Shown here: in pieces, positions 1 to 64,000 of the stretch
Layout of the letters: every line of letters starts with the position of its first letter
Position numbering within the stretch: the stretch's first letter is position 1
Virus record (IMG/VR): IMGVR_UViG_3300035494_000066
Source of the DNA: a virus
Lineage: Duplodnaviria > Heunggongvirae > Uroviricota > Caudoviricetes
Direction: 5' to 3' (one strand)
DNA: 64,000 nucleotides
The notes under the pieces: generated by a model
Databases searched by the model: none
Told to the model about the DNA's origin: nothing
What the model saw: the letters and a program-made list of their open reading frames with translations, nothing else
Made by a program: the position numbers and the translations under genes

Positions 1-131
1 ACTTCTTGCTGCGGAATCGCATATTCCTTACCACCGTCTGTACTAATAGTGTATGCAAACATGTTGTACAATTCTTCTATAGGTACACTACGACCGTCGC
101 TTAAGTAAATCATGCTGTCCCCGGTTACACT
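1..131 (-). mobile_element. Intein N-terminus inserted in the polymerase YGD/TDS motif
   Basis: After YGD the expected TDS is replaced by SVTGDSMIYLSDGRSVPIEELY, a typical intein block A starting with Ser. Confidence 0.85.
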
Positions 132-482
132 GTCGCCGTATATAACTGATTCTCCAACGTGGTCGTATTTTCCAGTAATGAGTTCATTGGTAAATGCGTC
201 CATATGTTTAGCAATACTGCGACCTGTTAGTGTTGTTGATTGTCCGATGCGCTTGTCAAAGAAACGGCAACCTGGATTTAGGATAGCACCATATAAACTG
301 TTCAAGTTGATCTTTTTAACTAGCTGTCGTTTGTCCCAAAATTCGTATTGCTGTTTTACATAACTAGGATTTTTATGTTTGATCTTGCCGTCGACGATTT
401 CTAACTGATTTTCTTCTATAAACCGGTCGAGTTCTTCTCGTGTGCCGCTCTCTAGAATTTGTTCTAATAGTTCAAAGTTCAT
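1..482 (-). CDS. polB: Family B DNA polymerase, C-terminal fragment (runs off the window edge; contains an intein)
   Basis: Not in the ORF track. Manual translation from ATG at 482: MNFELLEQILESG...EFWDKRQLVKKINLNSLYGAILNPGCRFFDKRIGQSTTLTGR...VIYGD|SVTGD. Contains PolB motif B (KxxxNSxYG) and the start of motif C (YGD). Start overlaps the stop of the endonuclease ORF. Confidence 0.93.
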   Translation of the reverse strand, partial: MNFELLEQILESGTREELDRFIEENQLEIVDGKIKHKNPSYVKQQYEFWDKRQLVKKINLNSLYGAILNPGCRFFDKRIGQSTTLTGRSIAKHMDAFTNELITGKYDHVGESVIYGDSVTGDSMIYLSDGRSVPIEELYNMFAYTISTDGGKEYAIPQQE

Positions 483-2169
483 TTAAATTAATCTCATATA
501 CATAATGTCCGCAATCCCATATTCGCCGATACTTGTTGTTGTACATATTTTCTACTTCGGTCATCGCCGGGTCGAATGTGTTTAATAGCTTATGCAATTT
601 GTGCTTCTGAAACGATGTCCGATGCCATATTTGTTGCAGATCAGTATAATAATAGCACGGATCTAGCGTTTTTACTAGTTCAAATCCAGTTGTTTTGTAC
701 ACATGGCCTGTGCTCCAGCGTCTGTTTGCATATGACACAAGGATACCGTTGTGTGTCCGAGCAAAGCGCTTAAGTACTCGAGAAAACCCCCCTACAACAG
801 AATAGTTCCTAAGTGATGCGAACCGAAGTAATTCGTATGTATTTGTTTTATCTTTCCGAAAACGCGACTTACCAAAGCTAGCAACTGCAACAAGCTCGTT
901 GTTGTGTTCTAGTCCTATGTTAACGCTTCCGTACACACCGCCTTGCAAATGATTTTGCTCGAAAAACTTATACGCTATTATATTTGGCACTTGTACAACA
1001 TCGCATGCCCGGGCATACACTACATTACTCGATTGCTTAAGTTTATTAAGGATAACAGATTTCCAGAGGTCTTGCTTATTTTTCCATTCGATGTCTAATA
1101 TATGCAGCAGCTCGATGCCATGTTCGTTGCAGCTGTTAGTCTTATCTACATGCTGCTTTGCATGTTTTTTGTCTGTTTCTAAGGAGTTACTCGAATGCCA
1201 GTATACCCCGTTGTATTCGATGCCTAGTTTGTAGTCGGGCAAATATATATCAACTTCGAAGCCTAGGCCTCGCCAAGAATGCTCGATATTATTAACGCCC
1301 GACGATTTTAAAAATTCGATAATTTCGTATTCGGCTGCTGACTTATTTGTTGTTTTTGCAATTCCGCACTGCGGACAGCCATTGCCATTCAAATGGTAAT
1401 ACGCTATCTGCGTAAATTCACCATGCTTCGGACACACAATAGTTACCGGGCTTCTGCACCCAGCATATTTAGCACAGCTGTAATCGTATTCAGCATCGCA
1501 GTGCACTAACCGGGCAGCGTCGATAAAAGCATCAGGAGTATACCGAAGTTCGTTTAGCTTGGTTTTAGCGCACTCCGGGCATCCGTGTCCATTTTTGTGT
1601 ACGCCGGCATTTTGTACAAACTTGCCGTGCTTAGGGCAAGTAATCGTAACACTAGAAGACAACCCGTTATATTCAACAACAGATGAGTAATCGTAGTACG
1701 AATTGTGTGCTTTAGTTGCAGCATCGACCCAAGCTTGGAAATCGTAACGCGGGTTCCTGCTAGCGTGATAACACTGCTGACAGTTTGCACCTTGCAAAAA
1801 TCTTTTCACAGTAACGATATACTGGCCGTGTTGAGCACATTTAACAGTTATCTCACTTGAGTGCGCAGGATACTTCGGTATGCTAACTATTTCTAACTGA
1901 TGCTTGTTCGCTTTATGAATTTCGTCATGTGTTACTATGTTATTCGTGTTAACATGCTGAGCACACCGAACATCAACGACCGGATTTAAAAAGCGGTTTG
2001 ATATCGTTACTTTTTTACCACAGACACTACATGTCGGGCAAGGATCACCGCGCTTCCATAATTCTATAGCAGCACCCGGACTGTGTACAAGACCGTCTGC
2101 TTTACCATAGAAGCTCATGATATGCTTATATAAACGTTTATAACGCTTTTTAAATTCTGATGCAGTCAT
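472..2169 (-). mobile_element. Free-standing homing endonuclease (DUF723-like CxxH/CxxC zinc-ribbon repeats plus PD-(D/E)xK/Vsr-like domain)
   Basis: Repeated CPKHGxFxQ...GCPxC units; DIYLPDYKLGIEYNGVYWHS nuclease-like motif; sits between the two polymerase halves. Confidence 0.8.
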
Positions 2170-3782
2170 TGTAACAATCGGCTAGGTATTTTAATTCCGG
2201 AGTCGAGTTTATTCCACTGCTTTGCTTTCTTCTGCAGTACTTTACGCTCAGCATACCACCGCTCTAGTAGCCCGGGTATAATCCCAATAATGTCGAATCT
2301 AAAAATAGTTCCGTTTGCACTAATAACCCAGTTTTCGTTTGACCGGAACACTAACTTGTATATCTCAGCACCGGTTAGTTCAGTTGATCCGCCTGATTCC
2401 CAGTCGATAGTAACCGGGTTGCTATTATCGCGGTCCATAACAAACGAATATTCAATTGAACCAAACAGTCCTTCCCATGCTTCTGCAAAGTTACTACCTT
2501 TGGCCATTTTTTCAGTAATAAGTGCGTCTGTGTACGTAGGCCGGAGCTGTCCTACAATTGTTTCCGGAGCCATATTTAAGGCACGGATCGTCGACGGGTA
2601 TAGTGAGTTCAAGTCGATTGAACCAATCCACTGATGCATGCCTACTTTAGGGTGAGCAACGTATGCACCGGCTGCTTGGGTGTCTGACCCGTGGTCTTTT
2701 CTGTTCGGTACTACTAACCCTTTCTCGTGTGCTTCGTTGATAATACCTTGCTCAGTAACAGCTACAGCACCCATTGTAGTCTGCAGAAGCACAGTGTTTG
2801 CATGTGCTAGTTCGTTTGTTAGCGCTAAGAATTTTAATTTTTTGTCTAGCTTACCTAGCAGTGCTACGTCTTGGCGGTTGTAGTCGATAAACGTTTCGAA
2901 GTCGTTCTTGTATAACTGATCTAAGGTGCCATCGTATGCAACTTTACGTTCGCCTAGTTCGTACTCGCCTATTGCATCCAGGCTATACGAGTGCATCTCG
3001 TGATATGTGTACTTACGATACAATTGCATATAGTCAAGGTGCACTCGACCGATAAAGTCGTATGTAACATTCTCTGCGCCGTATCGCTCAAAGTGTCTCT
3101 TTTTAGGCATCTGGTTAAACAAACACCAACGTCGATTAACTTCCTTGCCGGCAATCAGAGTAATTCGATTTACCATATATGGTATATCGTACCCTTCTGA
3201 GTTCCACCCTGAAATAACATCAGCATCGTCAATTAGATCAAGTAATGTATTCATCATTTCTGCTTCTTGATCTTCGCGGAACAGAAATGTGTTTTCAAAC
3301 TTTGAGCATATTAACTGAGCAGTTTCCCAGTCGATCGTCGACGGGGGGATTGCTAATGTGATTAATTGATCAGTCCAGTCTAGGTATACAGTAACAGCAG
3401 TGATTTTATTAAACGGATTGTCAGTCGGAGCAAAGCCTCGTTTTAAGCAAAAGTCCGACTCGATGTCAATAAACGCAGTGTGTAATGTTGGCGAGTTTGC
3501 ATTGAGGTAGTTAGTACTTAAACACTTAAACACTGGATTAATATCCGACTCGTACAGTGTTTTATGCTTGTTTAAACGTATTTCTTTCTGGAATTCGCTG
3601 CCAGACCGGCATCGAACTTTTGTTACAGTATTACCGAATATACTTCTATATTTCCCGCGTGGATCGTCGTAATAAAAAACATATTCTGGGTCAAATTCTT
3701 TAAAAGTCCTAATTCCATCGGACCGCTCGACTACATAGATCTTTTCTGCAGATTTGTCAAAGAATGCATCAACATATGACAT
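2166..3782 (-). CDS. polB: Family B DNA polymerase, N-terminal fragment (3'-5' exonuclease plus motif A)
   Basis: FIDIESD (ExoI), GWNSEGYDIPY (ExoII), YNRQDV (ExoIII), SIDLNSLYPS (motif A); ends in the first fingers helix. Confidence 0.95.
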   Translation of the reverse strand: MSYVDAFFDKSAEKIYVVERSDGIRTFKEFDPEYVFYYDDPRGKYRSIFGNTVTKVRCRSGSEFQKEIRLNKHKTLYESDINPVFKCLSTNYLNANSPTLHTAFIDIESDFCLKRGFAPTDNPFNKITAVTVYLDWTDQLITLAIPPSTIDWETAQLICSKFENTFLFREDQEAEMMNTLLDLIDDADVISGWNSEGYDIPYMVNRITLIAGKEVNRRWCLFNQMPKKRHFERYGAENVTYDFIGRVHLDYMQLYRKYTYHEMHSYSLDAIGEYELGERKVAYDGTLDQLYKNDFETFIDYNRQDVALLGKLDKKLKFLALTNELAHANTVLLQTTMGAVAVTEQGIINEAHEKGLVVPNRKDHGSDTQAAGAYVAHPKVGMHQWIGSIDLNSLYPSTIRALNMAPETIVGQLRPTYTDALITEKMAKGSNFAEAWEGLFGSIEYSFVMDRDNSNPVTIDWESGGSTELTGAEIYKLVFRSNENWVISANGTIFRFDIIGIIPGLLERWYAERKVLQKKAKQWNKLDSGIKIPSRLLQ

Positions 3783-4066
3783 TAATATTTTAGTCCTCGT
3801 CTTTTTCTAAGCCCTACTCGTATTAAGCCGCTGAATGATATTACAAACCAAAATGCTTCGATTATAATACCCGACAAGTTAGGATTATACAGCAGTGATA
3901 TGCCTAATAGGATAGACACTAATAAATTGTTAAAGCTATACCAAAAGCCAGTGGCAGATATTTTACCATGTATGTTAAGGAAGAATGTAGCGATTAGAAT
4001 AGCAACCCCTACATTACCAACAAAGTCTGGCCAGGAATAGGTATAGCTCATGAGCTGATCGAGCAT
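3782..4066 (-). CDS. Small multi-TM membrane protein (CBU_0592-like)
   Basis: Three hydrophobic helices; EAFWFVIS motif. Confidence 0.55.
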   Translation of the reverse strand: MLDQLMSYTYSWPDFVGNVGVAILIATFFLNIHGKISATGFWYSFNNLLVSILLGISLLYNPNLSGIIIEAFWFVISFSGLIRVGLRKRRGLKY

Positions 4067-4088
4067 GAGCTATTTCCTTTATGAAGTG

Positions 4089-4349
4089 TTAGATTTTTCC
4101 AGCTGTTGCTAGGATGTTTTCTAGTACACTGTAATCGTCGCTGTGCTTATGGAAGTCGTCTTTATGCACTGCTTTAATTGCTTTTTTGAGGATTGCTGGC
4201 TTAATTTCCATTTCTTCAGCAATTGCTTTAATGGTTTCGTTTAAGCCTTCGTTTAGGATTTTAATTTCTTCTAGAACATTTGTTCCGTCATTAATAATTT
4301 GGATTAGTTTTTGCTTTTCTGACGGGTTGAAAACTTTATCTGTACTCAT
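4089..4349 (-). CDS. Small coiled-coil protein, possibly T4 DsbA/GapR-like dsDNA-binding protein
   Basis: EEIKILNEGLNETIKAIAEEMEIKPAILKKAIK pattern; directly upstream of the polymerase operon. Confidence 0.5.
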   Translation of the reverse strand: MSTDKVFNPSEKQKLIQIINDGTNVLEEIKILNEGLNETIKAIAEEMEIKPAILKKAIKAVHKDDFHKHSDDYSVLENILATAGKI

Positions 4350-4363
4350 TGAGTGTCCTTTGT

Positions 4364-5347
4364 TTAGAATTTTATTTGTGGAAATACTTCTTGATCTGGT
4401 GCAATAACGTATACTGTATTCGACTTTAGCATGTCAATAACAGCAGATACATCATCAAAGTATAATGTACGACCGCCTGATACGTCAATCAGTAACATAC
4501 CGTCGAATTTACTCATTGCTTTATAGTTCAAATAACTAGCCTTAATGTACATCTTGCGAGCCCGGTTAACATCGCCTGCAACGATTGCATCAACTAAGTC
4601 TGTTGGGTTGTAGAACTTAAAAATATGGCTTAGCGTAGCTGCTGTAACTTTTTTGCGATCTTGTTCTGGCAACTTTCCTATCATGCTAACAAAAGCAGTA
4701 AGGTTGATACGAGCTGGGATATCAACAAAGCCAGCTTGTTCGAGTTCGCGCTTAGCTTGCGGTATATCTAGCTGTGCCTTCCGTCCGTCGTAAAACCGAC
4801 CACCTGAGACTTTGCCGCTAGCACCTTTCTTCTGCGCTTTAACTTCGACATGTACACCGTCGACTTTTAGGTCACCCGGAGCATTTAAGCGGCCACTGTT
4901 TGAGATTTTTGGACTAAGGATACTTAGTGCATACTCACCAGGACCTATGCCCATATCCTGTACAGGCATGAGGGCACTAGCAACTTTTTGTACAAACGGA
5001 GTTGAGTCAAATAGGCTAGAGAAGCTGTTTATTGAGTTTTTCGTTAATAGCTTCTTAGTGTCAACAAAGCCTTTTTCGAAGTCATCGATGAACTGTACCT
5101 TTTCTTGGTATGTTCCGTCGACATCTAGGATTAACCGAGAAAACCGCTGCAACTGCGATTTCGCATCTGGATCTTTACCCAGAGTAGCTGCAATACGATC
5201 GTCGATATGTGTCTGCTGTAATGTTTGGTATAGACGATCTAACAGCTGTCTGTCGTCTTCTGCTTTAACGCGTTTAATAATTAATTGCTTTAGTCGGTCG
5301 TCGTCGATTGTCTCGTCGTACTCGCGAATAATTTGAGATTCTTTCAT
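4364..5347 (-). CDS. Hypothetical protein with a PD-(D/E)xK-like motif
   Basis: GPGEYALS...GDLKVDGVHVEVKA; long clean ORF. Confidence 0.55.
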   Translation of the reverse strand: MKESQIIREYDETIDDDRLKQLIIKRVKAEDDRQLLDRLYQTLQQTHIDDRIAATLGKDPDAKSQLQRFSRLILDVDGTYQEKVQFIDDFEKGFVDTKKLLTKNSINSFSSLFDSTPFVQKVASALMPVQDMGIGPGEYALSILSPKISNSGRLNAPGDLKVDGVHVEVKAQKKGASGKVSGGRFYDGRKAQLDIPQAKRELEQAGFVDIPARINLTAFVSMIGKLPEQDRKKVTAATLSHIFKFYNPTDLVDAIVAGDVNRARKMYIKASYLNYKAMSKFDGMLLIDVSGGRTLYFDDVSAVIDMLKSNTVYVIAPDQEVFPQIKF

Positions 5348-5380
5348 GTTGTCCTCAAACTTACATGTATTTGTATTGTT

Positions 5381-5409
5381 AGAATAACACCAGCATGCTG
5401 GATTGTCAA
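5381..5409 (-). promoter_or_regulatory. sigma70-type promoter
   Basis: TTGACA-17-TATTCT, with a CCAGCATGCTGG palindrome in the spacer. Confidence 0.6.
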
Positions 5410-5423
5410 CGGTGAACTAGTGT

Positions 5424-5762
5424 TCACCGTGTAAAGATATACGTACCAACTGCACCGGTAACTATTGCAGTTGTCATGATCCAGAAAATTCGGTTTATCA
5501 CTCTGATAGTAACTTCGTTCTCCGACACACGCTTTTCTAATTTAGATATAGTTTCTGTTTGTCGCTCGAGCTGTTTATGGATCACTGATCGATCCTCTTC
5601 TAATGCAATAAGCTTTTCTTCAGCTCTAGCCAAAGATATAACTGTTTCTGCTAATTTATCGATTTTTTGTTCTATTCGGTCGAGGCGAGCAGCATCTGCG
5701 GCTAGATGTGCAGAGAATTCTCTATCTATTTGCCGACGCATCATGTCACTAGAATCTGGCAT
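5424..5762 (-). CDS. Coiled-coil protein with C-terminal TM helix (XhlA/holin-like)
   Basis: Heptad pattern followed by IFWIMTTAIVTGAVG; TAAATA at 5785-5790 upstream. Confidence 0.55.
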   Translation of the reverse strand: MPDSSDMMRRQIDREFSAHLAADAARLDRIEQKIDKLAETVISLARAEEKLIALEEDRSVIHKQLERQTETISKLEKRVSENEVTIRVINRIFWIMTTAIVTGAVGTYIFTR

Positions 5763-5803
5763 TTATGTTGCTCCCTTTTTAGAGTATTTATCGTATAAAA
5801 AGC

Positions 5804-5827
5804 AAAAAGGCTGTTCGAAAACAGCCT
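5804..5827 (-). terminator. Rho-independent terminator
   Basis: AGGCTGTT-TTCG-AACAGCCT followed by a T run. Confidence 0.8.
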
Positions 5828-5941
5828 AGCTTTAACATCGAGTGTCTACTACAAGTCTGCACCCTGGGATGTGCAAACTAGAACATTCCGTTGTTGTTTT
5901 ATCGAAGTGTTTGTTGCATATTAAAGCTATCTGTATGCAAC

Positions 5942-6316
5942 TTATTTGGGGGCATACTGATTCCAGATTTTTTTATCTGGATCTAGAGATTTTTGCATTT
6001 GTGTTAGCTTGTTAAGCACTTGTTCGCCGTTTTTATAAACACGGTGATCATCGGACATTTGAAAGTGCCAGTCGTGTGTTTTAAGCAGACGGATGTACTC
6101 GTCTTTGCTAAACTCATTGCGTTGCGGCTGTTTAAATACTGAGTTAATCTTTTGCTGCAAAGAATCAGACTTTACATTAGTCTTAACATATTGCTCTTCT
6201 TCCTCTGGTGTAACATCAACACCAGAGCGCTTCCAATACTTAACCCGATCTCGCCGCGGAGCAAAAGTCCAGCTAGGTTGTTCGTCTGACTCGTTAATAA
6301 ACTCGTAATAGCGCAT
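5942..6316 (-). CDS. Hypothetical protein (probable start MRYYEFINES)
   Basis: Clean ORF in operon; N-terminal INE motif. Confidence 0.65.
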   Translation of the reverse strand: MRYYEFINESDEQPSWTFAPRRDRVKYWKRSGVDVTPEEEEQYVKTNVKSDSLQQKINSVFKQPQRNEFSKDEYIRLLKTHDWHFQMSDDHRVYKNGEQVLNKLTQMQKSLDPDKKIWNQYAPK

Positions 6317-6323
6317 TTGTTTT

Positions 6324-6713
6324 TCAGTTCCGTTTTTTTGGTGCAATAACTATCTGATACACGTCATTTAAATGGTGTTTGATTTCGTTTGCTTGCTCTT
6401 TGCTAATATTTATCTTAGACCGGCTCATTTGCAATACTCGTTGTAAACTACCGAGTACTGACACAATTTTAATTATATCAGATTCGCTAGCAAGCTCTGC
6501 TGAATTACTATCAGCGTTGCTATCGTCAATTGATGATTCGTTTAACCGTGTTAGTATACTAGCCATAGCTCTAATATTTCCGCCAGTGTCCGACATTAGT
6601 TTAGCACTTTGGTTGTACGTATCGCCGAAGTTTGCACTATCGTTTGTGTCGCTGCGGTTCCCGTCGATCTTATTAAGTATGCTAGCCATAGCTTTTATGT
6701 CAGGTGTTGTCAT
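6324..6713 (-). CDS. Hypothetical protein with duplicated IKAMASILxK/R motif
   Basis: IKAMASILNKI and IRAMASILTRL repeats; tightly packed ORF. Confidence 0.65.
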   Translation of the reverse strand: MTTPDIKAMASILNKIDGNRSDTNDSANFGDTYNQSAKLMSDTGGNIRAMASILTRLNESSIDDSNADSNSAELASESDIIKIVSVLGSLQRVLQMSRSKINISKEQANEIKHHLNDVYQIVIAPKKRN

Positions 6714-6987
6714 TGTTGTTATCCTCTAATTGTATATGTACAGTAAAAATATCACTCGAAAAAGAAACAGTGTCGTTGTTGTATTTACACGATATGATAC
6801 CTTTAACATTTCCTGACACTTCGACTAGCTCAATTGTAGCAGTACCACTACCGTAAAAAACAGCGTGTTCTGTTATACTATGACAGAGCGGGAATTCCCG
6901 CTCTGTCATAAGTTGTCCGTCGACATACAATCGATAGACTGAACTTTCTTCTCCAGAAACTGTAACTTGTACTGTATGTGCTGTCAT
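6700..6987 (-). CDS. Hypothetical protein
   Basis: ORF overlapping both neighbours. Confidence 0.6.
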   Translation of the reverse strand: MTAHTVQVTVSGEESSVYRLYVDGQLMTEREFPLCHSITEHAVFYGSGTATIELVEVSGNVKGIISCKYNNDTVSFSSDIFTVHIQLEDNNNDNT

Positions 6988-7166
6988 TCTTTATACGAAT
7001 CAATGTTCCTTATAAGGTTGTGACTTAAGCATCGTTCTTCTTTTTTTGTACTAACTTTTAATTTCTTTCGTTTTGCTAGGAGCTTTCGTTTTTCTGCTTT
7101 GGATATCATATGTCCAAAATCATGCAAATACTGCTTTAATTTTTCTGATCTAGATCTCTTACACAT
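6984..7166 (-). CDS. Small basic hypothetical protein
   Basis: AGGAG SD; overlaps the next gene. Confidence 0.5.
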   Translation of the reverse strand: MCKRSRSEKLKQYLHDFGHMISKAEKRKLLAKRKKLKVSTKKEERCLSHNLIRNIDSYKE

Positions 7167-7189
7167 ACGTACTGCTCCTTACATAGTGT

Positions 7190-9193
7190 TTATTTCATCT
7201 GTGCAACTAAAAAGTAATTGTCGTTAACTTGCGACCGCTCAGCAGCAAGTTCTTTGTAATACTTGTTTAACTGTTTGATTTTTTTCTGCAACGCTTTGCT
7301 CTCGTCGGCTGTTACCTTAGGGTGTTCTGCCCTAGACATTAACATTGCAATTTCGTCTTTAATATTACGTAATTCAAGAGAAGTTTCGTCTTCGTTATTA
7401 ACTACGCTACTAGTATCTTCAGGATGCCATTCTTTATACTTTGTTTCGCTGTTAGTGTCTTTGTATTGGACAAACACGTCAACTTGCGGGTGTTTTGCTA
7501 ACTTAGCCCATATGTGCTGACCGCCTTTAGACTGCTGCGAATCCGATATCAAAGTAATATTGTATTTTTTCATAGCTGCTAAGTAAAGCGGTACGGCCAG
7601 TCCTTTCCCATGGAGTTCTTTAGCTAGCTTAATAGAAGTCATATGCTGCATCCCAGCAGTTCGATACAAATCCATTATACCTAAGAAGTCAAATTCTTCA
7701 GATCCGAACGGCTTGTTGTTACTTACTAACAAGTGGAAGTCTCTACTGTTATCTTTCGCGATGTAGATTTTATATCCTTTGATCGAAAATCCAGCCGGTT
7801 CTGCCTCGTCGAGGTATTCGTCTAGATCGCCCGGGTCAACGCTTGCATGATCTTTTGTATAAAATCGACTTATATCTCTGATTTCGTTTAACGATGCTTC
7901 GTCAAACGAATACACACGTTTCTCAACACTCTTAACCCACTCATCTGACGGCTTTCCTTTGCCGTTATAATATTGTAACACTTTTGAAGGGTTTTTCTTA
8001 CTAACAACAGCCCATACACCATTAACTTGTTTTAAGGTTTCTGATATAGCATGATCGTGCTCTATTGTATCTAACCTGTCGTAGTAATCGGGTAGTTCTG
8101 CTAAGTGATCTAGTGCAATCTCTCGCGCAACGTCACGATCTGATGTGTGCTCGTACTCAACTTCGATGCCGTGCTTTAACTGCTGCTTAATGAATTCAAC
8201 CGAAACACCATGATCTAGTGCGATCTGGTTAACAGTCGGTGTAGGTTTATCTAATGCGGCAATCCGCCCTTCGGTAATTCCTAGGTTAAACATTGTATTA
8301 GGATTGTTCGAATTTCGACGTGCCTTAGGGTGCAACTCTTTGGGCTCGTTTTTGCTATTTACAGTCATTCCTAATTTTTTTGCTTGGCGCTTAGTTTCGC
8401 CGGCTTTGACATCAGCTGTTGTATTAACACCAGGTACTATAATGCCTACACCTTCTGTAACAGCTGTGTTTGGTAGCCTGTACATGTACTCCGATATTTC
8501 GTAGTCCTTATTTCGACCTTTATTTTCAACAAACCCAAATCGCTTATAAAACTTAATTAGGCGGTTTTTATTTCCACCGAAGTCAGCTGAAGGATCTAGT
8601 ACTATAGTGTACCCTTTCTTATCGGCTATAGCAGTAAGCTTATTCATTACACGAGTTCCTTCGCCTGCAGAGCGAGCATCTTTAGGAACAATTATCTTGT
8701 TCAGTGTAATTGTTTTTCGATTGTCGTCTGCGTATATACTCAATTTCGCCGGAGTATCAGGTATATCAACTCGCCCTTCTTGTACACTCTCAACTGGGTA
8801 TTCTTTATTTGGGGTCATGAAGTTTTTCTTTCTCATGACGGTTTTTGCGATCAGGTCTAGATCATTATTTTGGTTATCCCATACTAACACAAACGGCATG
8901 TTAATGTCTGTTTTCATATCTTTCATAACAGCTTGTGCGTCTGGTCCCATTTGAGCTATTGCTTTACCCCATCGTTTGAACTCTTGTTTAAAAAGTCGTG
9001 TAAGTTCAGCTAGAGTTATTTGGCGCTTATTCCTTTCGTCGTTAACACGGTCAAGAAAGTGCCGGGTAAACTCAATATCAATGCCAACCTTAGAGAACAG
9101 ACGGTCGGCATATACTTCTAGTTTGTTTAAATCAGATTGTGTTATAGGAGCTGCACTTGCATCATTTTCACGCAGCCATGACCATTTACTCAT
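7190..9193 (-). CDS. Multidomain protein: RNase-toxin-like domain, two GNAT-like domains and a DUF5661-like domain, joined by xxE linkers
   Basis: IEFTRHFLDRVND; RSAGEGT...LIKFYKRFGF (GNAT); GIEVEYEHT...EIALDHLAELPDYY; HGKGLAVPLY (GNAT-like). Confidence 0.65.
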   Translation of the reverse strand: MSKWSWLRENDASAAPITQSDLNKLEVYADRLFSKVGIDIEFTRHFLDRVNDERNKRQITLAELTRLFKQEFKRWGKAIAQMGPDAQAVMKDMKTDINMPFVLVWDNQNNDLDLIAKTVMRKKNFMTPNKEYPVESVQEGRVDIPDTPAKLSIYADDNRKTITLNKIIVPKDARSAGEGTRVMNKLTAIADKKGYTIVLDPSADFGGNKNRLIKFYKRFGFVENKGRNKDYEISEYMYRLPNTAVTEGVGIIVPGVNTTADVKAGETKRQAKKLGMTVNSKNEPKELHPKARRNSNNPNTMFNLGITEGRIAALDKPTPTVNQIALDHGVSVEFIKQQLKHGIEVEYEHTSDRDVAREIALDHLAELPDYYDRLDTIEHDHAISETLKQVNGVWAVVSKKNPSKVLQYYNGKGKPSDEWVKSVEKRVYSFDEASLNEIRDISRFYTKDHASVDPGDLDEYLDEAEPAGFSIKGYKIYIAKDNSRDFHLLVSNNKPFGSEEFDFLGIMDLYRTAGMQHMTSIKLAKELHGKGLAVPLYLAAMKKYNITLISDSQQSKGGQHIWAKLAKHPQVDVFVQYKDTNSETKYKEWHPEDTSSVVNNEDETSLELRNIKDEIAMLMSRAEHPKVTADESKALQKKIKQLNKYYKELAAERSQVNDNYFLVAQMK

Positions 9194-10395
9194 TAAAATA
9201 TATCCTTAGGAATGCTCTTTGAATTCTTACCGCCTTGTCGACGTCGAGCATTTATATCGTCAAACGCGGTTATTAACGCTGACAACATTGACTGAAGAAC
9301 ACCTTTCTTCAGTTTAGCATTTATATTTCGGTATTCTTGCGGCTCATTTGTTTCAGCTTGATCGTTTAGTTCGCTAATAAAACGTCGAATAGCCATTATT
9401 AGCGTGTCTACTGTCATTGTACCGTAACCGTCGACGCTAACTTCGCTTTTCATTATATCTTCGTTGTCAAAGCTAATAATGTGCTCTAACAAATTGTTGA
9501 TTTTTACAGTATCGATCAACACCGGATACTTGGTCGAATTTTGCGGGCTATTGACTATCCCTTCGAGTTCAGAAACCGTTGACAGAATTTTGTCATCAGG
9601 CATATCGTCAAGGTTGTGGGCTAGCGACGACAGTACTGTTGCAAGTTTATCTTGCAACGAAACCGGGAGCGATTTTGCAGAATCTACAATAGCATCGATT
9701 CGATTGATTATATCTTCCGGAAGAGATGAGCAGCTTTCTTCTATCTCAGTGTGTTCGACTATTTTATTAGCTAGGAGTTCGTGCACGTCTTCGCTATATG
9801 CACCAAATAAATCTTTAATTAAAAGTGCTTGTTGTTTTGGATCTAGCTTTGGAAACATTGCCCGGATTTCAGTTGCGCTCTTCATTGGCTCGCCTAACAC
9901 TTTAAAGTTAAACGTAGGTACTGTAGTTATATAACCGTGCTTCGACAAAGGAGCCATAGTATTACTATCCGAGGGCATTGGCTGAAAATACGAAGGCGAC
10001 CCGTCCTTTTTGGGTTTAAAACTAAATCTAGGATCTTCGGCCATATCCTTTTTACTAACTGCAAAAATTACAGCCGTGCTATCCGGATCTACAGTTTGTG
10101 TTATTTCTTGAGCTTGGTACGGGTTCTTAACTTTAACAACTCTATTAACCGGTAACCCAGTTAATTTCATCATTTTTATTTTTTCGTCAAAGTTAAAAGG
10201 ACTTTTGGGGAGAGCAACTTTATCACTAGTTGCTATAAAAACGTTATCTGTGCCGTACTTGCTAACCAAGTGGTCAAATACAGCTTTATGGCCTTTGTGA
10301 AACGGCTGAAAGCGGCCAGGGTAAATTACTAGTAATTTATTAATCCCTGCCGCTGATTCAGTTTCGTTTTCGAAAGTATACGGAGTCATTTGCAT
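9193..10395 (-). CDS. Cytidyltransferase-like (HIGH) nucleotidyltransferase with C-terminal extension
   Basis: YPGRFQPFHKGH and SATEIR motifs. Confidence 0.75.
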   Translation of the reverse strand: MQMTPYTFENETESAAGINKLLVIYPGRFQPFHKGHKAVFDHLVSKYGTDNVFIATSDKVALPKSPFNFDEKIKMMKLTGLPVNRVVKVKNPYQAQEITQTVDPDSTAVIFAVSKKDMAEDPRFSFKPKKDGSPSYFQPMPSDSNTMAPLSKHGYITTVPTFNFKVLGEPMKSATEIRAMFPKLDPKQQALLIKDLFGAYSEDVHELLANKIVEHTEIEESCSSLPEDIINRIDAIVDSAKSLPVSLQDKLATVLSSLAHNLDDMPDDKILSTVSELEGIVNSPQNSTKYPVLIDTVKINNLLEHIISFDNEDIMKSEVSVDGYGTMTVDTLIMAIRRFISELNDQAETNEPQEYRNINAKLKKGVLQSMLSALITAFDDINARRRQGGKNSKSIPKDIF

Positions 10396-10440
10396 AATAA
10401 TATAAGAACCTTTTCTTATATTTATTACGCAGATCAGGTG

Positions 10441-10890
10441 TTAGTGATTTTCTAAAAACCACATGTATATCGGAGTCTCGAATTTAAAAACCCACCGGCC
10501 GTTGTGTCCCAGATTAATTACGCCAGGGCGTTCTGCAGGCTCGCTAGCCAATTCCTCAGGGTACTCTGGCAAATATACACAATGTAGCTGCATTACTTCA
10601 TCGAGTGGAACTCCGTCAATTGTAATGTTTTTCATGACTAGTAATACGTCATCGGTAATTTCGCCTGAGTCGTCGGTTTGTGTATAGCGCATTTCCATAC
10701 CCGACAGTAAAATTTCTAGTTCATGAGGGCCTTCGCTGATGCTAACATCGTTAAAAGTAAGTGTTTGTGCTCCGAATATTTCGGGAAACGTACCTAATAT
10801 GTTACCGTCTAACTTAACAGTAACATCTAGGTCTTGGGTTATATCCCATGTTTGAATTTCAAAGTCAATCTCAAAATCAATCTGCTCCAT
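10441..10890 (-). CDS. Acidic hypothetical protein
   Basis: Clean ORF coupled to the upstream gene. Confidence 0.6.
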   Translation of the reverse strand: MEQIDFEIDFEIQTWDITQDLDVTVKLDGNILGTFPEIFGAQTLTFNDVSISEGPHELEILLSGMEMRYTQTDDSGEITDDVLLVMKNITIDGVPLDEVMQLHCVYLPEYPEELASEPAERPGVINLGHNGRWVFKFETPIYMWFLENH

Positions 10891-11996
10891 TACGACACCT
10901 CTAAAATCTGATCCAGTACTTCGACTAGTTGCGCTTTTTTACTCGATAGTAATACTGCTTGGTTTTTTTCAAGTATTGGTCGCATGTAGTCGATATGTTT
11001 ATGCATTTGTTCGTTAGTTTTAGCGCATACAGTAAATATTTCGCTTAGTACGTCAAACATGCGATGTTCGTCATTTATAACCGAATCGTATAATTCGTCA
11101 ACATATCCGTCAAACGTACTATAACCTAGGTGATTTAAAAGGCCGACTTCGTTGTGAGTACCAGCAATAATAAAAGGTTGCATGTATGCAATAGCCCGGA
11201 ATACTTGGCTAGAGACCGAGGTAGTATCCTCGAGAGCTTCATCTTCTATAATAAACCTCCAATACGATTCTTTTGCTGCTGTTCCGTAATCTATGTCTTC
11301 GCAAAGTGGTAACTGGAGTTCGTATTGCGCCATTAGCAAATCGTTGTTACTGAAATATTCTTCCCATAGCAACGCCGGACTATTAACTTCAGTGTTGCAA
11401 AAATAGCCTTGCTTGTGTAAAGCTTGTTGCCACAGGCAAGCGCCAAACAATGTTGCTACTTGACTGTCTGAGTTAATGTCACAAGAAAACTTCTTAGATC
11501 GCGGAACTAAGTTGACCACTGTCGGGAGCTTTTCTTGCATTACTGCAATCTTAGTAGAAATCTCGTCTTCACAAAAGTACACGAACGGGTCAGTCGACGA
11601 CAACTTATAATTGTCGGTAATTACTTTAACTGAGCCAATTGGGAGCTTCCATTCTTCGTACCAATCGAAAATACTTTCAATCACGTCGCCGGTTATATCA
11701 GTACACCCTTTAAGGAATATAGCAATAATCAAGCGATGCTCGGATGCAGCTTCGATTACCCGGGCATCTAGGATATTCATTAAGTCAATTGACTGGTCGA
11801 ATTTCTCAAGTTGTATCGGATACACTACTACATGTTCTATATTGTCGATATTGTCTGTTGCAACAATATCATACTCAACACCTTCGTGCTGAAGATAGTC
11901 TAAAAAACGAAACTGGCTTGCGTGCACACTATCAAGTTGAGATAAGTTTGAAACAGGAATACCGTGCTCTATTTCGTCGAAAACAAATGTTATCAT
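10890..11996 (-). CDS. Putative glycosyltransferase-like protein
   Basis: C-terminal FRAIAYMQPFIIAG...LGYSTFDGYVDELYD...R resembles phage GT-like proteins; inference only. Confidence 0.45.
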   Translation of the reverse strand: MITFVFDEIEHGIPVSNLSQLDSVHASQFRFLDYLQHEGVEYDIVATDNIDNIEHVVVYPIQLEKFDQSIDLMNILDARVIEAASEHRLIIAIFLKGCTDITGDVIESIFDWYEEWKLPIGSVKVITDNYKLSSTDPFVYFCEDEISTKIAVMQEKLPTVVNLVPRSKKFSCDINSDSQVATLFGACLWQQALHKQGYFCNTEVNSPALLWEEYFSNNDLLMAQYELQLPLCEDIDYGTAAKESYWRFIIEDEALEDTTSVSSQVFRAIAYMQPFIIAGTHNEVGLLNHLGYSTFDGYVDELYDSVINDEHRMFDVLSEIFTVCAKTNEQMHKHIDYMRPILEKNQAVLLSSKKAQLVEVLDQILEVS

Positions 11997-12325
11997 GAGT
12001 TATACACTACTCGTCGGATTGTGCCTGCAGAAAAGTCTGTAATCTGGGCTCTTAAATATGTATAGCTTCCGCTATTATTAATGATACGATGGATGTCACT
12101 CGGCTGTGACAATTCAATAACAGTATCCTGTAGTTCAGCCCAATCGTCACTACTAGGATTTTGCGACAGCGTTCCTTGAATACACAATTTTCCAATAAAC
12201 GATTTTAAGTTAACTTCAAACGTGTGTAAGTTGTTTACGCCGACACAGTGCGTAGCAACTGCATCGCTGGTAATTGTGTCGCTGTCACTATACGTGGTGT
12301 GTGGTATTAAAATTGTTCGAAACAT
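11993..12325 (-). CDS. Hypothetical late protein
   Basis: TAAATA at 12342-12347 and GAGG SD upstream. Confidence 0.6.
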   Translation of the reverse strand: MFRTILIPHTTYSDSDTITSDAVATHCVGVNNLHTFEVNLKSFIGKLCIQGTLSQNPSSDDWAELQDTVIELSQPSDIHRIINNSGSYTYLRAQITDFSAGTIRRVVYNS

Positions 12326-12377
12326 GTGTTACCTCGTACAGTATTTAGTGCAGCGTCCTTGCTGCACACTAAGCGCG

Positions 12378-14651
12378 TTATATTACTTTAATCTCGTCGT
12401 CAATTGTTGCATACGCTTTCATTTTATCAACAACAAGACCTAGCTCAGATGCAGTAACAAACACCTTATCACCGGTTGATACACTACCGGAAATCATTAG
12501 CTTACTTAAAGGAACCTTCAGTTCAGAGTCAATAACTCGTGCTAGCGGTCTTGCTCCCATCTTCGGGTCGAACCCTTTGTCAATCAGGTATTGGATTGCG
12601 TCATCGCTAACAACAAGCTTGATCTTTTTATCGCTAAGTAGCACACGAACTTCGTTCATGAACTTGTTTACAATCTCAGTCATTGACTCTTTAGACAAGT
12701 AGTTAAACTTATGAATGCCGTCTAGACGGTTCCGGAACTCAGGCCTGAAGAACTTTTTAACAGCCTTGTCGTCTTCGCCTGATTTTTGCTGACTCCGACC
12801 AAAACCAATTGCATTCTGTTCGTTAGCAGCAGAGCCTAGGTTGCTTGTTAGCAAAATAATGCAATTACGACAGTCTGCTTTTTTACCATTGCTGCTTGAC
12901 ACAAATCCTTCGTCCATCATCTGTAGTAAAATGTTACTAACATCTGGGTGCGCTTTTTCAATTTCATCAAATAGAATGATAGCATTCGGGTTCTTTTCAA
13001 TGTCACGAACTAGCATGCCTCCACCTAGATTACCATCTTCATACCCAACGTAACCCGGAGGTGCACCGATTAAACGTGCAACAGTGTGTTTTTCCTGGAA
13101 CTCGCTCATATCGTAGCGCAGAAGCGGCATGCTTAGGTTAAAGCTTAGTTGCTTCGCTAGTTCCGTTTTACCAGTACCAGTTGGGCCTAGGAACAAGAAC
13201 GAACCGATTGGCTTATTAGACGATTTCAGTCCGGCTTTAGCAACGAAAATTCGATCAACAACACCATCAACTACATGATCCTGTCCGTAAACCTTTTCCT
13301 TGATATTTGCATCTAGCGTTGCTAGCGAAGTATCTTTCTTGTCGAGGTCAAGCTGGTCAATCGGGATTCGGGTAATACGACTAACTTCTTGAAGAACATC
13401 TTTTTTATTAACTGTGAAGTTTTTCTTACCTTCTTTCTTAAGACGAGCAGCTGCAGAGTCAACTAAGTCGATTGCCTTATCTGGTAGTTTTTTATCGGCC
13501 ATAAAGCGCACACTATAGTCTACTGCAGTTTCGATAGCAGTCTTAGCAATACGGCACTTGTGGAAGTCTTCAAATTTTGAGCTAAGTCCTACTAGGATTT
13601 TTTTAGCTAGCTCCGGAGTTGGTTCATCTACTGCAAGACGGTAAAATCGACGAGCAAGTGCCCGGTCCTTTTCAAATGACTGCCCGTACTCTTCCCATGT
13701 TGTGCTAGCAATAACTTTGATTTTTCCTTTGCCAATTGCAGGCTTAATCATATTCGAAAAGTCAACGTTACTTTCGCGGCCGGCGCCAGCTCCTTGGATC
13801 TGGTGCGCTTCGTCAATGAACAGAATACTGTTCTTCATGCACACAAGAGCGTCGATGATTTCAGTAACCTTTTCTTCGAATTCGCCGCGGTATTTACACC
13901 CTGCAACAACCGTACCAATATCTAGGCTATAAACAACATGGTCATCGAGGTACCTAGGCACATCGCCGGCTTCAATAGAGTTAGCTAGCCCTTCGGCAAT
14001 AGCCGTCTTGCCTACGCCGGGATCACCTACTAGTACAATGTTGTTTTTATTTCGTTTGCCAAACACTTGTACAATTTCGTCAATTTCCGACTCGCGGCCG
14101 ATTACTGGATCGATTTTTCCAGATTTTGCTAGCGCCGATAGGTTAACACAATACTTCTCTAGTAGCTGTTCTGCCTTCTCTGGGGAGTACTTTTCGTCAG
14201 CTGGCGGCTTAACTTCTACGTAATTTTCATTATAAAACGGGATGAACTCTTCGTACTCTAGGCCGTACTGGGAGAACACACGATGGGCATACGTCTTGTC
14301 TTCGCTGTAAATGCTTAGATAAAGATCTGCAGGCTGTGCGTAGTTGCGATTATGGAATAGTACTTGAGTAAACGCTCGATTGAAGACACGCTCTAGCCCA
14401 AAAGTGCGCTTAGGACTTTTACCTTCTGGCAATGCCGGGACATTTACGGATTGGAGATACTGGGTCATATCTTCAATCATCGATTCAGTGTCGCACCCGA
14501 ACTCATTTACAATCTTGGCAAAATTCTTGTACTCAAGGAGCGCAAGAGCTAGGTGGTCAACTGTTACATACTGATGGTTAAACTTCTCGCCGAGCTCGGC
14601 GGTATTCTTAATGATTACTTCTACTTCTGGGCTCGATGACAGCATTGTCAT
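12378..14651 (-). CDS. clpA: ClpA/ClpB-family AAA+ ATPase (Clp N domain plus two AAA modules)
   Basis: DPVIGRE, GDPGVGKT, FIDEAH, GPTGTGKT, RLIGAPPGYVGY, FRPEFRNRLD, MGARPL. Confidence 0.92.
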   Translation of the reverse strand: MTMLSSSPEVEVIIKNTAELGEKFNHQYVTVDHLALALLEYKNFAKIVNEFGCDTESMIEDMTQYLQSVNVPALPEGKSPKRTFGLERVFNRAFTQVLFHNRNYAQPADLYLSIYSEDKTYAHRVFSQYGLEYEEFIPFYNENYVEVKPPADEKYSPEKAEQLLEKYCVNLSALAKSGKIDPVIGRESEIDEIVQVFGKRNKNNIVLVGDPGVGKTAIAEGLANSIEAGDVPRYLDDHVVYSLDIGTVVAGCKYRGEFEEKVTEIIDALVCMKNSILFIDEAHQIQGAGAGRESNVDFSNMIKPAIGKGKIKVIASTTWEEYGQSFEKDRALARRFYRLAVDEPTPELAKKILVGLSSKFEDFHKCRIAKTAIETAVDYSVRFMADKKLPDKAIDLVDSAAARLKKEGKKNFTVNKKDVLQEVSRITRIPIDQLDLDKKDTSLATLDANIKEKVYGQDHVVDGVVDRIFVAKAGLKSSNKPIGSFLFLGPTGTGKTELAKQLSFNLSMPLLRYDMSEFQEKHTVARLIGAPPGYVGYEDGNLGGGMLVRDIEKNPNAIILFDEIEKAHPDVSNILLQMMDEGFVSSSNGKKADCRNCIILLTSNLGSAANEQNAIGFGRSQQKSGEDDKAVKKFFRPEFRNRLDGIHKFNYLSKESMTEIVNKFMNEVRVLLSDKKIKLVVSDDAIQYLIDKGFDPKMGARPLARVIDSELKVPLSKLMISGSVSTGDKVFVTASELGLVVDKMKAYATIDDEIKVI

Positions 14652-14662
14652 ATTAGTTCCTC

Positions 14663-14938
14663 TTAACGGTTGGGCAACGATGTTAAATTTTTAATTTCAG
14701 ATGCAGTATCTGTATCTACTTCACTGTACAATAGCATTAGTTCATTTCCTAGATAGTCGTAGTACTGTATTCCAAATTCAGTTATTAGTGGTTCAAACAT
14801 AACAATCCACTTTGACTTTATCTGGACCGCAACTAAAAGCTGTCCGGTTATGCTACATGTGGCGCTACCTAGCCGTCGGTGTGTGTTAACTAACTGCTGG
14901 ATTACGTCAACTGACTGCTGTTGTTTACTAAACGACAT
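14663..14938 (-). CDS. Hypothetical protein
   Basis: ORF between dnaJ-like and clpA. Confidence 0.55.
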   Translation of the reverse strand: MSFSKQQQSVDVIQQLVNTHRRLGSATCSITGQLLVAVQIKSKWIVMFEPLITEFGIQYYDYLGNELMLLYSEVDTDTASEIKNLTSLPNR

Positions 14939-14941
14939 TCA

Positions 14942-15613
14942 CTACCATGTTTGAATTAGATTACTAAGTTGTTGCTTTTGGATAGCTGTTAATCGTGGTT
15001 GAACAATACGAGCCACTACATACAATGTAACAGGCAAGTTGTGTGCTGTCAACTCTAGGGGTGTTTGGTCAGTGAGTTTAATAGATGTAACGCTTCCGTC
15101 TGGTAAGCGCACTGTTTGCATTGTTTCTAGTATAGCATCAAATGCTAGAACGTCAACCTCAGTTACTAGCGACGAGTTACCAGTAACCCGCCATTGCGTA
15201 TCGTTGTTGATATTAATTGTTACGTGTAAGTCTCCGGCTGGTAAGTTGTTGACTATTTTTCGGCCGGCGCCACTAATTACATAGTTCACGCTTTGTAAAG
15301 TACCCGGCGGCACAGTGATCTCAACAATGCGCTCGCTTGTGCTAATGTACTTTGTGCAGCCAAGAATGCCTTCGGTGATGTCTATACTAACAATCACCCG
15401 ACTATTAGGGTTACGGGTTAGCATACTTGCTGTGTCTCTGTTTATCTTTATATCATTGACAACATAGTCGTATGCTGCTTTTAGTTTAGTAAACTCATCC
15501 GCAGAGCCTTGCTTGTCCGGGTGGCACTTTTGAGCAAGTTGCCGGTAGCGATGTTTGATTTCTTTTAAAGGAGTACTTGGAGTCACTCCAAGTACTCGGT
15601 ACTGATTATTCAT
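14942..15613 (-). CDS. dnaJ: DnaJ/CbpA-like co-chaperone (J domain plus C-terminal domain, no Zn finger)
   Basis: YRVLGV...HPDK J domain; GDLHVTI C-terminal motif; ends TAG TGA. Confidence 0.85.
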   Translation of the reverse strand: MNNQYRVLGVTPSTPLKEIKHRYRQLAQKCHPDKQGSADEFTKLKAAYDYVVNDIKINRDTASMLTRNPNSRVIVSIDITEGILGCTKYISTSERIVEITVPPGTLQSVNYVISGAGRKIVNNLPAGDLHVTININNDTQWRVTGNSSLVTEVDVLAFDAILETMQTVRLPDGSVTSIKLTDQTPLELTAHNLPVTLYVVARIVQPRLTAIQKQQLSNLIQTW

Positions 15614-15909
15614 CGACGATTAATGTAAGCAGTCATCCCCATAAATGCACCAACAATACCAGCCATGGAAATGTAGAACAACCCTAGCGGGTCACCGATA
15701 GCTGTGATACGATCAGTAGTAAATACAGGAAGGAATAGTGCAATTGTAGCTGCAATGATTGCATATATTGCAGTCCACGCCATGCGTTTTTGTGCTTCTT
15801 GCTTTCCAAGATCTGACTTGAGCTTTTGATTTTCTTTATACAAATCGAATTCGGACTCTGACAGTTTCCCGTCGTCGTCTGCATCAAATTTTGACATTTC
15901 GTTATTCAT
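15610..15909 (-). CDS. Two-TM membrane protein with EF-hand-like N-terminus (holin candidate)
   Basis: DADDDGKLSESE then two hydrophobic helices; TAAATA at 15930-15935. Confidence 0.55.
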   Translation of the reverse strand: MNNEMSKFDADDDGKLSESEFDLYKENQKLKSDLGKQEAQKRMAWTAIYAIIAATIALFLPVFTTDRITAIGDPLGLFYISMAGIVGAFMGMTAYINRR

Positions 15910-16061
15910 TTGTATTGCTCCTTAATTAATATTTAGCGAGCAATAGGAAAAATCCCACACTTTGCAAATAGGTAGCGAATCTATCTGCTGGCAGTGGGCG
16001 CCTATACTTGGCTATAACAATAACGGTCCCAAGTATATGTTCTGTATGAAAGTAGTGCCGC

Positions 16062-16385
16062 TTAGCGGATGCCGCCGCGGCGCGCAGGAATTTCGGTCAT
16101 ATTGCGCTTAATTGTGCTAGCAGCTTCTCTGAGGACGTCAACTGCGTCTTGGTAATACTGGTTAATGTCGTCGTCTTCACCTAGAGCATTGCTGCTAGCA
16201 GCTTGTCGCATTGCTTCTACAAAGGTCATAACAGCATCGTCGATCTCGCTTTCGAAGTTAGCAACATCCCCTTCTAAGTCAAGCTCGGACTCTGTTACAG
16301 TGTCCGATACGTCGGGGTTGCTATAATCTGATTCGTGTGCAGACTCAGATAAAATCTGCATATATTTTTTAATATCTTCTTTCAT
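16062..16385 (-). CDS. Acidic hypothetical late protein
   Basis: MKEDIKKYMQILSES N-terminus; TAAATA at 16406-16411. Confidence 0.6.
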   Translation of the reverse strand: MKEDIKKYMQILSESAHESDYSNPDVSDTVTESELDLEGDVANFESEIDDAVMTFVEAMRQAASSNALGEDDDINQYYQDAVDVLREAASTIKRNMTEIPARRGGIR

Positions 16386-16408
16386 TTTAAAAGTTCCTTG
16401 TAAAGTAT

Positions 16409-16657
16409 TTAGTCTACGGGGTATGCAAACGAAGCTGCAATCCGAAAGGTTGAGTCGCTATTGTCGGGCTTAATTACAAGCATAGCACCGTCGACTGAAA
16501 CTACTTCGCCGACACATGGATAACTACCGCGATCGTAAATAACAAGATCACCGGCTTTAAATCTGGAATTTTTATTACTGTTTTTGTTAGACCGAGTTCT
16601 CATTTTTTCAAAAATAGTGCTAAAGTTAGAATCAGTAACAATTTTATTCGGTGGCAT
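16409..16657 (-). CDS. Small KOW/SH3-like protein (probable start MPPNK)
   Basis: FKAGDLVIY...GEVVSVDG; start overlaps the o-spanin stop. Confidence 0.5.
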   Translation of the reverse strand: MPPNKIVTDSNFSTIFEKMRTRSNKNSNKNSRFKAGDLVIYDRGSYPCVGEVVSVDGAMLVIKPDNSDSTFRIAASFAYPVD

Positions 16658-17009
16658 TATCAGGTCCTGATGTTGTAATTGCATTTTCGTAATATATGAT
16701 AATTTCTTTTTGTTGCTTGATATATTTATGCATTTCATTAACGTTTATACTTAGTGTCTCGTAGTCTTTTACCGATATAGCAACAAAAACAAATTCGTTG
16801 TTCTGTTTAAGGAACTTAGATTTAAACTCACTAAAGTTTTCTTCGGTTACTACGTAGAACTTAATCGGATTAAGAGCCAATGAATTTGGTCTCGCTACTA
16901 TTTGTATAGGAGCGTCGACAACATCAGTTGTTACTACTTGAGTCGGCGTCTGTGCGCAACCAGTTAGTAGTGCTATTGATAGTATTGATAGTATTGTTAG
17001 ACGCAGCAT
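16644..17009 (-). CDS. o-spanin (Rz1-like lipoprotein)
   Basis: Lipobox LTGC after a signal peptide; overlaps the 3' end of the i-spanin. Confidence 0.75.
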   Translation of the reverse strand: MLRLTILSILSIALLTGCAQTPTQVVTTDVVDAPIQIVARPNSLALNPIKFYVVTEENFSEFKSKFLKQNNEFVFVAISVKDYETLSINVNEMHKYIKQQKEIIIYYENAITTSGPDNATE

Positions 17010-17343
17010 TTATTCGAGTCTCTATTAGGCCGGGTTTTTCTAAAGCCAACTTAGTCAAGTTATGCTCACTAAACAGCCGACGAAGGTCATTTGTTGCAAC
17101 GGAGGTTTCTTGCATCCGTCTGTTTAAATCTAGTACCTGTGTTTGGTTTGCTTGCAACTGATTCTGAACCGATGACAGTGCAGCTCGAGTTTGCTTGTTA
17201 GCTAGTTGCGCCTCTGACAAGTCGGCTGCAAGCTGCTTGATTTGTGATTGCGAATAGTTAAAGTACCAAAGGCCTCCAGCAACTATCGTTCCTACAACTG
17301 CTACAATAACAGTAGCAATGATTAGTTTAATACGTAACGCCAT
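16924..17343 (-). CDS. i-spanin (Rz-like)
   Basis: N-terminal TM helix plus long coiled coil, directly after the endolysin. Confidence 0.75.
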   Translation of the reverse strand: MALRIKLIIATVIVAVVGTIVAGGLWYFNYSQSQIKQLAADLSEAQLANKQTRAALSSVQNQLQANQTQVLDLNRRMQETSVATNDLRRLFSEHNLTKLALEKPGLIETRINAASNNTINTINSTTNWLRTDADSSSNN

Positions 17344-17801
17344 TAACCTAGTCCTGCCTTGTAAACTGTTTTTCCGTTAACCGATTCGGCTGTTAAAACT
17401 TGGTTCCTGTTATTGTTGCTTGTGTAGCTCACGTGGACCCAACCGGCTGCTGGATCACTGTCGCTGTAAAATTCTAAGATCAGCTGGTCAAACTCTAAGT
17501 TCTCGCTAATCCACTTAGCAACATCTAGGTTAGATACACCGGGGATTTCGATATCGGCTGCTTCGCCAGAACAGTGCTGGCTTGTGTTCGAGCCGCCAAT
17601 GGCTTTATTTAATTGCTTACTACGATACCCCGAGTTGATTACTGTGATCCCGAAATGCTCGCGCACCGGTTGTAAGACGTGTTTAGCTAGCAGTATAGCA
17701 TTGTCTTTGTGTTCTCGAGGCATTGTGTTAGCTATGCCTAGACGAAGTGCAGTTTGACTCTTCGTAAACTCTGCTAGGGTAAAATTAGTTGACAGTTTCA
17801 T
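17343..17801 (-). CDS. Endolysin, peptidase M15A family (probable start MKLSTNF)
   Basis: NFTLAEF, INSGYRS...N..IGGSNTSQHCSGEAADI, WVHVS. Confidence 0.88.
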   Translation of the reverse strand: MKLSTNFTLAEFTKSQTALRLGIANTMPREHKDNAILLAKHVLQPVREHFGITVINSGYRSKQLNKAIGGSNTSQHCSGEAADIEIPGVSNLDVAKWISENLEFDQLILEFYSDSDPAAGWVHVSYTSNNNRNQVLTAESVNGKTVYKAGLG

Positions 17802-17805
17802 ATCG

Positions 17806-18417
17806 TTACCTGGACGTTCTGTAGTAATTAATAATCGGGTTATTGTGTAAATCAAACGATTTACTTTTTGTTTTATGTTGTGGTACATGTGCAATGTCTT
17901 TAAACTTATTTAAGTTTTCTTTAAATGTGTCATCAGCTAAATCATCAGCATCGTTAGTGTCGCTTCCAGCATCCACGTTATTTTCGACATCGTACTCGTC
18001 TGCAGTCAACGGCACTGTTGCTGTTATCACTCGGGTACTGCACGGAATCGCTTCGCCGCCTTTGTACGAAAATTCCCAGTTATCTATATTAGCTAAGTTC
18101 CTAACGCCGTATAAAATTGATTTCATATGGGCTGGAAATTCTGGTGTTCTTTCGAATTCAACAAACACTAAGTAGTCACCGTCGGATAACTCGCCGGCTG
18201 CTACATCAGCATCGAGTACAAAACTGTATCCTCGCTCGATAAAGTCTACCAAGTCTTTTGCAGGTAACATACCTGACACTTTAAAGCTAACAGTGATAAC
18301 ATCTCGGTCTTCGCCCATTTTACTGCTGTACTCGTCGATATGTATCTCGTTGCGCACTAACTTAGATAGATCGCCTTTTTGCAAGCCTTCAGTTAACATA
18401 TTATTGTTGGTTTTCAT
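17806..18417 (-). CDS. Conserved-type hypothetical phage protein
   Basis: IHIDEYSSKMGED...DLVDFIERGYSFVLDADV; clean ORF. Confidence 0.65.
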   Translation of the reverse strand: MKTNNNMLTEGLQKGDLSKLVRNEIHIDEYSSKMGEDRDVITVSFKVSGMLPAKDLVDFIERGYSFVLDADVAAGELSDGDYLVFVEFERTPEFPAHMKSILYGVRNLANIDNWEFSYKGGEAIPCSTRVITATVPLTADEYDVENNVDAGSDTNDADDLADDTFKENLNKFKDIAHVPQHKTKSKSFDLHNNPIINYYRTSR

Positions 18418-18874
18418 CGTCGAATTCCTGAGTCTCATCGTCTAAATTCTGTTCGTACGCAACATCCAGATCTTCAATATCGATTGTCTCGCCTTCGACT
18501 TCAATCGAACCTTGTTGGATATCATACATTAATTTCTTAGGCATAGATATTTCTACTGTCCAAATATCTATCTGTTGTTTTTTTCCTTTCTGAACTACAT
18601 CTAGTTTGTCTTTATTATAGTCACATGTGATACCGTACTGATCTAGCCTAGACACAACGTCCGGATCTGGCATTTTAGCGTAAGGCCACATTATTGTTAC
18701 GTTGACAAAATATTTCGAAAAGACTGGGCCAGCAATAATCTCGCCATGTTTCCAGTTATCGAACACATAGACATCAAGTTCATCTAGTACCCGCTCAAAG
18801 TCTAATAGATACTCGAGCATAGTGTCTGTCATATATATGTCTTTTGTGTTTTTAATTATTTGCTTAAGGTCCAT
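18401..18874 (-). CDS. Conserved-type hypothetical late protein
   Basis: LLDFERVLDELDVYVFDNW; TAAATA at 18895-18900. Confidence 0.65.
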   Translation of the reverse strand: MDLKQIIKNTKDIYMTDTMLEYLLDFERVLDELDVYVFDNWKHGEIIAGPVFSKYFVNVTIMWPYAKMPDPDVVSRLDQYGITCDYNKDKLDVVQKGKKQQIDIWTVEISMPKKLMYDIQQGSIEVEGETIDIEDLDVAYEQNLDDETQEFDDENQQ

Positions 18875-18903
18875 ATAATACTCTTTATTTACTGTATTTA
18901 GCG

Positions 18904-19488
18904 TTACAAGTTCCATGCAGCGATATAAACATCACTGTATAACGACTCGTCAAAATCGTCTATTGCACCAAAATGTGTTTCAACCCACTCTTTTGTAAAC
19001 TTCTCCCACACTAAATTGTTTTTAGCAGCAAACTTAAAATACTCTTCTGTGTCGCGTAACATTGTTTCCTTCATATGGTTGTTGTTTACATATGCAGAAT
19101 AGTTAGGGTAAGTTATATCAAACCCACCAGCCTGTTTCCACCAGGTATAACTATCTTTAACGTTTCGGTATACAATAACAATAGACTCATTAGGAAACTT
19201 AGTCTTAATACGGTCTAGAAATGTCGACCATTCGTGACTTTTAAGCAACCGATATTTTGCCTTTGAATTTCTATCATCGAACGGTGCATTTAAAGTATTT
19301 TCGTTTAGACTTACAGGAAATTCCATATCAGTACCGAAGTAGCTACCCTGATGCCCTGTAAAATTATTTTGTATGTATTGTCTACTAGGTGTTCGGTCGC
19401 TAATATCAAACAACCCAGTAGATTCAATTATTTGAGCAATGCCCGACCATCGCGATCCCGGAATTCCGGTGAAAAATATTCTTTTCAT
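18904..19488 (-). CDS. P-loop/sulfotransferase-like protein (probable start MKRIFFTG)
   Basis: IFFTGIPGSRWS, LLKSH, IVIVYRN: sulfotransferase-like motif order. Confidence 0.55.
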   Translation of the reverse strand: MKRIFFTGIPGSRWSGIAQIIESTGLFDISDRTPSRQYIQNNFTGHQGSYFGTDMEFPVSLNENTLNAPFDDRNSKAKYRLLKSHEWSTFLDRIKTKFPNESIVIVYRNVKDSYTWWKQAGGFDITYPNYSAYVNNNHMKETMLRDTEEYFKFAAKNNLVWEKFTKEWVETHFGAIDDFDESLYSDVYIAAWNL

Positions 19489-19546
19489 GGTAATCTCTAT
19501 TGAATAGTGTATAATAAATATTGTTTTTAGGAGTTTAAATCTATTT

Positions 19547-20374
19547 ATGCAACCAATGTATGCAATATCGTATTTAACTGGAGCATGCGGCAGCTTTTTA
19601 GCACACTGTATACAATTATGCGATTCCAGAATTTTTAAAGAAGTCGTAGACCCTTTAACACCAGATGGTACTGCGCACAACAACCGCTATAACATTATTC
19701 ATGTAAACGCTAACAGTGCTAACTCGTTACTGTTAGATCCTCACATGACCCGGCCTATTATAAAGTATCACGACTTCCATGATTGCGCAGAAGTTGAGTT
19801 TGAAAACTCATCCGGTTACGTTACAGAGCTATTGAATCGCATCGAGGTTTTTCCTACTAAAGAAGTCTACATAGATATAACAGGATACGAATATTGGGTT
19901 TTTGCTAATGTTTATACCAAGGTCCCCGATAACTTAGGCCTTACTGGCAAATTTAACGAAAAGATAAAACACTGGAGTGACATGTCGAGTTTTGATTCGC
20001 GGGCAGAGTGTATGTCGTACTTAATAGACAATCATCTAGACTCACTATTTTGCAAATTTAACCAAAATAATTTACATGTTGCAAACGCACATGGGCAAAA
20101 AATTGTCCATATATCTGAAATTTTATTTCAGATCGTTGATGTAATTACCGAACTAATACCAAGTGAGTATTTAATAAATATCGATCAGCTGCAAGAAATG
20201 CATAGAAATTACATACAATCGCAACATATAATCGGCATCGACGAACGTATTAAGCATCCTATCGGTGACATCTTTTCGGCAAAGGATACATGTGAGAATC
20301 TATTACTATACGGCAGTCGAATGTCATATTTGCGGAAAAAGTTTGGAGAAATGTTTAGTTGGTCGCTTATTTAA
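19547..20374 (+). CDS. Hypothetical protein, sulfotransferase-like N-terminus
   Basis: ISYLTGACGSFL; AGGAG SD; TAAATA at 19515-19520. Confidence 0.55.
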   Translation: MQPMYAISYLTGACGSFLAHCIQLCDSRIFKEVVDPLTPDGTAHNNRYNIIHVNANSANSLLLDPHMTRPIIKYHDFHDCAEVEFENSSGYVTELLNRIEVFPTKEVYIDITGYEYWVFANVYTKVPDNLGLTGKFNEKIKHWSDMSSFDSRAECMSYLIDNHLDSLFCKFNQNNLHVANAHGQKIVHISEILFQIVDVITELIPSEYLINIDQLQEMHRNYIQSQHIIGIDERIKHPIGDIFSAKDTCENLLLYGSRMSYLRKKFGEMFSWSLI

Positions 20375-20771
20375 TATAGCCAGATTCTCGCATATGTTTC
20401 CTGATAGCAGTTGCTGATATAGAATGGACATCATCGCCTAAGTGATGTTGAGTAAATGTATAACCAACATCGCGGCCATAACTGATATCAACAATATTCG
20501 GCACTTGCAGTACAATATATTCTCTGCCGTGCTCAAACCCTTCCTTATTAAGCGCTTGTGTTATTCGTGACTTAACGTCTTCGAATGTAAACGGATTGTC
20601 TACTTGCCCAGGAACTCTTGAATTTGCTTCCGAGTCTACTGGAACTGATCTGCACATAATGCATACCTGGCCCACTTCGTTGTAAGCTGCTTTAAATAAC
20701 GCAGTATGACCATCGTGCCATGGCTGGAATCGACCTAACATTTGCGCAGTTTCTTTATTATGATCAAACAT
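20367..20771 (-). CDS. Cytidyltransferase-like / ATP-sulfurylase-like nucleotidyltransferase
   Basis: MLGRFQPWHDGH, ISATAIR. Confidence 0.75.
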   Translation of the reverse strand: MFDHNKETAQMLGRFQPWHDGHTALFKAAYNEVGQVCIMCRSVPVDSEANSRVPGQVDNPFTFEDVKSRITQALNKEGFEHGREYIVLQVPNIVDISYGRDVGYTFTQHHLGDDVHSISATAIRKHMRESGYIK

Positions 20772-20961
20772 GAATCTTACTCCATAGTCGCTCGTGTACG
20801 TAGTACAGAATACTCTTGCCTACAAAATCTACTATAAAAATACCACTAGCAATAGTTACACTATTACTAAGCATCAGCCCGAGACTAGCAGTTAGCATGC
20901 TACCAACAATTCGCCACGATAGCGTTTTATACAACGATTTCTTTCTTGATTCGATTAGCAA
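20764..20961 (-). CDS. DUF2061-like membrane protein
   Basis: SLYKTLSWR...YYVHERLW. Confidence 0.75.
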   Translation of the reverse strand: MLIESRKKSLYKTLSWRIVGSMLTASLGLMLSNSVTIASGIFIVDFVGKSILYYVHERLWSKIHV

Positions 20962-21352
20962 GATCTTCTACCTCCAAGTCAGTGAGCCAACTAGTAACCC
21001 GAACATGTGCGTCAGACACTGGGACAAAGACTTTATTAGTATCATCAAATCGTGAAGTACTAACAGTATCCATCCACACAATGAAGTCAGGGTCGAATAT
21101 ATTCCGAGTTTCTACTGTAGGACATACAAAATCGCATATCACAGTTCTAGAATTCTGACGTTCAAAATCGGCAATAGTTTTCATCCTGTGCGACTGTCGT
21201 ATACGGCCGCTACGAGAAAAGTCCCAGTCGTTTGCCATTTTCCGAAGCTCGTCGGCATTGTACCACGCACACTTCAATTGTGTTGCTAACTTTTCTGCTA
21301 GGTACGTCTTTCCACTTCCGGGTAGTCCGCAAATTAATATTTTCACTTTCAC
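20927..21352 (-). CDS. cysC: Adenylylsulfate kinase-like protein
   Basis: ILICGLPGSGKT, NADELR, DWDFS..GR.RQ, ICDFVCP. Confidence 0.75.
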   Translation of the reverse strand: MKVKILICGLPGSGKTYLAEKLATQLKCAWYNADELRKMANDWDFSRSGRIRQSHRMKTIADFERQNSRTVICDFVCPTVETRNIFDPDFIVWMDTVSTSRFDDTNKVFVPVSDAHVRVTSWLTDLEVEDLANRIKKEIVV

Positions 21353-21370
21353 TCCGATATAAATTAGTGC

Positions 21371-21380
21371 TAAATATTTA
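21371..21380. promoter_or_regulatory. Bidirectional T4-like late promoter
   Basis: Palindrome TAAATATTTA between divergent cysC and phoH. TAAATA recurs upstream of at least 12 genes (5785, 10419, 12342, 15930, 16406, 18895, 19515, 32168, 45279, 50007, 52604, 55101). Confidence 0.7.
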
Positions 21381-21404
21381 TAGATTAGTAAAATCTATTA
21401 GACA

Positions 21405-22121
21405 GTGCCGGAGGTTATTTTGTCTACAAAACACAACCACGCTACACAAGAATCACCAAAGATCCCCGCTATTCGCCGCAAAACACATATTGATATCATA
21501 CCTAGAAACTTATCACAAGAAACATATACCAACTATTTACTCAACGAAGATATTGATATATGCTTCGGTATAGGACCAGCTGGTACAGGTAAAACATTAT
21601 TAGCGACGTTAGCCGGTATAAAGCAACTAAAAGAAGGAAAAGTTGCAAGGATCGTTATCACAAGGCCAGCTGTTACCGTCGACGACGAAAAACACGGCTT
21701 CTTGCCAGGTGATTTAAATCAAAAAATGGAGCCATGGACTCGCCCTATTTTTGATGTTTTTGAAGAATATTTTACTCCCGCCGAAATAGCAACTATGTTA
21801 GAAGAACGCGTTATCGAGGTAGCTCCACTAGCATATATGCGAGGTAGAACTTTTAAGCACTCTTGGATCATCGCCGACGAGATGCAAAATGCCACACCAG
21901 GCCAAATGAAAATGCTACTAACCCGCTTAGGTGAAGGAAGTAAAATAGTCGCAACCGGTGATATCGACCAAGCAGACCGGGCTAACAATAATAACGGTCT
22001 GCTTGACTTTCAATTGCGCTATTCTGATGATTCGAGCTTGATAAAACTAGTACAGTTTGCAAAAAAGGATATCGAACGACATCCTGTTGTAGAAAAAATA
22101 CTAGAAATTTACGGGGAATGA
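21405..22121 (+). CDS. phoH: PhoH-family ATPase
   Basis: GIGPAGTGKT, GFLPGDL, AYMRGRTF, DEMQN, LTRLG, GDIDQ. Confidence 0.95.
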   Translation: MPEVILSTKHNHATQESPKIPAIRRKTHIDIIPRNLSQETYTNYLLNEDIDICFGIGPAGTGKTLLATLAGIKQLKEGKVARIVITRPAVTVDDEKHGFLPGDLNQKMEPWTRPIFDVFEEYFTPAEIATMLEERVIEVAPLAYMRGRTFKHSWIIADEMQNATPGQMKMLLTRLGEGSKIVATGDIDQADRANNNNGLLDFQLRYSDDSSLIKLVQFAKKDIERHPVVEKILEIYGE

Positions 22122-22140
22122 ATATGCTAATTTGATAATT

Positions 22141-22998
22141 TTAATGTTTTACTAGATCTAATCGTACAAGATGTGTATTTAGATTCTGTAATAACACTTT
22201 ATGAGCTGGTTGGATTTCATTGTTAACGTATTCGGCTAGCTCATGATAATCTTCAATGATATCTGACTTGTTATACGGATGTTTTTTATACTTGGGTTTA
22301 ACTGCATTATAGAAAGGAGCGAACTCTTCGTATGTAGTATACAACACGTTAACATTATTAAACGACAGATATACATACAAGTCGTAAAAGTACTTAATGT
22401 CAGAAAAGCGTTTTGTAACTTCTGCTAACGACCAATTAACAGTCGGTAGTGCGGTCAAGAAACGATCATCTTCATCAATTTCAAACTTTGACTTAAAGTC
22501 GAGTTGTTCGATTATAATGTTACTTGCTACAGTTTCCAAGAAAGACTCACGGACAATTGTATATATTGTTGCGTATTCTTTTAAAACGCTATACTTGTGT
22601 TCGTGCGAAAAGCCGACTTTAAGGAAGTCTGAAAGTATATGAGACCCTACCCTACCAACTGTAGTGATATGTGCTCCGCTTTTTTGGGAAGCAACAATAG
22701 ATCGATAATCGACAATTGTCGACGCAAGCGAACAGTGGTGTAAATTCTGATCATCCGAACATGAGTCTGACAAAATTTTAATAATGCGAGTATTAGGCAG
22801 TTTAAGTATATCATCGAAACTGTTGTTGTAGCTTAGCCGAATTTCAAATATCTTTCCGTCGTTGTTATTGAGAATGTCTGAATTTAACATAGTATCAGAC
22901 CATGATTCGTTCCAGTGCCCTATATAAGACAAGTCTGGATTTTCAGCACAATATCGATCAAAATCAGATTTACAATCGTGAATTACACCTATATTCAA
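22141..22998 (-). CDS. Hypothetical protein with sulfotransferase-like C-terminal half
   Basis: TVGRVGSH...IVRESFLETVAS...TYEEF. Confidence 0.5.
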   Translation of the reverse strand: MNIGVIHDCKSDFDRYCAENPDLSYIGHWNESWSDTMLNSDILNNNDGKIFEIRLSYNNSFDDILKLPNTRIIKILSDSCSDDQNLHHCSLASTIVDYRSIVASQKSGAHITTVGRVGSHILSDFLKVGFSHEHKYSVLKEYATIYTIVRESFLETVASNIIIEQLDFKSKFEIDEDDRFLTALPTVNWSLAEVTKRFSDIKYFYDLYVYLSFNNVNVLYTTYEEFAPFYNAVKPKYKKHPYNKSDIIEDYHELAEYVNNEIQPAHKVLLQNLNTHLVRLDLVKH

Positions 22999-23597
22999 TT
23001 AATTCCTCCTGCAGTTTGATAATAGTATATGTCTTTCCATGTATTTACAACAGTTGCAAGGCCTTTGTACGATTGATTATAAGGGTGCGAAACTAGCACC
23101 GATTTAAGTCCAAGTTCAACTCCGACGTCAGCATTTTCCGGCTTGTCTTCAACCCAAAGACACTCAGAATCCGTATACGGCAATAGAGCGTTGCGCTTGC
23201 ATGCGCCTGTATCAACACATACTACTTTCTCAAATACCCCTTTTCCAAACACAGTTTCTAGATTACGCTTTCGCAATTCGTAGCTGCTCGGGTCTAATCC
23301 TAAGCTAGTAATAGCATGAAAGATGTATCCGTGCTCTTCATGAAGCTTACGGACATATTTAATTGCATCTCGCATAGGTGGTAAGAAGCCGATTGCTGCA
23401 CTTTCGTTAAACATCCTAATGTAACGCAACGCCTCATCTTGATTCAAGTTGTAGCGATTAAAAATAGTGTAAAGGATTTCGCTACCTTTGTTGCGCTCAA
23501 ATCCGTGGCGTTGCATCCACATTGTAAACGAATATTCCCAATCTAGTAGAACTCCGTCGACGTCAGTTAGGATCACTTTTTCATGTAGGTTATACAA
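22995..23597 (-). CDS. HAD-family 5'(3')-nucleotidase
   Basis: ILTDVDGVLLDW, WVEDKPEN, HPYN. Confidence 0.8.
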   Translation of the reverse strand: MYNLHEKVILTDVDGVLLDWEYSFTMWMQRHGFERNKGSEILYTIFNRYNLNQDEALRYIRMFNESAAIGFLPPMRDAIKYVRKLHEEHGYIFHAITSLGLDPSSYELRKRNLETVFGKGVFEKVVCVDTGACKRNALLPYTDSECLWVEDKPENADVGVELGLKSVLVSHPYNQSYKGLATVVNTWKDIYYYQTAGGIN

Positions 23598-23606
23598 TGT
23601 AATTAC

Positions 23607-24002
23607 TCACAGGTGTTTTTGAAGTTCAAACGCTAGTGCTTTAAGCTTAGGTGCATCCTCAAGGAAACGTTCGCACTCAGCTGCACTAATATCGTACATG
23701 CTTGCGTCTAACTCGCGAAATGCGTTATCGGCAGTTATTAACCGATTTAGTGCTAAGTTAATAACTGCATCAACCTCTGCTGCAGAGGCTGGGCCATTGA
23801 CAGCAATATACCGTGCCCGTAGCGAGCTCACAAATGCTAGGCCAGCATCTTCTGCTAACTGATCGTAGCCGCACCACTGGCCCATGAACCAGTTCATCAT
23901 TCCTTTGTTAATCATCGGAGTTACATCATCTAGCATGTCGGCTGCAACTGGCTGCGAACTCAATGCTATCGCTACACTAGCTGCGATTAGAATCTTTTTC
24001 AT
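23607..24002 (-). CDS. Secreted/periplasmic hypothetical protein
   Basis: Signal peptide MKKILIAASVAIALSSQPVAA. Confidence 0.65.
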   Translation of the reverse strand: MKKILIAASVAIALSSQPVAADMLDDVTPMINKGMMNWFMGQWCGYDQLAEDAGLAFVSSLRARYIAVNGPASAAEVDAVINLALNRLITADNAFRELDASMYDISAAECERFLEDAPKLKALAFELQKHL

Positions 24003-24730
24003 GATACAGCCTCAAAGTCAGTTAGTAAAAAATTAATAGGAGTGTTTTTAAACATCATATGAACAATAGCAGAATCTTCCAGCTGAGTCAACCACTCTGG
24101 GTTTATTTTTATTTTTTTCGATAAAGAAAAGTTTGCCCGAGATACTTTATCAGCTGCTGAACTAACTAGTCGGGCACTTAAGCAAGCATCTGGGTGTTTA
24201 AGAAGACATACTAGAGGCGGTTGTGCTTCTAGCGCAATAGTATTATTAACAACATACATGTCAAACGGTTTCGAGAAGTCGATATTAGGAATAAACGGAG
24301 TAACTTCGTTTTGTCGTATTACCGAATATGCTGCTTCGCGCTGGACACTAACTAACGTGTCTAGATTTCTGCGGACATTATCCCACGATATTACCGATGA
24401 TGTCTGTTTAGCTAATTTTCGAAACTGCAGCCATGGCCTTAGTAAGGAATTCGGTGTTCGAGCAGTTGTATCTTTAGTTAACGCAGCTATCATGACTTGA
24501 TGGTTATAACTGTCTAAGACATCAGTCGCAATTGACATTAGATGCGCAAACGCTTCTGACTGACAATAGTTAGGATTAAATCTGAATTCTCTAATTATCT
24601 CTCGGACAACAACTGATTCCGCTTGTTGGGCTAGAGGCGCTGCACTAGTACGCATTTTATTGTAAGCTAAGACTGCAAGTGCAAGTTCTTGCAGTCTTAC
24701 GTAGCTCAGCTCAATTGGTTCTGCTTGCAT
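23999..24730 (-). CDS. Hypothetical protein
   Basis: Long ORF in operon. Confidence 0.6.
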   Translation of the reverse strand: MQAEPIELSYVRLQELALAVLAYNKMRTSAAPLAQQAESVVVREIIREFRFNPNYCQSEAFAHLMSIATDVLDSYNHQVMIAALTKDTTARTPNSLLRPWLQFRKLAKQTSSVISWDNVRRNLDTLVSVQREAAYSVIRQNEVTPFIPNIDFSKPFDMYVVNNTIALEAQPPLVCLLKHPDACLSARLVSSAADKVSRANFSLSKKIKINPEWLTQLEDSAIVHMMFKNTPINFLLTDFEAVS

Positions 24731-24734
24731 TCGG

Positions 24735-25664
24735 TTAGCCTATTGATGCTAGCTCGCACAATGTTGCAGCAAGGTTAATTTCTTGATCAGATACTAGAGG
24801 AACATTACGCAATCCTTTAGCAATAATCTGAATTGCTTGATCTTGACCTTCTTCGGTAGTACTAAAGAGTTCCAAGTTGTCATACAGCCACCGGAACACA
24901 TCATCAACTTCCTCGGGGCGCATTTGTGAGCAAACTAGTTTCCGAGCCTCTCGGACTTTTCCAGCTTTAAACAGCTCAACGAGCTCGATTTTGTAGTCTG
25001 AACTGTTAGAGCTAGAGTCAGATGCAGATAATAGCTTCCCGTCAATTGAGTTAAGCTGCAAGTTGTTAATGCACTTTCTTAAATCCGGATAGGTTGCCTT
25101 TACATATGCATCGAGTGTGTCTAGGTCAAAATCGGTGATGCCTTCACTAATAAGAACAGTAGCCGCACGCGCAGTAAACTCTTGCTTATCAATTTTTTCA
25201 ATGTGCATACCTTGGCATCGACTATGCAACGCTGGAATGATCCTATTAGGGTAGTTGCACGTTAAAATAAAACGAACACTATGACTGTATTCTTCCATTA
25301 GATTACGAAGTGCTGGTTGTACGCTTTGCGGGTTAAGGTAGTCTGCTTCGTCGAGTAATACTACCTTAAATTTGCCAAATGGCATAGTTTGGCAAAAACC
25401 GATTAGTTTGTCATTGAGCCACTCGATCTTCCGGCCTTCTTTTGACGCGTTTGCAACCATCACGTCTGCACTATCTACTCCTAGCTGGTTGATCAAGATC
25501 TTAGCTAGTGTAGTCTTACCAACACCTGCATTACCGCTTAGTAACAAGTGGGGAATGTCCCCCGAACTAATCCATTTGTTAATCTGCTGTCGTTGACGAT
25601 CATCAGTGAATACGTACCCGTCGACATCTGCCGGCCGATACTTTTCGATCCAAAGTGTGTTCAT
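24735..25664 (-). CDS. Clamp loader AAA+ subunit (T4 gp44/RFC small subunit-like)
   Basis: WIEKYRP, SGNAGVGKTT, NAS, LLDEAD, ALRNLMEEY, SRC. Confidence 0.92.
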   Translation of the reverse strand: MNTLWIEKYRPADVDGYVFTDDRQRQQINKWISSGDIPHLLLSGNAGVGKTTLAKILINQLGVDSADVMVANASKEGRKIEWLNDKLIGFCQTMPFGKFKVVLLDEADYLNPQSVQPALRNLMEEYSHSVRFILTCNYPNRIIPALHSRCQGMHIEKIDKQEFTARAATVLISEGITDFDLDTLDAYVKATYPDLRKCINNLQLNSIDGKLLSASDSSSNSSDYKIELVELFKAGKVREARKLVCSQMRPEEVDDVFRWLYDNLELFSTTEEGQDQAIQIIAKGLRNVPLVSDQEINLAATLCELASIG

Positions 25665-25677
25665 TGAAACTCCAATG

Positions 25678-26217
25678 TTAAATCTTAGTGATGTTTAAAT
25701 GTTTAAGGGATTTTTGAAGAGCAACTGCTTGATAGTACGCATCAGCAAGTGCATTGTGAAGATCTTGTTGCATGTCCTTTCTAGGATCTTTCGGCATTGC
25801 TGCTAAGATTGTCCGACTGTCGCGTACATTCCAAAAGTCAAAATTAACGCCTGATCCTGCTGACTGCATGAAACTTTCGAGAATAGGGATATCAAATGCA
25901 ACTCCTTGTGCCCATACTCGATCGAGGCCAACTAGCCACTTATTAATCTGTGCAGCAGCATCTTCCATCGAAACTGTGTCTTCGTTATAAAACGCATCAT
26001 TGACTACAGATTCTGGCTGCTCTGCCCACCAATCGATAGTGTCGTTACTAACTGTTCGACCTGCTGCAAGCTGCTCGCTTATATCAAGCTTGAGATACAA
26101 TCCAGTGTGCGGTTCGCTTAGCGAAAATGGATCAAACTTAATTGCACCAAGTGTTAGTATAACAGCTGACGGCGTTACGTCAACTGTTTCTAAGTCAATC
26201 ATACCATGTGTAGCCAT
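25678..26217 (-). CDS. 3'-5' exonuclease (DexA/DUF5051-like)
   Basis: MIDLET, FDIPIL, HNALADAYYQA. Confidence 0.85.
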   Translation of the reverse strand: MATHGMIDLETVDVTPSAVILTLGAIKFDPFSLSEPHTGLYLKLDISEQLAAGRTVSNDTIDWWAEQPESVVNDAFYNEDTVSMEDAAAQINKWLVGLDRVWAQGVAFDIPILESFMQSAGSGVNFDFWNVRDSRTILAAMPKDPRKDMQQDLHNALADAYYQAVALQKSLKHLNITKI

Positions 26218-26603
26218 TAGTATGCTCCGAAATAGTTGTCAGGCGGATCACCTTCGTCGTCGTAGATAGCAAGCACTTTTTCTGGGTCAGCTCGGCGTAG
26301 AACACGCTCAACTCCGTCGTCGCCGATAACAGTAAACTCTCGAGTCCATCTACCGTGCTCGATTAAGATCCACTGTCCTACTTTAACATCTGATTGTTCA
26401 GGCCCGACTGCATACACTTGTGCCCAACGCGGTCGAATCCCCGAATCTTTACCGTCATCAGACGTTAGCACAATGCCCCCGGTGGTTTTACGTTCACCGA
26501 AGTTCATCTTGTCGACAATAATGTTATTGCCCAGTGCACGGATATTTCCGTGCACTGCATTCGTAAACCGTTCGCGACCGCCTAAGGATGCAAACTCGTT
26601 CAT
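26217..26603 (-). CDS. groES: GroES/Cpn10 co-chaperonin
   Basis: ERKTTGGIVLT...VYAVGPE...VKVG. Confidence 0.8.
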   Translation of the reverse strand: MNEFASLGGRERFTNAVHGNIRALGNNIIVDKMNFGERKTTGGIVLTSDDGKDSGIRPRWAQVYAVGPEQSDVKVGQWILIEHGRWTREFTVIGDDGVERVLRRADPEKVLAIYDDEGDPPDNYFGAY

Positions 26604-27019
26604 AGACGTTTAACTCCAGTAATTGATCGGTTACGCTCGCGTGTTGACTTTACTTCAGTTGTTTCTTTAGTCTGCTGTGCTGCAGTAGTTTTACTCAAGC
26701 TTGGCTCGTTTGTCGCTTCTGCAGGAGCATTGTCGACTTGGGAACTTTGCTCAGCAGGCTCGTCGTCTACATCTGCTTGTGCAGCATTAGTGTATGAACT
26801 TTCGACAATGTCGTCGTCAGTAGGAACTGCAGTGTGTAGGTTGTAATAGTTGTCAGCTACAGCTTCGCTGCGGTTCTTAATTACACGACCGTCTGGTGTT
26901 AGTTCATCGCCGCGGGCGTTAACTCGCATATTTCCTACTGCGGCTGTATTTTCGTTTTTCAAACGGAGTGCTTCGATGTCAATTTGCTTACCGTTTGCTG
27001 TTCTGTATAGTTTTCCCAT
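26600..27019 (-). CDS. Hypothetical protein
   Basis: YRTANGKQIDIEALR...AVGNMRVNARGDEL; ORF in operon. Confidence 0.65.
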   Translation of the reverse strand: MGKLYRTANGKQIDIEALRLKNENTAAVGNMRVNARGDELTPDGRVIKNRSEAVADNYYNLHTAVPTDDDIVESSYTNAAQADVDDEPAEQSSQVDNAPAEATNEPSLSKTTAAQQTKETTEVKSTRERNRSITGVKRL

Positions 27020-27026
27020 TAATGTG

Positions 27027-27536
27027 TTACCTCAAAAATTCGTTAATGTCTAGCCCGTATTCTATAGAATTTACTCGGTGTACACCGAGTAAATACAAAA
27101 CGTAGCTCGAAACACTCGAACCGCGCCCGACTCCTAATACTATATTACGCTTCTTGCATTCGTCAACGAAGAACTTCAAGAACTTAAGTAGAGACTCAAA
27201 GCCGCGATCTAAGAACATTATAAGTTCGTCTTTAACTCTAATCAACTCGCATTCTGTTGTGCACAAAGACACAACATGTTCAACGATGTCAAACTCTTTA
27301 TACTCTGCAGGCATATTCCACTTTGATTGCATACTTGCGTGGAACATACCAACATCTCCTACATCAGCAACATATTCTGCTAAAAGTGGAAGACTGCTAT
27401 ATAACTCTTCTACTGCGTAATTGTATCTAGATTCGACTACATTCACATCCGACAGGTCTAGACTAGGATTGCAGTACAACGCATCCACTAGCTCAGATTC
27501 AGAATAAACAGTTCGATGGTACTTATCTTGGATCAT
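27027..27536 (-). CDS. Stand-alone fragment homologous to DNA polymerase III alpha (DnaE)
   Basis: RVKDEL...FLKFFVD...GVGRGSSVSSYVLYLLGVHRVNSIEYGL matches the DnaE GRGS segment. Confidence 0.75.
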   Translation of the reverse strand: MIQDKYHRTVYSESELVDALYCNPSLDLSDVNVVESRYNYAVEELYSSLPLLAEYVADVGDVGMFHASMQSKWNMPAEYKEFDIVEHVVSLCTTECELIRVKDELIMFLDRGFESLLKFLKFFVDECKKRNIVLGVGRGSSVSSYVLYLLGVHRVNSIEYGLDINEFLR

Positions 27537-27783
27537 CTATGTCTACTACATCTTTTGCATTGCCTTTGTTATTCTTAGACAATCCTTCGAGCTGTTGCTT
27601 AGATTTTTCGCTAAACTTTTCGACATACGCGTCTTTAATTTGTTGTAGCTGAGACAGAATCTGTGTCGAATCGAATATCCCGGATTGCATAGAATAAAAC
27701 AAAATACGTTTGTCAATCTCGCTAATTTTATCGCTTAACTGGTCAATGGTTAAATCATTTATGTCGTTGAGTAACGGATGCAT
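27523..27783 (-). CDS. Hypothetical protein
   Basis: ORF overlapping both neighbours. Confidence 0.6.
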   Translation of the reverse strand: MHPLLNDINDLTIDQLSDKISEIDKRILFYSMQSGIFDSTQILSQLQQIKDAYVEKFSEKSKQQLEGLSKNNKGNAKDVVDIDDPR

Positions 27784-28183
27784 GGAGTAGTACCTTATTT
27801 AAATCAGGTTGGAAATAGTCCGGACCTTTAATTACTTTACCGTCTTCGCGATATATCGGCTTACCATCGGGTCCGAGTTTTGACATATTACTTTTATGCA
27901 CTTCGCTAAAGCACTCGTCTAGATTGATCCCGAATGCGGCACCAGCACCGTAGACCACGTACAAAATGTCAGTTAATGCATCTGCTACCTCAACTATATC
28001 ACGGTCGACGATTGCAGTGCATAACTCACTGAACTCTTCTTTAATTAGCTCGATACGTAAAGACTGGATTTCTTCACTCGGCCAAGTAGGGGCAGAGTTT
28101 ACTTCTTGACCAAATGTTGTCATGAACTCGACTACTTTATTAAAATTGCTTTCGTTGTTACTTTCATTGCTAACGTTGCTCAT
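27755..28183 (-). CDS. MazG-like / PRA-PH NTP pyrophosphohydrolase
   Basis: LIKEEFSEL...EVADALTDILYVVYG...EVHKSNMSK...GKVIKGPDY. Confidence 0.85.
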   Translation of the reverse strand: MSNVSNESNNESNFNKVVEFMTTFGQEVNSAPTWPSEEIQSLRIELIKEEFSELCTAIVDRDIVEVADALTDILYVVYGAGAAFGINLDECFSEVHKSNMSKLGPDGKPIYREDGKVIKGPDYFQPDLNKVLLHASVTQRHK

Positions 28184-28209
28184 ATATCTCCTTTAAGAAT
28201 TACATTAGC

Positions 28210-28245
28210 AGTATAGCAAAATAGTTGACCTAGGTCAACTATTTT
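28210..28245 (-). promoter_or_regulatory. sigma70 promoter embedded in a perfect 28-bp palindrome (probable terminator)
   Basis: TTGACC-17-TATACT (28238-28210); palindrome AAAATAGTTGACCTAGGTCAACTATTTT at 28218-28245. Confidence 0.75.
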
Positions 28246-29010
28246 TTACCAAGTAGTTGTCGGAAGCGCTATCCTAGTCCAGATATCAGTTGTACCGTTG
28301 TAGTCGACTTTACACAAATACAGATACGATTCGTCAGCAGCAAAGTCGCCTTTTTTGTCGCCCGGGCTTCCGACGCTTGAAGTGATTGACCTAAAGTCAA
28401 CCTTCTTTGTTCTGTTAGTCTCTTCAGTGATTACAAATGAAGTTCCGCCGTCAGTTGTTACAACTTTAAACACATATGTACCAGTTTGACTAAATGAAAT
28501 TCGTCCTGTACTACTACTTACAAGTCGATATCCTGCAATGTTTTCCTCGCCCAGGAATGTGTACAAGCTATGGTCTAAAATAACTCCATGACTTACATCA
28601 CTTACTTGCACTTCGATGTACATCTGGCCAACGTTGCCAGCATCTGGGAAGTTAGTAAAGCTCAAACTAACGTCAGCTGACAGTAGTAGCGATTGGTACG
28701 GCGACTCTTCGAAGCTTAGCACAACTTGGCCAGCTGACGTTCCGTGGTCTACAAATGCTTCACTAATATCCTGCAGTTTAAAGTCTCGTAATATAACCGA
28801 GCCTCGGCCGTCGTTCACAAACGGAGACGAAGTGTCGCCAGCAAGGCCCTGCGTTAGCATTACTTTAGATTGTAAATCTTCAAGTTCAGTCTTTGCATTA
28901 GCAAAGTTTGTTTTAATGTTTGTAAAGTTATCTCGAAAGCCTTGGCTATCGTTGTCTTGTCCTGCTATAGGATATGTTGTATCAATGCTGTTTGGATTGA
29001 TAGTGCTCAT
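28246..29010 (-). CDS. Virion structural protein (tail/baseplate type)
   Basis: YPIAGQDNDSQGFRDNF N-terminus; C-terminal SSVGSPGDKKGDFAAD..YLYLC..DY.G...W.R shared with the 31728 protein. Confidence 0.7.
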   Translation of the reverse strand: MSTINPNSIDTTYPIAGQDNDSQGFRDNFTNIKTNFANAKTELEDLQSKVMLTQGLAGDTSSPFVNDGRGSVILRDFKLQDISEAFVDHGTSAGQVVLSFEESPYQSLLLSADVSLSFTNFPDAGNVGQMYIEVQVSDVSHGVILDHSLYTFLGEENIAGYRLVSSSTGRISFSQTGTYVFKVVTTDGGTSFVITEETNRTKKVDFRSITSSVGSPGDKKGDFAADESYLYLCKVDYNGTTDIWTRIALPTTTW

Positions 29011-31718
29011 TAATTAAGTACTCCGGTATTTGGGAATTTTAAGTATTTATCACCGTAGTCTTTGTCTCTGTAGCTATACGAGCCGGAAATAAATCGAGTA
29101 GTGTTATTGTCGAACGTTGTTTGCGATGTACTTGGAGCAAATTCAGTTGCTTCAATATGGACTATTGATCCTATTTCGATAACAGACTCAACGATAGTAA
29201 TGCTGTTACCGCTAACCGTGTATGCACTAGAAGCAAGAGCTACTCCGTCTACATGCACAATAACACCTGCGGGATTAGCCACTGGCTTAGGCATTGTAAA
29301 TCTACTAGTAATAGACGCCCCTTCTCTTACTTCTCCAATCTCCCAGCCGTTAATAACATCTAGTGGTTCAAATATAACTTCACTGTCTTCAAAATCGCCG
29401 TCATAAGAACTATCTAATACCTCAGCTGGTTCCCATCCGAACGACACAAAATCCGACTCTGATACTGTAAACGTTGCTGTATTCTTAACGTCAAATTTAG
29501 TCTCGGCTGATTCATAGTATTCTCGTAACGTTTTATCAAAGTTCTGGGTCATGTCATTGTCCCAGATATATCGGTCAATTTCGAAGCTTATTTGCTTGAT
29601 ATCAAAATCTGAATTAGATATGTTGTACGCTACCAGTTCACCGCAACCAGGCTTTGTGTATGCAACAACAACAGCAGGGATCCAGCCTAAAACAGAACCG
29701 CTGTCTTGCTTTGTTGTCATCCATAACGGGAATGCTGATGTAGTATTAATACCGACTTGATCTTTTATAACGCGGATCATATTTGAGAGAGAGTTAGGAT
29801 ACACTACTGACTGACCAGCTTGCAGTCTAGAATTTATAGGAAGTTGATGTGTGTATTCTATATTTTTTATATCGTCGATAACATCAAAATACACAACTTC
29901 GTATAATACGTTGCCGTTAGTATCTTTTGCTTTTGCAACTTTAACGCCGCCGAACTTTAATGTTTTGTTATAATGGTGGGTTTCCATTGCTTCTACAAAC
30001 GTTGCTGCTGTTTCAGCAGTAACACCAGGTAGTACCAACATACGAATATCGCTTTGCCTACCAAAATAGTAATCGTTATTTCGATAAACGTAGCTAGGTT
30101 TTATGATATCTGCGTTGTTTACTAAGGTCTCGAAATACTTCCGAGACTGTAACGTAGGAAATGCCCGGACGAACAAATTTTCATACGGTTCGTTTGAACG
30201 TTTAGCTACTCGTACAGTAAACTCACGCCGTGAAATTACTGTTTTACTCGGGTTAGCAGCAGTGACTTGAAACTTGTACACAGCATCGAATTCGGTATTA
30301 GAATAATTTGCAGTAGTCTTGTCTATAGTCGTCTTGCCGCCGTCGAGACTAAACGCTGCAAAGTTAACCCGACCTACTAACATACCGTCTGCCGTAAACT
30401 TTAGTCCCTGCGGCAATGAATAATGCGGCACACTAGTATCTACATTACTACTAAAATCGAATCCGTATTGGTCGTAAAAGCTGTTATCAAACCCGACTGC
30501 ACTTGCATCGTATACTGGACTAACATCAGCAAAGCCTAGCTCAGATAGTGCTTGAGGGACTCCTAGGTAGTATTGAAGATTTCGATTCGACGCGTCTTTA
30601 GCAACTACTTGTAGTGTACTCACGTCACCGGTGTAGATTGTTCCTAAATCTTCCGGTGTTTCCCATGTAATGTCTCTGCTACTTTCACCTAGGACTACTA
30701 GTTTAAATTCCACCCAGTTGCTAGCATAGTCAGGACTATCGACTTTTACAACACGTACTCGGAAGCGATATACTTTTTCAGTTCGGAACTGATACGATAT
30801 GTACCCGTACAACCAGCCTGTTTTTGGATCTAAGCTTAGACCGGGTGGTAAGCTGTATTCTGAGCTGTTAGCTTGAATCTCGTAATTGAGCTGACTCGAG
30901 TCAAAGTCTAATCCGCTAAACTTATACGAAAAATAGTTGTCATGAAATACTTGACCTAAGTCGCGATTCGTATTAAGTAACACAGGACTTCTGTATACAG
31001 TTTGGTCGGCTGTTATAAACGAAGTGTCTGCAGTTATAGCAGTACTATCGGCTATGAATGTGTTACGGCTGTGAACAAATATAGAGAAGTTTCGCTGCAC
31101 AGTATCTTTACCATCTGACACACTAATAGCAAAGAAGTACCGCTTACTAACACTCTGAGATCCAAAGTCGAATTCAAATTCACTGAATTTTGTTGCATCA
31201 TACCCAGCAGTCCGGCTATCTTCTCCCGGGAGCGGTTCGAGTAAACCAGAAATAACACCAGTCGACTGGTCTAAGCTTAACCCGCGTGGTAAGCTGCCAG
31301 CTGCTACTCTCCAATTAAGTGGATCGTTATCTAAATCTTCAGCAACAATGTCTATGCTAACTGTAGTACCTTCGATGAACTCACCTAGGTTAGGACCTGG
31401 CGTTAATATCGACGGCTTGTCTTGTCCAGATACCGTTAAGCTAAATGTTCGGTCGTTAACACCGGCTGAACTTGTTGCTCGTACAACAAAAGTACTCGTA
31501 ACCGATTCCGATACGTCAAACGGTACTCCTTTCAGTAAGTTTGTTACGTTAGGAACACCGTCGATCACTCCATTTTCGCGTAACGACATGCCGTCGGGCA
31601 GTCGACCGGATATTAAGCGAAACGAGTTTGTATTATCTGCTTCGAGCTCGAACTTGTAGAACTGTCGTTCTTCTATAGTACCTAAGTTTCCGGATTTTGT
31701 TATCCACTGCGGTAACAT
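29010..31718 (-). CDS. Large virion protein with Ig-like (He_PIG-type) repeats, baseplate/tail
   Basis: Repeated G.LP.GL.L...G.I.G units. Confidence 0.75.
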   Translation of the reverse strand: MLPQWITKSGNLGTIEERQFYKFELEADNTNSFRLISGRLPDGMSLRENGVIDGVPNVTNLLKGVPFDVSESVTSTFVVRATSSAGVNDRTFSLTVSGQDKPSILTPGPNLGEFIEGTTVSIDIVAEDLDNDPLNWRVAAGSLPRGLSLDQSTGVISGLLEPLPGEDSRTAGYDATKFSEFEFDFGSQSVSKRYFFAISVSDGKDTVQRNFSIFVHSRNTFIADSTAITADTSFITADQTVYRSPVLLNTNRDLGQVFHDNYFSYKFSGLDFDSSQLNYEIQANSSEYSLPPGLSLDPKTGWLYGYISYQFRTEKVYRFRVRVVKVDSPDYASNWVEFKLVVLGESSRDITWETPEDLGTIYTGDVSTLQVVAKDASNRNLQYYLGVPQALSELGFADVSPVYDASAVGFDNSFYDQYGFDFSSNVDTSVPHYSLPQGLKFTADGMLVGRVNFAAFSLDGGKTTIDKTTANYSNTEFDAVYKFQVTAANPSKTVISRREFTVRVAKRSNEPYENLFVRAFPTLQSRKYFETLVNNADIIKPSYVYRNNDYYFGRQSDIRMLVLPGVTAETAATFVEAMETHHYNKTLKFGGVKVAKAKDTNGNVLYEVVYFDVIDDIKNIEYTHQLPINSRLQAGQSVVYPNSLSNMIRVIKDQVGINTTSAFPLWMTTKQDSGSVLGWIPAVVVAYTKPGCGELVAYNISNSDFDIKQISFEIDRYIWDNDMTQNFDKTLREYYESAETKFDVKNTATFTVSESDFVSFGWEPAEVLDSSYDGDFEDSEVIFEPLDVINGWEIGEVREGASITSRFTMPKPVANPAGVIVHVDGVALASSAYTVSGNSITIVESVIEIGSIVHIEATEFAPSTSQTTFDNNTTRFISGSYSYRDKDYGDKYLKFPNTGVLN

Positions 31719-31727
31719 AGTGCCTCC

Positions 31728-32114
31728 TTAGATTCCCCATGCGTCTAACGGAGTTCTACGCCAGATATTACTTATACCATCATAATTGTTAATGCACACA
31801 TAAAAGAAGTTTGAGTCCCACGCTACGTCACCTTCTTTGTCGCCTACTGCTCCAATTGGATCGTCGATCGTGCGCGTGTTACCGAGTCGGAGTTTCGATA
31901 TCGAAGTAGCACCACTACCAGTGGTAGATAAATTAATGTCAGTGTTAGGCTCAGTAGCCTCGATTCCGAATTCGACAATCTGCAATTTAGTGTCAATAGT
32001 TGAAGCCCCGTATAGTTCTTCGAAGTTCTGGTTTATTCTATCAAACGATTCTCGCAGTGGAGTGCCTGTGCCTGTGTTCGGCCCTGTTCCGATGTTAATT
32101 AGTTGTCGTGCCAT
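31728..32114 (-). CDS. Virion structural protein
   Basis: QLINIGTGPNTGTGTPLRESFDRINQNFEELY; C-terminal GDKEGDVAWD..FYVC. Confidence 0.7.
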   Translation of the reverse strand: MARQLINIGTGPNTGTGTPLRESFDRINQNFEELYGASTIDTKLQIVEFGIEATEPNTDINLSTTGSGATSISKLRLGNTRTIDDPIGAVGDKEGDVAWDSNFFYVCINNYDGISNIWRRTPLDAWGI

Positions 32115-32213
32115 GATATTTTTCCTTAGTTACATTTATTTATTCTAGAATCATATAGCCTCTGTGATAAATAATGTTGTGTAACTTACACATAAACTAA
32201 TTAGGAGAAAACC

Positions 32214-32348
32214 ATGGCTAACAAAATTAAAGCATTCGTACTAGCAGCTGTTATTGCAGTTACCGGTCTTGCACTTACTGGTTGTAAAACAGAAACAGCT
32301 AAAATTCCTTGCTTCGATAACCCACACGCTGAAGAGTGTAAAGGTTAA
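32214..32348 (+). CDS. 44-aa lipoprotein (not in the ORF track)
   Basis: MANKIKAFVLAAVIAVTGLALTG|CKTETAKIPCFDNPHAEECKG; AGGAGA SD, TAAATA at 32168, own terminator. Confidence 0.8.
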   Translation: MANKIKAFVLAAVIAVTGLALTGCKTETAKIPCFDNPHAEECKG

Positions 32349-32376
32349 AAAAAAGCTGGCTTAAGCCAGCTTTTTT
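32347..32376. terminator. Bidirectional terminator
   Basis: A8-GCTGGC-TTAA-GCCAGC-T6 between convergent genes. Confidence 0.85.
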
Positions 32377-32798
32377 ATCTCTTCACTTAGTGATTTTTCA
32401 AGTCGGTACGCTTCTTCTTCCCACGGGAGCTGTTTGTATTCCTCAATTGATGTTGCAGTAAATTTGTACTCAACATCGTTATAATAGTAAGTCGATCCAA
32501 TTACCCGAAGTTCACCTTTTGCAAACTGTTTTACATGGACAGTTTCATGTACAAGCGTTTCTAAAAAATAATCAATTCCGTGTTCCAGAACACACTCTGA
32601 TATTTCGATCGAATATGTATCTGGCCCTTCGTCACTTTCACCGCATGTAGCTTCGTAAAATTCCGAATCAACTAACTCGATGTTTATGTTGCATTCAAAC
32701 TCTAATCGTCTAGCTAAGTGTTGCATACCCGAATGTACGCTAACACCATGCAAGTTTGCAAACTCAACAATTTCGGAATCAACGTACACTGTGCACAT
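32361..32798 (-). CDS. HExxH zinc metallopeptidase-like protein
   Basis: TLVHETVHVKQF...PWEEEAY. Confidence 0.7.
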   Translation of the reverse strand: MCTVYVDSEIVEFANLHGVSVHSGMQHLARRLEFECNINIELVDSEFYEATCGESDEGPDTYSIEISECVLEHGIDYFLETLVHETVHVKQFAKGELRVIGSTYYYNDVEYKFTATSIEEYKQLPWEEEAYRLEKSLSEEIKKLA

Positions 32799-32800
32799 AG

Positions 32801-33151
32801 TTAATCGCCCTTGCCCGGGTTAGGTGAGAAGTAATTTTCAAATTTGTTTTCGACTCCATCCCACTTGTCACGATCTTCGAATCGGTCTTCTTCTCTAATT
32901 TTAGTAATGTTCGGCCAGATCGAGCTGTACTTGCTATTAATCTCTGTCCATTTGTCGATATCTTGTTGAGTGTCTGTGTCTGGAAAAATAGCGCCAGCTG
33001 GACACTCTGGCTCGCATAATCCGCAATCGATGCACTCGTCGGGATTAATTACGAGGGTGTTTTCTCCCTCGTAAAAACAGTCCACCGGACAAGACTCTAC
33101 GCAGTCCATATACTTGCATTTTATGCAATTGTCACCTACTAGGTATGTCAT
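32801..33151 (-). CDS. fdxA: 7Fe ferredoxin (FdxA type)
   Basis: [21 protein letters not shown]...[17 protein letters not shown]. Confidence 0.92.
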
Positions 33152-33169
33152 GGTTCCTCGTTAATCTTA

Positions 33170-33403
33170 TTATTTGATCATGTTTGCAACAGTTGCACAC
33201 TTGTCAAAATCAACAACACGAACGTCAAATTTAGCACACAGCAGCGAGAACACTTCATCAGCAGTAGGATTGTTGCCGTACAGTGCCACAATTGTCGCGG
33301 CTTCGATGTCGTATTCGTCGGTGACATCGTTGCAGTTACAATAAGTACCAGCTGGGTCGGTTTCATACAGCGCAGCACTAAGTTTGTTAACGATGTCATT
33401 CAT
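33170..33403 (-). CDS. Hypothetical protein
   Basis: LYETDPAG...DEYDIEA; AAGG SD. Confidence 0.6.
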   Translation of the reverse strand: MNDIVNKLSAALYETDPAGTYCNCNDVTDEYDIEAATIVALYGNNPTADEVFSLLCAKFDVRVVDFDKCATVANMIK

Positions 33404-33533
33404 GTTGTGTACCTTTGTGTCTTTGTTGTCTATGTGTATATAGTAACAGAGTTAGCTGATGAGAGTCGACCGAATTTGGCAAATATTTTTGAAAAATAGC
33501 AAATAAATCTCCTCTCAGCAGCTCCTACGTAGG

Positions 33534-34103
33534 TTAGCTATTAGCAACCTGTTTCAAGTACTGTACCATGGTGTCTGCATCTGATACTGTAAATGGGTCT
33601 GTTGGACAGTTGTCCTCTTTGCCAGGCTCTACGAATTCTTTCTCAACAACACCGTTGTCGACAACCATGGAATATCTCCAGCTCCGGTTACCGAACCCTA
33701 GGTTGTTCTTGCAAACTAGCATGCCGATTGCATTAGTAAACTCACCGTTACCGTCGGGGATAAACTTGACATTTTTCGCCCCCTGATCGATCATCCACCG
33801 GCGCATAACAAAGGTGTCGTTAACGCTAATAACATACACTTCGTCTACACCTAGCTCGCGGATTTCGTTGTACAGTTCTTCATATCTAGGTAGGTGTGAC
33901 GTACTACATGTTGGTGTGTACGCACCCGGAAGGCTAAAGACTACAACGCGCTTGTTGTTAAAAATATCTTCGGTTGTTACATCTTTCCACTCAAACGGGT
34001 TAGCACCGTTATTAGTAGTGTCAACAAAAGTGATAGGGTTACCGTCGGTTCGTACTCGATATTTAAATGTAATGTTAGATGGGATTGATTTCTGTGTGTT
34101 CAT
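33534..34103 (-). CDS. Peroxiredoxin (Prx5/redoxin family)
   Basis: [39 protein letters not shown]. Confidence 0.92.
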
Positions 34104-34355
34104 ATATTAAACCTCTTTGTTTTAGTGTTTGTGTAGCATAAAGCCAGAGCTAGCCATTTCCTATATAGAAACCTAACATATGTTTCTATAGCTCTAATAG
34201 GTATTAACAATATTGTCGAACCCTTAAGTGATGAGCAAGCTCATCATACTCGCAGCTAACGCCGCTCGTAGTTTGTTAAGATTGATATTGTTAGACAGAA
34301 CAGAATTTAGTACAAGTATAGTATAAGAGAGATATTCATGCAGATTGTTGAGCCA

Positions 34356-34714
34356 TAGGTCACCCTAGTAAAGGGGTGACCTAATGTGAGGAGACTTCAT
34401 GCGAGTTGCCTTCACCACAGTGATTGCCAGCGGACTTTTGCAGCTTCGCCCTTGGGCTCTGTACCTAACCCATGCCGCTACGATTTTTAAGAAACCACTT
34501 TCAGGTGACTGCGTGGTTTTCATAGGGCTCAAATGCTGCGATTTTTTCACTAACAACAAACTGCGCATTACCACAGTCATCGTCCGGTTAAGGATAGTGT
34601 TGCTAGCCCGTTAACAGACAAACGGATTGCGCATCGATCATCTTGTTTGACAACATTACGCGGTGCTATAATTCTCGGCGCACCAACCTTAATTCTGTTT
34701 GTAGTTGAGTATGC
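34356..34714 (-). ncRNA. Candidate ~350-nt structured ncRNA, family unknown
   Basis: No credible ORF; many nested complementary helices and a possible pseudoknot (see findings). Confidence 0.5.
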
Positions 34715-35245
34715 TTACAGTGTTGCGCTTTCGTATAGCATTTCTAAACACCGTTGCATGTACTCAGTATTGTATGTTCGGGCATCAATGATGACGTCGG
34801 TCGCTTCACTCTGCCCGTTAACTAGAACGTGAAATACTGCTTCTTCGCTCTCGCCAAAAACTCCCCCCGGGTCAGCAACTAGCTGTAAAATGCATCCGTA
34901 TAGTGGGGAGATTTGGTTTTTGTTTTTTGAAATTGTTTTAATAATTTCGTAATGACTAATTAGCGTCTGTGCTGCAAGTGAGTAGTACCCCTCTAATGTA
35001 CTAGCTATGTGCTCTATGTCTTTACTAAATTCAACATATTTGTGCATTCGTATACTAAACCCGTCGACATCAGTGTCGAACGTTTTAACTAACGATTGGT
35101 CACTAGTGACAATTATAACATCGGCCGTTAGTGATGTATAGCTAACAGGATATTCTTTTATCACGATATTTGTAAAAGCATTCTCATGAACAAAGCGGCT
35201 TAGCGCACTGTGGATATCGTTAAAATTACTCATGCGAAAGTGCAA
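34715..35245 (-). CDS. Hypothetical protein
   Basis: ORF in early operon. Confidence 0.6.
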   Translation of the reverse strand: MHFRMSNFNDIHSALSRFVHENAFTNIVIKEYPVSYTSLTADVIIVTSDQSLVKTFDTDVDGFSIRMHKYVEFSKDIEHIASTLEGYYSLAAQTLISHYEIIKTISKNKNQISPLYGCILQLVADPGGVFGESEEAVFHVLVNGQSEATDVIIDARTYNTEYMQRCLEMLYESATL

Positions 35246-35951
35246 GACCTTTAGCGCTATCCGAAATTAACATATTTTGTCGAATCGAATCAAGTAAGTT
35301 GCGAAACTTGTCAACTGCTACGAACCCTGTGTAGAATTTCTGAAATTGCGAATTTCCTTCGAGGGTGTTTTTAAGATGTTCTAAGACATAGTGTTGCTCT
35401 TCATCTATATCCGGAAAGTCACTTAGAAATATACTAGCAACGTACGAAAGTGGGTAGAGCGTTTCGATTGTCTTGATCTGCTCGTCTGATAAAAATTTAC
35501 TAAACTCTTTTCTATATTCCTTTTTATCTGTTGACGTAACAACCTGCCGCCGGACTCCCGATAGCATATTAAACTCTGGCACAAGTGTTAACGACCCTCC
35601 TGAACCGCCAGTAACGCTATACAATCCATACCCGCCTGTTCCTAAGTGCACAGGGGTATTTGCAAGTCGGCTACTAGAAGATCGGTCTGAGTATATTAAA
35701 GAAACATTTCCGTACCATCCGGAATGTTTTGACGGATTACAGAAGTTAGACTCAGCGCCCGCGGGAGCGCAGTGACTATCTGACACTGAGTCTGTACGCC
35801 GAAGAGACCAAAAAATGGCCAGTAGTTTAGATTCTGAATCCTGTGAATTTTGTATTTCGAGTGCATTGTTAAAAATGTCGTGCATCGAAGTGACTGGGGT
35901 ATTGTTTAAGTTAGAAAATTCTTTAAGCTGCTCGATTGATATTCTTGACAT
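35226..35951 (-). CDS. Hypothetical protein
   Basis: VSDSHCAP...GWYG motif; ORF in operon. Confidence 0.6.
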   Translation of the reverse strand: MSRISIEQLKEFSNLNNTPVTSMHDIFNNALEIQNSQDSESKLLAIFWSLRRTDSVSDSHCAPAGAESNFCNPSKHSGWYGNVSLIYSDRSSSSRLANTPVHLGTGGYGLYSVTGGSGGSLTLVPEFNMLSGVRRQVVTSTDKKEYRKEFSKFLSDEQIKTIETLYPLSYVASIFLSDFPDIDEEQHYVLEHLKNTLEGNSQFQKFYTGFVAVDKFRNLLDSIRQNMLISDSAKGLALSHE

Positions 35952-35953
35952 AT

Positions 35954-36298
35954 TTACATCTCTTTTACGGTGGCTACCATAAGCAGCTGCTCGTATTGAT
36001 CTCGTAGATCCGGGTCGTTTTTAATTTTTTTAAGATTATCGAGATCTTTTAATAGGTCTGATACGTTTTTTACAGTATTGTCTAAATCACAAGGCGTACC
36101 GATAGTCAACTTCACAGATGTCTCTCGGCGAACACTATAGGGTGACATCATAATGCCGTTATCAAAATCAGTGCTATTAACATCGATTTCTACGTTATGT
36201 AAAACAATATCTAACTGTTTGAGAAAATAGTTTAGAGTAAAGACAGCAGTGGTTGTAAGTCCGCTAACTCTAAACTCGTCGGGCTGTGATGTATACAT
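35954..36298 (-). CDS. Hypothetical protein
   Basis: AGGA SD; ORF in operon. Confidence 0.6.
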   Translation of the reverse strand: MYTSQPDEFRVSGLTTTAVFTLNYFLKQLDIVLHNVEIDVNSTDFDNGIMMSPYSVRRETSVKLTIGTPCDLDNTVKNVSDLLKDLDNLKKIKNDPDLRDQYEQLLMVATVKEM

Positions 36299-36353
36299 AA
36301 TTTAATCCTGTCTACTACACTGAGCTTGCTGCAAAAAATAAGATAACTCAACG

Positions 36354-36653
36354 TTAAATTTGTATACCTTTTTGTTTAATTAACTCAACGAGAATAGTAT
36401 CATTGCTTTGGTGATTATCGTTAACGAGTTGATTAATTACATCATCAGCTATATCAGTTTTAAAAACCCATAATTGTGAATTCCGGTGGCAATTTAGTCG
36501 TGAGCGCATCTGCATCACGTTTAAGTAATGCGATGCAGACCTAACATTCTGTTTGTCTTGTAACACGTCGAGCGTAGCTTCAACGTTGGCATTAGTTAAA
36601 TTAACAAATGAATCGATACCATTATCGTCGAGTATAGCAGCATACATGTTCAT
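36354..36653 (-). CDS. Hypothetical protein
   Basis: ORF in operon. Confidence 0.6.
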   Translation of the reverse strand: MNMYAAILDDNGIDSFVNLTNANVEATLDVLQDKQNVRSASHYLNVMQMRSRLNCHRNSQLWVFKTDIADDVINQLVNDNHQSNDTILVELIKQKGIQI

Positions 36654-36655
36654 TT

Positions 36656-36964
36656 TTACACAAGCTCGAAATTAACAGCAACTTTAAGAACAGCAGTTAG
36701 TCCACGAGTAGTCTGGATTGACTCAATTACCGAAGCACGAGCCTGGGTAGGAACAGAAGTAATGACTTGCTTAACTGCTTTTACTTGCTCAGCAGTCATT
36801 TCGATCATATCACCGTCGTCGGTGATTACTGAGGTAATTGGTCGATATTTTTTCTCGTCGACAACATCTTTGAGCTCTGCAGAATCTTCAATACGTCCCA
36901 TCTGGACCCACATTGCTTCGCGCTTAAAGTTCATGACGTCATCTGATTTGTTTGGACGGGCCAT
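36656..36964 (-). CDS. Hypothetical early protein
   Basis: GAGG SD; downstream of the promoter at 36999-37027. Confidence 0.65.
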   Translation of the reverse strand: MARPNKSDDVMNFKREAMWVQMGRIEDSAELKDVVDEKKYRPITSVITDDGDMIEMTAEQVKAVKQVITSVPTQARASVIESIQTTRGLTAVLKVAVNFELV

Positions 36965-36998
36965 TTTATCTTCCTCACTCGTTAACGTTTATAATGCA

Positions 36999-37027
36999 AT
37001 TATAGTGTCAGTGGATCTACATCGCAA
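36999..37027 (-). promoter_or_regulatory. sigma70-type promoter
   Basis: TTGCGA-17-TATAAT. Confidence 0.65.
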
Positions 37028-37036
37028 GACTTTTTT

Positions 37037-37255
37037 TTAATTATCTTTAAGGTGTGCATACTGATTGGTAACGTTTTTAAATTTGCGGTAGCGCTTGTCA
37101 AAGAACCCAGGCTTAGAAAACTCAACAACGTCGGTTGTTCCTGCACGAATGTATGCTACTAGTTTGCCACCGCTGTTGATAAAATAAATGTGTGGCTGAT
37201 AGAAGAAATCGTCAACTTGACCGGTAGTTTCTTGGATAGCTTCGTTAAAGATCAT
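37037..37255 (-). CDS. Small hypothetical protein
   Basis: HIY....GGKLVAYI...FSKP..FDKRYRKF; AAGGA SD. Confidence 0.65.
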   Translation of the reverse strand: MIFNEAIQETTGQVDDFFYQPHIYFINSGGKLVAYIRAGTTDVVEFSKPGFFDKRYRKFKNVTNQYAHLKDN

Positions 37256-37493
37256 TGCTAGTGTCCTTATCTTCGTATTGTGCTAGAATAATAGCAGCTT
37301 GTTGCTCAAGTTGCAACCGAAGACGTTTATTTTCTGACAATAATTCTGAAACCCGCTTTTTTAACATACGAGACATACTCGAGTACTTGCACGACATACG
37401 TGCTAAGTATTCTAGCTCGCACAGCGCATCTGGATCAGATTTTGCTAAGTTAATTAGCTTTGACATGATATCGGTATCTGGGCCCTCAGCCAT
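37245..37493 (-). CDS. Small coiled-coil hypothetical protein
   Basis: ORF; in frame with the upstream TAG-terminated gene. Confidence 0.55.
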   Translation of the reverse strand: MAEGPDTDIMSKLINLAKSDPDALCELEYLARMSCKYSSMSRMLKKRVSELLSENKRLRLQLEQQAAIILAQYEDKDTSNDL

Positions 37494-37502
37494 GATGACT
37501 AG

Positions 37503-37913
37503 CTACCTTGCAGCTGATAGCAGCGCATGAGTTAATTTTTCGTTGAGCTCGGATTCAGTTAATGCATTACTACTATCCGGTGATTTAACTAGAACTGACA
37601 TACCATTAAACATAGCCCACAGGAATGCACCTCTTAGACTTAGCACAGAAGCCATTGTCGGGACGTTATTGACGGAAGAGCGCAATGTACATGATGCTGC
37701 AAGCATTGTGTAATGAGATCCTCGTTTAACTGGCTCCGGACTGTGTTCGATGAGATCGCTGACAATCTTTTTCAGTCCTTCTGCAGAATTCACATCGTCG
37801 TACTTGACTTGCACAAGCGGCACATACAGTTCGTAAGTTTCTGCGCTGTCGTTGGTGTCGACGCTTACTAATTTAATAGAAGCCCATTGTAAATTCGGGT
37901 CTGGCAAGGTCAT
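37503..37913 (-). CDS. Hypothetical protein (TAG stop)
   Basis: C-terminus ELNEKLTHALLSA resembles that of the 37955 protein (EELTHALMSA). Confidence 0.6.
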   Translation of the reverse strand: MTLPDPNLQWASIKLVSVDTNDSAETYELYVPLVQVKYDDVNSAEGLKKIVSDLIEHSPEPVKRGSHYTMLAASCTLRSSVNNVPTMASVLSLRGAFLWAMFNGMSVLVKSPDSSNALTESELNEKLTHALLSAAR

Positions 37914-37954
37914 AGTGCGTTATGTTTGTCCTGGTTATTGTTTAAACGTGGTGC

Positions 37955-38395
37955 TTAGACAAGCAACGTAGGAAGTGTCTTGTCTACTTTTTTGGTTTTA
38001 AGTTTAATTTTAGACACTGGTACGGCTGACATCAACGCATGTGTGAGTTCCTCGGGGCTTAAATGCCAGTCGATGTCAGCTGAGTACTCGTCGCAGTAAG
38101 TCGCTCCTGTGTACCTGTTCTTAAGGTAAACTACAACAAAGTCTTCATATAGCACAGTTGCGCGTTTAGTGCGGTTCTCAGCTTCGCCAGGCCATAAAGT
38201 GAAGTTGCGAGTAATCTCACTAAGGTTGCTAGTAATCTCACGGATGCTTTTATATTCGTCGTTGCAAGGGATAACAACAAATATAGAATTGGCCATATAT
38301 AAAGGTTCCACAGGAAGCAGCCGACCTTGTTCATTCTTAGCGTATGCAAATTCGTGGTTCACACTGTCTTTGTTAAAGTGGAGATAAATGTTCAT
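37955..38395 (-). CDS. Hypothetical protein
   Basis: GAGG SD; ORF in operon. Confidence 0.6.
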   Translation of the reverse strand: MNIYLHFNKDSVNHEFAYAKNEQGRLLPVEPLYMANSIFVVIPCNDEYKSIREITSNLSEITRNFTLWPGEAENRTKRATVLYEDFVVVYLKNRYTGATYCDEYSADIDWHLSPEELTHALMSAVPVSKIKLKTKKVDKTLPTLLV

Positions 38396-39282
38396 TGTGT
38401 TTCACCTCTGAAATACGATTCAATGACACAGCGCTTAGCAATAGGATCAGTAGATAACCACTTGTCGAGATCAATTGTCGAAACGATGTAGTCAACAATA
38501 CCGTAGAACTCTTCGTCGATGTTTTCTCGGAAAGCAATAGGATCTTGATACATCAGCTCGATATTTTTCTTAGACATACGCATAATGAACTTTTTAGTCA
38601 AGTAATGCACTGACTTAATTTTCATTACAGTGTCTTGTGTTTCGTCGTCGAGGCGGATCATGAATCCTTCGTGCTTAACTGATGCAACAGTCTTAGTCAC
38701 ATCGCTCATTCGGCAACGAAACCACTCAGGACGCATGAACAGTGCCTTTGTGGCTACTACATCTAGCTCCTCTTCAGTGGCCATAGCGCCGGTTGTCATA
38801 CATCGCTTGCCGATTAAGTAAGCGCCGGATTCTTCGCTAACAATATGCGGATCGAGTGGATCGCAAATTTCGAACAAGTAAGTAGCACCGGGCTCGATGT
38901 TGTATTTCTTGAGGTGTTCTCTGGCTAGCACAGCAAAATCTGAATCAAGCGAGCCGGTTGTAGACACTAGTAGCTTGCCTCGATAATGTCGAGCAGCAGC
39001 CATAAACCCGTTGATTTTCCGAACAGCAATAACCGGAGTGTCACGATCTAAATCAGTTCCGTTTTCGAAACGATTGAACACTTTAGTAAACGGCCAAATC
39101 ACTACACGGTTATTCTCGTCGAGGACTACTCCCCGGGCATCTAACAGCCTTTCGTCGGTCAGCCATAAGTTTTTAAAGAACACCTTTTTGCTGTACTTCG
39201 CAACAGAGAGGCCCGGGTACTTAGCGCTTTCTCGTACTACAACTAGTTTTTGATCAACGAGGTCAGAAAAATCAAAGTTCAT
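38392..39282 (-). CDS. RNA ligase, T4 Rnl1-like family
   Basis: KYSKKVFF, RGVVLD, PFTKVFN, RKINGFM (motif I), TYLFEI, HEGFM, KIKS. Confidence 0.85.
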   Translation of the reverse strand: MNFDFSDLVDQKLVVVRESAKYPGLSVAKYSKKVFFKNLWLTDERLLDARGVVLDENNRVVIWPFTKVFNRFENGTDLDRDTPVIAVRKINGFMAAARHYRGKLLVSTTGSLDSDFAVLAREHLKKYNIEPGATYLFEICDPLDPHIVSEESGAYLIGKRCMTTGAMATEEELDVVATKALFMRPEWFRCRMSDVTKTVASVKHEGFMIRLDDETQDTVMKIKSVHYLTKKFIMRMSKKNIELMYQDPIAFRENIDEEFYGIVDYIVSTIDLDKWLSTDPIAKRCVIESYFRGETQ

Positions 39283-39314
39283 AGCATTCTCTCTGCTTAA
39301 CTGTTTATATTTGA

Positions 39315-39343
39315 ATTATACAGTACATGAGGTAACAGTGCAA
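39315..39343 (-). promoter_or_regulatory. sigma70-type promoter
   Basis: TTGCAC-17-TATAAT upstream of the RNA ligase. Confidence 0.65.
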
Positions 39344-39363
39344 CTGGTTTTTAGTGCAGACGA

Positions 39364-39925
39364 TTATTTGTTATGCCCGTCTGGTGTAAATCGGGTACGC
39401 TTACTCATGTACGCAGCAACTTCGTCAAAAGACCAGATTTGGTAGTCTGGATGGTTGTCGATTCCAACATCTAGGATTAATCCAAGATCTGGCTGATACG
39501 AACCGTGGCAATGTCCGTGCAACATCCACGAACCATAGTGCGCATGATCCCAAACAGCCATCGGGTAATGTGACATTACAATAGTCTGTCCGTTGATGTG
39601 CTTTTTTGTATAATCGCATACTGCAACAACGTTAGTGCACTCGTTGGCTATGCGGGCCATAGCTCTCCAGTGACAGTGATTTCCTGTCACTAACGTAATC
39701 TTCCCGTTCAGGCGATTTATAATGTTGATAATCTCGTTAACACGAGATACTGACTTTCCAAAGAATAGATCACCGAGTGAAAACACTTCGTCGTCTGGAC
39801 CTACGCGCGAATTCCATCGCGTGACAATTTCTTCAGTCTGCTCTTCGAATGTCCACGGACGGTTGCAATAGTGGATAACGTTTTTGTGAAAAAAGTGCAA
39901 ATCGCTAGTAAAAAAAAGTAGCCAT
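39364..39925 (-). CDS. Calcineurin-like metallophosphoesterase; real ATG (39925) is one base out of frame at a T8 run
   Basis: TSDLHF, LGDLF, GNH, HYP, HGHCH motifs; ATG GCT ACT T7 then ACT AGC GAT TTG CAC. Confidence 0.8.
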
Positions 39926-39997
39926 TAAAAAATCCTTGTTTAGTCGATGACTTAATTATCTATAGTATAGTGTCATCGGGCAACTAATACAAGCCTT

Positions 39998-40672
39998 TTA
40001 TTGCAATGAATGCTCGAACCAGCGACGATAGTTTGCTAGCCCGTATGTTGGATACACAAGTGTATTTCGATCGAAAACGAATTCGTGTGTAGAGTTATTG
40101 TATCCGAATTCAACTAAGAATAAGTCGTCAACTTGGTTGAAATTGAATGGCATAGTTACTGACTGTCGCCGCTCGCCTGGCATCGAGTTCCATACAGTAA
40201 ACCCTGCGTTCTTAAGGGCAGCAGCATGCGAAGGTGCAGACTGGTTTTTAGAAAAATTTATAGTATTGATTTTTGACTGGTATAGTTGTAACAAGTCATC
40301 TGTTTTAATGACCCGCAGCTTACCTTTAGTGCGGCATTGAGTCGGGGTGATCATAAGAAAAACACTGGCTTGAGTTGCTGTTAGACCCGACTTTTCAAAA
40401 AACCCAAATTGATCAATTGAGCCCACTTCAACATACCCGCTGGTTGTTTTACAAAACTTAATTTCTGCAAAACATCTAGACCGTGCGTAAGGTTTAGTTT
40501 GAAACACAACATCAAACTCTGGCCAGTACACACCGGCAGCAGGCTTACATGCGATTGTATAACCAGTGATATTGCAAATCAGCTGCGAAATATAGTTTTC
40601 GACATCATCGATGTGCTGCTGGCCAGCAGCACAGCCAATCTGCTGCATGAGCTTAGGTGATGCTATAAACAT
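39998..40672 (-). CDS. Hypothetical protein, possible PD-(D/E)xK nuclease fold
   Basis: PEFDVV...FAEIKF; weak. Confidence 0.5.
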   Translation of the reverse strand: MFIASPKLMQQIGCAAGQQHIDDVENYISQLICNITGYTIACKPAAGVYWPEFDVVFQTKPYARSRCFAEIKFCKTTSGYVEVGSIDQFGFFEKSGLTATQASVFLMITPTQCRTKGKLRVIKTDDLLQLYQSKINTINFSKNQSAPSHAAALKNAGFTVWNSMPGERRQSVTMPFNFNQVDDLFLVEFGYNNSTHEFVFDRNTLVYPTYGLANYRRWFEHSLQ

Positions 40673-40717
40673 GTAAGTTCTGCCTATGAGTGTGTTAAAA
40701 CTATATTATAAGCTCAA

Positions 40718-41311
40718 TTACGGCAAGACACAATCTATTCTGAACGCAGCTTGGTAAAAATTCGTACGGGAGATTTGCGTAGCTTTGATATTGTTGGTAC
40801 TACACCATTCGCTAAAAGCCCGCTGTTCATTTTGGTAGTTAGTGCTTTTGTGCTGCGTCCGAGCGTAGTTTTCATATTCATCGAATACAATGATAGTCCC
40901 TACTGTAACTAAGCTTGTAACGCTGTTTAACGCGCTTACAGCACTGCTATATAAGTCACAGTCGATGTGGATCAGTGAAGCATTCTGCTGCAGGTGTTTA
41001 GCAACTACAGGAGCAGTGTTACTAAAATCTCCTTTGCAGAGCACAATGTTAGGTTTGTTGAATGTTGGAACTTTGCAAGCAAAAGTGCCAGCTGGAACAA
41101 TACAGTCACCGCGATCCCAATCTTCTGGCAACCCGCTCCACGAATCGAATCCTATGCATAGTTGATTAGGATGCAACGTTGATAGTAAGTTAATGCTAGC
41201 ACCGCTAGCAACACCGAATTCTAGTATAACTCCGCTAGTACTAGCGTGTGATGACGCATACGTTAAATGTTTGTGTTTCGCAGCTAACACTGTATTTTCT
41301 TTAATTTCCAT
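40718..41311 (-). CDS. Class I SAM-dependent methyltransferase (TylF/MycF-like); probable start MEIKEN
   Basis: LEFGVASGAS, GFDSWSGLPE, HIDCDLYSS, IVFDEY. Confidence 0.8.
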   Translation of the reverse strand: MEIKENTVLAAKHKHLTYASSHASTSGVILEFGVASGASINLLSTLHPNQLCIGFDSWSGLPEDWDRGDCIVPAGTFACKVPTFNKPNIVLCKGDFSNTAPVVAKHLQQNASLIHIDCDLYSSAVSALNSVTSLVTVGTIIVFDEYENYARTQHKSTNYQNEQRAFSEWCSTNNIKATQISRTNFYQAAFRIDCVLP

Positions 41312-42536
41312 AGGCTTTAATAATGTACTCTGTTGAAATGCTAGATACTGTACCAAACACCCAATGACGGTCACTGATTGTTTTTGGCATAACATTTAGC
41401 GGAATGTTGTACTTAGTGCATAAAAAGTTAACGAAGTTATTAAACTGATCAGGAGTAGTAAAACTAGTCCCATCGTTGAAGAATCTGTCCGGTAACATAG
41501 AAGCTAACTGAACACACCCGTTTAACCAGTTTGCTTTTTCAGTTTCGAATTCATTGCTGTGTAAAAACCAGCGATCCTTGATCCACAAGCTAGGTGTATC
41601 TGGCTTTCCGACCGAATAGTACTTTCGGTCTGACCCCGGAGTTTGGCTTGCAGGAACATACCGACTGTATATAATCGGCTCTATATACTTGACCATCTTA
41701 CTTGGGTTAGAACATATGTTTGCAGGGACGTTAGCTGATTCGCAGTACTTTATAACTTCGTGTGCTTGTTTAACAAGTAGATCTGGTAAGTTACTTTGCC
41801 AGAAGAATGCCTCAACCGTATAATCTAGCTGGTCTGATTGCTGCTTAGTTTGTCCATTGGCTAATATAGAGTCTAAAAATGACAAACGCCAGTACCCGTC
41901 TTTGACATACACTCGGGGTTTATCTAACCCTTTAACTAAGCAAGTACTGCCTACTTCTAGCTTGTTCTTAAACCACGCGTGATTATTGATAGAGTTAAAT
42001 GTAACTGGTTGTGGACTAAGCATTCCGTAATTGTGCAAGTTATCAACCCAGTCGTCTGATTTGTACACTCGGTAGCTGTTGCTAATATCTTGCAAAAAAA
42101 TGTCAAATTTGATACCTTTTTGTTTTTCTAGTTTTTTTATGTAAGGTATTGCAACTTTCGTTACTTCTGAATTAACTTCGGTTGCACCTGTAAAACTACT
42201 AGATGCGTTAACTCCTTGGATAACTATGCCGTCGACTTTGATATTGTTGTCAACAAACGAACGAAGCACAGTAGTTGAGTCTATGCCGCCAGAGAAACTA
42301 ATAATAACGTTCTTGTACTGCTCTCTAATTTGCAATGCACGTTTCTTGTACAATTCGTACAAGCTATCGCTAGGTTCAGAACTCCAGTTAACAGATTGGA
42401 AAACACTATCATTGAAGTGCCAAGTTGGAAAATCCCATCCTTGCAACACACATGCTCGCATAGCGTCATATTTGTTTTCAAATATAGAATCCCCAACTGA
42501 GTAAAATCCGTGCTTAAGTGTCCTTAAATGTCTCAT
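41301..42536 (-). CDS. PP-loop ATP pyrophosphatase (asparagine-synthase-like) protein
   Basis: ISFSGGIDST motif. Confidence 0.65.
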   Translation of the reverse strand: MRHLRTLKHGFYSVGDSIFENKYDAMRACVLQGWDFPTWHFNDSVFQSVNWSSEPSDSLYELYKKRALQIREQYKNVIISFSGGIDSTTVLRSFVDNNIKVDGIVIQGVNASSSFTGATEVNSEVTKVAIPYIKKLEKQKGIKFDIFLQDISNSYRVYKSDDWVDNLHNYGMLSPQPVTFNSINNHAWFKNKLEVGSTCLVKGLDKPRVYVKDGYWRLSFLDSILANGQTKQQSDQLDYTVEAFFWQSNLPDLLVKQAHEVIKYCESANVPANICSNPSKMVKYIEPIIYSRYVPASQTPGSDRKYYSVGKPDTPSLWIKDRWFLHSNEFETEKANWLNGCVQLASMLPDRFFNDGTSFTTPDQFNNFVNFLCTKYNIPLNVMPKTISDRHWVFGTVSSISTEYIIKAYGN

Positions 42537-43860
42537 TGTACATGCTCATGATAATCTGATCTGCAAACAGCCGCCCGAGCGGAGTAAGGGTTATTCTCCC
42601 ATCGTTGACGCTAATAGCGCCCGCCTCTAATAACATGTTGATTTTTTCTGTCAGACCTAGCGTAGAGATGATGTCAAAATTGTACTTATCGTTGAGTTTT
42701 TTAACGTCTGCTACTGTCTTAAGCGCAAACATAAAATGCCTTCTTGCAATCTCTGTTACTGTTAAGTCTGACGCTTTAGTGATAGGAAGGACACCGTCGT
42801 CGATAAGTTTGTAATATTCTTTAATTGAGCTAGTGTTTGAAAAGGAAGTACCTTCCCAGTATCCGTATGAACTAACACCTATTGCAATTTGATTAGCTTG
42901 TTCTTGCCATTTAATAATGTTGTGCTTGTATGAGACGTTTTTTGTATACCATCCTGCAGGGTATCCTGCTTGGTATCCTGCAAGGCTAAACCCAGTGTCG
43001 ACGATAACTCCGAGCTCTATTAGGTCGTCGTCGCTGAATTCGTACCCAGTTGACGAAATAACTTTTGCATCAACAGACCTGGGCTTAAGGCTGTACTGGT
43101 AACACGTAATCGACGGAATATCAAGCTCGGCACATATTTGTACATCTCGCGCTAGAGACTCTCGGGTCTGACCCGGCAATCCTCTAATCAGGTCAATATC
43201 TATGTCAGTGATCCCTGCTAGCCGAATATTGTGTATAGCTTGTTCTGCAACAGCTGCAGTGTGGCGTCGATTGATAGCTGTTAGAACAGAATCGTCCCAT
43301 GACTCTACTCCAATGCTTACTCGGTTAACGCCGTGCTCTTTTGCTGTTTTGATTTTTTCACTTGTTACAGTCTCTGGCGACCCTTCGAGGGTGTATTCTC
43401 CGCTGCACAGCACATGGCTATTAATAGTCGACAGTAAGCGTGATAACTGAGTATTGCTTAGTATAGTTGGAGTTCCGCCACCGATGTATACAGACTCTAC
43501 ACAAATCGGTAACCCTATTGTCTTTGCAAGTATATCAAACTCAGCACTAATGTAGTCGATGTATTCGTCGATCTTAGAGCTACCTTCGTGTGTAGCTTTT
43601 ACAACATACGAACAATAATTACAAATGCCTGTGCAAAACGGTATATGGACGTATAGTGAATTTATGTTTTTTTGCGTTTGTGTATACGGGTTTTTGTTAG
43701 ACGACTCTAGGTGCTTATTTAACGGGTATGTAACACAAGACTGACTGTCTTTGTTGCCTATCACGTGGGAGTTTTTAAAACCGTACTCTTTCATGCATGC
43801 GATGCCAAGCGATAGTTTGCTAAGTGCCGATGACGATGAAGCGAGAATTTTTGAAATCAT
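42514..43860 (-). CDS. Radical SAM enzyme, HemN/HemW-like
   Basis: LYVHIPFCTGICNYC, YIGGGTPT, RVSIGVES, DLIRGLPGQT. Confidence 0.88.
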   Translation of the reverse strand: MISKILASSSSALSKLSLGIACMKEYGFKNSHVIGNKDSQSCVTYPLNKHLESSNKNPYTQTQKNINSLYVHIPFCTGICNYCSYVVKATHEGSSKIDEYIDYISAEFDILAKTIGLPICVESVYIGGGTPTILSNTQLSRLLSTINSHVLCSGEYTLEGSPETVTSEKIKTAKEHGVNRVSIGVESWDDSVLTAINRRHTAAVAEQAIHNIRLAGITDIDIDLIRGLPGQTRESLARDVQICAELDIPSITCYQYSLKPRSVDAKVISSTGYEFSDDDLIELGVIVDTGFSLAGYQAGYPAGWYTKNVSYKHNIIKWQEQANQIAIGVSSYGYWEGTSFSNTSSIKEYYKLIDDGVLPITKASDLTVTEIARRHFMFALKTVADVKKLNDKYNFDIISTLGLTEKINMLLEAGAISVNDGRITLTPLGRLFADQIIMSMYNETFKDT

Positions 43861-44016
43861 TGGTTGCCTAGTAGATAAAAGAAAAGTGCTATAGTGCAGT
43901 AAATTAACATTATATTATGTATATAGTATAGTTTACGTTCGTCTGCACTGTAGCACTTCAAAGAGTAGCTTTTTCTATGTGTATTACTATTAAGTAGTAG
44001 TTAGTATGTAATAGAA

Positions 44017-44586
44017 TCAGCTACCGTATACAAGTTCTGAATTCAGAACATGTTTTTCGATGAGTTCTAACGACTCATTAATGTGTTCAAATCGATGACT
44101 ACCGCCGTCGAACACTGAAACTGCGTAATGTGGTTCGAGTAACCGTTTAGTCCGGTCTGAGTCTAACACTTCGTCTGCAGCATCAAGGATGACTAAACCA
44201 GAGCCACTAACTGCAAAGTCCCGATTGGCGTACGAATCAATTACACTAGAACTCAACTCGTACTCATCGCCGGTGTACGAAACATTTTTACCTTCGTACC
44301 GCTTAAGTGTAACACTTGGTTCAATCGACGGGTTTAGCGCAACGAACGGAATACCAAAGTGTTCACCAATCTCAGCAGCCCAGTACCCACCCAAGCTAGT
44401 GCCGACAATTAAGTCAACTCGCTCGTGCATTGCAGTACTGGCCAACAAATTAAATACATCAATCCATGGACGAGTATAGTCAACAGTGATGCCAACTACT
44501 TCACCGAGTGATTTTAACCCAACTACTTTCTCGTTGGCAACATCAAATTTGCTAGCAAAGCCGTGGATATAAAGTATTTTCATCAC
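44017..44586 (-). CDS. YqiA/YcfP-like alpha/beta esterase
   Basis: ILYIHGF, GTSLGG, LNPS, DEVLD, GGSHRF. Confidence 0.85.
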   Translation of the reverse strand: MMKILYIHGFASKFDVANEKVVGLKSLGEVVGITVDYTRPWIDVFNLLASTAMHERVDLIVGTSLGGYWAAEIGEHFGIPFVALNPSIEPSVTLKRYEGKNVSYTGDEYELSSSVIDSYANRDFAVSGSGLVILDAADEVLDSDRTKRLLEPHYAVSVFDGGSHRFEHINESLELIEKHVLNSELVYGS

Positions 44587-44613
44587 CGTCTCCTAACTTC
44601 TCATTACAGTGTA

Positions 44614-44642
44614 AGTATATAGGTTGTTAGCAGTGCTGTCAA
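44614..44642 (-). promoter_or_regulatory. sigma70 promoter
   Basis: TTGACA-17-TATACT. Confidence 0.8.
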
Positions 44643-44645
44643 TGG

Positions 44646-45260
44646 TTATTTGATAGTATTTCCGACACTTCCGAACATCACTTTAAATATCATTGTGCCA
44701 CCTAGCTCTCTGAGATATCCGTAGTTAACTAGTTGTGGATATTTGGCTAGCGTCATTTTTGCATCACTGGGCCATTTGTCCTCTGGCACGTCTTTAATCG
44801 GCGTAACAGGATCTCCTAGAATTTGTTCAGCAGCAGCGGGTGTCATGGTTTTTGACTTTAACTGATCCCATGGGATTTGCTTCATTAAAGCCCCTAGCGC
44901 AGCTTTGCTCTTCTCGCCGTACGCCCGGACCGGGTCGTTCCGCATGATGTCAGCTGATCTCTCTTTGCCGTAGTCTGTACCTGCAGTACCGGATGCTACA
45001 CTCTTACGGCCGTCTTTGTCTTTGTACAAAATTACAGCGTGTACTTTGCCGTCTTTGACAGCAAGCTTCCAGAATGGAATATTCTGCACCATGTCATCTG
45101 GGTCCCGGAATCCGGAACCTTTAATACCACCGATCGGTTTGTATGTCGACTGTAGAATGTCCCACACTTGGTTTTTGTAGTGGTTCTTAAGAGCAAGTAC
45201 CTCGGGTGAGTCGCCTATAGCGTTAACGTAACGCTCGTTAATTAAGTCTTTGAACAGCAT
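44646..45260 (-). CDS. Hypothetical late protein
   Basis: MLFKDLINE N-terminus; TAAATA at 45279-45284 and AAGGAG SD. Confidence 0.7.
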   Translation of the reverse strand: MLFKDLINERYVNAIGDSPEVLALKNHYKNQVWDILQSTYKPIGGIKGSGFRDPDDMVQNIPFWKLAVKDGKVHAVILYKDKDGRKSVASGTAGTDYGKERSADIMRNDPVRAYGEKSKAALGALMKQIPWDQLKSKTMTPAAAEQILGDPVTPIKDVPEDKWPSDAKMTLAKYPQLVNYGYLRELGGTMIFKVMFGSVGNTIK

Positions 45261-45281
45261 TGAAATCTCCTTATATGCTAT

Positions 45282-46121
45282 TTATTCAAAGACCCTAACT
45301 GACACTTTAAGAACATCTTCAACTCGGCTGTGGTCTTCAACAATGTCGACAACTTGATACTTTGAGCATCGTCCTTTAGTGTTGTTGTAATCAGCTGGGA
45401 TGCTAACAACATCAGCTGGGTTAATTTTTAGCAGCACGATTTTTTCGCCGCGGAAATGGTTCAAATACCCTAGGCTACAAAAGTGCAGTCCGTCGGAACA
45501 GTAATTAGTCCGGATGTCGTCGACCTTGTTGCGGGGCATTTCGACCGTTGTAACACCGTCAACGATGCTTACAGTAACGTTTTCTTCTTTACCAACACCA
45601 GTGTACTTCCCGGCTACAATACTATCACGCTCGCTGCTAGTTAGTAGCTTAGCCGGCTTGTTTAGCACAGTGTTTGTGTAGCAGTCATTGAAGTTATCAT
45701 TGACTCGCTTGTAGGCAATAAAACAACCATCTTCTGTAATTGGCATTTTACAGCCTTCGAGGAACAAGTACAGTTCGTTAACTGCAGTTGCACTTGGGTT
45801 TTGATTCAAGTTGTCTATAAAGCTAACAAACGGGTCGATAGAAAAACCGTCCTTGTATAGATCAATGATCCGCTCTGCCATCACTCCTGCTAGCTTGCGC
45901 CCTTTCCAGTACAGTGTATTCTTGTCAATGACTAGATCGCCGTTGCTGTACTTAACTAAATCTGTTTTTACGTCTACTAATCCGGGTAGCAACTCCCACT
46001 CGTTATCTTTAATTGCAGATTTAATCTTGTGGTAATTCAGATGGTCTTCTTTGATTGTGTGTGAAGTACCGTCGATCACCACGATGATGTTTTTTCCTTG
46101 AATCAAGTACGGATATGACAT
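45282..46121 (-). CDS. rIIB: rIIB-like protein
   Basis: ELYLFLE...ITEDGCFIAYKRV...CSDGLHFCS..Y...F.G...KINPADVVSIP.DY...KGRCSKY. Confidence 0.9.
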   Translation of the reverse strand: MSYPYLIQGKNIIVVIDGTSHTIKEDHLNYHKIKSAIKDNEWELLPGLVDVKTDLVKYSNGDLVIDKNTLYWKGRKLAGVMAERIIDLYKDGFSIDPFVSFIDNLNQNPSATAVNELYLFLEGCKMPITEDGCFIAYKRVNDNFNDCYTNTVLNKPAKLLTSSERDSIVAGKYTGVGKEENVTVSIVDGVTTVEMPRNKVDDIRTNYCSDGLHFCSLGYLNHFRGEKIVLLKINPADVVSIPADYNNTKGRCSKYQVVDIVEDHSRVEDVLKVSVRVFE

Positions 46122-46136
46122 TTGATTTTACCTTTA

Positions 46137-48353
46137 TTATGAGTTAGCAACAATGTAGTCTGCAATTAGTTTAACTTCTTCATCTCGATATGTATACCGA
46201 AGAATCTTCAGAAGCGGGTATTTTTCTAGTTCTTTAACATACCGATCGATGCTCTTTTCGGCATACTTTAACACTAATTTAAATGTAAATGTATTGTTGT
46301 ACTCGTACCTAGCTTGATGTGCAGTTATTGCAACTGGGTGATCGTTGAGCAAATCAGCAATGTCGTTAAACTTTCCTGGATATTGTTTCTTAAGGTATTT
46401 TCCGACGTGTTTAAAATCGGTGTGGTCAACTTCAGCTTTGTTACATGCTACTGTTAGTGCATATTTTTTAGCAGCTTCTTTGATAGCATCGGTTGATTCT
46501 TCTAAGAACTCACTAAACAGTTTGAATTGTTTATTACGTTTTACTTCGTCCCAGTGGGACTTTCGAACACCTACAATAACTTGGTTCTGATTTAGCAAGT
46601 TGAGTTTAACAGCAAGCTCGCAGTTTTCTTTAAATCGACTAGCAATCTTCGAGTCGCAAATGTCAAAACCGCTCAATGGCACGTATAAAAACTCGCGAGT
46701 GTCGCTACTATCAACTTCGATAGGTTGCCATACATAATTGCGATCGATCGAGTTGTGCCGAGAGTAAGACGAACTTTGACGCAGCTTAAGGATTGGCATC
46801 TTTCCGGTAGCAACCGCGGCCTTCCGCACCTTTTTATCTAGTGCCGACAGTACGGTGCAAAAGCTTTCTGAAAAGTCGCCTAGCTTTTTGTTTACTATAG
46901 AAAAGTCAGCTGGCTTAGACGTGTCGATTGCAGACAGCACAATAACATAATTTGCACGGAAAGCAGCACCGTCTTTGACTAGATTTCCATGGTTCGACCG
47001 CATGTGGTACTTTGTTCGAGTAATCGCGCCGAGTTTTGTGTCGTTTGTTACAATCCCGAGTGCAATAGTTGGGCTAATTTTATAGGTTGTAGTAGTCGCA
47101 CCGTTATCGTCTACATGTCGATTTGGCTTATGTTCTTTGACGCCGTTGTGAGTATATTCTAGAATGTTAATTCGGATGTTATTGTTTTCGAGCTCGCTAA
47201 CATTAAGTTCGTACGGCGTTATTTGAACTTCGCCTTTACGCCATCCTGACTGGTGGACAATAGCAACACTGCTGTCGTTTAAGTTGTTAACGTACGAACT
47301 TAGTGGGATCTTAAACCAGTTATCTCCGGCCATCGCTGCAATATCTTTTTTAAGATCCCACTGGGTTGTATGCTGAGCTAGTCGGCGTTCGAGAGACTCA
47401 AGTAGTTTACTATTTACTTGTTTCAAGGTATTGATAATATATTCGCACGTACTCGGTACATACTTCAAGTGTTCTCGACTTGGTTGAAATTGTACGCTAC
47501 CGATAGGGCAGTTAATTTCAATTCGCTTAAAGTCGAGCAATCGAATTGCGTTAAGTGCAGCCTGGCGTTCGCTGTCTGAGTCGCCTTCGTTCTCGGTGCT
47601 ATTAACGTATTGCTCGATCTGATCAGAACTAATTGGGTAAGAAATGTTGCCCATAACAATTCGGTTACCGCTACGGACCTGTTCGCAAATGTGAACTCCT
47701 GGAATGATATCTTTTTCGGCGTATGCTACTTCTTTGATATCAACGTCATGACCTGTCATGACTGGTTTAACATCAAAGTGAGTGAGTACAACAGCAGCAG
47801 CGTTCCAAAAACGTCGGAAATCCGATTCACTAACACCAAACCGAACCTCAACACTGTTTTGCTCTGCAGTTTCTGCTTCGTGCATTAGTGCAATACTAGG
47901 AACACCGTTATCGTTGATGAACGCAGAATAAAGACGTGTAATACCGTCTTTAGTTGCTGTTACTGCAAAGTTGTCAGTGTAGCTAAACGGGCTTTTAGAG
48001 CCCAAACCTAGTGCACCAACAAAGTCGTTGCTTTGTGATTTTGTGCTTTCAAAGTAAGTAGTGTAGATATCGATTACTTCGGTATGATCGAGGCCGGTAC
48101 CGAAGTCTCGAACAGCAAACCATGGTTCGAGCGCTGTCGGCAAGTGCAGTTCGAACGGCTTAGTTGGGCACTTAGCTGCAACATGACTGTCGTATGCATT
48201 GCAGCTAAGCTCGCGCACAATAGCTTCAGTTGAGTTTGAATACAAGCCGTCTGACAAAAGCGCAAATGACTTAGCACTGCTGCGGATTCGAAATTCATTA
48301 ACAGTAGTAGCGTTTGACTCTACAGTATTCACTGGAGCATCGTTAACAATCAT
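46137..48353 (-). CDS. rIIA: rIIA-like protein (N-terminal GHKL ATPase)
   Basis: LYSN...AIVRELSCNAYDSH, RDFGTGL, GALGLGSKSPFSY; adjacent to rIIB. Confidence 0.9.
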   Translation of the reverse strand: MIVNDAPVNTVESNATTVNEFRIRSSAKSFALLSDGLYSNSTEAIVRELSCNAYDSHVAAKCPTKPFELHLPTALEPWFAVRDFGTGLDHTEVIDIYTTYFESTKSQSNDFVGALGLGSKSPFSYTDNFAVTATKDGITRLYSAFINDNGVPSIALMHEAETAEQNSVEVRFGVSESDFRRFWNAAAVVLTHFDVKPVMTGHDVDIKEVAYAEKDIIPGVHICEQVRSGNRIVMGNISYPISSDQIEQYVNSTENEGDSDSERQAALNAIRLLDFKRIEINCPIGSVQFQPSREHLKYVPSTCEYIINTLKQVNSKLLESLERRLAQHTTQWDLKKDIAAMAGDNWFKIPLSSYVNNLNDSSVAIVHQSGWRKGEVQITPYELNVSELENNNIRINILEYTHNGVKEHKPNRHVDDNGATTTTYKISPTIALGIVTNDTKLGAITRTKYHMRSNHGNLVKDGAAFRANYVIVLSAIDTSKPADFSIVNKKLGDFSESFCTVLSALDKKVRKAAVATGKMPILKLRQSSSYSRHNSIDRNYVWQPIEVDSSDTREFLYVPLSGFDICDSKIASRFKENCELAVKLNLLNQNQVIVGVRKSHWDEVKRNKQFKLFSEFLEESTDAIKEAAKKYALTVACNKAEVDHTDFKHVGKYLKKQYPGKFNDIADLLNDHPVAITAHQARYEYNNTFTFKLVLKYAEKSIDRYVKELEKYPLLKILRYTYRDEEVKLIADYIVANS

Positions 48354-48388
48354 GCTTGAACCTTTATTTGAACATTTAATTTACATGT

Positions 48389-48417
48389 AGTATAAGAGAA
48401 AACTGCGCACCAGTCAA
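48389..48417 (-). promoter_or_regulatory. sigma70 promoter
   Basis: TTGACT-17-TATACT upstream of rIIA. Confidence 0.8.
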
Positions 48418-48425
48418 TATGAAAT

Positions 48426-48596
48426 TTACTTATTGCTCTTATTGTTGTTCGGACCAGCTGACTTAACGTCTTTGTCTGTATTCGCATCTTTGTTGCCGAA
48501 TATCCGGTCCCACCCGCTTTGGTATGCTTTGTCGTTTGCTCCTGCCCTCCGGGCCGAGCCTTTGCCGCCGTTTTGTACTTGATGCCAGTTAGACAT
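48426..48596 (-). CDS. 56-aa hypothetical protein (not in the ORF track)
   Basis: MSNWHQVQNGGKGSARRAGANDKAYQSGWDRIFG...; AAGGA SD. Confidence 0.7.
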   Translation of the reverse strand: MSNWHQVQNGGKGSARRAGANDKAYQSGWDRIFGNKDANTDKDVKSAGPNNNKSNK

Positions 48597-48624
48597 GATG
48601 ATATATTCCTTCTGTTACTAAAAG

Positions 48625-49413
48625 TTATGTAGGACGTTGTTTGGTTTGGATTGCATTGTAGACAAACTTTGTTATGTTATCTTGTGATTGATACCCTGGA
48701 TGGTTGTGTTTGCTAATATCTACTACTAGAGGTTTTAGTGGTTCGTACAAGTTAACCCAGTCGTTGTAAACTATCCCGCCTGCTTTGTTAATCAACTGGT
48801 GGAAGTAGGTGTATATTTCTGATGCTTCTAGTTCGCTTCGATACTGCAATTGGGCAATTTCGTTTTTTGTAAAGCTGTCAGCAACATCAAACGGTACGTA
48901 GTTAAATATTTTGTTAGTTTTCCATGGGAAGCTAAAGTTAACAAGATATAAACTTGTATTAGTTAGTTTTGCAATCTCGGATAGTATTTTTGCGTATTTT
49001 ACTAAATTGATGATGTTATACGCTGGATTGTAATACTGCATTACAGTTTTTTTGAACTTCTTGTATGCACTAGGATGGATAGTTCCGTTTGACATTGTGT
49101 ATGATCGATCTTCGTCGATTGCAGTTATACAGTTTCGAGTGTCGTACAGCTCGAACCCATGATATAAGTTTGTGCGATGCAATGTCTGCCAACACACTAC
49201 TGCAACATCGTAGCTACGTGACAACAATTCGTTGCTAGTGTTGATCATAATTTCGTGGTTGTCTAGGCCTACTTCGGCGATATTTGTAGTACCATCAGTT
49301 GTATAGCCGAGCAGTCGACTAAGCTGATTGCACCATAAACGCGGGTCGTTCTTTTCTAAGTCTAGACCGTATCCGCTAGTAGTACTAGCTCCTGCAAATA
49401 ATATTTTCTTCAA
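48625..49413 (-). CDS. SGNH/GDSL hydrolase-like protein
   Basis: ILFAGASTTSG...HPGYQSQ. Confidence 0.6.
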   Translation of the reverse strand: MKKILFAGASTTSGYGLDLEKNDPRLWCNQLSRLLGYTTDGTTNIAEVGLDNHEIMINTSNELLSRSYDVAVVCWQTLHRTNLYHGFELYDTRNCITAIDEDRSYTMSNGTIHPSAYKKFKKTVMQYYNPAYNIINLVKYAKILSEIAKLTNTSLYLVNFSFPWKTNKIFNYVPFDVADSFTKNEIAQLQYRSELEASEIYTYFHQLINKAGGIVYNDWVNLYEPLKPLVVDISKHNHPGYQSQDNITKFVYNAIQTKQRPT

Positions 49414-49978
49414 TTCGATTCTCTATTTCGTTGTAAATGCGAGTGTTGCCTTCGATATTGTAATGGTTAAACTTGCCTCGGTGATCTTTCCATATATTGT
49501 AATACGATGTTAAGGATGGCAACTCGCTGAGTATATATGGTGGATAGTTAAAATGTGTTATATGAAGCGTTGGCACCGAATTTAGTAATTTACTAATATC
49601 CTGCATGCATTTAATAAAGATGTATTCGTAATAAGCTGGGTCAAATATATATTTAAAGTAAAATCTCATTGCAAATGCAGCAAAACTCCATTTTGCAAAT
49701 GTGTCACTGCATAGTATGTCACTGGTGTGATATATATGTCCTTTTTTATAAAAAGGATTTAATTTGCTGTGCACTCTATACGGCGAGGTGTGACTAACAA
49801 TAACTAAGTCGTAGTCGACTACGTTCACTAACTGGAGTTGCTTTAGAATCTTGTACTCGCTAACACCTGGTTGCGCTAAGTTAGTTACATTGTAGTGTTT
49901 TTCTAGTAAAACAGGCCAGCCATGTTTATTCGCAAGACTAGTTGCTGCAAAGCTGTCGCCGACAATTAGTATTTTCAT
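49385..49978 (-). CDS. SGNH/GDSL hydrolase-like protein
   Basis: ILIVGDSFA, NLAQPGVSEY, NHYNIEGN; TAAATA at 50007. Confidence 0.65.
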   Translation of the reverse strand: MKILIVGDSFAATSLANKHGWPVLLEKHYNVTNLAQPGVSEYKILKQLQLVNVVDYDLVIVSHTSPYRVHSKLNPFYKKGHIYHTSDILCSDTFAKWSFAAFAMRFYFKYIFDPAYYEYIFIKCMQDISKLLNSVPTLHITHFNYPPYILSELPSLTSYYNIWKDHRGKFNHYNIEGNTRIYNEIENRIEENIICRS

Positions 49979-50078
49979 TTAAATGGTTTTAAGTTTGTGT
50001 GCTAGGTATTTAGCTGGATGAGCACTACTGTGTAAAGTAGTACTTGAGATTTAGCTGTTAATAGCTATATAAGGAAAG

Positions 50079-50166
50079 TGGCAGTGAGTGTGGGATTCGA
50101 ACCCACGCGCCCCTTTCGGAACGACAGATTAGCAATCTGCTGCCTTAACCTCTCGGCCAACTCACT
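50079..50166 (-). tRNA. tRNA-Ser(GCT)
   Basis: Cloverleaf with long variable arm, GCAGA-TTGCTAA-TCTGT, G73, CCA encoded. Confidence 0.92.
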
Positions 50167-50175
50167 ATAAAAGTA

Positions 50176-50240
50176 CAGGATAGTATTCATTGGATTTGCG
50201 TATGAGGCAAAGATATGAATTGTTTGCTGTAACTATCCTA
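50176..50240 (-). ncRNA. Y-like RNA copy 1, carrying an anticodon stem-loop (CAU)
   Basis: AGGATAG-TT-ACAGCAA...TTTGC-CTCATAC-GCAAA...CTATCCTG. Confidence 0.7.
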
Positions 50241-50262
50241 AAAGTGGTGCTCGCAAGCAAGC

Positions 50263-50283
50263 AAAAAGCATCCAAAGGATGCT
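50263..50283 (-). terminator. Terminator-like hairpin inside the tRNA array
   Basis: AGCATCC-TTT-GGATGCT followed by TTTT. Confidence 0.5.
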
Positions 50284-50302
50284 AGTGTAGCACTTAAGCT
50301 AC

Positions 50303-50361
50303 CGGGGTAGCGGTTTCTTTAATAGTATGATAAGAAATTAAAGTGTGCTGCAACTACCCTA
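50303..50361 (-). ncRNA. Y-like RNA copy 2
   Basis: AGGGTAG-TT-GCAGCAC...CTACCCCG; inner stem CTTTAAT/ATTAAAG, loop contains TCATAC. Confidence 0.65.
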
Positions 50362-50364
50362 AAT

Positions 50365-50440
50365 TGGAGCGTCTAAGGGGACTCGAACCCCTACCTAGAG
50401 GGTGGAAACCTCGTATGCTGCCGTTAAACACCATAGACGC
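50365..50440 (-). tRNA. tRNA-Gly(TCC)
   Basis: Cloverleaf, loop TTTCCAC, U73, CCA. Confidence 0.9.
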
Positions 50441-50453
50441 ATTAACCTAAAAT

Positions 50454-50531
<78 letters not shown>

Positions 50532-50537
50532 ATAAAA

Positions 50538-50602
50538 CAGGATGGTATCGTACTAGTTTGATTAAGAGTCAAATGTATGATTGGGTTGCTGTAACCATCC
50601 TA
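50538..50602 (-). ncRNA. Y-like RNA copy 3, carrying an anticodon stem-loop (CUU, Lys-like)
   Basis: AGGATGG-TT-ACAGCAA...TTTGA-CTCTTAA-TCAAA...CCATCCTG. Confidence 0.7.
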
Positions 50603-50606
50603 AATT

Positions 50607-50681
50607 TGGAGCAGCATACCGGGCTCGAACCGGTCCTTTAACGTTGGCAACGTTATGTGCTACCACTAACACCAATGCTGC
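50607..50681 (-). tRNA. tRNA-Gly(GCC)
   Basis: TAACG-TTGCCAA-CGTTA, U73, CCA. Confidence 0.92.
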
Positions 50682-50690
50682 AGTAAAACT

Positions 50691-50766
50691 TGGTGCTGGA
50701 AGCAGGAATCGAACCCGCGACATCTTCATTACAAGTGAAGCGCTCTACCTACTGAGCTATTCTAGC
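50691..50766 (-). tRNA. tRNA-Thr(TGT)
   Basis: CTTCA-CTTGTAA-TGAAG, CCA. Confidence 0.93.
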
Positions 50767-50771
50767 AAATT

Positions 50772-50856
50772 TGGTGCGGAAGGAGGGACTCGAACCCTCA
50801 CGCCTCTCGGCATCAGTTTCTAAGACTGACATGACTACCAATTCCAACACTTCCGC
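50772..50856 (-). tRNA. tRNA-Leu(TAG)
   Basis: TCAGT-CTTAGAA-ACTGA, long variable arm, CCA. Confidence 0.92.
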
Positions 50857-50864
50857 ATGTAAAG

Positions 50865-50922
50865 CAGGGTAACTTTCTTTTTATGCCAATATAAAAGTTT
50901 TATAGTTGCTGCAATTACCCTT
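50865..50922 (-). ncRNA. Y-like RNA copy 4
   Basis: AGGGTAA-TT-GCAGCAA...TTACCCTG; near-identical to 52011-52068. Confidence 0.65.
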
Positions 50923-50926
50923 AAAG

Positions 50927-51017
50927 TGGCAGCGAGTGTGGGATTCGAACCCACGGAACGCTATTAACGCCCGACGATTTTCAAGACCGTTGCTTTAGAC
51001 CGCTCAGCCAACTCGCT
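50927..51017 (-). tRNA. tRNA-Ser(TGA)
   Basis: ACGGT-CTTGAAA-ATCGT, long variable arm, G73, CCA. Confidence 0.92.
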
Positions 51018-51032
51018 ATATATTTACTAATT

Positions 51033-51119
51033 TGGTGCCGGAAGTGGGACTCGAACCCACACGCCCTAATGGACAAGAGATTTTAAGTCTCTCATGACTA
51101 CCAATTCCATCATTCCGGC
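51033..51119 (-). tRNA. tRNA-Leu(TAA)
   Basis: AGAGA-CTTAAAA-TCTCT, long variable arm, CCA. Confidence 0.92.
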
Positions 51120-51124
51120 TAATT

Positions 51125-51199
51125 TGGTGCCGACTATCTGATTCGAACAGATGACCTATCGCTTACAAGGCGATTGCACTACCGCTGTGCTAAGTCGGC
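51125..51199 (-). tRNA. tRNA-Thr(TGT), second divergent copy
   Basis: ATCGC-CTTGTAA-GCGAT, CCA. Confidence 0.92.
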
Positions 51200-51204
51200 G
51201 TATA

Positions 51205-51590
51205 CTATTTCTTACGGTAAGTTCTACCGTTACCTTTGTTCTTGGCTTTATATGTATCTGTTTGCGAGTGACAGTTAGGACATAACAGTCTTAAGTTGTT
51301 TACATTATTGTTAGCGGATTGACCGTCGATGTGGTCTACTTCTAACGTAATGTGCTGTCCATTCCATTCGCTAATGCCGCAGCAAGAACAAGAGTAACCG
51401 TTAGTTTCGGATAAGTGCCTTACTGCCCATTTAGGAACAGCAAGTTTCCAATCCTTACCTCTTCTAACCATTGTCGAATGCGTTCTTTTGTTTGGTATTC
51501 TTTTTGACACGCAATTGAACAATATTTATTTATTTTTTGGCGCGACGCTTTGCACTTAACACCGCAGCTTAAACAGATGTAATATTTCAT
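51205..51590 (-). pseudogene. HNH homing endonuclease gene with one frameshift
   Basis: Frame from ATG 51590 gives MKYYICLSCG...KYCSIACQKEYQTKERIRQWLEE; the HNH part (LEVDHIDG..NN...NLRLLCPNCHSQT) continues in the -1 frame from GKDW. Confidence 0.75.
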
Positions 51591-51610
51591 CAGTAAAACT
51601 TTTTTAATTT

Positions 51611-51642
51611 AGTCAGTTGTTATACCGTTTAACTATAAGAGC
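51611..51642 (-). pseudogene. 5' half of a tRNA, truncated at the anticodon loop
   Basis: GCTCTTA-TA-GTTA-AACGGTA-TAAC-A-ACTGA-CT, then unrelated sequence leading into the HNH gene. Confidence 0.6.
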
Positions 51643-51647
51643 TAATT

Positions 51648-51721
51648 TGGTAGCGGGCCTAGGAGTTGAACCTAGCTTTCGAGGTTATGAGCCTCGCGTG
51701 ACACCCGTTCACTTACCCGCG
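51648..51721 (-). tRNA. tRNA-Met(CAT), initiator-like
   Basis: CGAGG-CTCATAA-CCTCG, C1:U72 mismatch, CCA. Confidence 0.88.
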
Positions 51722-51732
51722 TTAAAAAAATA

Positions 51733-51852
51733 CAGGATGAAATATTATTGCCTGCTGTTCTACCGTTGAACTAACACATACTATGTATGTGTATAGGATT
51801 CGAACCTATAACCCGCTGGTTGATTTAATATATTGTTGCTGTATTCATCCTA
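51733..51852 (-). ncRNA. YrlA-like RNA (copy 5): motif stem fused to a circularly permuted tRNA elbow
   Basis: AGGATGA-AT-ACAGCAA...T arm ATAGG-TTCGAAT-CCTAT, closed acceptor ACACATAC-ATA-GTATGTGT, D arm GTTC-AACGGTA-GAAC...TCATCCTG. Confidence 0.8.
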
Positions 51853-51951
51853 AAAGCACTATATAAAAATATTCTATTACAAAACACTTTTTTATAGTGC
51901 TTTACAGTTTTTACTGTAACTGTTTATTAAAGAGCGTGTCTAACTTTGTAA

Positions 51952-51979
51952 ATTATACTTTATTTATTTTTTCTGTCAA
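51952..51979 (-). promoter_or_regulatory. sigma70 promoter
   Basis: TTGACA-16-TATAAT upstream of the YrlA-like RNA and tRNA array. Confidence 0.75.
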
Positions 51980-52010
51980 CTAAATCGTTAACTTTTTGGT
52001 TCTATTAAAG

Positions 52011-52068
52011 CAGGGTAACTTTCTTTTCATGCCAAATATAAAAGTTTATAGTTGCTGCAATTACCCTT
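52011..52068 (-). ncRNA. Y-like RNA copy 6
   Basis: AGGGTAA-TT-GCAGCAA...TTACCCTG; near-duplicate of copy 4; own promoter. Confidence 0.65.
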
Positions 52069-52086
52069 AAACCTTATTATGTATGT

Positions 52087-52114
52087 AGTATATATTCTTT
52101 TTTACTGCTGTCAA
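52087..52114 (-). promoter_or_regulatory. sigma70 promoter
   Basis: TTGACA-16-TATACT, ending about 18 nt upstream of copy 6. Confidence 0.75.
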
Positions 52115-52146
52115 CTAGTTTTTATTTTTTCTAGCTAACTTAAATT

Positions 52147-52264
52147 TGGCGGCGCGTTTAGGATTCGAACCTAAACCACTCTCTTAACAGGAGAATAATG
52201 GGTTGCTGAAACTACTCTTATACAGAGTAGACTTATTAGTGTGCTACCATTACACCAACGCGCC
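52147..52264 (-). tRNA. tRNA-Asn(GTT) with a 44-nt insert (52196-52239, motif copy 7) between the D arm and anticodon arm
   Basis: Acceptor GGCGCGT/ACGCGCC, G73, CCA, D arm, TTCTC-CTGTTAA-GAGAG, T arm; insert contains CTACTCT-GTATA-AGAGTAG-TT-TCAGCAA. Confidence 0.8.
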
Positions 52265-52272
52265 ATGTGTTT

Positions 52273-52300
52273 ATTATATGCTCTACAGTGTAGCTGTCAA
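52273..52300 (-). promoter_or_regulatory. sigma70 promoter
   Basis: TTGACA-16-TATAAT; predicted start a few nt before the tRNA-Asn 5' end. Confidence 0.78.
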
Positions 52301-52303
52301 CTA

Positions 52304-52528
52304 TTATTTGTTAAACATTTCTCTGTAAAACTCGTTATCAACGTAACCACACCAATTTCCTTTGACAAAAATGCAAACTTCGCCAGTTGGGTGATTGTCG
52401 TCGAACTCTATGTCGGAAATTTTACAATTAAATTTCTTAGCAACAAATGTCCGCTCTTGCAGAAATTCATCGCCATGGTGATCATTAAACATCTCAGTGT
52501 AGTGTCGAATGTCGTCATTGATACTCAT
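52304..52528 (-). CDS. Small hypothetical late protein
   Basis: MSINDDIRHYTEM; TAAATA at 52604. Confidence 0.55.
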   Translation of the reverse strand: MSINDDIRHYTEMFNDHHGDEFLQERTFVAKKFNCKISDIEFDDNHPTGEVCIFVKGNWCGYVDNEFYREMFNK

Positions 52529-52666
52529 TGTAAATTTACCTTGTATAGCACTCTAAAACGCTTGCGTGTGCAATGTACTAGTATAGAACAGCATGTGCTA
52601 CACTATTTATTATCACGCTACATACAAGCGTTTTGGAGTGCTATGCATATGCATAGCACTTTGCTC

Positions 52667-54079
52667 CTACCAGTTGTATCGATCTTTCATCACAGCATCT
52701 TTTACAATGTTGATCGGAGTAAAGCTCTCGACATTTACTGACAAGATGCTTTTCATTAGAGCTGGACTAAATCCAGACACTAAGCATGCACCTTCTTTTG
52801 TGAACTCAACCGGAGTGTTACGTCCGTAGTCGTTGAGATTCCAATATACTAGTTTAGGAGCAGTGTAGCCTGCTTGAGTAAACCGTTTAGTAATGTCTTT
52901 GTTAACACCTCGCCCGCGAGTTGACTGATCAAACTGCATGTCACTGAAGATAATCAGAAACTCTGGCATATCTTCTTGCGGAACATTGTTCTTCACAGCA
53001 GTGTCTAAGATCAACCGATATGCTTTCTCGAGGTCGGTGTTCATCCCCCATGGGGCTTGCATAATGCTATTAAACGCCGATTTTAGAGACATTCCGCTAA
53101 CATCGCCAAATGTTGGGTTGCTATGGAATGTTAGGTACATGTCCTTGAATGCAGACTGGTTACGCTGTGCACAGTACAAGCCTAGTGACACTGCGACATC
53201 CATGCATGTCATTGACATACCACCTGCAGGGCAACCCATTGAGCCGGATACGTCGATCATTGGCAAAAACGAACGCCCGTTTTCGATCCAGTTCGGTAGC
53301 GCATTCCATTGAGCTTCTGCAACATCAGAGTCGCCGTAACGAATTGATCGAAGAATATCGTACGGATACACTGCAGCTGCGTTAATCTTAGCAGTTCCGT
53401 CGTTCTTTACCAGTGACTCGCGATACTTAGCGTAACGTTGTTCGTCGTTGCGAGAAAACGCTTTTTGGTACCGAGCAGCAGCTACAGACGGAACGTGATT
53501 GTAGTCAATCTCACTCCACTTTCTTGCACACATGTCTTGCTCGACTACAGTTGACAGTGATGCAAGCATTTTGCGATACTCACGAGGAGTAAGTCCCATG
53601 TGTGTGCGTAGTTTAGTTGCTAGTGCTTTTTTGGCAGACTTTTCACGTGGAGCCCACTTAGCTGCTAGACCGTTACCGTTACGAAGCTCTGCGCTATACA
53701 TCTCTAGTGCTTCGTGTTCAATCGGTGTTCCTACGAATGCAAGCAAGTCGTCGAATCGGCCTAGTTCTGGAATTTTAGCTAAAACGCGCCGTGCGTTTAC
53801 AAAGTCTGCATTAGCAAACCATTTCATCATATCGCGGAACAGCTTTCGCTCACCCATTCCTTCGCGGGCGTCGCGAGCATATAATGCAACTCGGACAGCA
53901 AGGTCTAGATCTTCGGAAACTGCTCGTTGGAACAGCGGAACGATGTCCTTACCGCGTGATGCACCTACTGCAAAAAACAAGTCGACAACTGAATTCAGTG
54001 AAGACTTTTTAATTTTTGCTCCGTTAAGGGTGGTAGTTTTATTGGATTCTTTTTTGAGGCCTTTAACTAGTGTATTCAT
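52667..54079 (-). CDS. DUF2828-family TROVE-like/vWA protein (Ro60-like candidate)
   Basis: YARDAREGMGER, GRFDDL, LAAKWAPRE, VPSVA, YPYDI, QWNAL, MIDVSGSM (MIDAS), TFHSNP, WGMNTD, IFSDMQFD, VYWNL, VSGFSP. Confidence 0.82.
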   Translation of the reverse strand: MNTLVKGLKKESNKTTTLNGAKIKKSSLNSVVDLFFAVGASRGKDIVPLFQRAVSEDLDLAVRVALYARDAREGMGERKLFRDMMKWFANADFVNARRVLAKIPELGRFDDLLAFVGTPIEHEALEMYSAELRNGNGLAAKWAPREKSAKKALATKLRTHMGLTPREYRKMLASLSTVVEQDMCARKWSEIDYNHVPSVAAARYQKAFSRNDEQRYAKYRESLVKNDGTAKINAAAVYPYDILRSIRYGDSDVAEAQWNALPNWIENGRSFLPMIDVSGSMGCPAGGMSMTCMDVAVSLGLYCAQRNQSAFKDMYLTFHSNPTFGDVSGMSLKSAFNSIMQAPWGMNTDLEKAYRLILDTAVKNNVPQEDMPEFLIIFSDMQFDQSTRGRGVNKDITKRFTQAGYTAPKLVYWNLNDYGRNTPVEFTKEGACLVSGFSPALMKSILSVNVESFTPINIVKDAVMKDRYNW

Positions 54080-54089
54080 TGATAATCTC

Positions 54090-54131
54090 CAGAATGATTT
54101 AAATTGAGTTATTAAGTGCTGAACTCATTCT
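54090..54131 (-). promoter_or_regulatory. Motif copy 8 in the 5' UTR of the TROVE-like gene, abutting its SD
   Basis: AGAATGA-GT-TCAGCAC...TCATTCTG-GAGA-TTATCA-ATG. Confidence 0.75.
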
Positions 54132-54143
54132 TAATGTTAGTGT

Positions 54144-54171
54144 ATTGTACACGACTTGTTGTTAGTGTCAA
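54144..54171 (-). promoter_or_regulatory. sigma70 promoter of the TROVE-like gene
   Basis: TTGACA-16-TACAAT. Confidence 0.75.
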
Positions 54172-54175
54172 CTAC

Positions 54176-54565
54176 TTATTGTAGTTCTTTTGCAATTTTT
54201 GCAGCTTCTGCTCGGTCGAACTGGCCGCTGTATTGTGTGTTTAGTAGTTTCATGATCGCGCCGATGTTTGTTTCGCCGGAGTCGACGATAACTTGCCGGA
54301 GCTCATTGGTTGACATTTGTTTTGGAAGAAATTCTTCTAGTATAGCAATCTCTTTTTCGAGAACTGTATTATTGCCGTTAACTGCAAGTGTTTCTTTGTT
54401 GCTCTTGATAAGTTTGCGAGCAATTTCTTCGATAGTAGCAGGATTGGCAGACTTTGACTTTGTATCAAACTCGCCGGCTAATAGTGTTAAGATGTTGTAA
54501 CGAGTTTTATCTGCGTCTTTTCGTGCTGTTAGACGCTGCTTCATTAGGTCTGCAATAGTTACCAT
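54176..54565 (-). CDS. GatB/YqeY-domain protein
   Basis: ARKDADK...EIAILEEFLPKQMS..EL...IGAIMK.L...YSGQFD. Confidence 0.8.
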   Translation of the reverse strand: MVTIADLMKQRLTARKDADKTRYNILTLLAGEFDTKSKSANPATIEEIARKLIKSNKETLAVNGNNTVLEKEIAILEEFLPKQMSTNELRQVIVDSGETNIGAIMKLLNTQYSGQFDRAEAAKIAKELQ

Positions 54566-54585
54566 GATGTTTTCCTTACTTGTAA

Positions 54586-54780
54586 TTAATAAAGTACATA
54601 ACCTTTTGTATTAAGAGACACAATTTCTTCTTCGTTAAATGATACTTCGCAGTCTTGAAACTGTTCGTCGATGCTCTGTTGCATCCACTCGGGTAGTTTA
54701 TCGATACTAGTGCATGCAAGCGACCAACCGTTGGTTAGCTCAACTTCGATTACGTTTACAATCTTGCTAGTAGTGCCCAT
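54586..54780 (-). CDS. Small hypothetical protein
   Basis: GAGG SD; promoter TTGACG-17-TATTAT at 54812-54840. Confidence 0.6.
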   Translation of the reverse strand: MGTTSKIVNVIEVELTNGWSLACTSIDKLPEWMQQSIDEQFQDCEVSFNEEEIVSLNTKGYVLY

Positions 54781-54933
54781 TGTGTAACCCTCTTTGCTAA
54801 GTTATGTGTTAATAATACAAGAACTGTGCAGCAGCGTCAACCCCTGCGGCTCGGTTCATAGTGTAAAACGCTTCAGTTAAATCAGTTTTAAGGTGCTTGG
54901 TTTGTTCGTTGGTTATTAGTACTTGGGAATTGT

Positions 54934-55097
54934 GCTCAATTGTATCTTGTTTATCATCGAGCTATCTATCGACAATGTTGATAGACTAATGACAAAGCTT
55001 ATGCAACTGCCCGACAATCCTTACGTTGCGGGCTCCGTAACAATCAAAATCGTTGCCGGTATTACTCCGTTAGCGAGAGTTGCGATGCTTGTTATGC
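54934..55097 (-). ncRNA. Candidate late-expressed structured ncRNA
   Basis: Starts just after TAAATA (55101-55106); four-way junction plus two hairpins; no credible ORF. Confidence 0.45.
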
Positions 55098-55103
55098 AGA
55101 TAT

Positions 55104-55904
55104 TTATGCACTATTTTTTAAGACATAAAAATCCTTCTGTCCTCGCCGGCGAGGTCCTGATTCTCCACGACCGACAAAATCGGCGTAATTGTAGTATGTA
55201 ACAATTTCCCAACCTTGGTCTGCGAATATGTTTTTTAATGCATTGCGAGACGGAATAAATCCTAGTGTTTGCGAAGCGTCTGAGGTAGTAAAAGACTTAA
55301 ACGCCAACGGATCAGTTGTTGAGTACTCGACTTGCATGTGCCCCGGTTCGCAGTAATCGTCGACAACTGTGGTTTCAAAGAATAAGTATTTTGGTTTAAG
55401 CCGGTCTCTTATAAATTTAAGGACTTCAACACCGTTTTGCAAATAGTAAAACACGTCTAGGAACATAACAACGTCGTATTGTTTGTCACAGTGAGAATGC
55501 ATGTATTCGTCTATAGATACATTTTGGGTCGAGATCTTTCCGGGCGCTCGTATTTTTGCATATTCTTTTGCTAGATAATATCGTTTAGTAGACGGCTCGA
55601 TGCCGTCTACTAGTTGCGCACCGTTAAGGATAGACCAAACTGCGTAAAAGTTGAGGTTTGTGCCGATTTCAAAAACGGTTTGATTAGTTAAAAAGTGCTT
55701 GTGCAAATGGTAGTATAGGTAGTACCGAGCTATCCAGCACTCTGGAAAAGCCCAACTCGGAGGGTGGTCAAAGATAGTATCTGCAGAACGGGTAGGGTTG
55801 TCGAACAACTTGTTAAATATGTACTCGATATAAGGCGAGTCTCGCAACGTAAGTTCAGTCCGGAGTGCATCTAGTTTGCTAAAGTCGAGATTAATTGAAT
55901 TCAT
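55104..55904 (-). CDS. Class I SAM-dependent methyltransferase (CmoB/DUF1698-like)
   Basis: VFEIGTNLNFYA...VDGIEP...YDVVMFLDVFYYL. Confidence 0.7.
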   Translation of the reverse strand: MNSINLDFSKLDALRTELTLRDSPYIEYIFNKLFDNPTRSADTIFDHPPSWAFPECWIARYYLYYHLHKHFLTNQTVFEIGTNLNFYAVWSILNGAQLVDGIEPSTKRYYLAKEYAKIRAPGKISTQNVSIDEYMHSHCDKQYDVVMFLDVFYYLQNGVEVLKFIRDRLKPKYLFFETTVVDDYCEPGHMQVEYSTTDPLAFKSFTTSDASQTLGFIPSRNALKNIFADQGWEIVTYYNYADFVGRGESGPRRRGQKDFYVLKNSA

Positions 55905-55915
55905 ACTTAGAATAT

Positions 55916-64000: not shown

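What the first reader, a model, noticed from the sequence alone, without database searches (positions are those of the whole stretch)
52147..52264. Complete tRNA-Asn with the RNA motif grafted between the D arm and anticodon arm
Seen: 118 nt, consisting of a normal 74-nt tRNA-Asn(GTT) with G73 and CCA plus 44 nt after position 26. The insert folds as TAAT/ATTA enclosing CTACTCT-GTATA-AGAGTAG-TT-TCAGCAA, the family motif circularly permuted and capped by a loop. It has its own TTGACA-16-TATAAT promoter. The position is non-canonical for a bacterial intron and there is no group I core. Inference: a tRNA with a built-in protein handle, or a motif-marked intron removed with help from the phage ligase.
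Basis: seen in the sequence. Interest (0 to 1): 0.8.

Follow-up and report, generated by a model that had tools for sequence, protein, structure and literature searches.

The report
tRNA-shaped RNA with Ro60-type handle
A giant phage encodes a complete asparagine-tRNA look-alike with an extra 44-base arm that is most likely a docking handle for the neighbouring Ro60-like protein, not an intron; I found no published description of this design.

Summary
Window 52147-52264 (minus strand) is a 118-nt RNA gene: a full tRNA cloverleaf with anticodon GUU, G73 and encoded CCA, plus a 44-nt insert, behind a perfect TTGACA-16-TATAAT promoter.

Relatives place the insert between nucleotides 28 and 29 of the anticodon stem. 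In this sequence "after 26" fits equally well.

The insert is the hairpin-closed form of a handle (7-bp stem, UU, NCAGCAA). The phage's Y-like small RNAs and the leader of the adjacent DUF2828/DUF7788 gene carry the same handle. That protein's model matches Ro60/TROVE structures.

At least 51 other viral contigs, and prophage-like regions of gut Firmicutes, carry the same insert-bearing GUU tRNA.
- All helices covary.
- A DUF2828 gene was present in 29 of 29 such records, against 1 of 30 controls.
- Circularly permuted versions with a closed acceptor stem also exist.
- As a family they have lost the Asn discriminator: G73 in 13 of 30, against 53 of 56 ordinary phage tRNA-Asn.
- This phage has no RtcB and no splicing endonuclease.

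Best reading: a tRNA-shaped Y RNA whose arm stays in place and docks the Ro60-like protein. Splicing is unlikely. Binding and function are untested.

Earlier reports of this scan describe the same class on other DNA (Lys, Tyr and other versions). I found no paper describing it.

The parts
52273..52300 (-). Own sigma-70-type promoter: -35 TTGACA (52300-52295), 16-nt spacer, -10 TATAAT (52278-52273). G1 of the RNA lies 9 nt after the -10, so the leader is at most a few nt.
   Evidence: 12 of 12 matches; sequence
52238..52264 (-). 5' part of the tRNA body: acceptor 5' strand GGCGCGU, U8 G9, D arm GUGU-AAUGGUA-GCAC, A26, C27 U28.
52231..52237 (-). A-rich 5' linker of the insert (AAUAAGU). Its AAUAA can pair with UUAUU of the 3' linker to form a weak stalk.
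52212..52230 (-). Handle hairpin CUACUCU-GUAUA-AGAGUAG: 7 bp, with the loop starting G-U after a closing U.
52202..52211 (-). Conserved single-stranded motif UU-UCAGCAAC, directly 3' of the hairpin.
52194..52201 (-). U-rich 3' linker of the insert (CCAUUAUU).
52179..52193 (-). Rest of the anticodon arm: C29-U30-C31, loop CUGUUAA (anticodon GUU at 52188-52186), G39-A40-G41, A42-G43.
52147..52178 (-). Variable loop UGGU, T arm UUAGG-UUCGAAU-CCUAA, acceptor 3' strand ACGCGCC, discriminator G73, encoded CCA. It is followed by the AAUUU trailer that the phage's other tRNAs share.
   Evidence: (repeat family D1)
52667..54079 (-). Gene for the presumed partner: a 470-aa DUF2828 + DUF7788 protein with a Ro60-like helical ring plus vWA domain and a conserved MIDAS motif DGSGS. 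It ends 402 nt upstream of the RNA on the same strand.
54090..54131 (-). Open copy of the same handle in the leader of the DUF2828 mRNA (AGAAUG-AG-UUCAGCAC ... CAUUCU-G). Its last G starts the Shine-Dalgarno GGAGA.
   Evidence: the same arrangement in other lineages
51731..51856 (-). Sibling RNA with the open handle (AGGAUGA-AU-ACAGCAAC ... UCAUCCU-G) around a T arm, closed acceptor hairpin and D arm. This is the YrlA-type architecture.
   Evidence: RF02553, 32.3 bits, E 3.9e-5, below gathering 69
52011..52067 (-). Sibling small RNA with the open handle AGGGUAA-UU-GCAGCAAC ... UUACCCU-G and its own promoter at 52114. Further copies lie at about 50865-50921, 50538-50601, 50300-50361 and 50178-50240.
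   Evidence: (families D6, D8)

Best explanation
What it is. The locus is a real RNA gene. It encodes a complete tRNA cloverleaf (anticodon GUU, G73, CCA). A 44-nt module branches from the 5' strand of the anticodon stem between nt 28 and 29. The module consists of a weak A-U stalk, an internal loop carrying UU-UCAGCAAC, and a 7-bp helix capped by a loop that starts GU.

Where the module comes from. It is the hairpin-closed version of a handle that elsewhere in this phage is formed by the 5' and 3' ends of Y-like small RNAs. The same handle also sits in front of the ribosome-binding site of the adjacent Ro60-like (DUF2828/DUF7788) gene.

Most likely mechanism (inferred, not shown):
1. The RNA is transcribed from its own strong promoter.
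2. It is trimmed at both ends like the neighbouring tRNAs.
3. It keeps the extra arm.
4. The arm docks the Ro60-like ring protein.

On this reading the molecule is a tRNA-shaped Y RNA. It is the open-acceptor, unpermuted sibling of the permuted, closed-acceptor forms. It presents a tRNA-Asn-like body and anticodon arm on a protein handle.

Probable role (speculative): a tRNA mimic, either an adapter or a bait for factors that recognise tRNA, by analogy with YrlA tethering Ro60 to other proteins. It is probably not a decoding tRNA.
For: Real tRNA-like gene
- Rfam tRNA model 44.8 bits.
- Fold z = -4.0.
- Perfect promoter.
- Shared CCA-AAUU trailer with the phage's tRNAs.

Same module as the phage's other handle RNAs
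- 6 motif copies in the window, 0.75 expected.
- The stems covary between copies.
- A copy lies in the DUF2828 leader, also in other lineages.

Conserved elsewhere
- A complete IMG/VR scan for the Asn version returned 105 stretches.
- At least 51 contigs carry the unpermuted form and at least 31 the permuted form.
- 30 distinct unpermuted sequences all have a 40-54-nt insert at 28/29.

Covariation
- 93.6% of cells paired, against 67.4% in shuffles.
- 24 of 28 pairs changed on both sides.
- Covariation score 0.733 against 0.215; slid controls at most 46%.
- The hairpin has 4-6 pair types per position.

Link to the protein
- A DUF2828 homologue is present in 29 of 29 records with the RNA, against 1 of 30 records with an ordinary tRNA-Asn.
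- The RNA lies on the same strand, 245-570 nt from the gene, in most lineages. Those proteins are 34-40% identical to ours.
- The gene is adjacent in 8 of 9 bacterial-assembly hits.

Ro60-like protein
- The top 13 Foldseek PDB hits are all Ro60/TROVE over the whole length, E 2e-8 to 1e-4, TM 0.43-0.50. They include Thermus phage phiLo Ro60.
- A profile search of PDB sequences puts Ro60 first, E 0.0015.
- Phage Ro60 is known to bind phage Y-like RNAs (PMC12135203).

Not an intron
- Permuted siblings have the handle at the RNA termini and a closed acceptor. L251 has one in the same slot after the gene.
- No RtcB and no splicing endonuclease in the genome.
- No intron or ribozyme family in Rfam at E <= 10.

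Not a selected Asn acceptor
- G73 in 13 of 30 insert-bearing RNAs against 53 of 56 ordinary phage tRNA-Asn, Fisher p = 1.9e-7.
- G1-C72 in 25 of 30 against U1-A72 in 43 of 56.
- The identity rules come from PMC9976931.
Against: - No binding, expression or processing data exist. The protein-RNA link rests on co-occurrence, synteny and analogy.
- The structure model is of moderate confidence (pLDDT 71, pTM 0.55). The protein does not match Pfam TROVE at E <= 0.001.
- This particular copy keeps the whole bacterial Asn identity set (GUU, G73) plus encoded CCA, so charging cannot be excluded.
- Two complete relatives (G003 and G024) have no other tRNA-Asn. That would also fit a decoding role.
- The sequences compared are related, so the counts are not independent events. 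The script that parsed the hairpins picked the best pairing, and 7 of 7 acceptor pairing was a filter.
- The biological role (bait, adapter or other) is speculation.
Confidence: 0.6

Rival explanations
1. The 44 nt are an intervening sequence. A phage or host endonuclease recognises the hairpin-CAGCAA module and cuts at 28/29. The phage's Rnl1-type ligase then seals the exons to give an ordinary 74-nt tRNA-Asn for translation.
For: - Removing the insert leaves a canonical tRNA-Asn with GUU, G73 and CCA.
- 27-28 still pair with 42-43 across the insert in all relatives.
- The phage encodes an Rnl1-like RNA ligase (38392-39282) and a Thg1-like enzyme (58581-59414).
- Complete relatives G003 and G024 have no other tRNA-Asn.
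- From memory, not tested: an arm at 28/29 should clash with the 30S P site. If the RNA decodes, the arm would then have to go.
Against: - No RtcB and no tRNA-splicing endonuclease in the 302-kb genome.
- No bulge-helix-bulge motif. The stalk is not conserved in register.
- No intron family in Rfam.
- The identical module forms the ends of permuted and Y-like RNAs and sits in an mRNA leader, where excision makes no sense.
- The family has lost G73, unlike real tRNA-Asn genes.
- This phage already has another GUU tRNA with G73-CCA.
Confidence: 0.12
2. The RNA is a working tRNA-Asn that keeps its extra arm. It is charged and used in translation, or in another reaction that depends on aminoacyl-tRNA. 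The arm recruits the Ro60-like protein to protect, inspect or mark the phage's own tRNA, much as a long variable arm serves as a protein handle in type II tRNAs.
For: - This copy has the full Asn identity set and CCA (PMC9976931).
- Open acceptor ends are kept in at least 51 contigs.
- Other unpermuted handle-tRNAs with encoded CCA exist.
- All cloverleaf helices and tertiary-interaction bases are intact.
Against: - The discriminator varies (G 13, A 7, C 6, U 4), even between close relatives.
- Permuted versions with closed acceptors occupy the same genomic slot, as in L251. A free CCA end is therefore not required for the shared function.
- Siblings with the handle in place of the anticodon loop cannot decode.
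- A 44-nt branch in the anticodon stem is expected to hinder ribosome transit (from memory, untested).
Confidence: 0.1
3. The gene is a decaying tRNA-Asn that was hit by a small repeat or mobile hairpin element. It has no function of its own.
For: - Gene finders do not call it.
- The motif is repeated nearby.
Against: - It has a perfect promoter of its own.
- The architecture is conserved in at least 51 viral contigs and in bacterial assemblies, with compensatory changes in every helix including the insert hairpin.
- Synteny with DUF2828 is conserved at 34-40% protein identity.
Confidence: 0.02

Closest known systems
YrlA-type bacterial and phage Y RNAs bound by Ro60/Rsr (Rfam RF02553; Chen et al. 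2014, PMC4201824; Thermus phage phiLo Ro60 with Yrl1/Yrl2, PMC12135203)
   Same: - A small RNA encoded next to a Ro60-shaped (helical ring + vWA) protein gene.
- A conserved helix plus loop that serves as the protein handle.
- A tRNA-like module with T arm, D arm and acceptor helix.
- A sibling RNA in this window (51731-51851) matches RF02553 weakly.
   Different: - The handle is an internal, hairpin-capped side arm at 28/29, not the stem formed by the RNA's two ends.
- The acceptor stem is open, with G73 and CCA.
- A complete anticodon arm is kept.
- The conserved motif is NCAGCAA, not the CGAA-type motif.
- The protein belongs to Pfam DUF2828/DUF7788, not TROVE.
- This RNA does not match RF02553 at all.
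Non-canonical tRNA introns and permuted or split tRNA genes of archaea and red algae (bulge-helix-bulge motif, EndA endonuclease, RtcB ligase)
   Same: - An extra sequence inside the anticodon stem region of a tRNA gene.
- Circularly permuted gene versions exist.
- A helix is formed by the flanking sequences of the permuted versions.
   Different: - No BHB motif, no EndA and no RtcB here.
- The setting is a bacterial phage.
- The permuted versions have acceptors sealed by tetraloops or extended helices, without processing signals.
- The module also occurs on non-tRNA RNAs and in an mRNA leader.
Bacterial group I introns in tRNA genes
   Same: An interrupted bacterial-type tRNA gene that tRNA finders miss.
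   Different: - 44 nt is far too short.
- No group I core, and no Rfam hit at E <= 10.
- The position is 28/29, not the anticodon loop.
Type II tRNAs (Leu, Ser, Tyr), where a long variable arm is a protein-recognition arm
   Same: An extra helical arm that emerges near the D-stem/anticodon-stem hinge of an otherwise normal tRNA and is read by a protein.
   Different: - The arm leaves from the 5' strand (28/29), not from positions 44-48.
- It carries a conserved sequence motif shared with non-tRNA RNAs.
- The presumed reader is a Ro60-like protein, not a synthetase.

Membership tests
tRNA (Rfam RF00005) | Covariance-model score at or above the gathering score of 29 bits | tested here: met
   44.8 bits, model positions 1-71 of 71, with a 57-nt block skipped. 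Found only with permissive filters. Missed at default filters and by ARAGORN.
tRNA (Rfam RF00005) | Contiguous cloverleaf of about 72-90 nt with a 5-bp anticodon stem | tested here: not met
   118 nt. The 5' strand of the anticodon stem is interrupted by 44 nt.
tRNA-Asn (bacterial identity set) | Anticodon GUU plus discriminator G73 (PMC9976931) | tested here: met
   Met in this copy. In the family as a whole only 13 of 30 have G73, against 53 of 56 ordinary phage tRNA-Asn.
tRNA-Asn (bacterial identity set) | Aminoacylation with Asn and use in translation | not testable with these tools
   Needs charging assays or tRNA-seq.
Y RNA, YrlA class (RF02553) | Encoded next to a Ro60/TROVE-type protein gene | tested here: met
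   402 nt downstream of a protein whose model matches Ro60 structures. The gene co-occurs in 29 of 29 records against 1 of 30 controls.
Y RNA, YrlA class (RF02553) | Ro60-binding stem formed by the paired 5' and 3' ends of the RNA | tested here: not met
   The ends form an ordinary acceptor stem. The handle helix is an internal hairpin.
Y RNA, YrlA class (RF02553) | Match to the Rfam covariance model at gathering score 69 | tested here: not met
   No RF02553 hit on 52147-52264 at E <= 10. The sibling at 51731-51851 reaches 32.3 bits.
Y RNA, YrlA class (RF02553) | tRNA-like module (T arm, D arm, acceptor helix) | tested here: met
Y RNA, YrlA class (RF02553) | Physical binding to the Ro60 protein | not testable with these tools
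   The complex-prediction tool takes no RNA. EMSA or co-purification is needed.
Ro60/TROVE proteins (the neighbouring gene) | Helical-repeat ring plus vWA domain with a MIDAS motif | tested here: met
   Foldseek: the top 13 PDB hits are Ro60/TROVE over about 500 aligned columns. D276-S278-S280 are invariant in 12 homologues. Model pLDDT is only 71.
Ro60/TROVE proteins (the neighbouring gene) | Match to the Pfam TROVE domain | tested here: not met
   Only DUF7788 and DUF2828 at E <= 0.001. A profile search of PDB sequences gives Ro60 at E 0.0015.
Archaeal-type tRNA intron | Bulge-helix-bulge motif at the exon-intron borders, with a splicing endonuclease and RtcB available | tested here: not met
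   No BHB, and the stalk is not conserved. PF01974 and PF01139 are absent from the genome, which is 85% complete.
Group I intron in tRNA | Group I catalytic core, insertion in the anticodon loop | tested here: not met
   44 nt, position 28/29, no Rfam intron hit at E <= 10.

The most novel reading that the evidence does not exclude
Handle-bearing tRNAs are a functional class of their own. The 118-nt RNA would be charged with asparagine while carrying the Ro60-like protein on its extra arm. The phage would then own a protein-tagged aminoacyl-tRNA. It might serve as a self-marked tRNA that escapes tRNA-targeting nucleases, or as a substrate handed to a non-ribosomal reaction. Permuted and unpermuted genes would be two routes to the same particle.
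Probability: 0.1. Interest if true: 0.9.

Novelty: new variant of a known kind. Interest (0 to 1): 0.72.

Why it matters
Bacterial Y RNAs are known to mimic tRNA, but why they do so is an open question. Here the mimicry is complete: a full tRNA with anticodon, discriminator and CCA, with the Ro60-type handle bolted onto its anticodon stem. The same RNA also occurs as circular permutations of one another.

- This shows that the handle and the tRNA body are separable modules.
- It fixes the geometry between them: always 28/29, with short A-rich and U-rich linkers.
- It gives a simple experimental system, because the element also sits in assemblies of two cultured gut bacteria, Dysosmobacter segnis BX15 and Hominicoprocola fusiformis CLA-AA-H269.
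- It warns annotators that such genes are missed by tRNA finders, and should not be called intron-containing tRNAs or pseudogenes.
- It gives the widespread DUF2828/DUF7788 family a likely RNA partner.

Tried and rejected
- BLAST of the locus against the phage collection: no match.
- One scan used a wrong gap range and returned nothing. The corrected scan was complete.
- A permissive regex scan for handles with any anticodon in 80 DUF2828 loci was too noisy, with hundreds of chance "closed" hairpins in coding DNA. I discarded it.
- Bulge-helix-bulge reading of the TAAT/ATTA stalk: rejected, because the stalk is not conserved in register.
- Pseudoknot between the loop UGU and ACA of ACAGCAA: rejected on geometry, since only 2 nt separate the 7-bp stem from the motif. 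This is reasoning, not a computation.
- The idea that AAC inside CAGCAAC mimics an Asn codon for the GUU anticodon: rejected. The base after CAGCAA varies (C, A, U, G) among the Asn versions, and the motif is the same on RNAs with other anticodons.
- MAFFT alignment A1 mis-registered the acceptor stem of this window's own sequence, so I replaced it with A3.
- Literature searches found no description of DUF2828 RNA partners, handle-bearing tRNAs or permuted phage tRNAs.
- I sent no complex-prediction job, because that tool takes no RNA.

Full report
**1. What is in the sequence**

On the minus strand, 52264->52147 reads as a 118-nt RNA. Its parts, in order:
- acceptor 5' strand GGCGCGU, then U8 G9;
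- D arm GUGU-AAUGGUA-GCAC, then A26;
- 44 extra nucleotides;
- anticodon loop CUGUUAA (GUU);
- a 4-nt variable loop;
- T arm UUAGG-UUCGAAU-CCUAA;
- acceptor 3' strand ACGCGCC, then G73 and CCA.

ARAGORN finds ten tRNAs in the window but not this one. Rfam with default filters also misses it. With permissive filters the Rfam tRNA model matches end to end at 44.8 bits (gathering 29). That alignment pairs C27-U28 with A42-G43 and skips a 57-nt block.

The thermodynamic fold returns all five helices, with z = -4.0 against shuffles. A 12-of-12 promoter, TTGACA-16-TATAAT, ends 9 nt before G1. The 3' trailer AAUUU after CCA is the one shared by the phage's bona fide tRNAs (repeat family D1).

In this sequence the insert can be placed after nt 26 or between 28 and 29. 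All relatives and the Rfam alignment favour 28/29.

**2. The insert is the closed form of a handle shared by other RNAs of this phage**

The insert reads AAUAAGU / CUACUCU-GUAUA-AGAGUAG / UU-UCAGCAAC / CCAUUAUU.

The same arrangement (purine-rich 7-mer, two nucleotides, NCAGCAA) occurs six times in the tRNA cluster, where 0.75 is expected. In the other copies the complementary 7-mer lies 40-110 nt downstream and is followed by G. There the helix is formed by the two ends of a small RNA.

One of those RNAs (51731-51856) encloses a T arm, a closed acceptor hairpin and a D arm. It matches Rfam YrlA weakly (32.3 bits, E 3.9e-5).

In the insert the complementary strand lies upstream, and a 5-nt loop joins the two strands. 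The first loop base is the G that follows the 3' strand in the open forms.

A further open copy sits in the leader of the neighbouring gene (54131-54090). Its last G starts the Shine-Dalgarno sequence.

**3. The neighbouring protein**

The gene at 54079->52667 encodes a 470-aa protein with Pfam DUF2828 and DUF7788.

An AlphaFold2 model built from 12 homologues has moderate confidence (pLDDT 71). Its 13 best Foldseek hits in the PDB are all Ro60/TROVE proteins over about 500 aligned columns. E-values run from 2e-8 to 1e-4 and TM-scores from 0.43 to 0.50. The hits include Ro60 of Thermus phage phiLo.

A profile search of PDB sequences also ranks Ro60 first (E 0.0015). The vWA MIDAS residues D-x-S-x-S are invariant in the alignment.

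Phage Ro60 is known to bind phage-encoded Y-like RNAs (PMC12135203). Bacterial Y RNAs are known to mimic tRNA (PMC4201824).

**4. Relatives**

A complete scan of IMG/VR for CAGCAA-N8-17-CUGUUAA-N11-15-GGUUCRANUCC gave 105 stretches. A script classified them:
- at least 51 contigs carry the same unpermuted architecture;
- at least 31 contigs carry a circular permutation (described below);
- 22 were left unclassified. These include further members and some chance hits at tRNA-Asn attachment-site remnants.

The permuted form runs: 5' handle strand, UU, NCAGCAA, linker, nt 29 to 72, a closing loop, nt 1 to 28, an A-rich linker, 3' handle strand, G.

The 30 distinct unpermuted sequences all carry a 40-54-nt insert between 28 and 29. 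Shared features are:
- an A-rich 5' linker;
- a 6-9-bp hairpin whose loop starts GU;
- a 2-5-nt spacer;
- (A)CAGCAA;
- a U-rich 3' linker.

On an 18-sequence alignment:

| Measure | Proposed structure | Control |
|---|---|---|
| Cells paired | 93.6% | 67.4% (shuffles) |
| Pairs changed on both sides | 24 of 28 | 16.1 (shuffle mean) |
| Covariation score | 0.733 | 0.215 (shuffles) |
| Cells paired, partner slid by 1-3 columns | 93.6% | at most 46% |

The insert hairpin shows 4-6 pair types at every position.

Caveats: the sequences are related, the hairpin parse picks the best pairing, and 7 of 7 acceptor pairing was a filter.

A covariance model built from the alignment scores this window's RNA at 89.3 bits. 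It finds no second copy in the 302-kb genome.

In the 80 closest DUF2828 loci the model finds unpermuted versions with other anticodon loops:
- L266:3200-3312, anticodon CCU;
- L256:292-407, an 8-nt loop with CAU and a D arm identical to ours.

**5. Link to the protein**

All 29 viral records with an insert-bearing GUU RNA encode a DUF2828 homologue. Only 1 of 30 records with an ordinary tRNA-Asn does.

In 17 of the 18 loci examined the RNA is on the same strand as the gene:
- upstream in 16, with gaps of 245-570 nt, or 993 nt where an ORF has been inserted;
- downstream in one.

In this window it lies 402 nt downstream.

The stretch between RNA and gene in those lineages holds further members:
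- other insert-bearing tRNAs, for example a Pro UGG version in L223;
- tRNA-shaped RNAs in which the handle replaces the anticodon loop (L225, L227, L228, L232, L234, several with encoded CCA);
- open Y-like RNAs;
- a minimal handle just before the gene's ribosome-binding site.

A handle kept in the mRNA leader across proteins only 34-47% identical is what autoregulation by an RNA-binding protein would look like. This is inference.

In L251 the protein is 47% identical to ours. The slot after the gene holds a permuted Asn version with the same D arm, the same UU-UCAGCAAC and a G-CCA relic in the acceptor-closing loop. The two topologies therefore look interchangeable. They may be related by tandem duplication.

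**6. Intron or permanent arm?**

Points against splicing:
- The genome (85% complete) has no RtcB and no splicing endonuclease.
- There is no bulge-helix-bulge motif, and the A-U stalk is not conserved in register.
- No intron or ribozyme family matches at E <= 10.
- The module forms the RNA termini in permuted and Y-like forms, and it sits in an mRNA leader.
- The family does not behave like tRNA-Asn genes, as the table shows.

| Feature | Ordinary phage tRNA-Asn | Insert-bearing RNAs |
|---|---|---|
| G73 | 53 of 56 | 13 of 30 |
| U1-A72 | 43 of 56 | 3 of 30 |
| G1-C72 | 12 of 56 | 25 of 30 |

The G73 difference gives Fisher p = 1.9e-7. The discriminator differs even between near-identical relatives. 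G73 and the anticodon are the bacterial Asn identity elements, and U1-A72 serves the amidotransferase route (PMC9976931).

Points for splicing or decoding:
- This copy keeps GUU, G73 and CCA.
- Two complete relatives (126.6 and 166 kb) have no other tRNA-Asn.
- This phage's only other GUU tRNA is itself unusual, with a long variable arm.
- The phage encodes an Rnl1-type ligase and a Thg1-like enzyme.

I put splicing at about 0.12 and a decoding tRNA that keeps its arm at about 0.10.

**7. Best explanation**

This is a tRNA-shaped Y RNA. It is expressed from its own strong promoter and end-processed like a tRNA. It keeps a side arm that docks the Ro60-like protein.

Shown here: the anatomy, conservation, covariation, synteny, protein fold class and loss of Asn acceptor identity.

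Inferred: protein binding, retention of the arm and the role. The most plausible role is a tRNA mimic that acts as adapter or bait for tRNA-recognising factors, by analogy with Y RNAs tethering Ro60 to PNPase.

**8. Comparison and novelty**

The closest known class is the YrlA Y RNAs. This RNA fails three of their defining features: the terminal stem, the closed acceptor and a match to the Rfam model. It also adds a complete anticodon arm. I therefore file it as a new variant of the Ro60/Y-RNA kind, not as a YrlA member.

No paper describing it was found.

Earlier reports of this scan describe the same class on other DNA, in Lys, Tyr and other versions. They reached the same reading. They are AI notes, not independent evidence.

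**9. Hosts**

A scan of the genome collection found 9 unpermuted copies in Lachnospiraceae, Oscillospiraceae and Clostridia assemblies. Eight of them have the DUF2828 gene within the fetched 8-kb locus. Two are cultured strains, Hominicoprocola fusiformis CLA-AA-H269 (L417) and Dysosmobacter segnis BX15 (L418). That makes direct tests feasible.

Noticed in passing
L225, L227, L228, L232, L234 (between the insert-tRNA and the DUF2828 gene): tRNA-shaped RNAs with an open acceptor stem, several with encoded CCA, in which the handle module replaces the anticodon loop. A 6-bp stem such as GCGGCU/AGCCGC encloses hairpin + ACAGCAA.
   Followed up: partly
L251:5728-6010: Two consecutive circularly permuted handle-tRNAs just after the DUF2828 gene. 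The first has an Asn loop and G-CCA in the acceptor-closing loop. The second has loop AUUAGAA (anticodon UAG) on a class I body, with A-CCA in the loop.
   Followed up: partly
L274, L280, L291 (permuted handle-tRNAs): Near-identical permuted RNAs differ mainly in the displayed anticodon (GAA, ACG, GCG), as if the anticodon were swapped on a constant body.
   Followed up: no
L256:292-407: Unpermuted handle-tRNA with an 8-nt anticodon loop AUUCAUAA, A73 and CCA. Its D arm is identical to the one in this window.
   Followed up: no
L322:99-212: A tRNA-like gene (acceptor GGGAGAG/CUCUCCC, A-CCA) with a different insert of roughly 55 nt in place of the anticodon region. It lacks the CAGCAA motif.
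   Followed up: no
L417 (Hominicoprocola fusiformis CLA-AA-H269) and L418 (Dysosmobacter segnis BX15): Assemblies of cultured gut Firmicutes carry an L010-type insert-bearing GUU RNA about 360 nt upstream of a DUF2828 gene, presumably in a prophage.
   Followed up: partly
window 55104-59414 (-): Upstream of the DUF2828 gene lie a CmoB-like methyltransferase (Methyltransf_9), a tryptophan-halogenase-like flavoprotein and a Thg1-like 3'-5' nucleotidyltransferase. An Rnl1-like RNA ligase is at 38392-39282. The neighbourhood is tRNA-centred.
   Followed up: no
window 51205-51522 (-): A 105-aa HNH endonuclease ORF sits inside the tRNA / Y-like RNA cluster.
   Followed up: no
window 51952-51979, 52087-52114, 52273-52300, 54144-54171 (-): Four consensus or near-consensus TTGACA-16-TATAAT promoters. 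Each precedes one handle-bearing RNA or the DUF2828 gene.
   Followed up: partly
genome G000:C1:132757-132842 (just outside the window): The phage's only other GUU tRNA has a long variable arm and G73-CCA. Both Asn-type RNAs of this phage are therefore atypical.
   Followed up: partly
window 472-3782 (-): A family B DNA polymerase fragment (2166-3782) is followed by an ORF with DUF723 repeats (472-2169). This suggests a split or invaded polymerase gene.
   Followed up: no
L246, L247 (between insert-tRNA and DUF2828 gene): In two relatives an ORF of roughly 650 nt has been inserted between the RNA cluster and the DUF2828 gene, displacing the leader handle.
   Followed up: no

What the first reader, a model, noticed from the sequence alone, without database searches (positions are those of the whole stretch)
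54079..54171. The TROVE-like gene carries the RNA motif in its own 5' UTR, adjoining the ribosome-binding site
Seen: the predicted transcript starts near 54137, the motif spans 54131-54090, and its last G begins the SD GGAGA, which ends 6 nt before the ATG. Inference: translational autoregulation, in which free protein binds its mRNA when the small RNAs are saturated, as ribosomal proteins do. This ties the motif to this specific protein.
Basis: partly seen in the sequence, partly recalled or inferred. Interest (0 to 1): 0.72.

Follow-up and report, generated by a model that had tools for sequence, protein, structure and literature searches.

The report
Partner-RNA handle in Ro60-like gene leader
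A giant phage's gene for a Ro60-shaped RNA-binding protein starts with a stripped-down copy of the docking stem carried by the phage's Y-RNA-like small RNAs, set against the ribosome-binding site and kept there in over 100 related phage contigs, so the protein probably binds and limits its own message, though no binding has been measured.

Summary
Downstream of a near-consensus promoter (TTGACA-16-TACAAT, 54171-54144), the 58-nt leader of gene 52667-54079 (-) holds a 7-bp helix, AGAAUGA (54131-54125) with UCAUUCU (54097-54091). The 5' strand is followed by G-UUCAGCAC. The 3' strand is followed by G54090, which is the first base of the Shine-Dalgarno GGAGA, 6 nt before the AUG.

The same module sits on six small RNAs and one tRNA-like RNA downstream. 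A covariance model built only from other phages finds seven matches in the whole 302-kb genome: the six sRNAs and this leader (E about 0.01).

The protein (DUF2828+DUF7788) is predicted to fold like Ro60. Its top 13 PDB matches are all Ro60/TROVE.

Of 133 distinct homologous leaders, 111 carry the module ending 8-32 nt before the AUG. The closest reachable relative (59% identity) keeps the same minimal helix and the same CUG-GAGA junction. Felixounavirus, KVP40, Ci1, KP13-26 and a mycobacteriophage lack it.

The link between motif and protein is well supported. Translational autorepression is plausible but unproven. A merely co-transcribed upstream Y-like RNA, as in M. smegmatis and phage phiLo, is a serious rival.

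This scan has already noted the same arrangement on several other phage genomes. I found no paper describing it.

The parts
54166..54171 (-). -35 hexamer TTGACA of the gene's own promoter
   Evidence: 11/12 match to consensus with a 16-nt spacer. It is one of four near-consensus promoters in this region (54171, 52300, 52114, 51979).
54144..54149 (-). -10 hexamer TACAAT; predicted transcript start about 54138-54137
   Evidence: The start site is inferred from the usual spacing of about 7 nt, not measured.
54125..54131 (-). 5' strand of the leader helix, AGAAUGA
   Evidence: The A-U, G-C and U-A pairs that never vary in the family are kept.
54116..54124 (-). Conserved single-stranded tract G-UUCAGCAC (family consensus UW-CAGCAAC)
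   Evidence: CAGCA is invariant in the six window sRNAs and in A4.
54098..54115 (-). 18-nt A/U-rich loop with no inner hairpin or tRNA-like part (a 'cargo-less' module)
   Evidence: The loop differs in length and sequence from that of L088, while the flanks are identical.
54091..54097 (-). 3' strand of the leader helix, UCAUUCU
54086..54090 (-). Shine-Dalgarno GGAGA; its first G (54090) is the conserved G that follows the helix (..YCYG) in the whole family
   Evidence: The same overlap occurs in 10 distinct leaders: window, L004, L007, L009, L045, L066, L081, L088, L096, L128.
52667..54079 (-). Gene for a 470-aa Ro60-like protein (DUF2828 + DUF7788/vWA with a DxSxS MIDAS motif); AUG at 54079-54077
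   Evidence: Pfam. PHROG 850 'RNA-binding protein'. AlphaFold2 model with pLDDT 78.9. Top 13 Foldseek PDB matches are all Ro60/TROVE.
52008..52071 (-). Y-like small RNA with the same module (own promoter at 52114)
   Evidence: 72.8 bits.
52150..52264 (-). tRNA-shaped RNA carrying the module as a closed hairpin (CUACUCUG-uau-AAGAGUAG-UUUCAGCAAC)
   Evidence: Rfam tRNA 44.8 bits. Citrobacter phage Ci1 has a counterpart annotated tRNA-Pseudo.
51730..51855 (-). YrlA-like RNA: the module stem encloses a permuted tRNA-like body
   Evidence: Rfam YrlA RF02553, 32.3 bits, below the gathering score of 69. R1 53.3 bits.
50862..50925 (-). Y-like small RNA inside the tRNA array
   Evidence: 68.3 bits.
50535..50605 (-). 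Y-like small RNA inside the tRNA array
   Evidence: 70.4 bits.
50300..50364 (-). Y-like small RNA inside the tRNA array
   Evidence: 65.8 bits.
50173..50243 (-). Y-like small RNA inside the tRNA array
   Evidence: 65.8 bits.

Best explanation
The leader element is a minimal, cargo-less copy of the docking stem ('handle') shared by this jumbo phage's Y-RNA-like small RNAs. The handle is a 7-bp helix with UUCAGCA(A)C after its 5' strand and a G after its 3' strand. It occupies the position of the Ro-binding terminal stem of YrlA.

**Proposed mechanism.** The Ro60-like protein encoded just downstream binds this handle on its own mRNA. The last base of the handle is the first base of the Shine-Dalgarno sequence, and the whole module lies inside the region a 30S subunit must occupy. 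Bound protein would therefore hinder initiation, and perhaps change mRNA decay. This gives negative feedback: when the free small RNAs are saturated, surplus protein shuts off its own synthesis. The logic is that of ribosomal-protein and T4 RegA/gp32 operators.

**Shown here.**
- The module is present.
- It resembles the sRNA handles.
- It is unique in the genome outside the sRNAs.
- The protein is predicted to fold like Ro60.
- The module is conserved in front of homologous genes.

**Inferred.** That the protein binds the handle, that binding occurs on the mRNA, and that it represses translation.
For: 1. **Similarity to the sRNA handles.** Models that never saw the leader rank it first after the sRNAs: R1 19.7 bits, E 0.033 and R2 25.7 bits, E 0.005. 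It is the only other match in 302.5 kb.
2. **The helix is real.** In 54 distinct family members 92.6% of cells pair and 6 of 8 pairs show double changes. The covariation score is 0.496 against 0.138 shuffled (0/500), and slid controls pair at 35-48%. A plain MAFFT alignment of 10 minimal leaders gives 97.1% paired with 4 of 7 pairs compensatory.
3. **Conservation at the gene.** 111 of 133 distinct homologous leaders have the module ending 8-32 nt before the AUG. Of 124 modules directly followed by an ORF of at least 100 aa, 120 precede the Ro60-like gene. There are 437 modules on the gene strand against 39 on the other strand.
4. **The window's own lineage.** In L088 (59% protein identity) the small RNAs also lie downstream of the gene, ending in a tRNA-Met as in the window. 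Even so, the leader keeps CAUUAAGAAUGA and UCAUUCUGGAGAU unchanged around a loop that differs in length and sequence.
5. **The junction recurs.** The exact overlap of the handle's G with the Shine-Dalgarno occurs in 10 leaders with different helix sequences. The 10 cargo-less leaders all end 8-13 nt from the AUG.
6. **Positional equivalence to YrlA.** The handle aligns with the 5'/3' terminal stem of the Rfam YrlA model.
7. **Fold.** The protein model matches Ro60 over its full length: 9kop, 1yvr, 2i91, 9l5y, 2nvo, E 3.5e-9 to 2e-6, TM 0.5-0.6.
8. **Weaker site.** SD-abutting leader copies score lower than free sRNAs of the same locus, for example 25.7 against 37.6-60.8 bits in the window. This fits a weaker, second-choice site.
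Against: - No binding, toeprint or reporter data exist.
- The hairpin alone is weak (-5.3 kcal/mol, z +1.05).
- The score of the window copy alone is modest.
- In roughly half of the homologous leaders the Shine-Dalgarno starts 10-21 nt after the handle. Occlusion there is less obvious.
- In 16 leaders the upstream element is long (more than 60 nt between the strands), mostly a full tRNA-like Y RNA. In 70 of 109 leaders it is the last unit of a same-strand array. That looks like ordinary co-transcription of Y RNAs with the Ro gene.
- Several lineages of the same protein family have no leader module: Felixounavirus JH2, KVP40, Ci1, KP13-26 and mycobacteriophage MsGreen.
- The lower model scores of leader copies partly reflect the missing loop positions, not necessarily lower affinity.
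Confidence: 0.45

Rival explanations
1. The leader module is simply one more Y-like RNA gene placed upstream of, and co-transcribed with, the Ro60-like gene. It is cut out of the precursor, or loaded in cis by the nascent protein. It ensures joint expression of protein and RNA partner and has no feedback role.
For: - Y RNAs encoded upstream of the Ro gene and processed from one precursor are documented in M. smegmatis and D. radiodurans (PMC4201824). Yrl1 and Yrl2 lie upstream of the phiLo Ro60 gene (PMC12135203).
- In the related loci 70 of 109 leader copies follow another module within 40 nt.
- Sixteen leader elements are long, mostly tRNA-like Y RNAs.
- In 25 loci a strong promoter ends mostly 6-7 nt before the module, as for an sRNA gene.
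Against: - The window copy, and 9 others, have only a 12-29-nt A/U-rich interior with no effector part.
- In the window and in L088 the functional-looking small RNAs lie downstream, yet the stripped copy stays at the ribosome-binding site.
- In the SD-overlapping leaders the usual ..CCUG-UU tail of free sRNAs is replaced by the Shine-Dalgarno. Release of the RNA would then cut into the ribosome-binding site.
Confidence: 0.3
2. The hairpin works without the Ro60-like protein, as a 5'-terminal stabiliser of the mRNA or a recognition site for a host or phage RNase that also matures the small RNAs.
For: The module sits at or near the 5' end of the predicted transcript. The same ..CCUG-UU end recurs on the sRNAs that lie between tRNAs and must be processed.
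Against: - The module is found almost only beside genes of this protein family and on their strand.
- It corresponds in position to the Ro-binding stem of YrlA.
- A weak 7-bp A/U-rich helix with 6-7 unpaired 5' nucleotides would be a poor stabiliser.
Confidence: 0.12
3. The protein binds the leader, but the effect is positive. It protects the message or helps ribosome loading, so that protein and partner RNAs rise together.
For: The binding-site evidence is the same as for the main explanation. In about half of the leaders the Shine-Dalgarno lies 10-21 nt clear of the handle.
Against: In the window the handle and the Shine-Dalgarno share a base, which favours competition with the ribosome. I know of no precedent for activation by Ro60-family proteins (own knowledge, and searches).
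Confidence: 0.1
4. The match is a chance resemblance or a decaying relic of a duplicated small-RNA gene.
For: The E-value of the single copy is modest (0.005-0.03) and its folding energy is unremarkable.
Against: - It is conserved at the same place in 111 of 133 leaders.
- The flanks are identical in a 59%-identical relative.
- Compensatory changes occur in the helix.
- It is the only extra match in the genome.
Confidence: 0.02

Closest known systems
Ro60/Rsr with Y RNAs encoded beside its gene (M. smegmatis YrlA/YrlB, D. radiodurans Yrn1/Yrn2, Thermus phage phiLo Yrl1/Yrl2; Rfam RF02553; PMC4201824, PMC12135203)
   Same: - Ring protein of Ro60 fold with a vWA/MIDAS domain.
- Partner RNAs on the same strand next to the gene, some with a tRNA-like body.
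- An RNA element directly upstream of the gene, in the same transcription unit.
   Different: - The protein matches DUF2828/DUF7788, not Pfam TROVE.
- The handle is AGRRUNN + UW-CAGCAAC ... CCUG, not the GNCGAAN0-1G / CGAA motif.
- The leader copy has no effector part and shares a base with the Shine-Dalgarno.
- None of the papers I could search proposes a regulatory role for an upstream Y RNA.
Autogenous translational operators that mimic the protein's main RNA ligand (E. coli ribosomal proteins S8, L1, S15, L20; threonyl-tRNA synthetase operator; T4 RegA and gp32; MS2 coat protein). Cited from established knowledge.
   Same: - A reduced copy of the primary RNA target sits in the regulator's own leader, at or next to the ribosome-binding site.
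- It matches the consensus less well than the primary targets do.
- It is conserved among homologous leaders.
   Different: - Binding and repression have not been shown here.
- The distance to the Shine-Dalgarno varies from 0 to 21 nt across relatives.
- In many relatives the 'operator' is a full-size partner RNA.
Felixounavirus Bas63 gp130, a Ro60-like protein reported to counter the ppl defence system (preprint 10.1101/2024.10.10.617714)
   Same: By inference it belongs to the same phage protein family. Bas63 itself was not searched, but other Felixounavirus homologues are 44-45% identical over 97% of the window protein. The gene lies next to a tRNA cluster, and the authors suspect Y RNAs among the tRNA genes.
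   Different: The Felixounavirus leader examined here (JH2) has no module. The preprint discusses no handle motif and no leader element.

Membership tests
Ro60 / TROVE proteins | Ring of helical repeats followed by a von Willebrand A domain (overall Ro60 fold) | tested here: met
   The AlphaFold2 model has pLDDT 78.9. The top 13 Foldseek PDB matches are all Ro60/TROVE, with E 3.5e-9 to 2e-6, probability 1.0 and TM 0.48-0.59.
Ro60 / TROVE proteins | MIDAS motif DxSxS in the vWA domain | tested here: met
   D276, S278 and S280 are invariant in 20 homologues. A profile search of PDB aligns residues 268-342 to Ro60 residues 366-439, weakly (E 0.12).
Ro60 / TROVE proteins | Sequence match to the Pfam TROVE domain | tested here: not met
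   Pfam reports only DUF2828 (2.2e-26) and DUF7788 (2.6e-46). NCBIfam gives no match.
Ro60 / TROVE proteins | Binds Y RNAs through their terminal stem | not testable with these tools
   The only evidence is genomic association: 437 modules on the gene strand against 39 on the other.
Y RNA / YrlA (Rfam RF02553), applied to the leader element | Reaches the Rfam gathering score | tested here: not met
   No Rfam match covers the leader at E <= 5. Even the YrlA-like sRNA at 51731-51851 scores 32.3 bits against a gathering score of 69.
Y RNA / YrlA (Rfam RF02553), applied to the leader element | GNCGAAN0-1G motif in the 5' strand of the terminal stem | tested here: not met
   The leader has AAGAAUGA-G-UUCAGCAC. 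It corresponds in position to the YrlA stem but has a different sequence (PMC4201824).
Y RNA / YrlA (Rfam RF02553), applied to the leader element | Second module (tRNA-like domain or effector loop) beyond the Ro-binding stem | tested here: not met
   The leader has an 18-nt A/U-rich loop only.
Y RNA / YrlA (Rfam RF02553), applied to the leader element | Encoded next to the Ro60 gene on the same strand | tested here: met
   207 of 208 R1 matches in related loci lie on the gene strand.
Autogenous translational operators by RNA mimicry | Operator resembles the regulator's primary RNA target | tested here: met
   Independent models rank the leader next after the small RNAs.
Autogenous translational operators by RNA mimicry | Operator overlaps or abuts the ribosome-binding site | tested here: met
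   In the window G54090 is shared by the handle and the Shine-Dalgarno. Among relatives the SD starts 0-6 nt after the handle in 54 of 111 leaders and 8-21 nt after it in 56; one has none.
Autogenous translational operators by RNA mimicry | Protein binds the operator and lowers its own translation | not testable with these tools
   This needs binding assays, toeprinting and reporter fusions.
Y RNA genes co-transcribed upstream of the Ro gene | A stable small RNA is released from the leader | tested here: inconclusive
   Metatranscriptome contigs of a relative that differs at about 4% of bases cover the gene and bridge the leader, but contigs show no RNA ends and DNA carry-over cannot be excluded.

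The most novel reading that the evidence does not exclude
Phage Ro60-like proteins control their own synthesis through a Y-RNA-handle mimic in their mRNA leader. This would be the first autogenous regulatory circuit described for the Ro60 family. It would define an undescribed, widespread class of cis-regulatory RNA, with over 100 distinct leaders in uncultivated phages plus Aeromonas phage LAh_6. That RNA would also give the minimal binding site of this protein family.
Probability: 0.45. Interest if true: 0.72.

Novelty: new variant of a known kind. Interest (0 to 1): 0.6.

Why it matters
Ro60 and Y RNAs are studied in RNA quality control, autoimmunity and now phage counter-defence, but how Ro60 levels are matched to their RNA partners is not known.

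A cargo-less handle at the ribosome-binding site would give three things:
- a simple, testable feedback circuit;
- the minimal RNA determinant recognised by the large DUF2828 branch of the family;
- a sequence signature for finding these proteins' partner RNAs in phage genomes, where many are currently mis-annotated as pseudo-tRNAs or overlapped by over-extended CDS calls.

Tried and rejected
- **The look-up of encoding contigs was closed.** The closest homologues (P0002-P0019, 56-69% identity, almost all held only in Logan/ENA) could not be fetched. L088 at 59% is the closest leader examined.
- **Single-protein scan of IMG/VR found no relative.** An alignment-based scan was needed.
- **Thermodynamic stability of the leader gave no support.** The z-score is +1.05.
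- **Rfam has no family for the leader.** No match at the gathering score or at E <= 5.
- **A loose pattern search has about ten background hits in the window.** Helix plus CAGCA alone is therefore not evidence. I replaced it with covariance models.
- **My first leader parser missed true cases and picked some spurious helices.** It was rewritten. Its strict count of 111/133 still misses some leaders that carry the module by eye (L043, L046, L089, L120, L127).
- **RNA evidence is uninformative.** Three metatranscriptome runs from one study hold contigs of a relative differing at about 4% of bases. They cover the gene and the tRNA array, and one contig bridges 52965-54221 across the promoter. Contigs give no transcript ends, and DNA carry-over cannot be excluded. 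I make no claim of expression or habitat from them.
- **No regulon.** A search for the module before other genes of this genome found none.
- **Literature searches** for DUF2828, and for Ro60 with autoregulation, found nothing relevant. One review (PMC10870794) is not held.

Full report
**What is there.** The window is part of a 302.5-kb virus record, a jumbo phage. Gene 52667-54079 on the minus strand encodes a 470-aa protein with Pfam DUF2828 and DUF7788 and PHROG 850 'RNA-binding protein'. Right after the stop codon of the upstream YqeY-like gene lies a near-consensus promoter: TTGACA 54171-54166, a 16-nt spacer, and TACAAT 54149-54144. This predicts a transcript start at about 54138-54137.

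The leader then reads, 5' to 3':
- AGAAUGA (54131-54125);
- G, then UUCAGCAC (54123-54116);
- an 18-nt A/U-rich loop;
- UCAUUCU (54097-54091);
- G54090, which is the first base of GGAGA (54090-54086);
- six bases;
- AUG (54079).

Every coordinate in the finding is correct. The start codon matches residue 1 of 20 aligned homologues.

**The motif elsewhere in the window.** Downstream of the gene, inside and before a ten-tRNA array, the same module occurs on six small RNAs and, as a closed hairpin, inside a tRNA-shaped RNA. The module is a 7-8-bp purine-rich 5' strand, then UW-CAGCAAC, a variable interior, the complementary strand and a G. One of the small RNAs (51730-51855) encloses a permuted tRNA-like body. 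It is a weak match to Rfam YrlA (32.3 bits against a gathering score of 69). The module aligns with YrlA's terminal stem, which holds the motif proposed to mediate Rsr binding (PMC4201824).

**Is the leader copy more than chance?**
- Alone the hairpin is weak (-5.3 kcal/mol, z +1.05).
- A loose pattern has background hits.
- A covariance model built from the six small RNAs without the leader ranks the leader as the best other match in the window: 19.7 bits, E 0.033, against 12.8 bits for the next.
- A second model, built only from 58 elements of other phages, scores it 25.7 bits, E 0.005.
- In the whole genome that second model finds exactly seven matches at E <= 1: the six small RNAs and the leader.

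**The protein.** An AlphaFold2 model (pLDDT 78.9) matches Ro60/TROVE structures in all of its top 13 PDB hits. These are 9kop, 1yvr, 2i91, 9l5y from Thermus phage phiLo, and 2nvo, with E 3.5e-9 to 2e-6 and TM 0.5-0.6. The DxSxS MIDAS motif is invariant. By sequence it is not a Pfam TROVE member. Mycobacteriophage 'Ro-like RNA binding protein' (MsGreen gp54) has the same two Pfam domains. A weak YrlA match lies downstream of that gene.

**Homologous leaders.** The family is large: more than 7,600 proteins and 711 phage records. I fetched 80 IMG/VR loci and 80 metagenome loci, mostly 45-50% identical.
- The window-derived model gave 208 matches in 81 loci (Ci1 plus the 80 IMG/VR loci). 207 were on the gene's strand, and very many ended just before the gene.
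- Of 133 distinct leaders, 111 pass a strict automated definition with the conserved G 8-32 nt before the AUG. A few more carry the module by eye.
- Across 155 loci there are 437 modules on the gene strand and 39 on the other. Of 124 modules followed within 35 nt by an ORF of at least 100 aa, 120 precede the Ro60-like gene.
- The helix is supported by covariation. In the model-fitted alignment 92.6% of cells pair, 6 of 8 pairs show double changes, and the score is 0.496 against 0.138 shuffled. In a plain MAFFT alignment of ten minimal leaders 97.1% pair and 4 of 7 pairs are compensatory, against 20-44% for slid controls.

**Three kinds of leader element.**
- Ten are cargo-less (interior of 30 nt or less), like the window. 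They end 8-13 nt from the AUG.
- 85 carry an inner hairpin.
- 16 are long (more than 60 nt between the strands); most are tRNA-like RNAs.

The Shine-Dalgarno starts at the conserved G in 10 leaders with different helix sequences. It starts within 6 nt in 54 of 111, and 8-21 nt further on in 56.

In 25 of 109 leaders a strong promoter ends mostly 6-7 nt before the module. In 70 the module follows another module of a same-strand array.

**The window's own lineage.** L088 (59% identity) has its small RNAs downstream of the gene, ending at a tRNA-Met as in the window. Its leader is CAUUAAGAAUGA-auuCCGCAUU-short loop-UCAUUCUGGAGAU. The flanks are identical to the window's, and the loop differs in length and sequence. 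So the stripped copy is kept at the ribosome-binding site even where the array lies elsewhere.

**Where it is absent.** No leader module occurs in Citrobacter phage Ci1, Felixounavirus JH2, KVP40, Klebsiella phage KP13-26 or mycobacteriophage MsGreen. Ci1, KP13-26 and MsGreen have handle-bearing or weakly matching RNAs downstream of the gene. JH2 has only an 18.7-bit match there, and KVP40 has none. Aeromonas phage LAh_6, a cultivated phage, has a seven-unit array that includes a leader copy.

**Interpretation.** The evidence shows a conserved cis element that is a reduced copy of the partner-RNA handle of a Ro60-like protein. That the protein binds it is inferred from three things: the genomic association, the positional equivalence to the YrlA stem, and the fold.

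Negative translational feedback fits the window best. The handle and the Shine-Dalgarno share a base, the copy carries no cargo, it matches the consensus less well than the free RNAs, and it persists apart from the array.

The main rival is the arrangement already documented in M. smegmatis, D. radiodurans and phage phiLo, where Y RNAs are simply encoded upstream of the Ro gene and, in M. smegmatis, processed from one precursor (PMC4201824, PMC12135203). The many array-type and tRNA-like leaders among relatives fit that picture. The two readings are not exclusive, because a protein bound to an unprocessed precursor would still sit on the initiation region.

**Literature.** I found no paper describing the CAGCAA handle, the DUF2828-type ribonucleoprotein, or a leader copy. 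The nearest is a preprint noting that Bas63 gp130 looks like Ro60 and may use tRNA-like Y RNAs.

**Earlier notes of this scan.** The same leader arrangement has been recorded on several other phage genomes, and the small RNAs have been recorded on this window. These notes agree with my results, but I did not use them as evidence.

**RNA data.** Metatranscriptome contigs of a relative differing at about 4% of bases cover the gene and bridge the leader. They give no transcript ends.

Noticed in passing
window 52542-52647 (-): A long hairpin lies between the stop codon of the Ro60-like gene and the next small ORF. Its arms are 28 nt and 86% complementary, with 50 nt between them. Its only Rfam matches are weak microRNA-precursor hits, best 30.9 bits. 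It could be a terminator or another structured RNA.
   Followed up: no
L086 (Aeromonas phage LAh_6, MK838112.1) 2852-2970: The annotated CDS LAh6_126 starts at a TTG (L086:2884) that lies over two module RNAs (R2 matches at 2852-2908 and 2913-2970). The protein match begins at 3001, so the deposited start is probably too far upstream. The seven-unit RNA array at 1995-2970 is not annotated.
   Followed up: partly
L085 (Vibrio phage KVP40) about 2940-2976: The KVP40 leader has the single-stranded part of the motif (UACAGCAA) a few bases before its Shine-Dalgarno, with no matching helix. This could be a remnant or a different way of binding.
   Followed up: no
L081 7252-7321: A strong module (50.3 bits) is followed 14 nt later by a 178-aa ORF that is not the Ro60-like gene. 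This is one of only four such cases and a possible second gene under the same leader.
   Followed up: no
L001 (Citrobacter phage Ci1) 5860-6260: Downstream of the Ci1 homologue lie two tRNA-shaped RNAs and a YrlA-like RNA with handle variants (UAUUCAGCAUC, CUACUGCAUC). One is deposited as 'tRNA-Pseudo-AAC'.
   Followed up: partly
window 51856-51945 (-): The consensus promoter at 51979 drives about 90 nt of RNA before the YrlA-like element. This stretch includes a 21-nt inverted repeat (arms 51853-51873 and 51883-51903) with no known match.
   Followed up: no
window 51979, 52114, 52300, 54171 (-): Four promoters with the shared form (t)aGTTGACA-16 nt-TAnAnT each stand directly before an RNA gene or the Ro60-like gene. 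They may form one co-regulated early set.
   Followed up: no
window 55916-57292 and 55104-55904 (-): Upstream neighbours are a tryptophan-halogenase-family protein (3e-80) and a methyltransferase, an unusual pair next to a tRNA/Y-RNA region.
   Followed up: no
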